NCBI RefSeq assembly: GCF_001194135.2
Contig: NC_068990.1
Span: 14,462,846 to 14,514,842, forward strand
From: Octopus bimaculoides
Lineage: Eukaryota
Reading direction: 5' to 3'
DNA: 51,997 bases
Shown piece by piece: positions 1-51,997 of the stretch. The notes under the pieces were generated by a model that was not told where the DNA came from, did not search any database, and worked only from the letters and a program-made list of their open reading frames with translations. Position 1 is the stretch's first letter, and each line of letters begins with the position of its first letter. The position numbers and the translations under genes are program-made.

Positions 1-1892
1 CGTTGCTGATGGTGCAACAGATGTTGTTGCTGACGGTGCAAGAGTTGTTGTTGCTGCTGTTGCTGTAGTCGTTGTTGCTGGTGGAGTAGTTGTTGTCGCT
101 GATGGTGCAGCGGTCGTTGTTGCTGAGGGTGCAGCCGTTGATGTTGCTGATGGTGCAGTAGATATCTCCGTCGTTACACCAGACGTTTGCTCAGAAACTA
201 CAACTGTAGGTGTACTTGCAGCAGTTGTTGTAGAGGGCACAATTGTGGTTGCTGTGGTCCCAGCTGTTGTTGTTGTTGCAGTACCAGTTGTTGCTGATGT
301 TCCCGTGGGAGATATTGCTGTTGTAGATGTTGTTTCTGTAGCAGTACTCGTTGTTGCTGATGGTGCAGCAGTCGTTGTGATTGCTGTTGTAGCACTTGTT
401 TTCACAGATGGTGCAGTAGTCGTTGCTGATGGTGCAACAGTTGTTGTTGCTGATGGTGGAGCAGTCGTTGTTGCTGATGCTNNNNNNNNNNCGGTACCAG
501 TTGTTGCTGATGGTGCAGTAGTTGTTGTTGCTGATGGTGCAGTAGATATCTCCGTCGTTACACCAGACGTTTGCTCAGAAACTACAACTGTAGGTGTACT
601 TGCAGCAGTTGTTGTAGAGGGCACAATTGTGGTTGCTGTGGTCCCAGCTGTTGTTGTTGTTTCAGTACCAATTGTTGCTGATGTTCCCGTAGGGGATATT
701 GCTGTTGTAGATGTTGTTTCTGTAGCAGTACTCGTTGTTGCTGATGGTGCAGCAGTCGTTGTTATTGCTGTTGTAGCACTTGTTTTCACAGATGGTGCAG
801 TAGTCGTTGCTGATGGTGCAACAGTTGTTGTTGCTGATGGTGCAACAGATGTTGTTGCTGATGGTGGAGCAGTCGTTGTTGCTGATGCTGCAACAGATGT
901 TGTTGCTGATGGTGCAACAGTTGTTGTTGTTGTTGCAGGACTTGTTTTCACAGATGGTACAGTTGTTGCCGATGATGCAGTCGTTGTTGCCGTCGATGCA
1001 GCAGTTGTTGTGGCTGATGGTGCAGCAGTTGTTGTTGCTGTTGTAACACTTGTTTTCACAGATGGTGCAGCAGTTGTTGTTGCTGATGGTGCAGCAGTTA
1101 TTGTTACTGATGGTGCAGCAGTTGTTGTTGCTGATGGTGCAGCAGTCGTTGTTGCTGATGGTGCAGCAGTCGTTGTTGCTGATGGTGCAGCAGTTGTTGT
1201 TGCTGATGGTGCAGTAGGTATCTCCGTCGTTACACCAGATGTTTGCTCAGAAACTACAACTGTAGGTGTACTTGCTGCAGTTGTTGTTGAGGGCACAATA
1301 GTGGTTGCTGTGGTCCCAACTGTTGTTGTTGTTGCGGTACCAGTTGTTGCTGATGGTGCAGTAGTTGTTGTTGCTGATGTTGGAGAAGTCGTTGTTGTTG
1401 CTGTTGTAGCTGTTGACACAGAGTATGTTGTTTGAGGTACAGCAGTGGTCGATGATGCCATAGTTACACCAGATGTAAGTTCTGAAACTGTAACAGTAGG
1501 GGTATGTGCAACAGTTGTTGATGCTGTAGTAGTTGTTGTGGTTGCACCAGTTGTTGTTACTGATGGTGTCATAGTTGATGGTGCTGGTGTTGCAGTTGTT
1601 GTTGTGGGTTTAGCTGTTGTTGATGAGGGTGATGCAGTAGTTGTTTTACTAAGTGTCACACTAGTTGCAGTAGGAGCAGTAGTTTTTGCACTGGAGCTTG
1701 CAGTGGTTGTTGCATAGGCAGTAGTTGTTCCCGCAGCTGCGGTAGTTGATATTACAGTTGGGGAAGCAGTTGTAGTTGCTGTTGGAGAGACGGTTGTCGT
1801 TCCTTCTGTTTCTGTGTACGCAGTTGCTGCTGTTGTTTTCATACTACTTGTAGTTGCTATGGATGTCGTCAATGAACTCAGTTTTGTTGAGC
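1..1892 (-). CDS. Large mucin PTS exon (~630 aa, Thr/Ala/Ser/Pro-rich, APSATTTA repeats), runs off the window
   Basis: Acceptor ttttctcttctccag|GC (phase 1): GSTKLSSLTTSIATTSSMKTTAAT... The frame is open to position 1 and preserved across the 10-N gap at 482-491. The ORF track shows only its antisense Val-rich shadow. Confidence 0.9.
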
Positions 1893-2405
1893 CTGGAGAA
1901 GAGAAAACAACTCTCATTAATAAATTTTCAATATTCTATTCTTTATATTTTCCCCAAATATTTTATTCTTTCATGATATTTTTTGATATTAATATCTACA
2001 GCTTAAACACATATTAACTTTTAATGCAATGAGTATGTCAATGGTAGGTTTGCTTAAACCATTATGTATTTTAGACTCATCAAGCTGCGCAATATTGCAG
2101 TTGTGGCAGATACTGGTGTCACACAAATTGGCACTCATGCCAGTGACACGTAAACACACCCCGGTGTCATGCAAATGGCACCCATGTCAGTAGCATGCAA
2201 AGGTATCCATTACACTCGCAGAGTGGTTGGCATTAGGAAGGACATCCAGCCACAGAAAACCACGCCAAATCAGACTGGAGTCTGGTGCCGCCTTCCAATG
2301 TGCCAGCCCAGTCAATCTATCCAGCCCATGCCAACATGAACAACAGACGTTAAATGATTATGATGATATATATATATTTCATCATCATCATTTAACGTCT
2401 GTTAA

Positions 2406-2456
<51 letters not shown>

Positions 2457-3789
2457 AGAATAATATAATATGAGGAAGCAGAATATCAGACTTTAATAGT
2501 AGCTCGCAACATTTGTTTCTGCACTGTACATCAGCCTTTAGATACTGTGTTTGCATTCTGCAATGCAGAAACAAATGCTGTGATCTACTATTAAAGGCTG
2601 ATATCTTCCATCCTTGTGTTATATTATTCTTGTATTAATCTTACACAAAGAGGAGTCCCACGTGTGCCCAGCCCTGGAATATATCCTACTGTAGGATATC
2701 ATGTAGTAGCCAGGTAGTGACTTAAGAGCTATTAAATGCATGTTATGAGGTCTTCACCTAAATTATATTAAATATATATAGCTGCAGATGTAGCTGCATG
2801 GTAAGAAGCTTGCTTTCCAACCACATTGTTCCAGGTTCAGTCCCACTGTGTGGCACCTTGGGCAAATGTTTTCTACTACAGCCACAGGCTGACCAAAGCC
2901 TTGAGCGGATTTAGTAGATGGAAACAGAAAGAAACCTGTTGTATATTTAGGAATATATATATCTATCTATGTATGTGTGTGTCTTCGTGTGTATGTGTGT
3001 GTATGTGTCCACCATTTGATGGCCAGTGCTGGTGTGTTAACGTCCTCATAACTTAGCAGTTCAGCAAAAGAGACTGATAGAATAAGTACCAGGCTTTAGA
3101 AAGAAAAGTACTGAGGTTGATAAATTCAACTAGAAGTTCTTCAAGACAGTGCCCCAGTATGGCCACAGTTTACTGACTGAAACAAGTAAAAAGTGAAAAA
3201 ATAAGAGGTGTATGTGTGTGTGTGTGTGCGTGAATGTGTTTGTGAGAGTGTGCATGGTATATATATGTATGTATAAATACAAACTTGTTCTCAGTTCAAA
3301 TATGCTTGAGGCATACTCAAACCCATAGGAAAGCCATTCACTCTGTGTGTGTGTGTGTGTTTGCTGTGTGTATGCGCATGTATGCATGTGTGTGCGTGTG
3401 TGTCAGCAATCTGGATAGCTAAAATTAGTTATTTAATAAGACATTAAATCTAAGAAACTGTGAGATTACAAACCTGTTGAAGTCTTAGTGTATTTTGGCG
3501 TCAGTGGAGAAGTACCAGTGGCTGCAATAAAAATGAATAAAATATTGATTAGACTTAAACAAAGCAATTTGATTATTTTTGTGAGTAAAGACCTATCAGG
3601 TGAAGTGAGCTCATATTATAAAACTCAAAGAAGATAAAAAGTAAAATGGACTACACTAAGATTTGTATTCAGAACAATGGTGTTACTAGTGAAATAGAAT
3701 TAGCCATCTGGTTACATATTCTTATAATTTTGTCTACCCAGAACTATGCATTGATTCATCAGTATTGGTATTAGATTGGCTCTCTGTTG

Positions 3790-4082
3790 GTTACAACAAC
3801 AAGGGCTTCAGTTGATCCGATCTACGAAACAGCTTGCTTGTGGCTAAACACTCCACAGACACATGTACCATTAATATAGCTTTTAGGGAGATTCAGCGTA
3901 ATACAGAATGTGACAAGGCTCACCCTTTGAATTACAGGCACTGCAATTTTTGCCAGCGGAGTGGACTTGGAGCAATGTAAAATAAAGCGTCTTGCTCAAG
4001 GACACAATATGCCACCAGAAATCGAACTCATGACCTTATAATTGGGAACTGAATACCCTGACCACTAAGCCACACTTCTTCG
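3790..4082 (-). mobile_element. Degenerate tRNA-derived SINE (family D)
   Basis: Minus-strand head gtggcttagtggtcagggtattc...gagttcgatttc...ttgtgtccttgagcaagac. Related copies at about 5745-5942, 6655-6832, 37095-37408, 39885-40165, and a tail end at 16155-16180. Confidence 0.65.
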
Positions 4083-7000
4083 GTATTAGTACCAGTCAGT
4101 GATCCACCTGAACCAAGATGAAAGCGTGAGTAGTCAACTGACAGAGAAGTCTGCCTTCAAAGAATGTCCTGTTTCAACCAGTTTTAACCAGTTTTAACTC
4201 TTAACTCTTTTGTTACCATATTGCTGTTGAAATTACTGCTTTTGATTCAATTAATTTTGAAAATAATGAAGTCAGTAAAATGAGAGCAATTGTTAAGCTG
4301 GTGTTTGGAACATAGATTAACACTTTAGCATTCAGATTACTCTTGAATTAATCATGCACTTATCTTGTAGCTTTGAGACTTCAATGAAGTGAGTGTATGT
4401 TTCTAGAATGATATTGTTGGGTAGTTATGAGAGGCCAAAGATGGCTGGTTTGGAAATAAAACAGATATTTGGACTGGATATGGCCAGTTTAAATGCTAAA
4501 GGATTAACATGTAATTTTGATGGGAAGACTTGAATTTAGATCACTTTAACACAGGTTTGTATCATTGGACTAAGGATGATTTCAGACAGGTCAGGATCAA
4601 ATGAGTTAAATATTAGAATAGAAAACTACATAAAATATATCAGAAAACACAAAAATATGTAGCATTGAAATTTAAGAAAGTAATATTTTTCTCCAAATTA
4701 TTTTTCTGTAAAAATGCTTCTATCAAGAACTCTGTTCCTACCCATATTTACCTATATAACAACTAGTTAGCAACAGTTCAAACCCTCCGTACTAACATAT
4801 CATGTTCTCAGTTTGAAAAAACAATGGTGATTCTCTCTTCCCACCACTTTTTTTTCTCTCACTCTCTCACCAACTCTGAATAATTAGTAGTCTACAGTAG
4901 ATAAATTTCAATAATTAGAAGTTGTGTTTCATAATTGGAATATTAAGATTCTAGCCATCATTGCCATGGATGTATAACAAAAAAAAAACAACAACCCAGT
5001 GGAGACCATCCTTTTTCAACTTCTGTTCCTGTTAGGGTTTAAACTGAATCGTAAACATTGGCAAAAAATGTCAAATAAAAATTGTTCCTGCTGAATACTT
5101 TGGTCTGTTTTCCCAAACCCCATAGAATTTAAATTACCAGAATTTTAGCAAAATCATTGAGGGTTAAATATTTTGAGCTTGGGATATAGAGTAATGCCAA
5201 TGCTAGGATTGGCATTAGTAAGCCGCTCAACCTAATACACATAAACTAATATACTTGGACATTCATGCCTTTCCTAAAAATATCCTTACCATAAATGAAA
5301 TGATACAGCTTTAACAAAGAAGTCCAGCTCACAGAAGTAGTTCTTCTCTAGATTTTATATATTACTGTCTAACTTCACAGTTTTCCCCTACAGTATTTTA
5401 AACATATAGCATGTAAACCAATCAAAGATATTTGAAAAATTTCTATATAAAATAACTTCATAAAACTTATCACTGAGACATTAGTGTTAATAATATAATA
5501 TAAGTAAAATCTGACATTTAAGACAACGCTTGAGACATGACAGTGAAACTGAAATTAAATGTCACTAAGTTGTCTTCACTTTTGACATATTTAAAGCAAC
5601 TTGAGTTTACATAGCACATGAATGAATGAATGAATGAATGAATGAATAATCTCAACATCTTGGTTGAGATTAGGATAAAATGAAAATAGGATAAAGATCC
5701 TTCCTGAATCATATAGACTCTTGGATCTGGTTTTCCAGTTTCCTTAACACACATATTTTTCCCCCTGGATGGGATGCTAGTCCATTGCAGGATTACCCAT
5801 TTTTGCCAGCTGAGTGGACTGGAGCAATGGGGAAATGGAGTGTCTTGCTCAAGGACACAACACATCCACCAGTTCAGAAATCAAAACCACAAACTTATGA
5901 TCATGAGTCCAACGCCCTAACCACTGAGCTATGTGTCTCCACATGTCGAGATTAGGGGTCTCAAACAATCGCATAGCAAGGGGAAGGTGAGGGGGTGATC
6001 CACCTTGTGTGGCACTTCTATGGGGGAGGCACTTTTGGATCTGCTGTGTAAAGCAGTATCAGCTTTGGGGGCCTGGAGGTGGGGAGCAAATTCAAGGGTT
6101 GTTCTAAGCAGCACACACTTAAGCAACACCACAGGAATCAGGTACAACTCATTTAATATGTTTTCTAGAATTCATCAGAATGAATAGCTTTGGTGGGCTC
6201 CAAGTTCTCTTCTGGCACAGTTTATTAAAGAATCATAAGAAGCTAATGCATAATCCTAAATAAGATGATACACTGGAAAATGTAGTCCTGCATAACCTCA
6301 AAAGACTGGTTTATCACAGAGAAAGGGCTTTTTATCATAGGTCAATTCAGTCAGGATTCACTTTGAACTATAAACTATTGTATCAGTAATTACCACACAA
6401 TATTGTCATAAACATTGGATACTGTATCCTTACATAAACAATATTTCAGACAAAAAATTAAGAGGGGTTGGCATGGCTGTAACAACTTTGAGTTCAACTA
6501 GAGTAGGACTGAATTGGGGCTGAACATCTGATAATTTGCTTTGAGGCCCTTTAAAAGGAATAATGATATTTACTTGGGTATGGGGGTTAGTCCAAATTAC
6601 TCTCTAAGGGGCATGGGGCTGCTTTCTTGGTTTCTCTGGCATATATATTCCTCTCTGGACAGGATACCAGTCAGTCACTGTATAATTCATTTTTTACCAG
6701 TTGAGTGGACTGAAGAGTGAAATGAAGTGTTTTGCTCAAGAACACAATGCATTGCCCAGTCCAGGAATTGAAACTACAATTTAATGATCATGACTCCAAC
6801 ACCCCTAACCACTAAGTTATGTGCCTCCACTTCAATTGGGTATAATGTAAGATATTTAATATAAAAGATCACAATCAAAACTGGCAGGTAACATCACACA
6901 CAAGTGTAGTTTAAATGAAAAGACAGAAAAATTCAAATACATTACTGAATATTCCTTAAACAAGCCTTATTCAGAGACCTTTTGAGCAAAATGGGCTGCT

Positions 7001-7207
7001 TGACCTGAAGAAAATTCTAACTGGGCCCCACCTGCAAGGTCATGAGCTGCTTATCTTGATATGAGATCAGCATGTCATGTGCATATGGTTGTGATGGATG
7101 TACCTGGTGTACTATTATCAGACAGGTAGCCATGATGGGTACATTGGGCTTCATATATTTGTACCACAGTGTCACTTTGATGGCATGCAAATAATAATAA
7201 TAATAAT

Positions 7208-7495
7208 CATCATCATCATCGTTTAACGTCCGCTTTCCATGCTAGCATGGGTTGGACGATTTGACTGAGGACTGGTGAAACCGGATGGCAACACCAGGCT
7301 GCAATCTAAATTTGGCAGAGTTTCTACAGCTGGATGCCCTTCCTAACGCCAACCACTCAGAGAGTGTAGTAGGTGCTTTTACGTGTCACCCGCACGAAGG
7401 CCAGTCAGGCGATACTGGCAACGGCCACGCTTGAAATGGTGTCTTTTATGTGCCACCCGCACAAGAGCCAGTCCAGGGGCACTGGCAACGATCTC
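7208..7495 (-). mobile_element. RTE-LINE 3' UTR copy (cut by gap)
   Basis: Same family sequence as 24854-25126. Confidence 0.8.
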
Positions 7496-8627
7496 NNNNN
7501 NNNNNNNNNNNNNNNNNNNNNNNNNNNNNNNNNNNNNNNNNNNNNNNNNNNNNNNNNNNNNNNNNNNNNNNNNNNNNNNNNNNNNNNNNNNNNNNNNNNN
7601 NNNNNNNNNNNNNNTATATAGGTGCAGGAGTGGCTGTGTAGTAAGTAGCTTGCTTACCAACCACATAGTTCTGGGTTCAGTCCCACTGCATGGCACCTTG
7701 GGCAAGTGTCTTCTACTATAGCCTCATGCTGACCAAAGCCTTGTGAGTGGATTTGGTAGACGGAAACTGAAAGAAGCCCGTCGTATATATGTATGTGTAT
7801 ATATATATATGTGTGTGTGTGTATGTGTGTCTGTGTTTGTCTTCTATTATAGCCTCAGGCCAACCAAAGCCTTGGGAGTATAGAAACCGGGAAACCGGGC
7901 CCATGAGCCTGGCTAGGCTTTAAAAAAGAGCGCATAAATAAATAAAGTTGCTGGCCTTGTGCCACAATTGGAAACCATTATTTCACTGTTTCTCAAGCCC
8001 TCTCATTATTCTGCTTAGTAAGACATCATTTTCCTGACCTCCTCTCCAACCCATGCCATTTTAGATAACAGTTTTTCACGAGTTGCATACGGTTACTGTT
8101 TTCATGTTCAGACAAACTATCAAACAGCTTTCTTCATTTCTGTTTCTGCACCCCCAATCTGCTTTGGATGCTATGATTGATTGTGGTCTTTGTACTTGCG
8201 ATTTCATTCTTAGCCTGAAAATCCTATCGGGCATACAATTACAAACGAGCACTGCCTTTCAGGTTTCAACACATTCCCCTTTGATCTGCAAGCAAGAAAA
8301 TCATACATTTCCCCCCTGCTTCCGTACAGGTGTTGTACAAACTCTTTGAGAATAATCTAGAAGCTATGCAGTTCTAAACCTCAGAACTTCAATCCATACA
8401 AAACCATTTATGTCAAGTAAAAGTTCAACTGACCTAATGATCTTCAGGGAGTTCAGTATAATATGTACAACTTGTCACCAGCCACTACCCTTTTATCTTC
8501 AAGTAACACACACATACACACACACACATACATATATATGTGTATATACATATATGTATATACATATATGTATATACATATATGTATATACATATGTGTG
8601 TGTGCAAGTATGCGTGTAGGCACAGGC

Positions 8628-8661
<34 letters not shown>

Positions 8662-9436
8662 GCTCCAAATTTTGGCCAGCAGTTTCAGGGAGGGGTTAGT
8701 TGATTACATCAACCCTAGTACTTGACTGGTACTTATTTTATCGACCTCCAAGAGGACTAAAGGCAAAGTTGAGCCTAGTGGAATTTGAACTCAAATTGTA
8801 AAGGTGGTCTAAATACCACTAAACATTTTTCCCGATGTGCTAACAGTTCTGCCAGCTCACCACCTTAATAATAATAATAACAATAATCCTTTCTACTATA
8901 GGCACCAGGCCCGAAATTTGGGGGCAAGGGGGCTAGTCAATTTGAACTCAGAACGTAATGATGAATTAAAAGACTGCTGAGCATTTTGCCCTGCAATCTA
9001 ACGATTTTGCCAACTCTACTCCTTAATCATATTATTATTATTATCAATAATAATAATAATAATAATAATAAACACTTTCAATACAGTAACCATAAGGGCA
9101 TCACAGCAAACCACAGCACATACTCAAGGCACACAGAGCTGCGCTCGGTAGTGAAGTGAAAGCATGTTATAAAAATAAAACTACTGAACAATAATAATAA
9201 TAATAGTAATAATAATAATAATAATAATAAAATTAATAATAATAAGGACGAAAATAATAATGGACGAGTCAGGCAGCTAAAACAGTTTCTTGGAGATTTT
9301 CATAAACATAAAGATAAAAGGTATCACTAATATCAAGTGCCAAATATCCAATTAAATATTACATATTTATGAAGTTATTGTATATACACAACAATAGAAA
9401 TATTTCCAAAATTGTAATACGATTACAAAACAGTAC

Positions 9437-10359
9437 CTGCAGTGGTCACCGATATTGTTGAAGAAGGCTGTGTTAAGATTGGAGTACTAGTCACTGGTGA
9501 CATACTAGTTGATGAACCGCTTGTAGGTAGCATTGGTGTGGCAGTTGTGTATGGTGATGTAGATTGTGTAGGTTTTGAAGTAGTCGCCATTGATGGTGAA
9601 CCAGTGGTTTGTTTTATTGTACTGGATGTTAATGGAGTGCTTTCCATTGTTGGTGGACCAGTTGTTGGTACTGATGCACCTGTTGTAACTGGAGGACTTT
9701 TCGTTGTTGGTGGACCAGTTGTTGGTACTGATGCACCTGTTGTAACTAGAGTACTTTCTGTNNNNNNNNNNTTGGTGGACCAGTTGTTGGTACTGATGCA
9801 CCTGTTGTAACTGGAGGACTTTTCGTTGTTGGTGGACCAGTTGTTGGTACTGATGCACCTGTTGTAACTAGAGTACTTTCTGTTGTTGGTACTGATGTAC
9901 CTGTTGTAACTGGAGGACTTTTCGTTGTTGGTGGACCAGTTGTTGGTATTGATGCACCTGTTGTAACTAGAGTACTTTCCGTTGTTGGTACTGATGCACC
10001 TGTTGTAACTGGAGTACTTTCCGTTGTTGGTATTGATGCACCTGTTGTAACTGGAGTACTTTCCGCTGTTGGTACTGATGCACCTGTTGTAACTGGAGTA
10101 CTTTCCGTTGTTGGTGGACCAGTTGTTGGTGGACCAGTTGTTGGTACTGATGCACCTGTTGTAACTAGAGTACTTTCCGTTGTTGGTACTGATGCACCTG
10201 TTGTAACTGGAGTACTTTCCGTTGTTGGTACTGATGAACCTGTTGTAACTGGAGTACTTTCCGTTGTTGGTACTGATGCACCGGTTGTAACTGGAGTACT
10301 TTTCGTTGTTGGTGGACCAGTTGTTGGTGGACCAGTTGTTGGTACTGATGCACCTGTTG
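9437..10359 (-). CDS. Mucin tandem-repeat exon, 5' end lost in gap (units TTGASVPTTESTPV and TTGASVPTTGPPTTKSPPV)
   Basis: T/S/P-rich open frame on each side of the 10-N placeholder at 9762-9771. Donor GCAG|gtactg (phase 1) at 9437; the acceptor is inside gap 10360-11114. Confidence 0.85.
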
Positions 10360-11785
10360 NNNNNNNNNNNNNNNNNNNNNNNNNNNNNNNNNNNNNNNNN
10401 NNNNNNNNNNNNNNNNNNNNNNNNNNNNNNNNNNNNNNNNNNNNNNNNNNNNNNNNNNNNNNNNNNNNNNNNNNNNNNNNNNNNNNNNNNNNNNNNNNNN
10501 NNNNNNNNNNNNNNNNNNNNNNNNNNNNNNNNNNNNNNNNNNNNNNNNNNNNNNNNNNNNNNNNNNNNNNNNNNNNNNNNNNNNNNNNNNNNNNNNNNNN
10601 NNNNNNNNNNNNNNNNNNNNNNNNNNNNNNNNNNNNNNNNNNNNNNNNNNNNNNNNNNNNNNNNNNNNNNNNNNNNNNNNNNNNNNNNNNNNNNNNNNNN
10701 NNNNNNNNNNNNNNNNNNNNNNNNNNNNNNNNNNNNNNNNNNNNNNNNNNNNNNNNNNNNNNNNNNNNNNNNNNNNNNNNNNNNNNNNNNNNNNNNNNNN
10801 NNNNNNNNNNNNNNNNNNNNNNNNNNNNNNNNNNNNNNNNNNNNNNNNNNNNNNNNNNNNNNNNNNNNNNNNNNNNNNNNNNNNNNNNNNNNNNNNNNNN
10901 NNNNNNNNNNNNNNNNNNNNNNNNNNNNNNNNNNNNNNNNNNNNNNNNNNNNNNNNNNNNNNNNNNNNNNNNNNNNNNNNNNNNNNNNNNNNNNNNNNNN
11001 NNNNNNNNNNNNNNNNNNNNNNNNNNNNNNNNNNNNNNNNNNNNNNNNNNNNNNNNNNNNNNNNNNNNNNNNNNNNNNNNNNNNNNNNNNNNNNNNNNNN
11101 NNNNNNNNNNNNNNTACCATCCATCTTTTTTTATATTATATATTATATATTCCATATTCTATATCCCACATAAATTTTACAAGAATATAAATAAATAACA
11201 TAAAAAACAGACAGAGTTGGAACTCTTTTAAATAAAATAATATATTCCTCTATACACGATCATACAAAACCCTTTTTTTTTATTTATTTTTACTCACATA
11301 TATATATATATATATATATAAAAGGAAAATAAGACAAGGTAAAAAATGCTAAAATATTTGTGTGTTTGTGTCTGTGTTTGTCCCCCCACCAACTAATGTT
11401 AGTGTGTTTACATCCCCGTAACCTAGCAGTTCAGCAAAAGAATCCAATAGAAGAATTACTCAGTTACTAAAGAAAAAGTCCTGGGTTCAATTGAAACTCA
11501 ACTGAAACTCTTTAAGGTGGTGCTCCAGCATGGCTGCAATCAAATGACTGAAACATGTAAAAGAATAAAAGAATATATATATAGATTTAGTGTACAATAT
11601 ATGTATTTATATAATCCAGTGATAATCACAAAAAAGCTCCTTTAGTGGACCTAGCTTCAAGCTACATATACTGATTTTGAAAAATTGATGCAACCATGTT
11701 ATTCTGTTGATCTGAAGAGCGAGCCTTCCATACTTGCATTGGTTTTTAAAATGTACAATAGTACTATGCAATTTATAGCATACAC

Positions 11786-12250
11786 GCTGGTGGCACGTTA
11801 GAAAATCACTCGAACGATTTTCTAACATGCCACCAGCATGAGTGCTAGAAGGTGACGCTGGTAACAATTACGCTCAAATAGCACCATTTGAGCGTAATTG
11901 TTACCAGCGTCGCCTTCTAGAACTCATGCTGGTGGCACGTTAGAAAATCATTTGAGCGAGGCTGTTGCCAGTGCCGCTGGACTGGCTCCTGTGCAGGTGG
12001 CATGTGAAAAACACCTTTTTGAGCGTGACCGTTGCCAGTACCGTGTGACTGGCCCTTGTGCCAGTAGCACGTAAAAGCACCCACTACACTCTCGGAGTGG
12101 TTGGCGTTAGGGAGGGCATCCAGCTGTAGAAACTCTGTCAAATCAGATTGGAGCCTGGTGCAGCCATCTGGTTCGCCAGTCCTCAGTCAAATCATCCAAC
12201 CCATGCTAGCATGGAAGGCGGACGTTAAACGATGATGATGATGATGATGA
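11786..12250 (+). mobile_element. RTE-LINE 3' UTR copy with inverted duplication at its 5' end
   Basis: Ends ccaacccatgctagcatggaaggcggacgttaaacgatgatgatg; 11786-11949 is a fold-back of element-derived sequence. Confidence 0.8.
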
Positions 12251-13294
12251 CACTAATGCAGACATTCAAAAAAATTTTTTGTACACTAAAATGAATTATA
12301 TTTGCATGGCATTGACTGCGAAATGGCTGTCATCCTAAGGAGATCAACTAGTGAAATACATATTTATCTCATACCTCCTGATTTTCTTTACATTCTACAC
12401 ACACACATATAAGTATATATATGTATATATATATGTGTATCCAGCATTAAACTAGAATTGTTGTAGCAATTCAATTATCAGTGTTTGTTATTCAATCAGA
12501 ATTGTACTATTTAAGCATATAAAGAAAAACATATATATATGTACAAGGGATTTTATTTGTTATATCTATTTAATAGGTTAATATGGCTTTTATTAATAAG
12601 CTATAAGCTACAGTATGTTCGATTTTGTTATCATTATTGTAACAATAACTGTGTCACAAAAGCAATGAATTCTTATAAGAGCCATAAAGCATTTGGTTAA
12701 ATATTTCAAGGAAAGAAAAAGATCTGAATACATATTCCTCATTTGGACAAGCTTCACTTGAAAATGTTTGGAATAAACAAGAAATAAAAATTCATTATTA
12801 GAAAGGGTACAGAATGGAAATTCCTAAGGACATACAAACTTCTTATTATTTTCACTTGAAATGCCTCAACCATAATGTCGTGTTTGTAAGACATTTTAGA
12901 ATATGTTGGTTATGCAAACAACAGCCTATACACACGTACATACACAGCACCATGATAAAGTAACAAACAAATATATTTATAGAAGCTCTACTCCACAGTG
13001 TTGTACCTTGATTAAAACGCTGTGTAGAATGTGTACGATGCAAAGAAGGAAGCTTAATTGAATACTTCTGGCTTTTTGTTTATTTATGGCTTTTGTTTGT
13101 TTTAGATAAATTGATGAGATGAAATCATGTTTGCGAACCATGTGTTTATATATAAATGTCTACCAAACCTCTCTACCTGTCTGTTTGTCTGTCTATCAGC
13201 CCGTCTCTCTCTCTCTCTCTCCTTTCTGTATATATTGATAAATAGATAGATAGATTACACACACACACACACACATATATGTGCGTGTATATAT

Positions 13295-13802
13295 CATCAT
13301 CATCATCATCATCATCGTTTAACGTCCGCCTTCCATGCTAGCATGAGTTGGACGATTTGACTGAGGACTGGCGAACCAGATGGTTACACCAGGCTCCAAT
13401 CTGATTTGGCAGAGTTTCTACAGCTGGATGCCCTTCCTAACGCCAACCACTCCGAGAGTGTAGTGGGTGCTTTTACGTGCCACCAGCACGAAGGCCAGTC
13501 AGGCGGTACTGGCAATGGCTACACTCAAAAAGGTGTTTTTTACATGCCACCTGCACAGGAGCCAGTCCAGTAGCACTGGCAGTGACCTCACTGGAATATT
13601 TTTTCGCGTGCCACCGGCACGAGTTCTAGAAGGCGACGCTGGTAACAATCATGTTTAAATGGTGCTATTTACATGCCACTGGCACGGAAGCCAGACAGCT
13701 GCTCTGGCAATGATCACGCTCGGACGGTGCTCTTAGTGCTCCACTGGTACAGGTGCCATCACGATTTCGATTTCACTTGCCCCAACAGGTCTTCGCAAGC
13801 CG
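13295..13802 (-). mobile_element. RTE-LINE 3' UTR copy with (GAT)n tail
   Basis: catcatcatcgtttaacgtccgccttccatgctagcatg...ggatgcccttcctaacgccaaccactccgagagtgtag, near-identical to 24854-25126. Confidence 0.8.
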
Positions 13803-13841
<39 letters not shown>

Positions 13842-14239
13842 TTGAGAGAGGTAGATAGTTACATACATACATACATAAACATATATATACATATACACTC
13901 ATATATACATATATATACACACATATATACATATATGAAAGTATGTGTATGTGTGTATATGTGTGTGTGTGCACATGCATGCAACTGTGCATGTATGTGT
14001 GTGTGTGTGTGTCTGCATGCACATATATCCCTAGATTTTCCCCCTTCCATAGGATCCATCCATTTTGAGCATTCACCATTATTGTATATTAACTGAATAT
14101 CCTCCACCATATACATCAGGTGTCCATACCAATGCAATGAGTTGTCCTTTGCGTGATTTCCCTTTTAACCAGCTGTATAAAAACCCCACAATATCAACAA
14201 ATTCCTTCCAACCCATGCAAGCATGGAATAGTCAACATT

Positions 14240-14644
14240 CTCTTTTACTCTTTTACTTGTTTCAGTCATTTGACTGTGGCCATGCTGGAGCACCGCCTTT
14301 AGTCGAGCAAATCGACCTTGGGACTTATTCTTTGTAAGCCTAGTACTTATTCTATCTGTCTCTTTTGCCGAACCGCTAAGTGACGGGGACATAAACACAC
14401 CAGCATCGGTTGTCAAGCAATGCTAATGGGGACAAATACAGACACACAAACAAACACACACACACATACATACATATATATGATGGGCTTCTTTCAGTTT
14501 CCGTCTACCAAATCCACTCACAAGGCTTTGGTCGGCCCGAGGCTATAGTAGAAGACACTTGCCCAAGGTGCCACGCAGTGGGACTGAACCTGGAACCATG
14601 TGGTTCGTAAGCAAGCTACTTACCACACAGCCACTCCTGCGCCT
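14240..14644 (-). mobile_element. Full-length tRNA-derived SINE (family B) with internal (TA/TG)n tract and (AAAGAGT)n tail
   Basis: Head ggcgcaggagtggctgtgtggtaag...ggttcagtcccactgcgtggcaccttgggcaagtgtctt with Pol III A-box and B-box-like motifs. Confidence 0.8.
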
Positions 14645-15099
14645 AGACAATAATAACGATGATGATATCTATATGAACAGTGACAAATGATTGCTAAAAG
14701 CTAGGAAAACTGCGAGACAGTCAGCTATTTCGATTCGATAAGGTCCAACTGATGGTCATTATAGATGTCTGAGAAACTAAAATGAAAAAAATTCAGAAAA
14801 CTTTGCCTATGAGCATTAAGATAATTTTGATGTGGTGACATAATTGTCTGTGAAGTTTTTTTTTTTTTCATTTATTTATTTATTTAATTTTTTTTTTTTT
14901 TTGTACAATTCAGATTGTTGGATAAATCATTATCTACAATAAGAAAGACAGTACATGTTATTCGATGCAAGAAATTTCCCGAAACAAAAAAATAACTAAA
15001 AAAAACAAAAATAACCGAAAATAAAAATAAATGAATGACTGTCTTCCCTTCTTTACGCAACAGCTTATTCGATGTATTTAAATATTGCGTGGCATTTCA

Positions 15100-15470
<371 letters not shown>

Positions 15471-16280
15471 AATTCCAGTGATTGCACAATACCGTCTGGT
15501 TGTATTAGAATCTATACTATCTTTGAACATTATAGGCTTCTTGTCGTCGTATTAAAACTAGTTGCTGTTATTGTCAGACAGGTGATAAACCAACATGGTT
15601 ATGTTCTTGACTATTCTACTCAACACATGAGTTCTCTTATATTTTTTATTTTTTTCCTTCCAATCTGGACATTTTTCCTAAAACTGGGAAGATCATTAAG
15701 TCAAAGATGAATAGGAGAACTTTTAAAAAAAAAACAAAAAAAACGAAGAATTTTTATTTACGTCACTTCGAGGAGAATGGAACAAACCAGAAACTTTACT
15801 AATGAATTAGATTGGTGACACTCTGATTAAAAGAAATCTTAAAAATAAAAGGATTAAAATGCCAGAAGCATTGATTATTAATTTTGGTTTATGAATAAAC
15901 ATTTTAATTATGAATAAAGTTTTCATAATTTTATTTTATATATTTCCTAATTAAATAAATAATTTCATTTGAGCAAAAATGCATTTTTAATTTTATTTCT
16001 TTTTTTTCATTTTCTTTCTGAATCAAGAATATAGTTTGTGTTATATTTATTGATGATCATGAGTACATACAACTGTCTTTATATACACCATATATATTCA
16101 CTAAACTCACAAATACACTAAGAAACATACATATATACATACATACATACATGTTGTTGTTGGCACTCCGTCGCTTACGANNNNNNNNNNNNNNNNNNNN
16201 NNNNNNNNNNNNNNNNNNNNNNNNNNNNNNNNNNNNNNNNNNNNNNNNNNNNNNNNNNNNNNNNNNNNNNNNNNNNNNNN

Positions 16281-16406
16281 CTGGGGTACTGGTCGTTGTA
16301 GGTACTGTAGTTTTAGGTGATGATTCTATCATAGTTACTTCTGATGTTGGTACTACATTAGTCGTAGTACCTGACCCAGCTTGTGTTGGTGTTCCACTGA
16401 AAGTTA
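16281..16406 (-). CDS. PTS exon, 3' end lost in gap: (V)TFSGTPTQAGSGTTTNVVPTSEVTMIESSPKTTVPTTTSTP...
   Basis: Acceptor attatgttctag|TA gives phase 1 in the T/S/P-rich frame; the exon runs into the N-gap 16181-16280. Confidence 0.75.
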
Positions 16407-18058
16407 CTAGAACATAATTTAAAGTTGGAATTAATAATGATATTTCAACAGTGTATATAACATTTACAATGCAAACTTTATGCATATATGAATGTATGTA
16501 TCTGTGCATGTATGTGATCAATGAGGCAATTATCTTTTTCACTGTTATTATTAGCACTATGAACTGCCATCATATATTTCTCTATAGTGAAAATTATATA
16601 CCAAGCAAAGAATAAAAAATCCTTCTATCTCCATGGGAGATGGGTCATGTTACCAGGTGCAGCATATACCGGCCATGATGAAATACCACAAGGTATAGAA
16701 AATATGAAATACCACAAGGTATAGAAAATACATATTCGCCTTTATATATTTATATATTTAATTCTTTATATTGAACACTCAATATTTCATCTATTCAATA
16801 AGACATATTCCATATTTTCAATAAGACATTCAATACTTTATTTCATAGTACCATCCATTTTTATTTTATATTATATATTGTATATTATATTATATATTGT
16901 ATATTCCATATTCTATATCCCACATTGGTTTTGCAGGANNNNNNNNNNNNNNNNNNNNNNNNNNNNNNNNNNNNNNNNNNNNNNNNNNNNNNNNNNNNNN
17001 NNNNNNNNNNNNNNNNNNNNNNNNNNNNNNNNNNNNNNNNNNNNNNNNNNNNNNNNNNNNNNNNNNNNNNNNNNNNNNNNNNNNNNNNNNNNNNNNNNNN
17101 NNNNNNNNNNNNNNNNNNNNNNNNNNNNNNNNNNNNNNNNNNNNNNNNNNNNNNNNNNNNNNNNNNNNNNNNNNNNNNNNNNNNNNNNNNNNNNNNNNNN
17201 NNNNNNNNNNNNNNNNNNNNNNNNNNNNNNNNNNNNNNNNNNNNNNNNNNNNNNNNNNNNNNNNNNNNNNNNNNNNNNNNNNNNNNNNNNNNNNNNNNNN
17301 NNNNNNNNNNNNNNNNNNNNNNNNNNNNNNNNNNNNNNNNNNNNNNNNNNNNNNNNNNNNNNNNNNNNNNNNNNNNNNNNNNNNNNNNNNNNNNNNNNNN
17401 NNNNNNNNNNNNNNNNNNNNNNNNNNNNNNNNNNNNNNNNNNNNNNNNNNNNNNNNNNNNNNNNNNNNNNNNNNNNNNNNNNNNNNNNNNNNNNNNNNNN
17501 NNNNNNNNNNNNNNNNNNNNNNNNNNNNNNNNNNNNNNNNNNNNNNNNNNNNNNNNNNNNNNNNNNNNNNNNNNNNNNNNNNNNNNNNNNNNNNNNNNNN
17601 NNNNNNNNNNNNNNNNNNNNNNNNNNNNNNNNNNNNNNNNNNNNNNNNNNNNNNNNNNNNNNNNNNNNNNNNNNNNNNNNNNNNNNNNNNNNNNNNNNNN
17701 NNNNNNNNNCATTGGACAAGAAGGGAAGAAAAGAAGGAAAGAAAAAAGAAAAAAAAGAAAGAAAATCAGAGTGTAAAGTTGGGAGATAATAAGATGGTAT
17801 AAATCCGATAAAAATTGGAGAGGAATGTTATGTAAGAAAAAAAAAGTGATAGTAAAGGGGGGTTAATCTTGTATTTCTGCAAAAATACTGAGATAAATGT
17901 ATACAATCATATATACTCATGTATACGCGCATATATACACACAAACATACTCACACACAAATATACATATACTCGAATAAATACACATATGCACACATAT
18001 ATACACATCCGTACAAACACACACACACATATACATATCTATATATATATATGCATAT

Positions 18059-18125
<67 letters not shown>

Positions 18126-18313
18126 CATACACACATACATATACATACATGCATACTTACACGCACAAGCACACATATATATATACATACACACACACAC
18201 ACACACACACACATATATGTATATATACAAACATAAACATATACATACATAAACATACATACATCTAACCCAGCATATTTACGCAGTTAACATATGCATT
18301 TTACTCCATTCAT

Positions 18314-18371
<58 letters not shown>

Positions 18372-18429
18372 CCAGTTAGGCAGCACTAGCAATGACCCAC
18401 GCAACCACCATTCATGCATGGGTAGTTGT

Positions 18430-18842
18430 CAGTCCCGCCTGACTAGCTCCCCTTGCTGGTGACACGTAAAAAGCACCATTTGGACCTGGTCAATGCCAGT
18501 CCCCTCACTCCAACTGGCTCCTGTGCTGGTGGCACATAAAAAGCACCATCTGAACATGGACAATGCCAATGCCACCTGACTGACTCCCATGCCAGTGGCA
18601 TGTAAAAAGCACCATCGGAAAGTGGTCAATGCCAGCCCCCTCACCCTTACTGGCTCTTGTGCCGGTGGCATGTAAAAAGCACCCACTACACTCTCGGAGT
18701 GGTTGGCATTAGGAACGGCATCTAGCTGTAGAAACATTGCCAGATCAGATTGGAACCTGGTGCAGCCTCCTGGCTTGCTAGACTCCTGTTAAACCGTCCA
18801 ACCCATGCCAGCATGGAAAACAGACATTAAACAACGATGATG

Positions 18843-18847
<5 letters not shown>
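18430..18847 (+). mobile_element. RTE-LINE 3' UTR copy with expanded internal subrepeats
   Basis: Four approx. 65-70 bp units beginning ggtggcac(a/g)taaaaagcacc, then the family tail. Confidence 0.75.
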
Positions 18848-18880
<33 letters not shown>

Positions 18881-18893
18881 CANNNNNNNNNNG

Positions 18894-18931
<38 letters not shown>

Positions 18932-18977
18932 CATATATATAAATATATAAATATATTCATATGTATAAATAATATAT

Positions 18978-19343
18978 CATCATCATCATCATTGTTTCAT
19001 GTCCGCTTTCCATGCTAGCATGGGTTGGACAATTTGACTGAGGACTGGCAAACCAGATGGTTGCACCAGGCTCCAATCTGATCTGGCAGAGTTTCTACAG
19101 CTGGATGTCCTTCCTAATGCCAACCACTCCGAGAGTGTAGTGGATGCTTTTACATGCCACCAGCATGAGGGCCGGTCTGGCGGTACTGACAACAGCCACA
19201 CTCAAATGGTGTTTTTTATGTGTCACCTGCACAGGAGCCAGTCCAGTGGCACTGGCAAAGACCTCCCTCGAATATTTTTCACATGCCACCGGCACAAGTG
19301 CCAGTAAGGCGACGCTGGTAACAATCGCACTTGAATGGTGTTA
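18978..19343 (-). mobile_element. RTE-LINE 3' UTR copy
   Basis: Family sequence, tail-to-tail with 18430-18847. Confidence 0.75.
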
Positions 19344-19609
19344 TTATTAAAGCTGCAAAAACATCACAAAAATATCAGAAGAAATTGCTACTCAGAGTTT
19401 CACATTCCCATTCGTGAGGTGGTTGTGATCAAGGCTCTTGATCAAGATTTTTTATCACAACTGCCCAATGAACGGAACATGAAACTCTGAGTAGCAATTT
19501 TTTGTGATATTTTTGTGATGTTTTTGCAACTTTAATAGTAAAGCATATTACTTTACCTCCAGTATTCGAGTACTATTTTTTCCCACCTTGTTTCACATTT
19601 AGGTACTTA

Positions 19610-19646
<37 letters not shown>

Positions 19647-20074
19647 ATCCATTATTTAAACATAATAATTTACTCATTATTCCAACATAAATTGAAACAC
19701 TCTTATTTGCAAAAATAGTCATAAATTCTGTATAATACTTCCAAACATTCATTTGTTTTATTATTTACCCTTAATCAAATATGGCAGCTCAATAAAAATA
19801 TGAACAAATTGTAGCAATGAAAGTGGCTTGTATAAAGCTTTGTGAGATGATAAAACAGCTGAGGAAAGATTAAGGACTGTACTGAATGCAATGTGCGGCC
19901 ATTTTATATTGTAAATATATATAAAACAGTGTCTGCCTGTAAACTTTCATTAACCAAAAACCTAAGACATTTATTTTATGATAAAAATGAATAATAGGTA
20001 AATATATATGCTGCACCTGGTACATTAAATTTCTGTAAGATATTTACTGAAGTATTTGAAATAATTGGATTTAC

Positions 20075-20107
20075 CTGTAGAGGTTAATATTGTTGAGTGA
20101 GTAATTT
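20075..20107 (-). CDS. Short Thr/Ser linker exon (E)ITHSTILTST
   Basis: Acceptor atttccatttcag|AA, donor ACAG|gtaaat; 33 nt, phase 1-1. Confidence 0.65.
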
Positions 20108-20229
20108 CTGAAATGGAAATTAGTAAGGTAAAATATGCCGAATATTTAGCAAACATTGAATTTATTGTTTATAATGGCTTATTAATGATTTATGAATTTC
20201 ACACATGATGCAATGAATGAGAAGATGAA

Positions 20230-21480
20230 GAATTATAACACAGAGGTTACACAAAGGATAACTGGTATTTCCCAGAGGATGACAAACCAGATCAGTGACT
20301 GGTGTAAGGTTCCAGCAAAACTAGATAACATGGTAGGAGAATAGTTCCACAGATAAGGCCGTAAGTATTAAAAGACAAGTCTGGAATGACTGGAAGAAAG
20401 GAAGCAGCAGAAAGTAACATCAAGTAGCAAGAAGAGAAGCTAAATCTCAGATGTATTTAACAAAGAGAGAAGACAAAAGTAAGAAGTCTGCTCCTGTTCT
20501 TAGGTGTGAAGATCAGAAGTTTGAGGTAATCTGAAATGTAAGACAATGTGAGAAAAACAATAGTGATGTCGTTAGTGGAGTAGTGTATGCAGAACTATAG
20601 TGGGGAACTTGCTCTTACTGATACTGTATAGAAAAAAACATGGCAATGCTATTAAGAGGGACTGTTGTATGAAGAAGCCCTCAGAACTTACTACTGATGT
20701 TCTTAAAATCCCTAGTAGAGTAGACAATGAGCTAGTCACCCACATAGTAAATCAAGTGTACAAGCAGGTGTCATATGCATGGACTGACATAGCAGCAGCA
20801 TTGTCAGTTGCTTCAAAGAAAGATGCAGAAGAGAGTGTAACCTGCATAAATATCAAACTGCTAAACAAGGCAATGAAAGTTACAGAAAAAAGTCACGTTA
20901 ATAGCTCAGTTGATTAGGAAACAAATTAACATTGATGAGATGCAATTCAGCTTTGTGCCACAAAAAAGTACTACTAATACCATCTTCCAAGTGAGAAAAC
21001 TGCAGAAGTATCTAACCAATTGTAAACTCTAAACCTCGCATTTGTTGACAGGGTTCCAAGCTCCATAATCTGATGATCATTAAGGAAGCTAGGGGTTAAT
21101 GAATGGCTTGTATATAAGTCATGAACAGAGATAGAGTAGCAAGGTAAGATTCAAACCCTTTTGTTCATCATATCTTTCCAAGCTTTAAAAGTCTACAGCT
21201 GGCTGTCCATAAGAATTTCTAATGGCCTGGTTCTCATGACTAAATTTGAAGTAGAATATGAGATGGAATCTAAAATATGGAAGTAAAAACCTAGGATTGA
21301 AGAACCTCAAAGTAAACTTAACAAAGACTAGGATAATTTGGGATTATGAAAGAAAACAGGACCCTGTTACTACCTGGGAAATGGCCATGCTTGATAAGCA
21401 GAAAAAAGGTAATAGGAATTCCATTACTTTTTCTGTACCTTTGTAAGCTTTGGATACACATAAGATCAAGGACATTAGGA
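20230..21480 (+). mobile_element. Degenerate RTE-clade LINE ORF2 (reverse transcriptase) fossil
   Basis: At 20934: DEMQFSFVPQKSTTNTIFQVRKLQ, then ..AFVD..RVP..SLRKLGVNEWLV, later LKVNLTKTR and GKWPC..CKLWIH. These match RTE RT motifs; many stops and frameshifts. Confidence 0.75.
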
Positions 21481-21767
21481 AGCACACAAGCCTATCAGGT
21501 CTTTTGTAGTATAGTTACATTTGATTCTATATTGAATACTAATTATAATTTTCTGCATAATTAACAGCTAAAGGTAATCTACAAGAGAAATATTTACACC
21601 ATCTTCTCAAAAAATGTTTTTGAAGATTTTATCTATTTATGTCATTATTATTTAATAGAACTGAATCATAAATAGTATTAAATACTTTGAAAATAAATGT
21701 GGATATTTAGAGGAAATGATTACAACCATTACAAGGTTTTTATTATGTATTAAGACTGTATTTGTAC

Positions 21768-21785
21768 CTGAATTCTTCCAAAAAT
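21768..21785 (-). CDS. Candidate 18-nt microexon (D)FWKNS
   Basis: Minus strand reads cttttcattttttttgttccattatag|ATTTTTGGAAGAATTCAG|gtacaa; open and phase 1-1, but the donor is only moderate. Confidence 0.45.
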
Positions 21786-22070
21786 CTATAATGGAACAAA
21801 AAAAAATGAAAAGTAAATGATGATGATCTAGAATACACATCTGTGCAAACGTATGACTGAGTGTATAACTTGTGAACTTCTCCAATAAATTATACAGCAA
21901 TGATATTCTAGATCAGGTTGTATCAGAACTTTGCTACACTACAGGTGAAATAAGCATTGGAGATGTTGTGTCCCATGCAGAAACTACAGCAGCTCATTAG
22001 AGGTATTGTGAGCTCTTTTTCTGAATCTATCTCAGTCTTGGAAACCTTTTGCCTGCATACATAATGCATC

Positions 22071-22147
22071 ATTATCATCACTTAACATCACTTATCATCA
22101 CTTAACATCACTTATCATCACTTAACATCACTTATCATCACTTAACA
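22071..22147 (+). repeat. 20-bp tandem repeat atcatcacttaacatcactt, about x4
   Basis: Direct reading; it sits at the (CAT)n tail of a degenerate RTE copy. Confidence 0.75.
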
Positions 22148-22398
22148 TCTGTTTTCCATGCTGGCGCAGGTTAGATTGTTTGACAGGAGCTGGCAAAGCT
22201 GGAGGGCTGCACCAGGCTCCAGTCATCTGTTTCAGCATGGTTTCTACAGCTGGATGCCCTTCCTAATGCTAACCACTTTACAGAGTGTGTTGGGTCCTTT
22301 TTATGTGGTGCCAGCATGGGTGTGGGTGCTTTTCAGGTGGCACAGATGCTTTTCACATGATGCTGCATCCAACTGTAAAAATTCTACTACAATTTACT

Positions 22399-22826
22399 AC
22401 TCTTTTACTCTTTCTTTTACTTGTTTCAGTCATTTGACTGCGGCCATGCTGGAGCACCGCCTTTAGTCGAGCAAATCGACCCCATGACTTATTCTTTGGA
22501 AGCCTAGTACTTATTCTATCGATCTCTTTTGCCGAACTGCTAAGTTACAGGGACATAAAGACACCACAGCATCGGTTGTCAAGCGATGTTGGAGGGGGGG
22601 GGACAAACACAGACGCACAAACATACACATACATACACATATATATATATATACATATATACGATGGGCTTCTTTCAGTTTCTGCCTACCAAATCCACTC
22701 ACAAGGCTTTGGTCGGCCCGAAGCTATAGTAGAAGACACTTGCCCAAGGTGCCATGCAGTGGGACTGAACCCGGAACCATGTGGTTGGTAAGCAAGCTAC
22801 TTACCACACAGCCACTCCTGCGCCTA
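22399..22826 (-). mobile_element. Full-length tRNA-derived SINE (family B)
   Basis: Near-identical to 14240-14644. Partial or older copies at about 2780-3195(+), 7620-7850(+), 11365-11575(+), 29238-29395(-), 32270-32400(-), 33385-33505(-), 47152-47455(+), 48050-48180(-). Confidence 0.8.
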
Positions 22827-22953
22827 TGTACTGTTAATGTTTTCAAAATGTATCTCAATTATGATAACATGATAAGATATAACAAGCATGAAAAATATTA
22901 GCCTTCTTTATATTTTCTTTCAGAGAAATAAATAGAAAGAAAAACACAATTAC

Positions 22954-23367
22954 CTGGGAAGCAAGCCTTAATAGAGAGCCAGACTTGATAAATTGTAACC
23001 ATTGGCTCTGGAGACTCAAGAACAATCTTTAACTTTTGAGCTTTTATTTCATTCTTTAGTAGAAGACTTTCTGTGATATCTGTAGCTAAGAGTTTGTATG
23101 TCTGTGTTGTTTCATCCCATGTACTGACAGAGAAAGTTTGAACATTTCCTCTCAAAATCACTTCGACTAGTGTCACGCCAGCTGAGCTATTTGTAAGAGT
23201 TACAAGGAGAGTTGGTTTCTCTTCACTGATTGGAACTGGAACCAACCATCCTGGTCGACCAGGCCGAACATTGGTGATTTTGTGTCCTTCGAAAACTGGA
23301 AATCCAGTAATGGCACTGTCAGGGATAAGTACAGGCTGCTCCATTCCATCAGTAACAACACATGGCA
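22954..23367 (-). CDS. Exon: divergent discoidin/F5-8 type C-like domain 2 (PCVVTDGMEQPVLIPDSAIT...WLSIKACFP)
   Basis: Acceptor ctattatttacag|TG, donor CCAG|gtaatt; 414 nt, phase 1-1. Shares IPD..IT, RP..GW.VPVP, LTN..GV.L.E, GNV, LES and SI..CF.P with domain 1. Confidence 0.9.
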
Positions 23368-23672
23368 CTGTAAATAATAGAAGCGTACATGAAATAATAT
23401 TACATGGTTTCAAATTTTGGCACAAGGCCAGCAATTTTGGGAGAAGGAGTTGAGTCGATTACATCGACTCCCAGTGTTCAACTAGTACTTATTTTATCAA
23501 CCTCAAAAGGATAAAAGGTAAAGTCGACATCGGCAGAATTTGAACTCAGAACATAAAGATGGACGAAATGCCGCTAAGCACTTTGCCCGACATGCTAACG
23601 ATTCTGCTCACTCACCACCTTACTTGCAATATTACATCAAAAACAGTTTAATTCTCTGTATCATTATTATCA

Positions 23673-23727
<55 letters not shown>

Positions 23728-24147
23728 AAGGCTGAAAGGAATGAGGACTGAAAAATTCCACTTTGGTAAAACCCTCATTGACATTTTCAAGTTTCACTTG
23801 AAAACGAAAGTGNNNNNNNNNNNNNNNNNNNNNNNNNNNNNNNNNNNNNNNNNNNNNNNNNNNNNNNNNNNNNNNNNNNNNNNNNNNNNNNNNNNNNNNN
23901 NNNNNNNNNNNNNNNNNNNNNNNNNNNNNNNNNNNNNNNNNNNNNNNNNNNNNNNNNNNNNNNNNNNNNNNNNNNNNNNNNNNNNNNNNNNNNNNNNNNN
24001 NNNATCGGCAGAATTTGAACTCAGAACATAAAGATGGACGAAATGCCGCTAAGCACTTTGCCCGACATGCTAACGATTCTGCTCACTCACCATCTTACTT
24101 GCAATATTACATCAAAAACAGTTTAATTCTCTGTATCATTATTATCA

Positions 24148-24202
<55 letters not shown>

Positions 24203-24587
24203 AAGGCTGAAAGGAATGAGGACTGAAAAATTCCACTTTGGTAAAACCCTCATTGACATTTTCAAGTTTCACTTGAAAACGAAAGTGAGGGTGGAGAGGG
24301 AGGTGCTGTCTTCGAGTGAATTTATGAAAGGGTGAGTGAAAGTTGCAAAAATGGCAAGAGTGGATGATACCACTCTCAGTGTAGACATGTGAGTCAGAAG
24401 AAAGGAGTTGGAGAGGGTACTCGTCCTCGGTATTCAGGATGATCTTGGATGGTGGGGTTCTTCAATTATCCCTAAAGGTCCTCCTGTATCAGGGGGACCC
24501 CATCACTATGCCTTTTTTTTCTCTCTCTAGTGTTGTATATTATGTATACATGAAATTAAAGGATACAGACATACATACATACATACA

Positions 24588-24619
<32 letters not shown>

Positions 24620-24853
24620 AGCAGAAAAGACAGATAAACAATAAATGGTAGGAATGTATTCACATGGAAAGTAGTTAGATGGTGCAATTAGGTGTTATCT
24701 TTACAGCTGTTTCAGATAATGGATGACTGCTGCTTGCATAACACATTCTGAGTGTGTGTGCGCACGCGCGCGTGTGTATATGTGTGTGTGTGTGTGTATG
24801 TGCATACAGGCATGCACAAACACACGTAGAACTCATTTTAAACTCTAAAATCT

Positions 24854-25246
24854 CATCATCATCATCATCATCATCGTTTAACGTCCGCTTTCCATGCTAG
24901 CATGGGTTGGACGATTTGACTGAGGACTGGTGAAACCGGATGGCAACACCAGGCTCCAATCTAATTTGGCAGAGTTTCTACAGCTGGATGCCCTTCCTAA
25001 CGCCAACCACTCAGAGAGTGTAGTGGGTGCTTTTACGTGTCACCCGCATGAAAACGGCCACGCTCGAAATGGTGTCTTTTATGTGCCACCCGCACAAGAG
25101 CCAGTCCAGTGGCCCTGGCAACGATCTCACTTGGCTTGCCGGGTCTTCTCACACACAGCACATTTCCAAAGGTCTCGGTCAGTAGTCATCGCCTCGGTGA
25201 GGCCCAATGTTCGAAGGTCTTGCCTCACCACCTCAGCCCAGGTCTT
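24854..25246 (-). mobile_element. 5'-truncated RTE-type LINE: last 39 codons of ORF2 plus 3' UTR and (GAT)n tail
   Basis: Minus strand 25246-25127 translates KTWAEVVRQDLRTLGLTEAMTTDRDLWKCAVCEKTRQAK*, the typical RTE ORF2 C-terminus (KTW..V..DL..LGL...DR..W). It is followed by the repeat body shared with many other copies in the window. Confidence 0.8.
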
Positions 25247-25374
25247 AACATTAATAAATGTTTCCACTTAAAAACAAACTGAAATTTAGCAAATTAAAAA
25301 TTACAATTTTTGTAATCTTTTATGAAGTATAAAAAGTATATATTTGGATTCAAATTAAATATAACATGCCATAC

Positions 25375-25452
25375 CTTGAGTTGTAATTACTGGAGGTGTT
25401 GTTGTTGTTGGTACCAAAGTGGATGTTGAGGTAGAAGATAAGGTGGTAAAAG
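25375..25452 (-). CDS. PTS linker exon (P)FTTLSSTSTSTLVPTTTTPPVITTQ
   Basis: Acceptor tttgtctattctag|CT, donor CAAG|gtatgg; 78 nt, phase 1-1. Confidence 0.8.
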
Positions 25453-25645
25453 CTAGAATAGACAAATATACCATTAATACATACATGTATACATTTTATA
25501 TATATACTCACAGAATGATACAGAAACAGTCATGTGTATATGCATATAAATTGGATGTATGGATGGATTCAAATAATGTAGAAAATTTCTATTTTATCCA
25601 TTTTTCTCTTGCTTTTAGCCATTCTGTGTATGTGTATGCATGTGC

Positions 25646-25698
<53 letters not shown>

Positions 25699-28340
25699 CG
25701 TACGCATGTGTTTGTGAGTATGTGAGCATGCTTTAGAAACAAAAAAGATTTTCAGTTTCATATCCTGGTTGAGTATAATATGACTATTTCACATAAAATA
25801 ACTTTGTTCAGATATCAGTTCAAAGTCTTTTGCTCTCCCTATAAGTATTCTTGGGGATCGATTCCTTCACTTTTCTCTCTCTCTTTCCAACTCAAAGAAA
25901 GTGAGATACAAGGGAAGATTTGGTTGCTATTTCTGTCATGTTATGCGATAATGTAGTAGATCACCTCATTAGCTCAGGTTTGCCTGTTCTATAATCTACT
26001 TCAATGGTTTCCCACTATTAAGAATCTTAGTGAAAGAAATAGTTTTGCAGGTGATATCAGCAAAATTTTCAGTCATATCTGACAAAGAAACATCCTTGCT
26101 CCATTATCTACTGTTGGTTTTTAATCTGTATTCCTGCCTTTTGGAGCAGATATTGCATTTTTAGAATACTCCATTGCAATGTATGCCAAGACTCCATGCC
26201 TTCCTAGATTCTGCTATATAGCAAAGTCTGGTTATGTGTTCCATATTCTTTCACCCTTAAATATATAAGGGAGCCGTTAACAATTCAAACACCTATGTAG
26301 ATAACACAACCCTTACCAGATCCTTAACATTCTACAGGAATCATCCACACACAAGCACTGCTTGCAAAAAGTTTGTATGAATAGAGAGCTCAAGAATCTT
26401 CTTCACTAGAGACACGACAATAAAGTTTTGGTCAACATTACAAAAACCCAGTCACAAACACATATCAAGGAAACATTTTGTCCTTCACTCCACAAAAGAA
26501 CAAAAATTGCCCCCAATTCTAAAACACTATCTCTCACCATTTCCAGTAACCTTTTTTGATAACAGCACATAACATAATATTGCAAGCACTGAATTTCAAT
26601 GACTAAGATTCCTTCTCAGGGCCACAAAATACTTCAGTCCTGTTCAGGTGTCATGTAATTCACCTATGTACCTTGCCTGGGATTGAATTCAGAACCTTTA
26701 GGTGACTGCACTACATTTAGTAAATGCTTTTATCCACAATGCTATGCCTGTAGGCAGGGACAGAGTTATTTTAAAGCTTATAAATTTCCATTGATGTCTT
26801 ATATCAGCTCCATATTAATTGGATAATACAATTCTATATTACTGAGATGAGATACTTATTATGTACATTGCTTATTATGTAAGCAGAGTACATAATAAAT
26901 TCCTCATCTCAGAGATATAGAATTGTAATACATACTCATCAACACATTACAATCATTCACAGACATGATATCTCCTCTCTCTGTTTCTGGTATTGCTACT
27001 ACAGCAGTTTATACCTTTGCTGACCTCCTGTGCCTACACCCTCCATAAACATCTGTCTTTCTTTCTCTCATCACTCTGATTATGTTGTTTTCACCTGCAC
27101 AGCACATGTTTCTGAGTTTTCTTACTACATAACCTCAACTCATGCAAACTTCCTCTCTGCCTGCAACAGACAAAACAGGCATTCTAAACAATACATTCCA
27201 CATTGCATAGATACATTTAACTGCATCAATTTCAACAGTAATACCAGCTCTCATGTTTTGACAAAATTGTAAGATCAAAATCTCCTTGTTTGAGATTTCA
27301 AATCATTTGTATGTCATTCAGTTTGCTTCTAGAAAAATAAAACACTTTGTCCTACACATCTCAACTTACCGTTCTGTTAGGAAGTGATAACTGAAAAGCA
27401 GGTAATCTAGTAATATGGCCTGTAACAGGTTGACATCTTATACAAAGAGAGATTTATCTATCATCATGCAAAGACATTAGAGTAATGACAGTTCTGTTTT
27501 ATTTTTAGGTCTTTACATAAATGTCTGATTATAACAGGACAAAGTTCAGTAAAAAAAAATATTGAGGAAACCCAATGAAGGAAACCTGTGAAAAATTGCA
27601 CCCAGATATTCTTCAAATCACACAGTGCCATATATAAAACAATAAGAGGAGATATTTAATTTTTAAATAAAATAAGCGTTTAATGGTTAAATAAAAAATT
27701 GGAACAAATTTCATCAAAGGTCTTCGCAGTAAGAACTGACTTGATGTTAGACAACAACAAAATATTGATTTCAAATTTTGGCACAAAGCCAGCAATTTGG
27801 GGGGTGGGGGGTTAAGTCAATTAGATCGACCCCAGGATTCAACTGATATTAGTTTTATCGAATCCAAAAGGATGACAGGCAAAGTCAACCTCAGCAGCAT
27901 TTGAACTCAGAACTAAAGGTGGATGGAATCTTCTAAGCATTTTGCCCAGCATGGTAACCATTCTGCTAGCTCACCACCTTAAATAGCAACAAAATATTAA
28001 GCAATCTCGGTTTAAGAGAGTATTCAGAGGTTCTTGACAGAAGCAATAACTTCCTGAAAATAGCTGCCAACTATTTTCAATAAAAAGATGTCTGATGATC
28101 AACTATAAATGGACCTATCATAATATGGATGACCACAACAACAATGTGGTCAAACAGTATGGTACATTAAGGACAGATTTACCAAGTTTTTATGTCATCA
28201 CAGCTTAATTTGTTTGCAATAATTAGAACTGTCAGACATTTTCAGACATCAGTAAGACCTATATTATGTTAACAATATTCCAATTTCTGCCTACAAGATT
28301 AATGTGTCTTTTCATTTATTATATCTACATAAGTGTAAAG

Positions 28341-28643
28341 ACATTCAAGCGAGATCGTTGCCAGTGCCGCTGGACTGGCTCCTGTGCAGGTGACTCGTAA
28401 AATACACCATTTTGAGCATGGCCGTTGCCAGTACTGCCTGACTGGCCTTCGTGCCGGTGGCACGTAAAAGCACCCACTACACTCTCTGAGTGGTTGGCGT
28501 TAGGAAGGGCATCCAGCTGTAGAAACACTGCCAAATCAGATTGGAGCCTGGTGCAGCCATCTGGCTCACCAGTCCTCAGTCAAATTGTCCAACCCATGCT
28601 AGCATGGAAAGCGGACGTTAAACAATGATGATGATGATGATGA
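28341..28643 (+). mobile_element. RTE-LINE 3' UTR copy
   Basis: Family sequence ending in (GAT)n. Confidence 0.8.
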
Positions 28644-28987
28644 ATTCTTTATAGTAACAAACTTAATTAGTAAATATGTTAATTATAAAAATAGTCATAT
28701 GCAAATGTTACCGTTGCAAACATCCAATAGAAGATGAACTAATGAGGGAGCTACTATGTGGTTACTTAACCTACTAATAAGATTAACAAAATTTCTTCAA
28801 ATCACATCCAATTCTCTTTAATAAAACAAAGGAGGACTCATATTTTACAATGTCCTAGACATAAAAAAACAAGACAGGAGATCACAGCTGCAACGTCTTT
28901 AATCATAGGTCTGCTAACCTGAGGCTAAACAATTAGATTCAGTCGAAGAAAATAACCAAGATATGAATAAAGGAGAAGACAGCTTAC

Positions 28988-29032
28988 GTGATGTAGTAGG
29001 AGTGGTAGCTGTAACAATGGGTGTGGTGAATT
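28988..29032 (-). CDS. Short PTS linker exon (E)FTTPIVTATTPTTS
   Basis: Acceptor ttcttttttccag|AA, donor TCAC|gtaagc; 45 nt, phase 1-1. Confidence 0.75.
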
Positions 29033-29481
29033 CTGGAAAAAAGAATATTTGAAATAATTCATGGAGTGCACACAGACACACATAAAATATATACACATAC
29101 ACTCACACACAGACATAAATATATATACACACACTCACACACAAGTATATATACATACACTCACATATAAATATATATATAAACACAAACACACACCTAC
29201 ACATATATAAATACACACATGCACACACTACACACAATGGGCTTCTTTCAGTTTCTATGAACCAAATTCACTCACAGGGCATTGATTAGCCTGGAGCTAT
29301 AATAGAGGGAACTTGACCAAGGTGCCATGCAATGGAACTGAAGGGGCTGAACTCAAAAGTGTGTGGTTGCAAATCAATCTCTTTAACCATGAGCCATTTG
29401 AGCCCCTATTTACAAATTTTGAAAGCTTGAGAATGAAAACAAACGAACACATTATTGATATTCAAAACTTAAAACATTTAC

Positions 29482-29919
29482 CTGGTGTAAAGCATCCAAG
29501 TATAGAAACTTTGACATCAAATTCTTCGGGGTAGACATCAATGTCCAAAGGTTTCGCTGATTCCAATAGAATACGAATTTCTGTGACATTTAAAAGTTCA
29601 TTTGTCTTATAATGTGTTTTTCCATTGATATATGAACCCAATGACTCAAATGCAAAATCATCTGCAAACTTCATCTGTATAATGTAGCTTCTCACGTTTC
29701 CTTTGACAATAATTTCTGAGAGTGGAACACCTTGAGGGTTATTCGTCAATTTGATGGTTATTGATGGTTGTGGTTCCTGATCAGAAGGTACCGGTACTCT
29801 CCAGCCTTCTTTGTCTGGTCGAATATTTACGGCTGTATCCATGTGACTAAGAGGTGTTGCAGTAATATGACGATCTGGGATGTATATTGGGCTTTTCAAA
29901 CCATCAATTAACTCACAAG
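29482..29919 (-). CDS. Exon: divergent discoidin/F5-8 type C-like domain 1 (CELIDGLKSPIYIPDRHIT...KVSILGCFTP)
   Basis: Acceptor atattttgacag|CT, donor CCAG|gtaaat; 438 nt, phase 1-1. N- and C-terminal Cys, IPD..IT, GW, EIRI and SILGC motifs as in FA58C. Paralogous to the exon at 22954-23367. Confidence 0.9.
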
Positions 29920-30744
29920 CTGTCAAAATATTTTTTAAAAAAAGATGTATTTCTTTTTTGCTCTGTTTATGCATTAAATATAGTTTAAAAATTAGGATGC
30001 AAGACAGAGAGAAAATAACAGAAAACATGATAAAAACGAGAAGGTTGATGCAAAAAATGAAACAATAAGAAAGAAACAAAAGCAAAAAAAGCTAAAATCC
30101 CCATCCTCTATGATTGCAGAAGCCACAATTAATACAGCTGGTATACAACAAAATAATAGAAAATATGTCAAAGTCTGCAAGACCGCAACTCAGTCCAGAG
30201 CAGGTGGTGTCCTCGAATTCAACAAAAGAAACCGGTCCATGTGTTTGCACCTGCTAAAAATTTCACATCTGGAATGAAGTTGTGTTTTTGAAATTCTTGG
30301 ATCAAAGAAGAATATGAGATCTTTCTGCTATGCATTTCTTAGTTGTATTTTTAAGATCCATTAAAATATGGCTTAGATTTCTCTGCAATTCTCTATTTGT
30401 GTGTATGTAGTGTGGAGTTGGTCTTCAAATTCCATATATGGCTATCCAACTTAGGTGCATTACTTTTGTCGAAAACAAGATAGGTGGCTTGTATAATGTT
30501 TTCTGAAACTGCCTTTGCATAAACTGATGTACTTCTTTTCAATTAAGTTATCTTGAAGCTTTGTTGTTACTTCTGCCTCATATATGACAAAGTTTATCAT
30601 ACATGTCTAGTTAAGTGGGCAAGCTTCTGGGTCATGGCAGTTACATTTTTTTGCTGATTCTATCTTGGACCTATAAACTCTCTCTCTTTCTCTAGCTATC
30701 TATCTATCTATCTATCTATCTATATCTCTCTCTCTCTCTATCTA

Positions 30745-30789
<45 letters not shown>

Positions 30790-31092
30790 TTAAAGAAAAT
30801 GGAAAATGGAGAAATATTGATGAACAACAATTGACTTACATCAATTATTATTTATTACAAATAATAAAATAGATAATAAATAATAATTGATGTAAGTCAA
30901 TTTGTTGTTCATCAATATTTCTCCATTTTCTGTTTTCTTTAAATTTTGATTCTTGATAAACCCATGTTTATCTTTGTCTTTATCTATAATTTATGAGCAT
31001 TATATTCCCATGGTTAAACATAGGTAATATATCGGTAGTGTAATGGATACTTCTATCCCTTAGATGGTTATTTTAACCTCTAACTCAGCTAA

Positions 31093-31158
<66 letters not shown>

Positions 31159-31658
31159 AAGAATGAGAAAGAATGTACGTAGATGTTAAATATCCTGCAA
31201 AATGATGGTAGTATTAGATTTAGGTTTTATGTCACACCTATAAGTGGATGCAATCACAGGTAATATTGAAGATACATACCTCATATTTGTCCCTACAAAG
31301 TATATTTTATGTTAGTAAGTAGCTTTTTTTTATGCAAATACAGATAGTTTCAGCCCAATGAAAGCAGGTGATACTGGTGATACAACAACAATTGTTGATT
31401 TTGCTGCTCAAATAATACTTAGATATTTTTAATGCAAATGAAAATGTTTAAATAGATAACAATTGAGCAAACAAAACTAAAGGAAGCATCACCACAGAAA
31501 TGTAACTTCCTAGAAATGCATTTATTGGATTCATTCAGCCTTTATAAATACCAAAAAGCATTTTTTTCTTTCTCTTAAATTCACTCGTCCTCAGTATCTA
31601 TTGCAAGAAAATAGAGGAAAAATATTTTTTAAATTCAAGAAATATTGTGATATCTTAC

Positions 31659-31706
31659 GTAATGTTGGTGTTGTTTCAGTTGAAGCTAAAGTTGTCGTCA
31701 TTATTG
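31659..31706 (-). CDS. Short Thr-rich linker exon (T)IMTTTLASTETTPTL
   Basis: Acceptor gtgactttcag|CA, donor TTAC|gtaaga; 48 nt, phase 1-1. Confidence 0.7.
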
Positions 31707-32433
31707 CTGAAAGTCACAAAGTTTTAAATGTGATTAGAATTGGATTTCAATATTTATAGAATTGAAATCAAATTAATAAACATTTTACTTACTAAAGTTA
31801 AATTTTGACTAATTAAAAAACAGTTTAAGGACATAGCATGATAGCTAATTAAACTAATAAATTTGGAGAAGCATTAATATTAAAAACAAAAATTAATATT
31901 CTTGTACACCTCTATGTTTAAATATTTTTGAACACTTAAAAAAATAATAAATATACACATACAAGTTTTAAAGTTTTAATTCAAAGCAAGATACTTTTTA
32001 AAATAGACTGAGTTACATTTGTTGGAATTGTTAAATATGAATTATATAACAAATACATTGGAATTTATTATTAATTTTGTATAATATCATTTCCTTAGAT
32101 AAATGTTTAAGGTATGTTATTGTCAAAATGTCTTAATATCATTCCTTCTAATACCAAAATTAAATTTATCACATGGCGATACGGTTTATAATATGAATAA
32201 ATATTCTAAGTACATTATATAATCTTATATAATCATTTGACAGCAGTCATGCTTTAGCCAAACAAATCAACTCCAGGACTTATATTTTATTAAAGCTTGA
32301 TACTTATTTACCAGTCTGTTTTGCTGAACTGCTAAGATGTAAGCACACCAAGATCGGTTGATGAGTGGTGATGAGGAAGAAACACAGACTGAAACACACA
32401 CATACACACACACACACACACACCACATATATA

Positions 32434-33295
32434 CAGGGTGCGATGGGTAAATTGTCACCACTTTATATTTTTAATTTTGTGCATGTACATTGTTTGTTCT
32501 TGATTTTGTCAACTACACGATGTAGGGTCAGTTGGGCACCATCTGTGAGAAAAACAACACTATGACGCAATTCACTCTGCCAGAAACTTGGAAACGACAT
32601 ATTGTACTATTTGGCATTTACACCAGAACCTCCAATATGAACATTTCAGAGTGTTTGGGTGTCAATCTGAGTACAGTGCAATCTGAAGACATGTACCAAG
32701 AATGATAAAAATCAAACATCCAGTCAACATCATGGGGTTTGGAGTGTCACTTGTGATGGTGATGTTATGCCTCCATTCATCTTCCCACACAACCTCAGAC
32801 TCAACACAGAGGTCTACATCAAGTACCTGGAGGAAATAGTGCTGCCATGGGTCAAGTGGATGGCTGCTGGTAGACCCTGTGTCTGGTAAAAGGACTCAGC
32901 ACCATGCCACACAAGCAGGAGAACCCAGTCATGGCTGTCAGACAATTTCTGCAACCACATCACCCTTCATATATGGCCACCTAACTCCCCAGACTGCAAC
33001 CCCCTTGATTATTATATGTGGGGCACAGTTGAGTGAGAGACCAACAAAACTCCTTGTAACACCAAAGATGAACTAAAGGCAAGAATTATGGCAACATTCA
33101 CTAACTTAAACAAGGAGACCATCCGAAGTCATCTGGAGGCTATGGTTGAAGTCAATGGCGATTTTATTGAATAAATTTACTCTTTAGTATTTCAAGATAT
33201 TTTTATGTAATTTTGGTAAATTTATCTACTAAAATGAGATGTCAGTGTTATTTTCATTTTTGAGTAATTTAGACAATAGTTTATTCACTGCACTC
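32434..33295 (+). mobile_element. Decayed Tc1/mariner DD37D (maT-like) transposon
   Basis: ta|cagggtg left end. From about 32750: CDGDVMPPFIFPHNLRLNTEVYIKYLEE...W*KDSAPCHTSRRTQSWL...WPPNSPDCNPLDYYMWG, with 37 residues between the 2nd and 3rd Asp. In-frame stops; right TIR degenerate. Confidence 0.85.
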
Positions 33296-33310
33296 TCTCT
33301 CTCTCTCTCT

Positions 33311-33383
<73 letters not shown>

Positions 33384-34337
33384 AACAACAGGCTTCTTTC
33401 AGTTTCCATCTACCAAAATCCACTCATAAGACTTTGATCAGCTATATTAGAAGACACTTGCCCAAGGTACCATCCAGTGGGACTGACCCTGTAACCATGT
33501 AGTTGGGAGTATATGTATAATTTTATCAATATTTAGCAGAAGCAAGAGAGTGACTCAAGGGCCAAGAGATTCATGTGTCAATAAGTTTCATGTGTTTGAT
33601 AAGTGTCAATGTACAAAACTCTCAGCCGTTGAGTCACTCTGTATACACACACACACGCACATATAGATCAACAAAATTTTATGCAGTGTTTTGTTGAATT
33701 CCTTTGCATTCTGCTTTTAAATCCAGCCAATGTCAACTTTTATTCTTCCTGACAAACATAAGATGAATGCCAGACAATGAAATACCTAAATATCTGAGAT
33801 TAGTGGTTAATAATACGATTATAATTTACAGTTACATGACAATTTGGTTAGTTTGATCTCTGGTCATTATATGTCATCAGAAATAAGATACAACACGAAA
33901 TGAAAATCCAAGATCAGTCTTATTGAAATGTTGTGTATGAGTAAATAGGTAAAAATAGATCATTTCAAGACAAGAATAACAGCATATGTATATATTTATC
34001 ATGTGTATCCCCAGTTAGAAGTCAATATTATATAATTCTGGTTTCAAATTTTGGCAGCAATTTTAGGGAAGGAGAAAGACTATTACATTGGTACCAGTGA
34101 TCAATTGGTACTTATTCTAATGACTCTAAAATGATGGAAAGTAAAGTCAATCTTGATAGAATTTGAATTCAAAACCTAATGAACTAGAAGAAATGCCACA
34201 AAGCATTTTGTCCAATGGAGTACCAAATCTACCAGCTCAATGTCTTTTAATATAATATAACATTAGAAGTTTTATCCGTACTAAAGAGGGATGTTTACGT
34301 TCATTGATATTAAAATTTGAAAACAGCATTAACTCAC

Positions 34338-34481
34338 TTGTACAGTGCGGAGGTTTACTAATACAAGCACCATTCTGGAATGTATATCCTTCTTTACAAC
34401 TACAGGCCTTGTTACAGTCCAAAGATACAGAGCAGTCACTGTCACAAGTTTCCAAGTCACAGTAACACTTGCTAGGACATT
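34338..34481 (-). CDS. Exon: second TIL-like domain, (E)CPSKCYCDLETCDSDCSVSLDCNKACSCKEGYTFQNGACISKPPHCT
   Basis: Acceptor atgcttttcag|AA, donor ACAA|gtgagt; 144 nt, phase 1-1. C-x-C-x-EGY-x-F-x-NG-x-CI motif. Confidence 0.88.
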
Positions 34482-34552
34482 CTGAAAAGCATATGAATTC
34501 ACAAATTAGATTTAGATTATATAAAACACATACAAGAAAATAGGATACACAA

Positions 34553-34554
<2 letters not shown>

Positions 34555-34633
<79 letters not shown>

Positions 34634-34882
34634 NNNNNNNNNNNNNNNNNNNNNNNNNNNNNNNNNNNNNNNNNNNNNNNNNNNNNNNNNNNNNNNNNNN
34701 NNNNNNNNNNNNNNNNNNNNNNNNNNNNNNNNNCAGAGACAGACAGGCAGAGACAGACAGGCAGAGACAGACAGGCAGAGACAGACAGGCAGAGACAGAC
34801 AGGCAGAGACAGACAGACAGAGACAGACAGGCAGAGACAGACAGGCAGAGACAGACAGGCAGAGACAGACAGGCAGAGACAG
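34555..34882 (+). repeat. (GA)n microsatellite, gap, then 14-bp repeat cagagacagacagg
   Basis: Direct reading. Confidence 0.85.
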
Positions 34883-35629
34883 AGTTGGGGTAATAAGACA
34901 GTTCAGTGAATAAGATATTACATTGTCTACTTATGAGTCTTGGCAGTTCTACAGGTTCCTTTTACTATCATTTAATCAAGATTAAGAGCAGTGCCCATGA
35001 CCCTTTTCAGAGCCTTTGAGATTGATGGGAAGTATCCTCATACAGGAGTCTTTGCCCAAGTATTTGCAACAAAGTGGACTCTTCAAAAAGCACCCAAGGT
35101 ATCAGGTGATGTTGTAATGGATTAAGTCTGCTCTAGCTGGTCGTTCATTGCTTTTTGCAAGCAGAAAAAAAACATAACAGTTTGTATTAGTATGTTTTAA
35201 AAGACACTAAAAACCAACTGGGAAATATGTAACCTTTTGCCAATAGATATCTCAAAGAGGTATAGTTAGTTTCTATAAACATTGACAGCAGTGTAAAATT
35301 ATTGAACGTCTTCTAATATGTTCAAATTTCCTTAGAGTGCCCTATGTAAATTTCCTCAGGAAGAAAATGAAACAATGAGCCAGTGTGTCTCCATTACCAT
35401 CACAATATTTTAATGTCCATCCCCCATGCTGACATAGACTGGCCAGTTTGACAGGATCCACTAGATCAGTGGACTGTGCTATATTTCAATGTTTACTTTG
35501 GCATGGTTTCTGCGTATGAGTTCCCTTCTTAATGCCAAGCACTTTACAGAGTGCACTGGATGCTCTTTTCATTGCACCAGCAGTAGTGAGGTTGCTATGT
35601 AACTTGCAAGAATAAGATACCTTCAAGTG

Positions 35630-35760
35630 TGAGAGAGAGAGAGACAAAAGTAGAGAGAGAGAGACAAAAGTAGAGAGAGAGAGACAAAAGTAGAGAGAGA
35701 GAGACAAAAGTAGAGAGAGAGAGACAAAAGTAGAGAGAGAGAGACAAAAGTAGAGAGAAA
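35630..35760 (+). repeat. 20-bp tandem repeat gagagagagagacaaaagta, about x6
   Basis: Direct reading. Confidence 0.85.
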
Positions 35761-35864
35761 TGCAGCTTTATAGTACATGGTGTAAGGTTATAAAGTGTTT
35801 ATAAGAACAAATTGAGAACAGAATTAGTAGAGACACCAATTAAGAAAGGTTTTAAGGCCCTTAC

Positions 35865-35900
35865 CTCCAATTGTTGTAGTTAAGGGAAATTCAGTTGAAG
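35865..35900 (-). CDS. Short Thr-rich linker exon (A)STEFPLTTTIG
   Basis: Acceptor ttttcatttttgcag|CT, donor GGAG|gtaagg; 36 nt, phase 1-1. Confidence 0.7.
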
Positions 35901-35998
35901 CTGCAAAAATGAAAACATAATTCAGTTTATAAAAGAATGTATAAAATAATTACCACCAATTAGTATGTATGTATCTCCCCATCTATCTACCTGTCTAT

Positions 35999-36029
<31 letters not shown>

Positions 36030-37780
36030 TATGCACACTCACACACAATCAGGAACAAGCATGGTTACATAGATACAAAATTTGTTTCATAACCATATAG
36101 TACTGAGTTCTATCTCATCGTGTCAAGTGTTTTCTACTGTAGCCTGGATCGCAAATAGAATTAGGGAACTGATTGACAGAAGCTATATAGAAGCCTGTAG
36201 TGCATATACATGTGCACACACACATAGACACAGAGGTAACATGATATTTTATTTATAAGTATTCATCTAACTCATGCTAGGGTGGAAAAACAGACATAAA
36301 ATGAAGAATGAATGAACAAACAAATGAATACATTCATGAATAGTATAAGAAAAGAAACAGGCAAGCGAATAACAAGATAAATCCTCAAAGGAAGAACTCC
36401 TGTCAAGCAAATATTTCAGCCTGTTAGTTGCTGACATTCCAAGAAAACAAGGCCTTAAGAGTTATAACTTCTAGGTGTCCTCCAGCAGTTTTTGAAATGT
36501 CACCTTTAGTAGGGACTGAACAAAGAACCTTCAGGTGGTCTTACATCCCCGAACAGTGATGTAAATCACCTAGTCACAAAGGCCACTGCAAGAACTTGCA
36601 TTGTGAATCTTTCAAACTGGTTTTCCTTCCAGCTATGTTTAGCAGCTTGCAGCATTCCTTTCCAGCTTAGGCAATAATTTCCCTTTGCTCATGGCCACAT
36701 TGAGCTCTTCTCAGCTGTCTCAGGCAGGTGTTTCATCATAGCTGTTCTTTTGAAAGAACAGCAACGATGAATGCAACATAACATAGAATATACATAAAAC
36801 AAGTGAAATCGCAATTGTCTTGAGAAGAAGACCCATCAAGCCAAGCAAAATCGTAATTGTGACAGATACTGATGTCACACAAATGGCACCCATGTTGGTG
36901 GCATGTAAAAGCACCCCATTAAACTCTTGGAGTGATTGGTGTTAAGGAGGGCATCTAGCCAAAGAAATCATACCAAATCAGCCCTGGTCAAACTGTTCAA
37001 CTCATGCCAGCATGGACAATGGATGTTAAATGGTGATGGTGATGATTATGATAAAATATAAGACATCATGAATCTAACTAACTAATTAACTAGTACTCCG
37101 TCAATTATGATGATGAGAGTTCCAGTTGATCCAATTAACGGAAGAGCTTGCTCATAAAATTAACATGCAAGTGGCTGATCACTCCACAGACACATATAAC
37201 CTTAACGTTGTTCTTAGGAAGAAGGTTCAGCATGTGACAAGGCTGACTCTTTGAAACACAGTTAATTACTCATTTCTACAGCTGAGTGGACTGGAGCAAC
37301 GTGAAATAAAGTGTCTTGCTAAAGGACACAACACACTACCAGGAATTGAGCCCATGATCTTATGATCCTCAACTAAATACCCTAACCACTAAGTCATGTC
37401 CCTTCACAATTGCTTGTATATAGAAAACCCTGAAAGGTAAGTTTTATGAAACCATACAGTACTCCTGTCACTCTAATCAGGGCCAACCCTAGGGTTGCTA
37501 GTGCCCTGGGTAAGCTGAACTTCAGCATGTACAAGCTGACAATTATGGAAATTTCCTTGTCTTTGTCATGCCCTCCTTGGCACCCCCTAGCACATGGCAC
37601 CCTGGGCGACTGCCCAAGTTGTCGGTACCTTGAGCCAGCCCTGAACTAATTAACTGTCATCTAAAGTAGATTACAAAGTACTTTAAAAATTTAAATAATT
37701 ACTTAATTGCTAAATACCTCAGAGACAAATTTCATTAAAACCAAGCTAAATTAAATTAATTGTACAAAAATACTATACTA

Positions 37781-38150
37781 CAGGGTGTCCACAAAGTCTG
37801 GGTACATGGGGATTAACACATACTTTTAAAACAAAACAAATTTATTTAATTATAATGTTAATAAATAATATTTTCAAAATGATTTCCATCATTTTCAATG
37901 CATAACTTGATGCACCTTGCAAAATTGAGGTGAACTCGATTAGATAAGTCTACATTGCCATCAATATCAGCACACTGACTGGTAATGCGTTCTCTCATGG
38001 GGCTTAAATCTGTAATCTTTATTGAGTAAATTTTCTCTTTCAACAAACCCCAGAAAAAGAAGTCAAGGGGACTCTATATTATTTCTTATATTTAATTGTT
38101 TATGTTATGATTTTATTTACTCCATGTACCCAGACTTTTTGGACACCCTG
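37781..38150 (-). mobile_element. 370-bp non-autonomous Tc1/mariner deletion derivative
   Basis: 29-bp TIRs cagggtgtcca(c/a)aaagtctgggtacatgg (1 mismatch) and TA target duplication on both sides. Internal transposase C-terminal remnant SPLDFFFWGLLKEKIY...ENDGNHFENII. Confidence 0.9.
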
Positions 38151-38227
38151 TAGATTATATTTTTCAAAGTGCCTGACTTAAAAGATAACTCAAAATTCAA
38201 AACTATTACAAATCAAATGAAACAAAC

Positions 38228-38285
38228 CTGTAACAAGGGTACATGTTTCACAGCATTCACCTTCAGTTTTTTGAAGAATAAAACC
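38228..38285 (-). CDS. Exon: VWC C-terminus, GFILQKTEGECCETCTLVT
   Basis: Acceptor aataatttag|GGT, donor ACAG|gtttgt; 58 nt, phase 0-1. GECC-x2-C motif completes the VWC begun in the two previous exons. Confidence 0.85.
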
Positions 38286-38455
38286 CTAAATTATTGAAGA
38301 AATAAGATAGGTACTCAGTTTTAATATCATTTAGATTTAAAGAAAAATATTAGTACACTAACAAAACAATTTGTTTTTCGTCAAGATAGAAGGCCAATGT
38401 TCTTAAAAAGAAAGAATATATTTGGTTGCTTTGATGAAATATATTACAGTAAATT

Positions 38456-38724
38456 TTATTTGCCAACATAATGTGGTAGTCCTGGTTAGGATGAATGTTA
38501 TTGTTATTTAGCCCCAGGAAACATTGTCTCTAGTTGGCTATTGACACACTGTCTGCGTCCTTATATTTTTGAACATGAGCGTTTAGTGCCCCCACTAACT
38601 CCCTTGATGAAAAATGTAAGGACACAGATAGTTTGTCGATAGCCAGCTGGAGACAATATTTCCTGGGGCTAAACAACAATAACATTCGTCCTAACCAGGA
38701 CTGCCACATTATGTTGGCAAATAA
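38456..38724. repeat. Fold-back element (MITE-like): 115-bp inverted arms, 39-bp spacer
   Basis: 38456-38570 versus the reverse complement of 38610-38724: 11 mismatches, no indels. Confidence 0.9.
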
Positions 38725-40770
38725 TCTTTACTCTAGAGTACTGTTACTGAATGTTTCTCGTTCAGAGATTTAAAGATGATAATTTCTCTCTTTATGAAAT
38801 ATATTACATTTTTTCAAAATTTTTGTGGAGCCCTAAGACTCCAAATGCCAGTTATTCAGTTTTCATGGCATATAAGTGACTAAAATCACATTATGCCTGA
38901 GCAAGGTGCCAGTTTGTTGCAGTGGGAGGGGACAAGAGGATTACATTGACCCTTGTTTCTTGAATGATACTTTCTTTTATTGACCACATAGCCACCACTC
39001 ACCAGCTGAAGGAATAAAAGGCAAAGCTAACCATAGCAGGATTTGAACTCAGAACATAAAAAACGAGAAGAAGAGGCTACTAAATATTTTGTCTGACATG
39101 CTAAATATTCTGCCAGCTCACCACTTAATTAGTCATTTGTTATGTTATTTATTTTGGCAGTTGTTGAACATTTAGCTATTTTGCTATAATATATTTGATG
39201 AAATATTTTGTTTGTTTAAGATGGTGAGCTGGCAGAATTGTTAGCACATCAGTCAAAATGTTTTGCAGCATTTCATTGGTCTTTACGTCCTGAGTTCAAA
39301 TTCTTCCCACGGTCAACTTTGCTTTTCATCCTTTTGGGGTCGATAAAATAAGTACCAGTTGAGTACTGGGTCAATGTCATCAATTTACTCTCTCTCCTGA
39401 AATTTCTGGCCTTGTACCAAAATTTGAAACCAATATTTTGTGTTTGCTCAATTCATTTGTCTGAGAGAGAAGGTGGTTTTATACCAGATGTTGAAAGGCT
39501 AAAGTATGATTGAAGGATAAAATAACTTGGTCATAATTAAGCTGGTGTTCAGAACATAAATTAACATAAACTTTTGAGAGAAGTTTTAAATTTAGATACC
39601 TTTAAAACATGAAGGTTGCATCATAGAACCAGTAAAAGTGTTAGATAAGGCTATTGAAACTAAATAGGGTTAAGAATGTAGTTTGGCATTTTACACAAAG
39701 TCTTCATAGAGTCACATGTAAAATAGCATGATTAGTTCCAAGACAATTAGAACTCATTACATATTACTCAAACCTCATATCCAAACTTTATTATTTATAT
39801 ATGAGTATATCGAGGTACTCTTGTTCATCACTCACTACTTTCACCTCTTAATCCAATCTGGCAATCTGTCATTTATGAAAATGGGGCTTCCAGATGATCT
39901 GATCAATCGAACAACCTGCCCATGAAATTAAAATGCAAGTGGCTGAGTACTCCACAGATATGCATACCTTTAACATAGTTCTCAGAGAGATTCAGTATGA
40001 AACAGAATGTGATAAGGCTGGTCCTTTGAATTATAGTTACAACTCAGTTTTGCCAGCTGAATGAACTGAAGTGAAATAAAGTGTCTTGCTCAAGGACAAA
40101 ATGCACCACTGGGAATCGAACTCATGGCCTTATGATCAAGAGCCGAATCCCTAACCACTAAGCTCCTCTACTTCTATCTTTAACCATCATTTACTTTCCT
40201 CTCACATTCCAATAAAATTATCCCCTCTCCCCTCACCTCCAATGATCCACTGTCCATATCCTCTTGTTTGCTCACCATTTTGTATATCTCGAACGTTTGT
40301 CAGACATTCCATCACTATTTTATTTCCTTCCAACTATTCCCATCCACCCCTATATATAAATGTAGGGTAGACATGTATCTCCTCTATAGCCAGACATCTG
40401 TGCTTGCCCTTCAGTCATATTTTAGCCTCTCAACACCAGGCATAAAGCCACCTTCCTTTCTCAAATACTCCATGCCAACATTGTAGTGAGAGCTTTTTAC
40501 ATTTCCATTTTCCTTTGTTCTTTTCCTATTTTTCTAGTTACTCAGCAACCACACCAGCACCAATGCCCACCACCCCACAAAATAAAGGCACTCAGTGCAC
40601 ACAGTAAGGTGGTTGACATTAGGAAGGGTATGCAAGCCATAGAAACCATACACAAAACTGACACTGGAACTCGACACAGCCATGGGGCACACCAGATCTT
40701 GTCAAACTGTTCAACCCATGTCAGGATGGAAAATGGATGTTAAATAATGATGATAATGATGTATACCGAA

Positions 40771-40812
<42 letters not shown>

Positions 40813-41142
40813 TGTTACTGATCATGTGAAGACCAAATCCATCTATATGTATCTTCAGCCCAGCCACTCTCAGAATCATCATCAAGATCATCAACATTTA
40901 ATGTCCATTTTCCATGCTTGCATGGGTTGGACAGCTTGACAGGAATGGGCAAGGCCAGGGGCTGCACCAAGTTCCAGTCATCTGTTTTGGCTTGGTTTCT
41001 ACAGCCGGATGCCCTTCCTAATGCCAACCACTTTACAGAGTGTAATGAACTTAAAAATAGGAAATGAAAGCAAGTAAATGCTGGACATAAACCCAATTGC
41101 AAAATGTATAAATAAACACACAAAATATAGGTTTATACTCAC

Positions 41143-41259
41143 AGGTTTGCAAATCAATTCTGGACAATTGTCTGAATGGTTGGTCTTCTGGATTTTGTTT
41201 CCAATACAGGCATACTGAACACAGATTGGATCAGTGGTATCATTCCAAGATTCATATGG
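41143..41259 (-). CDS. Exon: VWC/TILa core, PYESWNDTTDPICVQYACIGNKIQKTNHSDNCPELICKP
   Basis: Acceptor tttttttgttag|CCA, donor CCT|gtgagt; 117 nt, phase 0-0. Joins the previous exon to give RK-PYESW (VWC GExW-type motif). Not in the ORF track. Confidence 0.85.
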
Positions 41260-41344
41260 CTAACAAAAAAACATAGGGGTCATCATCACCACATTATCAC
41301 AAACATCATTATCATCGCCACCCACAATCTTAGCACCATCATCA

Positions 41345-41365
41345 CATTTATTATTATTATTATTA

Positions 41366-41417
<52 letters not shown>

Positions 41418-41521
41418 CATTATTATTATTATTATTATTGTTTTTATTATTATTATTATTATCATTATTATTATTATTGTTTTTATTNNNNNNNNNNTTA
41501 TTATCATTATTATTATTATTG

Positions 41522-41567
<46 letters not shown>

Positions 41568-41584
41568 CATTATTATTATTATTG

Positions 41585-41620
<36 letters not shown>
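41345..41620 (+). repeat. (ATT)n microsatellite array
   Basis: Direct reading; gives rise to the poly-I/L/N ORFs. Confidence 0.95.
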
Positions 41621-41624
<4 letters not shown>

Positions 41625-41995
41625 GTAAACAATCTGACATGCATTTATGTAATTTAATTCTTTAATGTTTAGATTACTCAGTCAAATGTATTCATATTGC
41701 TTTAAATTAATCATACATTATCTCATAGCTTCAGGATTTTAATGATATGACTGCTTGATTTTAGAATAACATAGTAGGGTAGGTGTGAGAGGCAAGATCT
41801 GCCCAGTTTCAACATAACACAGGTCGAATATTTGGGCCAGATAGGTCAGTTTAAATGCTAAAGGGTTAATGCAAGTTTTGTTTTGCTAGTTCAAGCTCAA
41901 ACCGATAACCCTTTCATAACCTGTTTGTATGCATGTGTGTATGTATAGACGGAGAGATAAACAGATAGATACATATACAAATAGATAAACAGATA

Positions 41996-42376
41996 TCATC
42001 ATCATCATCATCATCGTTTAACGTCCGCTTTCCATGCTAGCATGGGTTGGACGATTTGACTGAGGACTGGTGAACCAGATGGCTACACCAGGCTCCAATC
42101 TGATTTGGCAGAGTTTCTACAGCTGGATGCCCTTCCTAACGCCAACCACACAGAGTGTGTAGTGGGTGCTTTTACATGCCACCGGCACGAAGGCCAGTCA
42201 GGCAGTACTGGCAACGGCCACGCTCAAAATGGTGTTTTTTACATGCCACCTGCACAGGAGCCAGTCCAGTGGCACTGGCAGCGATTTCGCTCAAATGTCT
42301 TTACATGTGCCAGGAAGGCGACGCTGGGCACAGGTGCCATCACGATTTCACTTTCGCTTGCTCCAACAGGTCTTCA
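41996..42376 (-). mobile_element. RTE-LINE 3' UTR copy
   Basis: Family sequence starting at (CAT)n. More degenerate copies at about 2113-2367(+), 22145-22345(-), 36868-37052(+), 40600-40760(+), 40884-41045(-) and a fragment at 47950-48005(-). Confidence 0.8.
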
Positions 42377-43167
42377 CATATATGTGCATGTATGTATGCA
42401 TATATGTATGTATGCTGTTAATTTATATTCATTATTCAATGCTATTATAATGTGAATGGAATTATTTTACAGCTAGATCACCTGCAAACTGTGCTCAGTT
42501 CAGTACATCCATATTCCAGCTTCTTAATTTCATAGTCATCTTGCCTCATCTATTCTTCCTTGCATAAAAAAATAGTCAATTCCATGACACCATAAATGAG
42601 TGTGAGTTCAACAAATTGTGGCAACCAAACGTAAGTTTTGCTCTTGTAAATTTTGAACTCTTAACCATGTGATCTATATTCAAGGCTCTTAAACTTACAG
42701 TTATCTTGTCTCATCTATTCTTCCCTACCAGGGCCAGATTAAGAATCACAGAGGCCCTGAGCACTTAAAAAATGTTGGTACACCAGCATATAAACTATAA
42801 TAAACCATAAAATAAATTTTCATGTTTTCAAAATGAAACGAAACTAACAAAGATGGGAAATAATGTTTATTTTTGTATACTTCCCTTTTATTTATATTTA
42901 AAAAGTTATCTCCTACATTTTTTTAATTGCAAAGTCTTTGATCAGATCTTCACTATGACAACACTTCAAAATTGTATTTCTGATCATATAAACCACTTCA
43001 AATATTATTTTAGTAAATTTAAAGTAATTTCTTTTGTGCTGTAAACCATTTATCATTTCTGTGGTGACCAACTTCCCTTGATACCCTAAGCACATGCTTA
43101 TTTTGCACAATGATTAATCCAGCATTGTTCTCTACATATAAAATAGTTGATGATTTACAGAACTAAC

Positions 43168-43370
43168 CTTACGAATATTACCGAATTCATCTTGACAATT
43201 GCAGTCATTGCTGTCAATACAGGCTGTACCATTGAATGATGTCTTGTATTTACATTCACAGCAGTTCTCCTTAGATTTAGCATAACAGTACGTTCTATCA
43301 CTGTGGCAAACCTCTTTTCTACAACCTGTGCAACTGTCTGATGCGTAGTCATAATTATCTTCGTCACATT
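43168..43370 (-). CDS. Exon: TIL-like Cys-rich domain plus start of VWC, CDEDNYDYASDSCTGCRKEVCHSDRTYCYAKSKENCCECKYKTSFNGTACIDSNDCNCQDEFGNIRK
   Basis: Acceptor ttattactttctgaag|AA (AAG type), donor AAG|gttagt; 203 nt, phase 1-0. C-x-C-x5-F-NG-x2-C-I-x4-C-x-C ending typical of TIL domains in VWF/mucins. Confidence 0.87.
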
Positions 43371-43431
43371 CTTCAGAAAGTAATAAAAGACACATTGTAT
43401 AGAGAGAAGCAAATATACACACACACACACT

Positions 43432-43491
<60 letters not shown>

Positions 43492-44453
43492 NNNNNNNNN
43501 NNNNNNNNNNNNNNNNNNNNNNNNNNNNNNNNNNNNNNNNNNNNNNNNNNNNNNNNNNNNNNNNNNNNNNNNNNNNNNNNNNNNNNNNNNNNNNNNNNNN
43601 NNNNNNNNNNNNNNNNNNNNNNNNNNNNNNNNNNNNNNNNNNNNNNNNNNNNNNNNNNNNNNNNNNNNNNNNNNNNNNNNNNNNNNNNNNNNNNNNNNNN
43701 NNNNNNNNNNNNNNNNNNNNNNNNNNNNNNNNNNNNNNNNNNNNNNNNNNNNNNNNNNNNNNNNNNNNNNNNNNNNNNNNNNNNNNNNNNNNNNNNNNNN
43801 NNNNNNNNNNNNNNNNNNNNNNNNNNNNNNNNNNNNNNNNNNNNNNNNNNNNNNNNNNNNNNNNNNNNNNNNNNNNNNNNNNNNNNNNNNNNNNNNNNNN
43901 NNNNNNNNNNNNNNNNNNNNNNNNNNNNNNNNNNNNNNNNNNNNNNNNNNNNNNNNNNNNNNNNNNNNNNNNNNNNNNNNNNNNNNNNNNNNNNNNNNNN
44001 NNNNNNNNNNNNNNNNNNNNNNNNNNNNNNNNNNNNNNNNNNNNNNNNNNNNNNNNNNNNNNNNNNNNNNNNNNNNNNNNNNNNNNNNNNNNNNNNNNNN
44101 NNNNNNNNNNNNNNNNNNNNNNNNNNNNNNNNNNNNNNNNNNNNNNNNNNNNNNNNNNNNNNNNNNNNNNNNNNNNNNNNNNNNNNNNNNNNNNNNNNNN
44201 NNNNNNNNNNNNNNNNNNNNNNNNNNNNNNNNNNNNNNNNNNNNNNNNNNNNNNNNNNNNNNNNNNNNNNNNNNNNNNNNNNNNNNNNNNNNNNNNNNNN
44301 NNNNNNNNNNNNNNNNNNNNNNNNNNNNNNNNNNNNNNNNNNNNNNNNNNNNNNNNNNNNNNNNNNNNNNNNNNNNNNNNNNNNNNNNNNNNNNNNNNNN
44401 NNNNNNNNNNNNNNNNNNNNNNNNNNNNNNNNNNNNNNNNNNNNNNNNNNNNN

Positions 44454-44511
<58 letters not shown>

Positions 44512-45781
44512 TGACGAAAATTATAAGAAATACCATACAGAGAGTTAAGGAATCAATGCTATGTATGCTCAATTGAAATTTTGTGTTACAAGTACGGTCA
44601 GCCGTCCCTAGTGTCCAAATGCTTTCCCTAATTCTTTTAGGTATCTATGTAGTCTTAAACAGAGATGGACACACTCTCAGCCCCAACCCAAATTTTGACT
44701 CATTGGAATATCTAGGGTATGATAACTGGAGGAAGAGAGGGTAGCACCTACACCCAGCTCATACTCATTACAACTCATTACAATAAAAAAAAAATATAAC
44801 AGCTGTGACACTGAGTTGGGGGTCCTAAAACTATGTCAGTAATATTAAAACAACACCCAAGATTTGAATCATTAGGCATGCAACAGTAATGTATTAGATG
44901 TGATCATTATATATGTGTGATCATTATCTAAAGTGGTGAGCTGGCAGAATCGTTAGCATGTTGGGCGAAATGCTTAGTGGTATTTCATCTGCCGTTACAT
45001 TCTGAGTTCAAATTCCACTGAGGTCAACTTTGCCTTTCATCCTTTTGGGGTCAGTAAATTAAGTACCACTGGGGTCGATGTAATCGACTAGTCCCCTCTC
45101 CCAAAATTTTAAGGCCTTGTGCTCTCAGCAAAAAGGATTATTTTAGTACTGTCTCTTGACAAAATGACAAAGTCATTAGGGTATTAGATACAAAGCCTTG
45201 CAGTAATTTTTACAGTTCTATGCAATGCAGATTCAATTCCTGCCAACACCAACTTTGCTTTTCACTTTCCTAGAATCTGTAAATACAATACCAGTCCAGG
45301 ACTGATATTGGCAGAATTCATAGAATATAGGATAGATAGCCTTGCAGGAGCTGTCCTGGACCTCTGTATTCAGACAGCAGAATTGCAAGAATAATGGTAC
45401 CAAGCTATATCAATTCTTGCTTTTCTCCCAGAGAACACAAGGGGAATGAATAGAAGAGACTAGTAAACATTGGCAATTGCTGGTCTTTCACAAAATAACC
45501 TTGTCTGTGTCAGCATCTTAGAGAGGGATTTTCCAAGTGTAGATCCATAATCCCATGAGATGAACAGAAGCCCTGATATATAATACAAGATAGTTGAATA
45601 TCAGCAGACTGGTAAAGATACCAATTACATACTTAGTAGCATTCAAATCGATGTAGTTTTGTTTGGTATTAGAAGGATGTCAGCTTGCCACTTCCAGAAT
45701 ATTAGAAATATTAGGAAAAAGATAACGATAAGTTATACTTACAAAATTAGATGATAATAATATAATAAAGCTGATACTCAC

Positions 45782-45787
45782 TAGTTT
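45782..45787 (-). CDS. Candidate 6-nt microexon AAACTA (adds Gln-Thr; next junction codon becomes Lys)
   Basis: Minus strand reads ctttattttcattttatttcag|AAACTA|gtgagt: long pyrimidine tract, consensus donor, frame-preserving. Confidence 0.6.
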
Positions 45788-45867
45788 CTGAAATAAAATG
45801 AAAATAAAGTTTTATAATGGATTCATTATAATGTGTTTGTAAACAAGGCTATTGTGTGTGTGTGTGT

Positions 45868-46098
45868 TATTTATTTACTACCCACAAGGGGCTACACACA
45901 GAGGGGACAAACAAGGACAGACAAATGGATTAAATCGATTATATCGACCCCAGTGCGTAACTGGTACTTATTCAATCGACCCCGAAAGGATGAAAGGCAA
46001 AGTCAACCTCGGCGGAATTTGAACTCAGAACGTAGCGGGCAGACGAAATACCGCTAAGCATTTCGCCCGGTGTGCTAACGGTTCTGCCAGCTCGCCGC

Positions 46099-46100
<2 letters not shown>
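45868..46100 (-). mobile_element. Young tRNA-derived SINE (family C)
   Basis: Head ggcggcgagctggcagaaccgttagcac...gagttcaaattccgccgagg and core gcctttcatcctttcggggtcgat...aagtaccag. Older copies at about 8650-8870(-), 23405-23625(-), 27770-27985(-), 34040-34240(-), 39220-39435(+), 44933-45130(+). Confidence 0.8.
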
Positions 46101-46177
<77 letters not shown>

Positions 46178-47311
46178 ATTTACTTGACAATTTGTGAAAT
46201 AGCTTAGTCTCTACATGAAGAAGCTAAATGTATGAAACCTTTCAAGGAATTGCTTTAGAAGAGCAGCTACTGTTATTTAACTATTTACTGTGTTGAGATA
46301 CACCATGAGATATTGTCTATGAGTTAGTGAAAAAGTCCATATGGAGTTTTGTGACCTACTAGAAATAGCAGCCAAATTTCTTTGAAATCACATCCTACCA
46401 TCCTAAAAGTACAGGGAATAGATGGCATAACATGATCCTTTGAAATACACTTCTGCCTAAAAAAAAGACTGGAAAGTCTCATCTGGAATACCTTTGATCA
46501 TTGGTCAGTTGAAGCAGAACTCCTAGGAACTCCTTCTGCATGAAAACATATACAGTTTAGCATCTAGCATACCTAATGCAATGAGCCAAAACATGTTTAA
46601 CCAATGGAAATTACACACACAATGAAGAGAAAAATCATTTGAGTTGATGATAATTCTTGTTACAAAAGGCAAAGGTAAGAAATTGGAAATCCTTATTATC
46701 CAGAAACTTACTTCATTGACCACATAAATATCACTATTTTATATCAGTCCTGAGAATGACTTTAAACTGCATCCCGTTTTGGGGACCTTGGTTTGGGAGT
46801 TCCAGGGATTGAGAAGTGCAAACCACCCTTTTACCAATACTGTTCCCAGGTCTACTCTGATATGGTGTAGTAGCACATTTCAGAGGCTATGCGTTTATTA
46901 GCACATCACAAAATTGCCTCTGAAAGAAAGTCACTCACAGAAAACCCTGTGGACCCAGAGCAGATAAGTCCCTTCAGCTCTTTAGCTGTTCATCTAAGAG
47001 AAGGTTACTCTATACAAATCTTGCATCTAGTTAACTACTAGACTCATGGCACTTTTTGTGCCAGACTAATATATGTTTAAAGAACAACTGAATGAGACGG
47101 GCTCTCCACAAGCCATGCACAATATAATAATATTCATCACATTAATTGTTCAGGCATGGATGTGTGATAAGAAGCTTGCTTCCCAACCACATGGTTCTGG
47201 GTTCAGTCCCACTGGGGGGTACCTTTACCAAGTGTTTTCTTCTATAATCTCAGCCAGACCAAAGCCTTGTGAGTGAATTTCATCTACAGAAACTGAAAGA
47301 AGCCTGTCGCA

Positions 47312-47366
<55 letters not shown>

Positions 47367-47653
47367 ATATCTTTGTGTCTGTGTTTGTCCCCTCACCACC
47401 AGTTAGCAACCAGTGTTGGTGTAATTATGTCCCAATAACTTAGCAGTTCAGCGAAGGGAGGTGTAATTTAAGGGAGATTTAACTGCTATTTTTAGTGGGT
47501 CAGTAAATTGCATAGACGCTTCCACTTTGGATGGTGGTAGTACAAGGATGCCATTTTACAACTTGCATAATATTTGAAAGATCAGGAAAGGATATAATGA
47601 GTTTATACTTACATAGTACATAAGTTACTATTTACACCAAAAATGATACTTAC

Positions 47654-47659
47654 GGTTAT
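47654..47659 (-). CDS. Candidate 6-nt microexon ATAACC (adds His-Asn)
   Basis: Minus strand reads catttttatctttctttcatttcag|ATAACC|gtaagt: long pyrimidine tract, consensus donor, frame-preserving. Confidence 0.6.
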
Positions 47660-48476
47660 CTGAAATGAAAGAAAGATAAAAATGCAAGAAATCTTGATAA
47701 TGTACACATTTGATTTTTGCAAATAATAAATTTTTATTCAATGCTATATCTCCATTTTTTTTACTTTCTTTTGAATGACTATAAACCATGATTTATATAT
47801 AAATCTATTGTTTTATGAATATTATTATTCACAACAAATATTAGGTATTAAACCAGTAATTCATTGGATGATGATACCATCCCTCAATGAGACTAATTTA
47901 ACCTCTAATTGAATTTATATATATATATATATATATATCGTTCATTCGTTCATCATCATCATCGTTTAACGTCTGCTTTCCATGCTAGCATGGGTTGGAC
48001 GATTTGATATATATATATGAATAAATACACACATACACTCATGCATATGACAAGTTTCTTTCAATTTTGATCCACCAAATCCACTGGCATGTCTTCTGTC
48101 AGCTCAGGACTATAGTAGAAGACATTTAAGACACTTGCCCAAAGTGCCATGCAGTGAGGTTGAACCTGAAATCATGTGGTTACTCTTTTTCACAGCAAGG
48201 AGAACTAGGCCATTCAGTATCACTGATATTATGTATCTCCAGTATTTACATTCAAAGGTTCGATAGTACAGCTTGTGGATCAATACAAGTATTGTAAATA
48301 TCTCACATCAAAATAGCATTTGATGTTTGAGGAAATGTAGATATTAAAGAAATATGAAAGAGACAGTCAATGGTAATTCTTAAAAATTCCAGGAATGAGA
48401 GAATAAAATTAAGATTTTAAAATCATTAATAAAATACAAAATGTATCAGAGTAACAAAATAATAAGAAATACTTAC

Positions 48477-48554
48477 GGCAGTTTTCTAATTCATCAATGC
48501 AGTTTGGACAGTCACATCTGTTATCACAATTAAATACATCTGTACATCGCCTTC
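48477..48554 (-). CDS. Exon: compact LDL-receptor class A-like module, (G)RRCTDVFNCDNRCDCPNCIDELENC
   Basis: Acceptor atgattacag|GA, donor TGCC|gtaagt; 78 nt, phase 1-1. CD..xDC...DE..C acidic motif resembles the C-terminal half of LDLa. Confidence 0.8.
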
Positions 48555-48611
48555 CTGTAATCATAACATATAATCCATATATATTTACATATACACACAT
48601 ATACATATATA

Positions 48612-48900
48612 CATTTTGCTGCATCCTAATTGTTTGGTAATATTCATGAAGGACACATTTTGCTGATGAAGCAACATGATCTTTGATCTAGTAACTGGGC
48701 TGATACTATGATGCTTTCCCATAGCGAATTTTATGTGTAACAATGCTTGATTATTAAACAAAACAGTGCAGTACAACCAGCCATATGACCACCCATTTGG
48801 TTTATTAATTTGCATAATCTTGGTACAGTCTTAAACTTATTTTGCCAACAATTTCTAATCATTTGAATTAATTGTGCATTTAAATTATTCGAATTGCAGA
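48612..48900 (-). mobile_element. Tc1-like transposon 5' fragment (N-terminal HTH remnant)
   Basis: ATG at 48722: MGKHHSISPVTRSKIMLLHQQNVSFMNITKQLGCSK resembles the Tc1 transposase N-terminus; the outer boundary is approximate. Confidence 0.5.
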
Positions 48901-49272
48901 AAGATATATAACACCTATATCATTTGAAAGAGAAAAAAATTCTTCATAAACTGTTAAAAGTAAGGAATAGAACTGTCNNNNNNNNNNNNNNNNNNNNNNN
49001 NNNNNNNNNNNNNNNNNNNNNNNNNNNNNNNNNNNNNNNNNNNNNNNNNNNNNNNNNNNNNNNNNNNNNNNNNNNNNNNNNNNNNNNNNNNNNNNNNNNN
49101 NNNNNNNNNNNNNNNNNNNNNNNNNNNNNNNNNNNNNNNNNNNNNNNNNNNNNNNNNNNNNNNNNNNNNNNNNNNNNNNNNNNNNNNNNNNNNNNNNNNN
49201 NNNNNNNNNNNNNNNNNNNNNNNNNNNNNNNNNNNNNNNNNNNNNNNNNNNNNNNNNNNNNNNNNNNNNNNN

Positions 49273-49356
49273 AATTATACAAGAATGCCTCACGTTAACT
49301 ACCATAATAAACACGTGTTTATTACGGTAGTTAACGTGAGACATTCTTGTATAGTT
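49273..49356. repeat. 84-bp loopless palindrome next to an assembly gap
   Basis: 42-bp arms with 3 mismatches, centred on aataaacacgtgtttatt. Confidence 0.9.
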
Positions 49357-49360
49357 ATGC

Positions 49361-49396
<36 letters not shown>

Positions 49397-49644
49397 CATA
49401 AATGAAAATTGCTGGTAATATAATTTTCATAAAGCAGACAGAAGAAAGTTCTCACAGTTTCTAATTTTATCTTAGTTTTCTGTTTAGCAATTTGTTTTCC
49501 ATTTCACTATTTCATCTGAGCCACGTTGCAGGCCGCTTGATTTTCTTACACAGTTTTATGAATGAAAATTCTACATCTAGTGCTAGAATCACCATTTTTC
49601 TACCTAAATTCTATCTCTTTCTTTCATCAACATGTCAATATTTA

Positions 49645-49740
49645 TATGTGAATGACATTATGTGAATGACATTATGTGAATGACAGTATGTGAAAGATGG
49701 CATGTGAAAGGCATTATGTGAAAGACATTATGTGAATGGC
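49645..49740 (+). repeat. 14-bp tandem repeat attatgtgaatgac, about x7 (degenerate)
   Basis: Direct reading. Confidence 0.75.
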
Positions 49741-51319
49741 CAACAATGCCTTCAGTTAACAGAACTGAATTGCACCATTATTTTATTCTATTTATTCGTT
49801 TATTACATACACAAATATTCACATATACATAACAGACATACAATATTATATACATTAACAGAAAAACCACCCTTCAGGCAGTTTCCTACTACCATATGCC
49901 ATGTGCATTTGTATGAAACTGCTACAATGTGTGTATCTGCCAAAATACATGCATAATTCCTGCATTTGTGAACATTAATGGAAAAACTAAAGCTGAACCT
50001 ATCACTTAAGGATATTCTACTACCAGGTAAGGATGAATACATAAGTCTACTAATTCACAGCACTAATGAAGTGATTCACCAGCGGGAAATTTAGACAGTG
50101 TCACGTGACAAGTTGCTGGGGCAGCCTGTTGGGGCCTAGCAGCAGGTATAAAAAAGGGGAATTTGACATGACAATCAGTCAGACACTAACACTCTTTGAT
50201 GCTGCATTGAAGAGGCCAGGGAATAGAAGAAAGAAGACATGCACCCAACACCAGAGCTGAAGACACCTCCGAAAGGGGGGGCCCGCCACGTCAAAACGGT
50301 AGAGGAGTAGGGGCCGAAACCGGACGTGGTTCCTCCTGATGATGTCTTGAGCTAACTGGATCCTATAAAGGAGCTGTTGTGGTAGCAGACCACGAAACAT
50401 GGTTGAAATTCCTATGAGATAGAAAGTTTACTTCTTTGTAAATAACTCATGTGTCAATTCCTNNNNNNNNNNNNNNNNNNNNNNNNNNNNNNNNNNNNNN
50501 NNNNNNNNNNNNNNNNNNNNNNNNNNNNNNNNNNNNNNNNNNNNNNNNNNNNNNNNNNNNNNNNNNNNNNNNNNNNNNNNNNNNNNNNNNNNNNNNNNNN
50601 NNNNNNNNNNNNNNNNNNNNNNNNNNNNNNNNNNNNNNNNNNNNNNNNNNNNNNNNNNNNNNNNNNNNNNNNNNNNNNNNNNNNNNNNNNNNNNNNNNNN
50701 NNNNNNNNNNNNNNNNNNNNNNNNNNNNNNNNNNNNNNNNNNNNNNNNNNNNNNNNNNNNNNNNNNNNNNNNNNNNNNNNNNNNNNNNNNNNNNNNNNNN
50801 NNNNNNNNNNNNNNNNNNNNNNNNNNNNNNNNNNNNNNNNNNNNNNNNNNNNNNNNNNNNNNNNNNNNNNNNNNNNNNNNNNNNNNNNNNNNNNNNNNNN
50901 NNNNNNNNNNNNNNNNNNNNNNNNNNNNNNNNNNNNNNNNNNNNNNNNNNNNNNNNNNNNNNNNNNNNNNNNNNNNNNNNNNNNNNNNNNNNNNNNNNNN
51001 NNNNNNNNNNNNNNNNNNNNNNNNNNNNNNNNNNNNNNNNNNNNNNNNNNNNNNNNNNNNNNNNNNNNNNNNNNNNNNNNNNNNNNNNNNNNNNNNNNNN
51101 NNNNNNNNNNNNNNNNNNNNNNNNNNNNNNNNNNNNNNNNNNNNNNNNNNNNNNNNNNNNNNNNNNNNNNNNNNNNNNNNNNNNNNNNNNNNNNNNNNNN
51201 NNNNNNNNNNNNNNNNNNNNNNNNNNNNNNNNNNNNNNNNNNNNNNNNNNNNNNNNNNNNNNNNNNNNNNNNNNNNNNNNNNNNNNNNNNNNNNNNNNNN
51301 NNNNNNNNNNNNNNNNNNN

Positions 51320-51418
51320 ATGCCCTTCCTAAGCCATGCCCTTCCTAACGCCATGCCCTTCCTAAGCCATGCCCTTCCTAACGCCATGCCCTTCCTAACG
51401 CCATGCCCTTCCTAACGC
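51320..51418 (+). repeat. 16/17-bp minisatellite atgcccttcctaa(c)gcc x6, emerging from an 857-N gap
   Basis: Direct reading of six units. Confidence 0.9.
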
Positions 51419-51766
51419 TATTCATATAAATTGACATTACACATCCTCTGCTTCTCAAAGCTAGCTAGTCTCATCCACCACTCAGGCATTACTTACCCAC
51501 TCATCTCTCCATCATCCTTTGTTCATCGAAACTCACCTTTCCTTGTACTAACCCCTATCCCAATCTTTCCTCCCCAGAACATTGTCCCACTGAAATCTCC
51601 TTCCAGCTCATGTGTTTTTTATAACTACTGATCTGCAACAGTTTAAACTAGACATTAACAGCATCACTCTTACCAGCACCAGAGGGCCTGCAAGGGCCAT
51701 GGGCTCTGTCCTTTCCTCCAGACTCACCAAATAAAACTAAAATTGAATTTTAAAAAGTATATTTAC

Positions 51767-51914
51767 CACAGTAAGGACAGCATTTTCCAAACATATAATA
51801 CTTTTTATACGGTGGGAAGCACTCAATGTCGCAAACTGTTGTATCACAATCAATGCTGTTCACTCCAACACAAGTACAAGTTTTGCAGTTGTTTACACTC
51901 CAGGTATCATTGAT
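51767..51914 (-). CDS. Exon: VWC (von Willebrand C) domain, INDTWSVNNCKTCTCVGVNSIDCDTTVCDIECFPPYKKYYMFGKCCPYC
   Basis: Acceptor tttttgttttag|ATC, donor TGTG|gtaaat; 148 nt, phase 0-1. W-x4-C-x2-C-x-C ... CC-x2-C pattern of VWC. Not in the ORF track. Confidence 0.85.
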
Positions 51915-51958
51915 CTAAAACAAAAACAATAATTATTCAACATAACACTATATATATG

Positions 51959-51997
<39 letters not shown>

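What the first reader, a model, noticed from the sequence alone, without database searches (positions are those of the whole stretch)
45782..47659. Two 6-nt microexons that together build an N-glycosylation site (AND-gate glyco-switch)
Seen: the intron between the LDLa-like exon (ends TGC C) and the TIL exon (starts AA TGT) contains two isolated 6-nt segments. Each has a long pyrimidine tract plus CAG and a consensus donor: cag|ATAACC|gtaagt and cag|AAACTA|gtgagt. Translated outcomes: both included = C-H-N-Q-T-K-C; first only = C-H-N-Q-C; second only = C-Q-T-K-C; neither = C-Q-C. Established: N-X-S/T is the N-glycosylation sequon. Inference: the NQT sequon is split across the two microexons, so splicing could switch both a glycan and the interdomain spacing (1, 3 or 5 residues between two Cys). 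Gene predictors usually miss 6-nt exons, so this is likely unannotated.
Basis: partly seen in the sequence, partly recalled or inferred. Interest (0 to 1): 0.85.

Follow-up and report, generated by a model that had tools for sequence, protein, structure and literature searches.

The report
Two candidate 6-nt microexons, unproven
An intron of a mucin-like gene holds two related 6-base segments with excellent splice signals, but nothing reachable here shows they are spliced into mRNA, and the form that skips both matches a one-residue Cys-x-Cys junction seen in two distant homologues.

Summary
On the minus strand, cag|ATAACC|gtaagt (47659-47654) and cag|AAACTA|gtgagt (45787-45782) lie in the intron between an LDLa-like exon (48554-48477) and a TIL-like exon (43370-43168).

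New findings:
- The two units are paralogues. Each sits in a ~200-nt island (148-nt core, 71% identity), the only significant similarity inside this intron.
- Their acceptors rank in the top 0.2% and 1% of all AGs in the window, and splice-signal columns are better conserved than the rest of the island.
- The gene is a gel-forming-mucin/VWF-like gene with VWC, Cys-rich modules, a discoidin-like domain and a PTS exon.
- Two homologues have exactly one residue at the equivalent junction: C-S-C in a Macrostomum protein and LDLa-C-P-C-VWC in a Logan contig. The skipped form (C-Q-C) is therefore the conserved product.

No transcript or related-species DNA was reachable. The window's own SINE copies show that splice-like pairs can persist without function.

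My estimates: unused or rarely used pseudo-microexons about 0.5, genuine alternative microexons about 0.3, and the NQT AND-gate about 0.05. RNA-seq junction reads would settle it.

The parts
48477..48554 (-). Upstream conventional exon (78 nt, phase 1 to 1), encoding (G)RRCTDVFNCDNRCDCPNCIDELENC. It is a six-Cys, LDLa-like module and ends TGC C|gtaagtat.
   Evidence: Pfam gives no LDLa hit even at E<=10. BLAST aligns it to an LDLa (Pfam E=5.6e-4) in P0017.
47531..47750 (-). Paralogous island 1: about 220 nt of intron running from about -90 to +125 around microexon candidate 1.
   Evidence: nhmmer and BLAST; the 148-nt core 47680-47535 is 71% identical to 45808-45664, E=1e-16.
47660..47690 (-). 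Polypyrimidine tract and CAG acceptor of candidate 1 (ttcttgcatttttatctttctttcatttcag). TTTAT, a possible branch point, lies at -21.
   Evidence: The acceptor score is in the top 0.2% of the 2577 AGs on this strand and is stronger than all six real acceptors in the window. Motifs.
47654..47659 (-). Microexon candidate 1, ATAACC. In phase 1 it adds H-N and regenerates Q.
47648..47653 (-). Donor GTAAGT of candidate 1 (intron positions +1..+6 all consensus; exon side ACC is not consensus).
   Evidence: top 5% of GTs.
45660..45855 (-). Paralogous island 2, around microexon candidate 2. A SINE plus a (CA)n run lie immediately upstream of it.
45788..45812 (-). Polypyrimidine tract and CAG acceptor of candidate 2 (aaactttattttcattttatttcag). 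TTTAT lies at -21, as in copy 1.
   Evidence: (top 1% of AGs).
45782..45787 (-). Microexon candidate 2, AAACTA. In phase 1 it adds T-K after Q.
45776..45781 (-). Donor GTGAGT of candidate 2.
   Evidence: top 2% of GTs.
43492..44453 (.). 962-N assembly gap inside the same intron, flanked by (TA)n. Unknown sequence could hide further elements.
43168..43370 (-). Downstream conventional exon (203 nt, phase 1 to 0), starting AA TGT. It encodes (Q)CDEDNYDYASDSCTGCRKEVCHSDRTYCYAKSKENCCECKYKTSFNGTACIDSNDCNCQDEFGNIRK, a TIL-like Cys-rich module.
   Evidence: No Pfam TIL hit. 34% identity over 147 aa to the Macrostomum VWFD protein P0003.
51767..51914 (-). Preceding exon of the same gene: VWC domain (phase 0 to 1).
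   Evidence: Pfam VWC E=4.5e-7, above the gathering score.
41143..41259 (-). Next exon (phase 0 to 0), the N-terminal half of a VWC-like module (PYESWNDTTDPICVQYACIGNK...).
38228..38285 (-). Next exon (phase 0 to 1), the C-terminal part of the VWC-like module (GFILQKTEGECCETCTLVT).
29482..29919 (-). 438-nt exon (phase 1 to 1) encoding a discoidin-like (F5/8-C-like) domain. It was used to identify the gene family.

Best explanation
The locus is a locally duplicated ~200-nt piece of intron. Each copy carries a very strong 3' splice site, six bases and a consensus 5' splice site. It lies in a 5.1-kb intron of a gel-forming-mucin/VWF-like gene.

The mRNA that makes the conserved protein most likely joins 48477 directly to 43370. 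That gives Cys-Gln-Cys, the one-residue C-x-C junction also seen in the two homologues that cover an equivalent junction.

The two 6-nt units are most likely pseudo-microexons, skipped in all or nearly all transcripts. From general knowledge, a 6-nt exon is too short for ordinary exon definition and is included only with dedicated enhancers. No such enhancer is evident here. Their survival in both copies would then be descent from one chance unit plus luck, and the NQT sequon a by-product of A/T-rich sequence.

Shown: the motifs, their paralogy, their strength, the gene context, and C-x-C in homologues. Inferred: that they are not used.
For: 1. Background rate. Strong acceptor+donor pairs at short spacing occur by chance at about 0.07 per length per strand in this window, so about one in-frame unit per window-strand is expected.
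2. Non-independence. The two units are duplicates.
3. Internal neutral control. The window's SINE family carries a built-in AG-21 nt-GTGAGT pair. It is intact in 3/3 copies at 93-100% identity to the reference copy (which is itself one of the three) and in 1/6 copies at 73-88%. Splice-like pairs therefore persist without function in this genome.
4. Conserved junction. P0003 (Macrostomum VWFD protein) aligns over the LDLa-like, TIL-like and VWC exons at 34% identity, with C-S-C opposite C-Q-C. P0017 has an LDLa ending ...EKDC, then P, then the first Cys of a VWC.
5. Enhancer motifs. There is no Rbfox GCAUG within 150 nt upstream or 300 nt downstream of either unit. UGC upstream is present only for mx1, at -27 and -62, and is absent within 150 nt of mx2.
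6. The hexamers themselves are the least conserved part of the island (2/6 identical).
7. Sequons are common in this protein and in random translation of the intron.
Against: - The acceptors are stronger than five (mx2) or all six (mx1) of the real acceptors in the window, and the donors match those of real exons (GTAAGTAT, GTGAGTAT).
- The only significant similarity within the intron is centred on the two units.
- Splice-signal columns are 84% identical against 56% for the rest of the island (Fisher p=0.003). Other equally conserved blocks do exist, and T-rich tracts align easily.
- Neutral retention of AG, GTRAGT and exact spacing in both copies at 71% identity is only about 0.07 by calculation. 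That is in line with the 1/6 seen in the SINE control at about 80% identity.
- Both units preserve the frame with no stop in any combination.
- A one-residue linker after an LDLa-like module is unusually short in general, so longer linkers are not implausible.
- Absence of evidence for use is not evidence of absence: no RNA data could be consulted.
Confidence: 0.5

Rival explanations
1. Genuine alternatively spliced microexons. A 6-nt cassette exon arose and was tandemly duplicated. One or both copies are included in some tissues, lengthening the C-x-C junction from 1 to 3 or 5 residues. The first reader's AND-gate, in which NQT is glycosylated only when both are included, is the special case with independent regulation of both. 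I give that sub-case about 0.05.
For: - Very strong polypyrimidine tracts and consensus donors, at or above the level of the real exons.
- Frame preserved and no stop in all four combinations.
- Paralogous islands span about -90 to +125 around each unit. From my own knowledge, that is the usual extent of conserved flanks around regulated cassette exons.
- Splice-signal columns are better conserved than the rest.
- A TTTAT branch-point-like motif is conserved at -21 in both copies.
- Tiny symmetric exons separated by introns of up to 5 kb, used combinatorially in secreted proteins, are known from Schistosoma MEGs (PMC10526429).
Against: - No transcript, annotation or orthologous DNA could be obtained.
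- The skipped junction C-x-C is the conserved one.
- The gene is a mucin-like secreted protein, not the neuronal class in which microexons are concentrated (own knowledge).
- mx2 has no upstream UGC, and neither unit has GCAUG.
- The hexamers share only 2 of 6 bases.
- One more N-glycan on a protein with a large PTS domain and five other sequons would be a small change.
Confidence: 0.3
2. Constitutive microexons. Both hexamers are always spliced in, the protein simply reads C-H-N-Q-T-K-C, and there is no switch.
For: Splice-site strength. A 5-residue linker would be ordinary between Cys-rich modules. The preceding junction in this gene...CCPYCG-RR-C, has three residues between Cys.
Against: Homologues have exactly one residue at the junction. 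From general knowledge, constitutive 6-nt exons are very rare, and two in a row rarer still.
Confidence: 0.05
3. The islands are functional intronic elements other than coding microexons. They could be decoy or poison cassettes: each acceptor can also pair with a second conserved GTAAGTATAA about 40 nt downstream, giving 47-nt and 45-nt exons with in-frame stops. They could instead be splicing-regulatory sequence, or two old copies of an unrecognised low-copy repeat family.
For: A second consensus donor is conserved in both copies (47612 and 45742). Several blocks in the island are as conserved as the splice signals.
Against: An 11-nt identical run is expected about once in a 148-nt alignment at 71% identity. 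No Rfam family matches, and RNA folding shows no excess structure on either strand. No third copy exists in the window.
Confidence: 0.15

Closest known systems
Bilaterian alternatively spliced microexons (3-27 nt; Srrm4/eMIC-dependent neural programme). Own knowledge: Irimia et al. 2014, Torres-Mendez et al. 2019. An O. bimaculoides splicing dataset is used in bioRxiv 10.64898/2026.09.05.749416.
   Same: Tiny, frame-preserving cassette units with strong splice sites and similar intronic flanks.
   Different: No expression evidence. The host is a secreted mucin-like gene. The upstream UGC motif is present only for mx1. The candidates interrupt a C-x-C junction seen in two homologues rather than a surface loop of a cytoplasmic protein.
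Schistosoma micro-exon genes (MEGs), PMC10526429
   Same: Symmetric exons of 3-81 bp separated by introns of up to 5 kb, in secreted proteins, with protein variants produced by combinatorial exon skipping.
   Different: MEGs are small genes built almost entirely of microexons. Here there are two candidate units inside one intron of a large gene made of conventional domain exons.
Splicing-controlled N-glycosylation (FBLN2 exon 9, PMC12095903; neuroligin-1 splice site B, own knowledge)
   Same: Inclusion or exclusion of an exon adds or removes an N-X-S/T sequon on an extracellular protein.
   Different: In the known cases the sequon lies within one conventional exon. Here it would be assembled across two separate 6-nt exons, which has not been shown.
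Tandem exon duplication giving alternative or mutually exclusive exons (own knowledge: Kondrashov and Koonin 2001; Letunic et al. 2002)
   Same: Two adjacent paralogous exon units with paralogous flanks in one intron.
   Different: The units are only 6 nt and 1.87 kb apart, and frame is kept whether 0, 1 or 2 are included, so nothing enforces exclusivity.
Intronic pseudoexons and repeat-borne splice-site pairs
   Same: Consensus-quality AG...GTRAGT pairs in introns that are not used. The window's own SINE family provides examples.
   Different: These two are not in a recognisable multi-copy repeat, and their acceptors are among the strongest in the window.

Membership tests
Alternatively spliced microexon | Bounded by a usable 3' splice site (Py tract + YAG) and 5' splice site (GTRAGT) | tested here: met
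   acceptors in the top 0.2% and 1%, donors in the top 5% and 2%, of all AG/GT in the window by a rough PWM.
Alternatively spliced microexon | Length a multiple of 3, with no stop in the host frame in any combination | tested here: met
Alternatively spliced microexon | Junction-spanning transcripts that contain the exon | not testable with these tools
   No RNA-seq access. The protein databases hold no protein containing the flanking exons. A metagenome scan for any of the four junctions found 0.
Alternatively spliced microexon | Exon and flanking intron conserved in related species | not testable with these tools
   No related genome covering this intron could be reached. The only substitute is conservation between the two paralogous copies within this genome: splice signals 26/31 against the rest 100/180.
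eMIC/Srrm4-type neural microexon | UGC-containing enhancer close upstream of the 3' splice site | tested here: inconclusive
   mx1 has TGC at -27 and -62. mx2 has none within 150 nt.
N-glycosylation sequon | N-X-S/T with X not Pro, in a secretory-pathway protein | tested here: met
   NQT exists only in the both-included translation. A secreted, mucin-like context is inferred from VWC, PTS and homologues. Occupancy is not testable.
LDL-receptor class A domain (PF00057) | Significant match to the Pfam model, with six Cys and a D-x-S-D-E calcium cage | tested here: not met
   No Pfam hit at E<=10. There are six Cys and an IDE...C tail, but only 23 residues from first to last Cys. BLAST aligns the exon at 27% identity to a P0017 segment that Pfam calls LDLa at E=5.6e-4. 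It is therefore LDLa-like by resemblance only.
TIL domain (PF01826) | Significant match to the Pfam model | tested here: not met
   No hit at E<=10 for the exon or for the homologous P0003 unit. The exon aligns by BLAST to modules of TIL/VWD/C8-containing proteins. It is therefore TIL-like.
Gel-forming mucin / VWF-like protein | VWC modules, Cys-rich TIL-like modules and a long Pro/Thr/Ser-rich domain (VWD-C8 assemblies elsewhere in the protein) | tested here: inconclusive
   VWC is met. A PTS exon of at least 630 aa is met. Homologues are named mucin-2-like and VWFD domain-containing and carry VWD/C8/TIL. No VWD or C8 lies inside this window.
Schistosoma-type micro-exon gene | Most of the coding sequence made of tandem symmetric microexons | tested here: not met
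   The other exons in the window are 58-438 nt or longer conventional domain exons.
Recursive splice site (ratchet point) | Juxtaposed AG|GTRAGT with zero-length exon, in a very long intron | tested here: not met
   Six bases separate AG and GT, and the intron is about 5.1 kb.

The most novel reading that the evidence does not exclude
Both 6-nt units are real, independently regulated cassette microexons of tandem-duplicate origin. Only their joint inclusion assembles an N-Q-T sequon inside a C-x-C junction that two distant homologues share, in a mucin-like protein. Splicing would then combinatorially set both linker length (1, 3 or 5 residues) and one N-glycan.
Probability: 0.05. Interest if true: 0.6.

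Novelty: new member of a known kind. Interest (0 to 1): 0.3.

Why it matters
If the units are used, they would be among the shortest exons documented in a mollusc. They would also be a rare case of tandemly duplicated microexons, and an example of a glycosylation site assembled across two exons. That would interest people who study microexon evolution and annotation, because gene predictors miss such exons.

If they are not used, the locus is a useful caution. In this A/T-rich, repeat-rich genome, consensus-quality splice-site pairs a few bases apart arise and persist without function, so sequence alone cannot call a 6-nt exon.

In either case the effect on a protein with a large O-glycosylated PTS domain and several other sequons would be local.

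Tried and rejected
- Word-indexed protein searches with the LDLa-like+TIL-like exons and with the 145-aa exon found nothing. No annotated or ORF-called protein from this locus or a close relative is in that collection.
I therefore used the 145-aa exon alone.
- A metagenome scan with a gapped pattern covering all four possible junctions gave 0 hits.
- AlphaFold of the 145-aa exon without an alignment gave pLDDT 52.7, too low for a fold search. The domain was instead named from Pfam F5/8-C hits in homologues P0017 and P0015.
- Idea that the islands host an intronic snoRNA or miRNA: no meaningful Rfam match (best E=0.08 and 0.92, far below gathering), and MFE z-scores lie between -1.1 and +1.1. 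Rejected.
- Idea of a dispersed repeat: nhmmer --max with the two-copy profile found no third copy in the window. This cannot be tested genome-wide.
- Idea of a larger tandem duplication: no further collinear similarity between the two halves of the intron. A small duplication cannot be told apart from an old large one with only the island retained.
- Recursive splicing and MEG-type gene: rejected on anatomy (see the membership tests).
- Weak resemblance between the hexamers and the ends of the flanking exons (AAAACTGCC|gtaagtat against ATAACC|gtaagtat; E=3.7) is not significant.
- ARAGORN found no tRNA-like SINE heads.
- More C-x-C examples would not decide whether the microexons are used.

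Full report
**1. What is in the sequence**

Read on the minus strand, the interval contains ttcttgcatttttatctttctttcatttcag|ATAACC|gtaagtatca (hexamer 47659-47654) and aaactttattttcattttatttcag|AAACTA|gtgagtatca (hexamer 45787-45782). Each 15-mer around the hexamer is unique in the window.

Both lie in the intron between two conventional exons. One is a 78-nt exon at 48554-48477, which ends ...GAA AAC TGC C|gtaagtat. The other is a 203-nt exon at 43370-43168, which starts ctgaag|AA TGT GAC.

The observation and coordinates are therefore confirmed. The same intron contains a 962-N gap at 43492-44453.

**2. The gene**

The surrounding exons on the minus strand form a phase-consistent model:
- VWC exon 51914-51767, with Pfam VWC E=4.5e-7.
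- The six-Cys LDLa-like exon.
- The TIL-like exon.
- Two exons of a VWC-like module, 41259-41143 and 38285-38228.
- A 438-nt exon, 29919-29482.
- A Pro/Thr/Ser-rich tandem-repeat exon, open from 1892 to the window's start.

Pfam does not recognise the LDLa-like or TIL-like exons even at E<=10, so those labels are resemblances and not memberships.

An exhaustive HMMER search with the 145-aa exon found 18 proteins. They include:
- 'mucin-2-like' of the chiton Liolophura sinensis.
- A 3666-aa 'VWFD domain-containing protein' of Macrostomum lignano, with VWD, C8, TIL and VWC.
- A Logan contig protein (P0017) with TIL, VWC, F5/8-type-C and an LDLa.

The gene is therefore a gel-forming-mucin/VWF-like secreted protein, and the 145-aa exon is a divergent discoidin-like domain. 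I could not confirm the source organism.

**3. More than chance?**

YAG-N(1-30)-GTRAGT occurs roughly once per length per strand in this window. I ranked sites with a rough PWM built from general metazoan consensus frequencies and used only for ranking.
- The two acceptors fall in the top 0.2% and 1% of all AGs. mx1 is stronger than all six real acceptors in the window, and mx2 is stronger than five of them.
- The donors fall in the top 5% and 2% of GTs.
- Only nine equally strong pairs exist at spacings 1-51 on both strands.

That gives about 0.07 per length per strand per window. One in-frame unit somewhere in a window is unremarkable, but two 6-nt units in one 4-kb stretch would be.

They are not independent, however. 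The flanks are paralogous: a 148-nt core at 71% identity with E=1e-16, extending to about 200-220 nt by MAFFT and nhmmer. This is the only significant similarity between the two halves of the intron, and no third copy exists in the window.

**4. Evidence for constraint**

Within the island:
- The 21 nt before the AG are 17/21 identical.
- The first 10 intron bases after the hexamer are 9/10 identical.
- The hexamers themselves are 2/6 identical.
- The rest of the island is 100/180 identical.
- Splice signals against the rest give Fisher p=0.003.

Other 10- and 21-column blocks in the island are equally conserved, and T-rich tracts align easily.

Neutral retention of AG, GTRAGT and exact spacing at 71% identity is about 0.71^8 = 0.07. 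The window offers an empirical control. Its SINE family carries a built-in AG-21 nt-GTGAGT pair, kept in 3/3 copies at 93-100% identity to the reference (which is itself one of the three) but in only 1/6 copies at 73-88%. Retention in both microexon copies is therefore mildly surprising under neutrality, but no more than that. The control also shows that splice-like pairs inherited by duplication are a normal feature of this genome.

**5. Evidence on the canonical junction**

The Macrostomum protein aligns across the LDLa-like, TIL-like and VWC exons (147 aa, 34% identity). It has G-C-S-C-AKPYEE exactly opposite N-C-Q-C-DEDNYD.

P0017 has ...CDKRNDCSDMSDEKDC-P-CYTDGK.... Pfam places the end of an LDLa at the first of these Cys and the start of a VWC at the second.

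Both cases have exactly one residue between the Cys, as in the skipped isoform. The direct 48477-to-43370 junction is thus the form shared with the two distant family members that could be examined. Including one or both hexamers would stretch a C-x-C motif that, at least in the Macrostomum protein, belongs to the TIL-like module itself. This does not exclude lineage-specific alternative inclusion. It does make constitutive inclusion unlikely, and it weakens the idea that the longer linkers are needed.

**6. Regulatory motifs and other readings**

Neither unit has a GCAUG within 150 nt upstream or 300 nt downstream. An upstream UGC exists only for mx1. A TTTAT at -21 is shared by both.

A second consensus donor, GTAAGTATAA, is conserved about 40 nt downstream of each hexamer. 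Using it would give 47-nt and 45-nt exons with in-frame stops. An identical 11-mer is expected about once in such an alignment, so I give this little weight.

No Rfam family matches the intron, and neither island folds better than shuffles on either strand, so a hosted small RNA is unlikely.

**7. The sequon**

NQT is a valid N-X-T and appears only when both units are included. The exon-encoded 348 aa already contain five sequons (NDT, NGT, NDT, NHS, NVT). Random translation of this intron yields 0.56 sequons per 100 codons. The protein also carries a very large PTS domain.

A sequon in a five-residue insert is therefore a 2-3% coincidence, and it was picked out after the fact. As tandem duplicates, the two units could equally be used one at a time (HNQ or QTK), in which case NQT would never form.

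**8. What could not be done**

No transcript data, no annotation of this locus and no related genome covering this intron were reachable.
- Word-indexed protein searches found nothing.
- A gapped-pattern scan of metagenome contigs for any of the four junctions found nothing.
- The closest relative in the collections is a ~945-nt genomic Logan contig (runs ERR12370321 and ERR12370323). It covers only the discoidin-like exon, at 48% identity and with the same phase-1 boundaries.

**9. Verdict**

I weighed a low prior for any 6-nt splice-like unit being real, a moderate boost from the paralogous, splice-signal-biased conservation, and a moderate penalty from the C-x-C junction shared with two homologues and the lack of enhancer motifs. 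My estimates are:
- About 0.5 that the units are unused or noise-level pseudo-microexons.
- About 0.3 that at least one is a genuine alternative microexon.
- About 0.05 that both are constitutive.
- About 0.15 that the islands are some other intronic element or repeat.
- About 0.05 for the specific AND-gate glyco-switch, as a sub-case of the 0.3.

Junction-read counting in RNA-seq of the source species would settle it quickly.

Noticed in passing
window 1-1892, minus strand: A Pro/Thr/Ser-rich tandem-repeat reading frame (…TTAAPSATTTAAPSATTT…, at least 630 aa). It is open from an acceptor at ttctccag|GC (1892) to the start of the window. This is the mucin PTS domain of the same gene and enters in phase 1, as the discoidin-like exon leaves.
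   Followed up: partly
window 29482-29919, minus strand; L002 and L003: A 438-nt phase 1-1 exon encodes a discoidin-like domain that Pfam does not recognise directly. Only 18 relatives exist among 1.84 billion representatives, repeated up to 7 times between PTS stretches in a chiton 'mucin-2-like' protein. Logan genomic contigs from runs ERR12370321 and ERR12370323 carry the orthologous exon (48% aa identity) with the same splice phases.
   Followed up: partly
window 22703-22723, 14522-14542, 29276-29296 (minus); 7722-7742 (plus): A SINE family present in at least 9 copies carries a built-in tatag|21 nt|gtgagtg pseudo-exon. I used it here as a neutral control for the persistence of splice-like pairs.
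   Followed up: yes
window 39003-39005, minus strand: ccttttattccttcag|CTG|gtgagtgg is a 3-nt unit with strong splice signals in the phase-0 intron between exons 41259-41143 and 38285-38228. It would add one Leu. It lies in SINE-like sequence, so it is probably repeat-borne.
   Followed up: no
window 47612 and 45742, minus strand: A second consensus donor, GTAAGTATAA, is conserved about 40 nt downstream of each hexamer. Paired with the same acceptors it would make 47-nt and 45-nt exons with in-frame stops.
   Followed up: partly
window 23529-23812 and 24004-24287: Two 284-nt direct repeats, 99.6% identical, immediately flank the 191-N gap at 23813-24003. This looks like an assembly artefact (the same sequence placed on both sides of a gap).
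   Followed up: no
window 38445-38735, 19341-19541, 30786-30946, 2454-2633, 26824-26930, 49273-49356: Six self-complementary (palindromic) stretches of 84-292 nt at 75-93% identity. They may be hairpin-forming or MITE-like elements.
   Followed up: no
L001 (Logan SRR23372229 contig, 11.7 kb): This contig encodes VWD-C8-TIL units followed by the 1272-aa P0017 (TIL, VWC, discoidin-like repeats, LDLa, PTS) as a series of same-strand ORFs. It is a mucin/VWF-like gene or transcript of an unidentified organism with an architecture related to the window's gene.
   Followed up: no
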